A stretch of DNA of 6,877 nt, taken from an uncultured archaeon (GTDB taxonomy: Archaea; Asgardarchaeota; Lokiarchaeia; Sigyniarchaeales; Promethearchaeaceae). The stretch is taken from the NCBI GenBank assembly GCA_964426185.1, contig CAYRPF010000001.1, forward strand, positions 24,821 to 31,697, in the 5' to 3' direction. This document shows positions 1 to 6,877 of the stretch, piece after piece. Each line of letters starts with the position of its first letter. Positions within the stretch are counted from its first letter, which is position 1. Below the pieces are notes generated by a model. It ran no database searches, was not told the DNA's origin, and saw only the letters and a program-made list of their open reading frames with translations. Both the position numbers and the translations under genes were made by a program.

Positions 1-848
1 GCAATTTCTGTCTGAGTTTTACGTTCGGGTGTGGGTTTTGCTGCAATATAAAGAGCTGCTGCTGCTAATCCTTTGGGATCTTTTCCTAATTTCTTTAATC
101 CATTACTAAGTGCAATCCGAAGCATATTTGAAGCTTGTTTTTGCACACCTACAGATAGTTTCAAATCATTACCGAAACGAAAAACTAAAGGTTCTGGAGA
201 AACAGGTTTATAACGCATTTTTAAAACCGGAAAAACCATTCGAACAATTAGACCAAGAGATCGATGCACACTGCGCAATGGAAGCATAGCAACTTCGACT
301 ATTTCTTCTAATAATCGAGGAAAATTATGTATTCGAATAGCTGCGTAGACAGAAGCGGTTACAAAACTATCGATGGATCGGCCCATAGTAAGTTTTTGTT
401 TGGCTACTTCAGAGTAAATTTTCCAAGCTGTTTCAACGATATGTTCTGGAATTGTTAATTTTCGAGCTAATTGATTAAGCTTCGGCCGAGCTTCCCAAAA
501 ATTGCGCTCTAATGAATTCACTAAAGACCCTTGAATTTTTGATAATCGGTTAAACATTGCCTGGCGTTTTCCATGCAACGATTGGCCTTTTGCATCGGGC
601 GAATTTATACCTATTATAGTTCGAGGGCCATAATTTCTCCAACGAGGTTCAGTGCGTCTCCGATTTTTAACTTCATCTGCAGTATAAGCTCTTTTTTCGT
701 GAGATACATATGCACGACCAAGCACTAAACCACAGCTGGCACAGACACGCATTCCTTCAGAATTTACAATGATGTCAGGTGAATTGCAACATTGAACTTC
801 AGATTCATCGTAATCTTTTTCATAAATAGTGGGAATTGCCATATTCAT
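1..848 (-). CDS. tfb: Transcription initiation factor IIB (TFB) family protein, divergent; 3' end truncated by the window edge
   Basis: Manual translation from ATG 848 (in-frame TTG at 851, TAG just upstream, alternative ATG 842) is open to position 1, about 282 aa. It shows a Zn ribbon (QCCNSPDIIVNSEGMRVCASCGLV), B-reader-like HEKRAY, linker SLERNFWEA, cyclin repeat 1 (GRSIDSFVTASVYAAIR) and repeat 2 (GKDPKGLAAAALYIAA...RKTQTEIA). Confidence 0.95.
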   Translation of the reverse strand, partial: MNMAIPTIYEKDYDESEVQCCNSPDIIVNSEGMRVCASCGLVLGRAYVSHEKRAYTADEVKNRRRTEPRWRNYGPRTIIGINSPDAKGQSLHGKRQAMFNRLSKIQGSLVNSLERNFWEARPKLNQLARKLTIPEHIVETAWKIYSEVAKQKLTMGRSIDSFVTASVYAAIRIHNFPRLLEEIVEVAMLPLRSVHRSLGLIVRMVFPVLKMRYKPVSPEPLVFRFGNDLKLSVGVQKQASNMLRIALSNGLKKLGKDPKGLAAAALYIAAKPTPERKTQTEI

Positions 849-868
849 CAACTAGGGTAAAGGGTTTA

Positions 869-876
869 TTATTAAA
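869..876 (-). promoter_or_regulatory. Candidate proximal TATA box (TTTAATAA) for a leaderless tfb transcript
   Basis: Starts 28 nt upstream of ATG 848. The BRE position is not purine-rich, so support is modest. Confidence 0.4.
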
Positions 877-882
877 GTGAAA

Positions 883-905
883 ATTGAACTTTTTCAAAGT
901 TCGAT
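883..905. promoter_or_regulatory. Imperfect palindrome, candidate operator or 5'-UTR hairpin of tfb
   Basis: ATTGAACTTT-TTC-AAAGTTCGAT, with a perfect 7-3-7 core GAACTTT/AAAGTTC at 886-902. Confidence 0.4.
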
Positions 906-968
906 GAGGGGTGATCAAATTTTAATAACTATGAGTTTTGTATCGGTTTTCATACTTATAGTTAATGG

Positions 969-983
969 TTAATAAATTTTTGT
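969..983 (-). promoter_or_regulatory. Candidate distal BRE-TATA promoter for tfb
   Basis: Minus strand reads ACAAAAA-TTTATTAA, a good archaeal BRE plus TATA. It would give a ~100-nt 5' UTR. Confidence 0.45.
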
Positions 984-1374
984 AATTTGCATTGTGATTT
1001 TTCTCATAATCGAGATGTTCGACTATAAATTAGATGAAAATATTTCAATTTTTCTGCGAGGGTATTCTGTTTTTTGCATTTTTTTTTTACTAAATTGGAA
1101 AATGAGTAATGTGTTACAATTAAAATTGGAATTTTTCCAAGTTATGTGCAGTACATTTGAAAATAAGTAATTCTATTTTTTCTAGATTTTTACTCAAAAT
1201 CAAACGTTTACTTTTTACGACACTTATAAAATATAATACTCCAAAGTGAAGTGAATTTTTGATGGCGATTTCAATTTTTTTTTGGATATTCTGCAAAGAA
1301 GTAAATTATTTGGGGCAAATGTTTGATATAAAAAAGATGAAAGTATAAAATTTGATCAAATAACTCACGAAAAA

Positions 1375-4062
1375 TCATTTTGAAGATAATTTTTCCAAAA
1401 TCTTATGATCTCTCGGGAGAAGCTTAATAGGGTTTACATCAATACCCGTTAGAGTAGTATACCCTTTGAATCGACCATAAGCTGAGAATATTTCTATTTC
1501 TTCATGAAATTTTATGAAGATTAGATCAATTGGATGCTTAGTTTTATATGTATGCTTGTTAATCCTGATGTTTAAAGGATAATATTGATGAGAAATTGGA
1601 TTTACACCATTGTATATACATGCTGTTAAATGTCCTTCCTCTATTCGGAGAAGTTGGGCTGTATGTCCTACAATATGGGTTTGAATTCTACTGCTAAATC
1701 CCGAATCTGGTTGAAAGATATGAATCGAAACAGGTAAGGTAAAATGAGTTTGGAGATTAAAAATAAAAATATGTTGAATATTTTTTTCTGGATGTTGATA
1801 TACAACCACATGTATCTTGTGTCGGAATAAATATTCTGTTCGAATGGATATATCTATTTTGCGATTTATTCCTTTAGATTGAAGGAAACGGAGTAGAAGA
1901 TTTATGGTTTTTAATGAATTAAATCGTAGTTTAGGATTCAGACGATCTTGGCTTAACCATGACATAAATTCAGGATAGGAAACAGCTTCAAAATCAATAA
2001 CTGGCGATTTTGGAAGTTTGAAGTTTATGCGAATTAGAACTCGTGTAAGAAAATCTATCAAATAAAACCACGCAGTTTTTTTAACTTCAAAAGGATTATT
2101 TGGATGGAACAGCAATAATCCATTACTTTTGGAAAAAGCACAAATTCGTTTTCTATGAGATTTTCTAAGATGACTAGATTTTTCCATGGAAGAAGAAAAA
2201 AAATCCTTCAGAATAGTACATGGTGCAAAATTTTCATCATACTCGGGTATTTCTCCAAAAAGAAATACTATTCCTCCATTTTGCACATAATTAACTAACT
2301 TTCTTTGTACATTTTGCCCTAAAAAGAAAGATGTCCCAAAAAGTAACATTTTATTTTTTTGAGAGTAAGATTTATTTTTATCTAATTGATTGTTTTCACG
2401 ATAAGGGTGAGATATAAAGGTTTTAAGATTTTCATACTCTAAGTTTACCAAATCATAGTCTAAATGCAGATGTTGCATGGCTAAATGAAATTGTGTCCAA
2501 AAATCCTGACCAAAAAATGGTGGATTTCTAATATTTAGATGGTTTCGTTTCCAAAGTTTCGGATCATGTCCCACATATGCCGCTAACTGAACGTAAGGCA
2601 TGTAAATTCCTATACTTAATAAGGCATCTTGTTTGGTTTCTAGAAACTCACTTCCAAAATATTTCCCGAAATATCGATTTATTCCCTCCATCAATTTAAA
2701 TTTATTTCCACTTATTCCTAAGACATCGATAGCTGCGTGAGTAGGATATGGTTGAACAATTCTTCTATCTAACCCTGCATCCCATGATTTAGAAGCAACA
2801 ATTGGCGTTTGAGAATATCCAGGTGATTTCAGAGAACAGCTTAATAATGTTTGGTAAAGTGAAGTAAACGCATATTCAAATTTAGTTGATGAATGCTTCC
2901 GAAGTCCCCAATTAATTGCATTATTTGCTCGCTTTGCATATTTCATCATGATTGAATGACGAGCATAACTGGTCCGATGATAATTTTCAGCCTTACTCCA
3001 ATGGGTAAAGGTGCAAATTACTCCTGTTTCTCGTTCAATTTGAGCCAAATTTACTCGAGTTAACCAAACATCTAAACCAACTCGCAAATCCATTGGTGAT
3101 TCCCATTGGACCAAAAATATGGGGGAAGAATGCTTATACTTCGATAAATCTGTAAGGAAAGATTCCGTTTTGTCTTTTTCGAATGGAAAATGCAACATTG
3201 CACGGAGGTTTCGAAGCCAATTGATATATCTATTATTATTAAACTCAATCCAATCGTTTACAATTAATAAATTTGCAAAATGACGATATTTTCTGTTACC
3301 TTGATATATCGAAGGCGGTATGATTTCTGACCAGTTTTTGTAAGGAGTATGATGATATTTATTGAATCTTGAGATATCGGTATATTTCTGATGCAAGAAC
3401 TTCCAAAAAGCATGAATATTTGGCACTGAATAATCTCCAATGACCCAATAAGGTGATTTCCCTTCCGCATAAAATCCTTGATAACCTAATTGAAGAAAAA
3501 TAATCCGACCCTTAGGATAACTGAAAGATTGTAGAATATTTTGGGAAATTTCTGCAAAGAACTCTTGCAAATATTGCAGAAAAACGCGATCATACGGAGA
3601 AGGTAGTGGCTCCCCCCGAAGTGGTTTCCATCGATTTTTTGAACGTTCTCGATGACCACGCAGAAAAAGATGATTTCGATAACTTTCGATATTTGGATTA
3701 TTCTGAGGATTAACGAAATCTGGCATTCCTCCATATGTTAAACTAGGATCACTAAAGGGACCAAGGCTTAAGCTAATTAAAAATCCCATTTTTTGACACA
3801 ATTGTAGAAAATGTTTAAGGTTTCGATTGGCTTGGGATCTTCCTTCGAAATCAAATTCTTGGGAATTATTTTCAAGATTTAATTGTGAGTGATGTCTCCA
3901 TGGAACCGCACAATGGATAGTATTACAACCGAGTTCCTTCAATTTGGTCAGTCGATCCTCCCAGTTTTCTGTAGCATCACGATAATATGGATATTCCCCA
4001 GCAACAATAAAACAAGGTTTGCCATCTTCCCAAATGGTGCCTCCTCGAATTTCCAAAACCAT
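1375..4062 (-). CDS. GH35/GH42-like beta-galactosidase / exo-beta-glucosaminidase (GlmA)-architecture protein, probably catalytically degenerate
   Basis: N-terminal GH35 signatures DGKPCFIVAGEYPYYR, WEDRLTKLKELGCNTIHCAVPWRHH, FDFEG and GPF...YGGMPDF. C-terminal trimerisation (class I GATase-like) segment QRKLVNYVQNGGIVFLFGEIPEYDENFAPCTILKDF. The true start is probably ATG 4062 (MVLEIRGG, 895 aa) rather than TTG 4209, because family similarity begins there. Confidence 0.85.
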   Translation of the reverse strand: MVLEIRGGTIWEDGKPCFIVAGEYPYYRDATENWEDRLTKLKELGCNTIHCAVPWRHHSQLNLENNSQEFDFEGRSQANRNLKHFLQLCQKMGFLISLSLGPFSDPSLTYGGMPDFVNPQNNPNIESYRNHLFLRGHRERSKNRWKPLRGEPLPSPYDRVFLQYLQEFFAEISQNILQSFSYPKGRIIFLQLGYQGFYAEGKSPYWVIGDYSVPNIHAFWKFLHQKYTDISRFNKYHHTPYKNWSEIIPPSIYQGNRKYRHFANLLIVNDWIEFNNNRYINWLRNLRAMLHFPFEKDKTESFLTDLSKYKHSSPIFLVQWESPMDLRVGLDVWLTRVNLAQIERETGVICTFTHWSKAENYHRTSYARHSIMMKYAKRANNAINWGLRKHSSTKFEYAFTSLYQTLLSCSLKSPGYSQTPIVASKSWDAGLDRRIVQPYPTHAAIDVLGISGNKFKLMEGINRYFGKYFGSEFLETKQDALLSIGIYMPYVQLAAYVGHDPKLWKRNHLNIRNPPFFGQDFWTQFHLAMQHLHLDYDLVNLEYENLKTFISHPYRENNQLDKNKSYSQKNKMLLFGTSFFLGQNVQRKLVNYVQNGGIVFLFGEIPEYDENFAPCTILKDFFSSSMEKSSHLRKSHRKRICAFSKSNGLLLFHPNNPFEVKKTAWFYLIDFLTRVLIRINFKLPKSPVIDFEAVSYPEFMSWLSQDRLNPKLRFNSLKTINLLLRFLQSKGINRKIDISIRTEYLFRHKIHVVVYQHPEKNIQHIFIFNLQTHFTLPVSIHIFQPDSGFSSRIQTHIVGHTAQLLRIEEGHLTACIYNGVNPISHQYYPLNIRINKHTYKTKHPIDLIFIKFHEEIEIFSAYGRFKGYTTLTGIDVNPIKLLPRDHKILEKLSSK

Positions 4063-4207
4063 CAAAAATCTAAAAAACGCTTTTGCATATGAATTTTGTT
4101 TTTCGATTTTTGGTGAGTAGGAAAGCGCATTTTCTTCAGTATGTAAAGTGATTGAATTTAACACATTTATTTTTTTCACAGCAAGAGATATTTCTCTCCA
4201 ATAAGGC

Positions 4208-4221
4208 AAAAAATGATAAAT
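4208..4221 (+). promoter_or_regulatory. Candidate BRE/TATA for the box C/D RNA
   Basis: AAAAAA-TGATAAAT; the TATA-like element begins 26 nt upstream of the terminal stem at 4240. Confidence 0.4.
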
Positions 4222-4239
4222 TATCGCTCTTTACAGAAG

Positions 4240-4319
4240 ATGCAGATGATGATACTTCAAGAGGAAGACCGAAGCTGGAAACAGCTGATGATGAAATCTA
4301 CTCAGGGTATCTGATGCAT
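4240..4319 (+). ncRNA. Box C/D small RNA (sRNA/snoRNA-like), dual guide
   Basis: Stem ATGCA 4240-4244; box C ATGATGA 4246-4252; 16-nt spacer 4253-4268; box D' CCGA 4269-4272; hairpin AGCTG-GAAA-CAGCT 4273-4286; box C' ATGATGA 4288-4294; 16-nt spacer 4295-4310; box D CTGA 4311-4314; stem TGCAT 4315-4319. Both motif pairs have exact K-turn geometry (5-bp stem, GAT bulge, tandem GA). Confidence 0.88.
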
Positions 4320-4321
4320 GA

Positions 4322-4329
4322 TTTTTCTT
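4322..4329 (+). terminator. Oligo-T archaeal-type terminator candidate for the C/D RNA
   Basis: TTTTTCTT begins 3 nt after the terminal stem; a similar GATTTTCTTAA copy follows at 4338-4348. Confidence 0.45.
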
Positions 4330-4584
4330 AAACAGCCGATTTTCTTAATAAATACCATCACTTATACATTCTTATTATCATAGTCTTTGTATGGAACAGT
4401 ACATGTCGATTATCCCAAGCCCTGATGTACCCCAATGTTTATTCGCCATAATCAAATGCCCAAAGGTTACCCAAAATAAAATAAATATGAAATGTCAAAG
4501 TCATCTAATTTGCTCATGTTAGGATTTAATAAAAAATTTGGGCCAATTGACCAAATTCACCCCTGAAATTTTTTTTCCCGATTT

Positions 4585-4604
4585 TGCCAAATCTTTTTTA
4601 ATAC
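4585..4604 (+). promoter_or_regulatory. Candidate promoter for a leaderless permease transcript
   Basis: TTTAATAC at 4597-4604 starts 30 nt before ATG 4627; GCCAAA lies upstream; no SD before the ATG. Confidence 0.45.
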
Positions 4605-4626
4605 TTTTCTAAAGTAATACTTATAC

Positions 4627-6591
4627 ATGATTAAGAAACCCTTACCTACTGCCCAAAATCAATCAGATTTAAAAACTCAGAAATCCGAATCCAGCACAAT
4701 TTCAGGAAGAGTATCTTCAAAAACGCATCGACGTTATGGATTGGGGCAGATGTTAAGTCAAGGTCTTGGTGGAACTATTGGAGGTCCTATTTTTGTCATT
4801 ATTGGATATGCCTTGTCCGTGGCACGAAGTGGATTACTAATAGCCCTGTTACTAAATGGTATATTAATGCTCGGTTTTATTATGATTTTCTCTGAATTAG
4901 CTCTTTCTTTACCCATCATGGGCGGAGGATACAGTTTTTCTAAGGAAGCTATTGGCGGTGTGCAAGGGTTCTTAATCGGCTGGTTGATTTGGATCGGAAA
5001 TTTACTTTTTATTGCCATCTCGGGGATAGGTTTTGCCTATTCTCTCATCGTATTTTTACCAGACCGATGGATCAGCCATCCTGTAGTAAAATTAATAGGG
5101 TTTGGGATAGTGGTCATTTTTTTCATAATCAACTTACAATCTCCTAAAATATCCTCAATATTATCACGAGTATTGACATTTTCCATCATTGCAGGCTTTT
5201 TGACTTATCTCATCTGCGGTTTAATTTTTGGAAGCCGCCAAAATCCCGATTTTTCCATAAACGTATTTCAGGAACCTTTTACCTTCTCTGGCATGATGTC
5301 GATGATTGCCTATACATTTGTGATATATTGCGTCTACGAATGGAACTCCACCTTTGAATCTATGACCATCTCTTTTGATAAGATAAAACGACCTCGAAAA
5401 ACAATCCCACGCGCTTTTATTTATTCCATTTTAATAGCAATTGGAATCTACTGGTTGGTTACTTTCGTGACCTTGTTAAACATTGGCTCGTTTGAATCAT
5501 CCACTGCTTCGCTTGTTACTTCATCAAATACACCGCTTGCCGATGCATTCGGAATTATGTTGAATTCTCCTATCGGAATTTACTTTATGGGTGTAATTGG
5601 AATGATGGCAACCATGACATCCATAAATTCTGGGCTCCAAATGTCTTCTCATGTGTTGCATTCAATGGCACGGGATGGATTTATGCCCCCAATCTTGAAA
5701 AAAGAAAGACACGGGGTGCAATGGATAGCTTTAATTGTATCTACTATATTGGGCTTGTTAGTAGTGCTCACTTTGAACCTAGATGTAATTACTGAAATTA
5801 TTAACTTCATTTTTTTGGTGTCGATGATTTTCATGTCAATTTCCCTTATCGTTCTGAGAAAAACGCGGCCGAATTTGATTAGACCTTGGAAAATCCCGTT
5901 ATATCCTTTTCTTCCCATCTTTTCCATTATCGTGTGTTTGGTACTAATTAGCACTATGGTGGGCTCTTCACTAGGGCTTTTTGGTATAGTTTATGGGATT
6001 CTTATCCTAGTTTTTGGAGGTATTTATTATCTATTCCAAATATCCCGTCGTGATCGTATCTTCTTAATTTTTTACGGGGCTAAAGTAGGCGTCTCGCTTC
6101 TATATCTTTTAGTCTGGGGGTTATATCGCATAAGGTTTGAATGGATATCCTCCACACCAATTCCTGTTATAGATGTTATCAGTTTTATTTTACTTATTTT
6201 AGGCATCATTACGCTTATTTTTGACTTAATTCCCGCACGACAACTGGTAGCACGATTAAATCGCCGTAAATCTGATGTAGTTGTTGTGTCAGGCATAGTA
6301 AACCTCTCTCCCACCGCTGAACGCCGCGCCCATAATTTCACTTTAATTATTGCCTATTTTGAATTTATTACCAGTCTATTCTTTTTAATAATCGTTATTT
6401 TTTTTGGCTTCAAACTGCTCGCTCTAACATCACCCCTCTTCTCATCGGGTTCTTCGTTTTTGGCAGTGTTGTTCAGCACCCTTGGATTCATTTTAGCCGC
6501 CGTTTATGCAGTAAATGGTGGTGTTCGCCTTGTTACGGAAAAAGAATACATCACTATGCTTTCGGAACCAGCCACCGCTGATGTGGATTAA
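4627..6591 (+). CDS. APC superfamily amino acid/polyamine permease with C-terminal membrane extension
   Basis: 654 aa. TM1 GGTIGGPIF, FSELALSLPIMGGGYSF loop, GFLIGW, KRPRKTIPRA, SMARDGFMP and LRKTRPNLIRPWKIPLYP are all typical APC motifs. 12 core TM segments plus about 4 more. Confidence 0.92.
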   Translation: MIKKPLPTAQNQSDLKTQKSESSTISGRVSSKTHRRYGLGQMLSQGLGGTIGGPIFVIIGYALSVARSGLLIALLLNGILMLGFIMIFSELALSLPIMGGGYSFSKEAIGGVQGFLIGWLIWIGNLLFIAISGIGFAYSLIVFLPDRWISHPVVKLIGFGIVVIFFIINLQSPKISSILSRVLTFSIIAGFLTYLICGLIFGSRQNPDFSINVFQEPFTFSGMMSMIAYTFVIYCVYEWNSTFESMTISFDKIKRPRKTIPRAFIYSILIAIGIYWLVTFVTLLNIGSFESSTASLVTSSNTPLADAFGIMLNSPIGIYFMGVIGMMATMTSINSGLQMSSHVLHSMARDGFMPPILKKERHGVQWIALIVSTILGLLVVLTLNLDVITEIINFIFLVSMIFMSISLIVLRKTRPNLIRPWKIPLYPFLPIFSIIVCLVLISTMVGSSLGLFGIVYGILILVFGGIYYLFQISRRDRIFLIFYGAKVGVSLLYLLVWGLYRIRFEWISSTPIPVIDVISFILLILGIITLIFDLIPARQLVARLNRRKSDVVVVSGIVNLSPTAERRAHNFTLIIAYFEFITSLFFLIIVIFFGFKLLALTSPLFSSGSSFLAVLFSTLGFILAAVYAVNGGVRLVTEKEYITMLSEPATADVD

Positions 6592-6730
6592 AATTTCTGC
6601 AATTCTTTCTGCCACATCGACTGTGATACCAAAAAATTTTTTATCATTCACACTTTGCTAAATATTACATTGGTGATTATTTTTTCTTGATCGCACCTGA
6701 TCAGTTTTTTTATACGAATAACTAAATTGC

Positions 6731-6814
6731 GTAGGAGTAGCCAAGCATGGTCCACGGCGCTAGACTGAGGCTCTAGTCCATAGCGGCGCGAGGGTTCAAA
6801 TCCCTCCTCCTACA
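6731..6814 (+). tRNA. tRNA-Leu (anticodon GAG), intron-less, CCA not encoded
   Basis: Acceptor GTAGGAG/CTCCTAC with discriminator A6814; D arm GCC...TGG...GGC; anticodon stem CTAGA/TCTAG with loop CT-GAG-GC (GAG at 6767-6769); 13-nt variable region; T arm GAGGG-TTCAAAT-CCCTC. Confidence 0.97.
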
Positions 6815-6817
6815 TCC

Positions 6818-6839
6818 AGCGCAGACGGCTGCGCTTTTT
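6818..6839 (+). terminator. GC-rich hairpin plus T-tract downstream of the tRNA
   Basis: AGCGCAG-ACGG-CTGCGCT-TTTT: perfect 7-bp stem, 4-nt loop, then a T run. Confidence 0.6.
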
Positions 6840-6877
6840 GGCGCAAGAGAATCATCAACAAACATCTTTCTTCCCGT

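Follow-up and report, generated by a model that had tools for sequence, protein, structure and literature searches.

The window, that is, the whole stretch of 6,877 nt analysed here, belongs to an archaeal MAG of 3.26 Mb with a GC content of 34%, placed in the genus of Ca. Harpocratesius (Lokiarchaeia); an Asgard host had been guessed in the first-pass annotation, correctly. The archaeal context is confirmed within the window by a gene encoding transcription factor B (TFB, with TFIIB repeats and a zinc ribbon) at positions 3–851 of the reverse strand. The 11 sequencing runs found to contain this DNA are all DNA metagenomes, from vents and sediments. Further along the reverse strand lies a gene encoding a GH35/GLMA-like protein of 944 aa (1375–4209), GH35-like with a GLMA second domain, and an amino-acid permease gene starts at position 4627 of the forward strand. 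These two genes are divergent and are separated by a gap of 417 nt, which contains an RNA with the boxes of a box C/D sRNA (4240–4319, forward strand), divergent to the GH35/GLMA-like gene and upstream of the permease gene. The permease gene is directly followed by a tRNA-Leu(GAG) gene (6731–6814, forward strand, 84 nt, Rfam score of 55.6 bits), and a hairpin across its stop codon (6571–6627, forward strand) gives a sub-threshold match to mir-84 (28.6 bits against a threshold of 60) that is probably due to chance or to a terminator-like stem.

The RNA is bounded by a terminal stem, the 5' strand of which (4240–4244) forms five base pairs with the 3' strand (4315–4319) and provides the canonical helix of the C/D K-turn. 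The 5' strand is followed by a linker G (4245) and box C (AUGAUGA, 4246–4252), and then by a D' spacer of 16 nt (4253–4268) containing a conserved guide core (4261–4267), in which G4264 is the fifth nucleotide before box D' (CCGA, 4269–4272). An internal hairpin of 5 bp (4273–4277 with 4282–4286), capped by a GAAA loop (4278–4281), forms the canonical helix of the C'/D' K-turn and leads, via a second linker G (4287), to box C' (AUGAUGA, 4288–4294). The D spacer, also of 16 nt (4295–4310), contains a guide core at 4301–4309, with G4306 as the fifth nucleotide before box D (CUGA, 4311–4314). All these elements are read on the forward strand, and the layout put forward in the first-pass annotation matches them to the base. 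At the sequence level, both pairs of boxes have the organization of a K-turn: a helix, a 3-nt bulge (G-A-U) and tandem G·A/A·G pairs, followed by U·U in the terminal C/D motif or U·C in the internal C'/D' motif, and then by a G-C pair. The size of about 80 nt, the closing stem and the helix-closed internal K-turn motif to which attention had been drawn are, thus, all present. Both the terminal and the internal helices are found in the MFE fold, and the internal hairpin alone has a folding energy of –7.2 kcal/mol (z = –3.6). With its 80 nt, 16/16-nt spacers and helix-closed C'/D' motif, the RNA departs from the typical, although non-defining, traits of archaeal C/D sRNAs (50–70 nt, spacers of about 12 nt and a K-loop at C'/D'), the structure of which has been described (PMC6009581). 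Its two internal boxes are near-consensus, unlike those of many eukaryotic C'/D' motifs, according to passages of PMC8413462.

A loose four-box pattern of this kind occurs about once per simulated genome of equal dinucleotide content, but never with a terminal stem of at least 4 bp. A genome-wide scan of the real genome yielded two four-box patterns with such a stem: the RNA of the window and a candidate on contig C70. The latter (270–325, reverse strand) resembles a classical box C/D sRNA, with 56 nt, a 4-bp stem and spacers of 12 and 16 nt; a further box C/D candidate, on contig C42 (2370–2453, forward strand), is doubtful. The regular-expression inventory of C/D candidates in this genome contains only two or three credible members, too few to establish what would be usual for it. 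That the RNA of the window is not itself a chance pattern follows from the conservation of its homologues.

Relatives were identified in a pattern scan of named species genomes: Ca. Harpocratesius repetitus FW102, from the same genus (G001), Ca. Lokiarchaeum ossiferum B35 (G010) and Promethearchaeum syntrophicum MK-D1 (G011), together with two Promethearchaeum MAGs. The copy detected by BLAST in H. repetitus is 92% identical; matches in the genus Lokiarchaeum were partial. A covariance model built from four copies then recovered full-length copies in three Promethearchaeum genomes and a weaker one in a fourth genus (G008). With the model designated R1, full-length intergenic copies were found in Harpocratesius, Lokiarchaeum and Promethearchaeum with E-values of 1e-22 to 4e-8, and every copy with examined surroundings is intergenic. 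The model search found no copy in a further genome of the same genus (G002, with a completeness of 87%) or in three more genera belonging to the family, and pattern scans of species genomes and metagenomes returned the same Lokiarchaeia only. The anatomy of the RNA and its intergenic homologues support the original description of the locus as a stand-alone, unannotated intergenic box C/D RNA, and the comparison with relatives by covariance model that had been proposed as a check shows the boxes and stems to be conserved in Lokiarchaeia.

Boxes C and D are invariant in the eight homologues aligned. Box D' reads CCGA in three genera and CUUA in Promethearchaeum, where the second sheared pair of the consensus is broken, and box C' reads AUGAAGA or AUGACGA in the relatives. 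Of the stem cells in these eight sequences, 88.6% are paired, and both sides change in seven of the ten pairs; the covariation score was not equalled in any of 500 shuffles, and sliding of the partners reduced pairing to 18–42%, these counts being made on an alignment fitted to the model itself. The terminal stem, supported by both covariation and folding, has changes on both sides at four of its five pairs, such that its sequence differs between genera while pairing is kept. The internal helix has undergone a compensatory change from C-G to U-A in H. repetitus, and an unrelated 5-bp helix occupies the same place in Promethearchaeum. For Lokiarchaeum and for the G008 copy, which is weaker and more divergent, folding predicts no stable internal helix. 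The GNRA-capped hairpin proposed as part of the architecture is, therefore, a genus-specific feature and not a property of the family. The symmetric 16-nt spacers are, likewise, real in the window but not a family trait, with lengths across the family of 16, 17, 16, 16, 13 and 15 nt for the D' spacer and 16, 16, 13, 14, 24 and 15 nt for the D spacer. The 24-nt D spacer belongs to the MK-D1 copy, in which the guide has been partially duplicated internally. In the L. ossiferum copy, the D'-C' linker contains no hairpin but a 9-nt direct repeat, the two units of which are separated by three bases.

The sequences flanking the RNA are conserved over a shorter range. An A/T-rich element centred about 24 nt before the RNA (4208–4223, forward strand) is a candidate BRE/TATA promoter, and a T5 run (4322–4326, forward strand) is a possible archaeal terminator. 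Such TATA-like and oligo-T flanks had been described for this locus, and both are indeed present in the window; the A-run and the ATGATA motif of the A/T-rich element are even found at the same distance in L. ossiferum. Neither flank is kept family-wide, however: the A/T-rich element is shifted by 8 nt in H. repetitus and is unrecognisable in Promethearchaeum, and a T5 run also follows the MK-D1 copy but not most others. A promoter and terminator scan of the window found nothing, the scan being bacterial in design and not applicable to archaea. In MK-D1 (L053 1501–1587, reverse strand) and L. ossiferum (L008 1496–1584, reverse strand), the RNA lies on the strand opposite to both flanking genes, which argues for a transcription unit of its own, and the RNA of the window is probably also transcribed separately. 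The GH35/GLMA-like neighbour has the same arrangement in H. repetitus (L006 1–1365; 55% identity), and in L. ossiferum the sRNA lies beside a GLMA-domain gene (L008 1593–3008); this arrangement is absent from MK-D1.

Potential targets were sought in the aligned SSU and LSU rRNAs of the three complete relatives (G001, G010 and G011), each with its own guide, and were scored as the contiguous run of pairing containing the fifth nucleotide before the box. They were read in the rRNA of relatives because the corresponding regions are missing from the genome of the window, in which the SSU is not assembled and the LSU contig ends at model position 2435, before both target sites. For the D guide, the best conserved site is at position 2561 of the H. 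repetitus LSU, the pairing runs in the three genomes being 9, 9 and 11 bp long, and none of 300 position-permuted guide sets performed as well. The guide of the window pairs with LSU positions 2438–2446 (E. coli numbering; rRNA of the same genus) over 9 bp, including one G·U pair, on the 5' strand of helix 74. The nucleotide opposite its fifth base corresponds to E. coli 2441, in the numbering of the alignment of Dennis et al. Further support comes from position 8 of the guide (C4303 in the window): a C at this position accompanies a G at LSU 2444 (Harpocratesius, Lokiarchaeum and G171), and a U accompanies an A (Promethearchaeum and G250), G171 and G250 being two further Asgard lineages obtained in a phylum-wide model search. 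The D guides of these two lineages (L108 and L110, compared with LSU L111 and L112) have an A·C mismatch at position 7 against their own LSU; the LSU of the Promethearchaeaceae has a U opposite the A at this guide position, and pairing is perfect. A 13-bp match near LSU 400 (GUAUCC.GAGUAG) is found in L. ossiferum only, with an A·C mismatch in Harpocratesius and no pairing in Promethearchaeum, and was attributed to chance. A whole-genome scan for guide matches with G·U pairs allowed was swamped by low-complexity matches in this 34% GC genome.

The conserved part of the D' spacer comprises only the seven or eight box-proximal bases. Its core is GAGGAAG in Harpocratesius and Promethearchaeum and AAGGAAG in Lokiarchaeum, and it pairs over 7–8 bp with LSU positions 2494/2495–2501 (E. 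coli numbering), with the fifth position on C2498, which is position 2618 of the H. repetitus LSU. The site belongs to the central loop of domain V and lies 57 nt further downstream than the D site. Considered alone, it is not significant, since 23 of 300 permutations gave a result as good and a second 7-bp site, at LSU 644, ties with it. A conserved D' site as good as this one within 100 nt of the D site was obtained with 13 of 1,000 permuted guides, in a proximity test chosen after the result had been seen. For both guides, the fifth-position pair is a Watson-Crick G-C pair in every lineage examined.

The GAGGAAG guide is also present in shorter sRNAs of a sister family of Lokiarchaeia (L086, L087, L089, L090, L092, L093 and L097), where it precedes box D and not box D'. 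These C/D sRNAs are 64–77 nt long, the nucleotide adjoining the box varies between them, and they provide an example of a guide module changing its context; movement of guide modules between D and D' contexts has been described in archaea (PMC4644070). A 66-nt RNA (L107) of another Asgard family (G212) combines both guide cores, ordered as in the window, with a 5-bp terminal stem, but differs from the RNA of the window in its classical 12/12-nt spacers and its unstructured linker. Ten uninterrupted bases of its D' guide are complementary to LSU 2495–2504, as read in G001, G010 and G011, the LSU of G212 and those of five sister-family MAGs being unassembled.

The pair of targets proposed here was obtained before any comparison with published tables of archaeal guides, and it is found in one of them. 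The sR16 RNA of M. kandleri has predicted targets at C2715 and C2772 of the 23S rRNA (Dennis et al. 2015, PMC4644070, Additional files 1 and 2), which correspond to E. coli 2441 and 2498 because the alignment block 2701–2800 is equivalent to E. coli 2427–2526 (PMC4644070). The two RNAs, thus, have the same two predicted targets, 57 nt apart, with the D' guide directed to 2498 and the D guide to 2441, and both have CCGA as box D'. They differ in form: in sR16, the spacers are 12 nt long, the duplexes comprise 10 bp and the C'/D' linker consists of 9 unstructured nucleotides (K-loop type), whereas the RNA of the window has 16-nt spacers, duplexes of 7–9 bp and an internal motif closed by a 5-bp helix with a GAAA cap. 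Nothing is alignable between them outside the boxes and guide cores, and intermediates exist within the Asgard archaea. The suggestion that the locus might represent an undescribed family is not supported, given that its guides match those of an already catalogued double guide. Single members of the pair recur elsewhere: S. acidocaldarius sR128 likewise targets C2715, and an sR414 entry targets C2772 (PMC4644070). Double guides whose targets lie within 100 nt of each other account for about half of all archaeal sRNAs, and methylation hotspots cluster around the peptidyl-transferase centre (PMC4644070). The helix-closed C'/D' motif is not new for archaea either, since Ignicoccus hospitalis sR474 and M. 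kandleri sR49 have one; they display the same succession of CCGA, a 5-bp stem with a 4–5-nt loop, one linker nucleotide and box C' (PMC4644070, Additional file 1), but carry other guides, and the spacers of sR474 are 12–13 nt long.

The comparison with Rfam that had been advised for this locus returned no family at the gathering threshold. The best match was to snoR44_J54 (23.1 bits against a threshold of 48), and the archaeal sR families scored no more than 16 bits. Eukaryotic box C/D snoRNAs such as snoR44_J54, snoR77Y and snoZ17 resemble the RNA of the window in their size (70–100 nt), terminal stem and variable spacers; the sub-threshold scores, obtained mostly with length-matched eukaryotic families, reflect the boxes and the matching length only. 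The view that the RNA is closer to eukaryotic snoRNAs was not borne out, as the classical 12/12-nt form is present in another Asgard lineage. For the same reason, the elongation is best regarded as having arisen locally and not as an ancestral, eukaryote-like condition. Literature searches found no description of Asgard C/D sRNAs, which does not prove that none exists.

Taken together, these results suggest that the 4240–4319 segment (forward strand) is a real box C/D sRNA acting as a double guide for C2441 and C2498 of the LSU rRNA, close to the peptidyl-transferase centre, a reading drawn from comparisons of sequence to which we assign a probability of about 0.8. Four other explanations were weighed against it. 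In the best surviving of them, an RNP bound near the peptidyl-transferase centre would serve as a chaperone for pre-rRNA folding, without methylating one or both of the sites. The duplexes are short (7–9 bp), an A·C mismatch is present in two Asgard lineages, and the long spacers depart from the spacing of about 12 nt that Tran and colleagues are said to have found, in 2005, to be needed for efficient methylation. Against this explanation stand the Watson-Crick G-C pairs at both fifth positions in all the lineages examined and the fact that the two nucleotides concerned are those predicted to be methylated under the guidance of a classical sRNA, sR16. In E. coli, C2498 is 2'-O-methylated by a protein enzyme, a point that also counts against a role restricted to chaperoning. 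Chaperone roles for double guides have been proposed (Dennis et al., PMC4644070), but such a role seems rather improbable as the whole explanation here.

The odds are poorer still for a box C/D guide with the D guide directed instead to helix 24 of the SSU, at the site corresponding to Cm1007 of yeast 18S rRNA. A sequence perfectly complementary to the D guide would start with AUACCC, a motif shared with the universal helix-24 sequence, and the divergent G008 copy would pair over 10 Watson-Crick bp at helix 24 if its SSU reads like those of its relatives. A match to yeast snR79, which we take to be the Cm1007 guide, reached 13 bits, far below threshold. The SSU of the three genera has, nevertheless, four Cs followed by GG at helix 24, such that the guide of the window pairs over 6 bp before an A·C mismatch and the Promethearchaeum guides over 5 bp, and the helix-24 site is not among the best conserved sites. 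The covariation at guide position 8 also tracks LSU 2444, and not the SSU, the sequence of which does not differ between the three genera.

It is very unlikely that the element acts in cis, as an L7Ae-binding K-turn regulating either the GH35/GLMA-like gene or the amino-acid permease gene. L7Ae is reported in passages of PMC5539422 to bind K-turns in mRNAs, and a GH35/GLMA-like gene is the divergent neighbour of the RNA in Harpocratesius as well as in L. ossiferum. The RNA cannot, however, be part of the mRNA of this conserved neighbour, because the two are on opposite strands; in H. repetitus, an ORF on the opposite strand lies between the RNA and the permease gene, and the neighbours of the RNA in MK-D1 are different (a zinc-ribbon protein and a Ras-like GTPase). 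Regulation in cis would, in addition, leave the conserved guide cores and their covariation with the rRNA unexplained. A small protein gene can be dismissed, since the frame of 33 codons that is open in the window, from an ATG at 4213 to a TGA inside box D (4312–4314), is interrupted in the closest relative, H. repetitus, by an in-frame TAA inside the D' spacer, an 8-nt upstream indel in that species puts the ATG out of frame, and the substitutions compensate one another in the stems instead of being synonymous.

If the double-guide reading is correct, the RNA would be expected, by analogy with characterised archaeal sRNPs, to assemble and to direct methylation in the usual manner. Both K-turns, the terminal C/D one and the helix-closed internal C'/D' one, would be bound by L7Ae, and a Nop5 dimer and two fibrillarins would then assemble on the RNA. 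The 7–9 box-proximal nucleotides of each 16-nt spacer would serve as guides for the large-subunit rRNA, the additional 5' nucleotides being unconserved slack. On nascent 23S rRNA, the presumed substrate of the sRNP, the D guide would pair with the 5' strand of helix 74 and direct a 2'-O-methyl group to the cytidine at E. coli 2441, and the D' guide, in the central loop of domain V, would direct a methyl group to C2498. The genome of the window encodes the core proteins, with fibrillarin and Nop5 genes adjacent on contig C39 and two genes of the L7Ae family. The start of the fibrillarin gene coincides with the Nop5 stop codon. Nop5 (L083 1051–2328) has 425 aa, of which about the last 40 form a Lys/Arg-rich tail that recalls the charged tails of Nop56 and Nop58 in eukaryotes.

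The RNA is a lengthened form of an already catalogued archaeal double guide, ordinary in kind, and not a new type of RNA. The Promethearchaeaceae form is distinguished by its length, by its tolerance of variable spacers and, in two genera, by a true internal helix. Its description adds an unannotated RNA gene to the genomes of Lokiarchaeia, including those of both cultured Asgard strains, and provides two precise predictions of ribose methylation beside the peptidyl-transferase centre, which are directly testable because both cultured strains carry the gene. The same double guide is found in Methanopyrus and in Asgard archaea, with an architecture that has drifted and no alignable sequence beyond the boxes and cores, through either common descent or convergence. 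This drift, towards longer and variable spacers and with gain or loss of the internal helix, bears on the rigidity of the archaeal Nop5 "ruler". One tentative interpretation, which we consider unlikely, is that the C/D machinery of the Promethearchaeaceae has lost the strict rule of about 12 nt, such that a single orthologous guide can function with spacers anywhere from 13 to 24 nt long, whether C'/D' is closed by a K-turn helix or spanned by a long unstructured linker. If this were true, MK-D1 and L. ossiferum would constitute a natural series in which the possible relaxation of a symmetric archaeal sRNP into a length-tolerant eukaryotic snoRNP could be tested.
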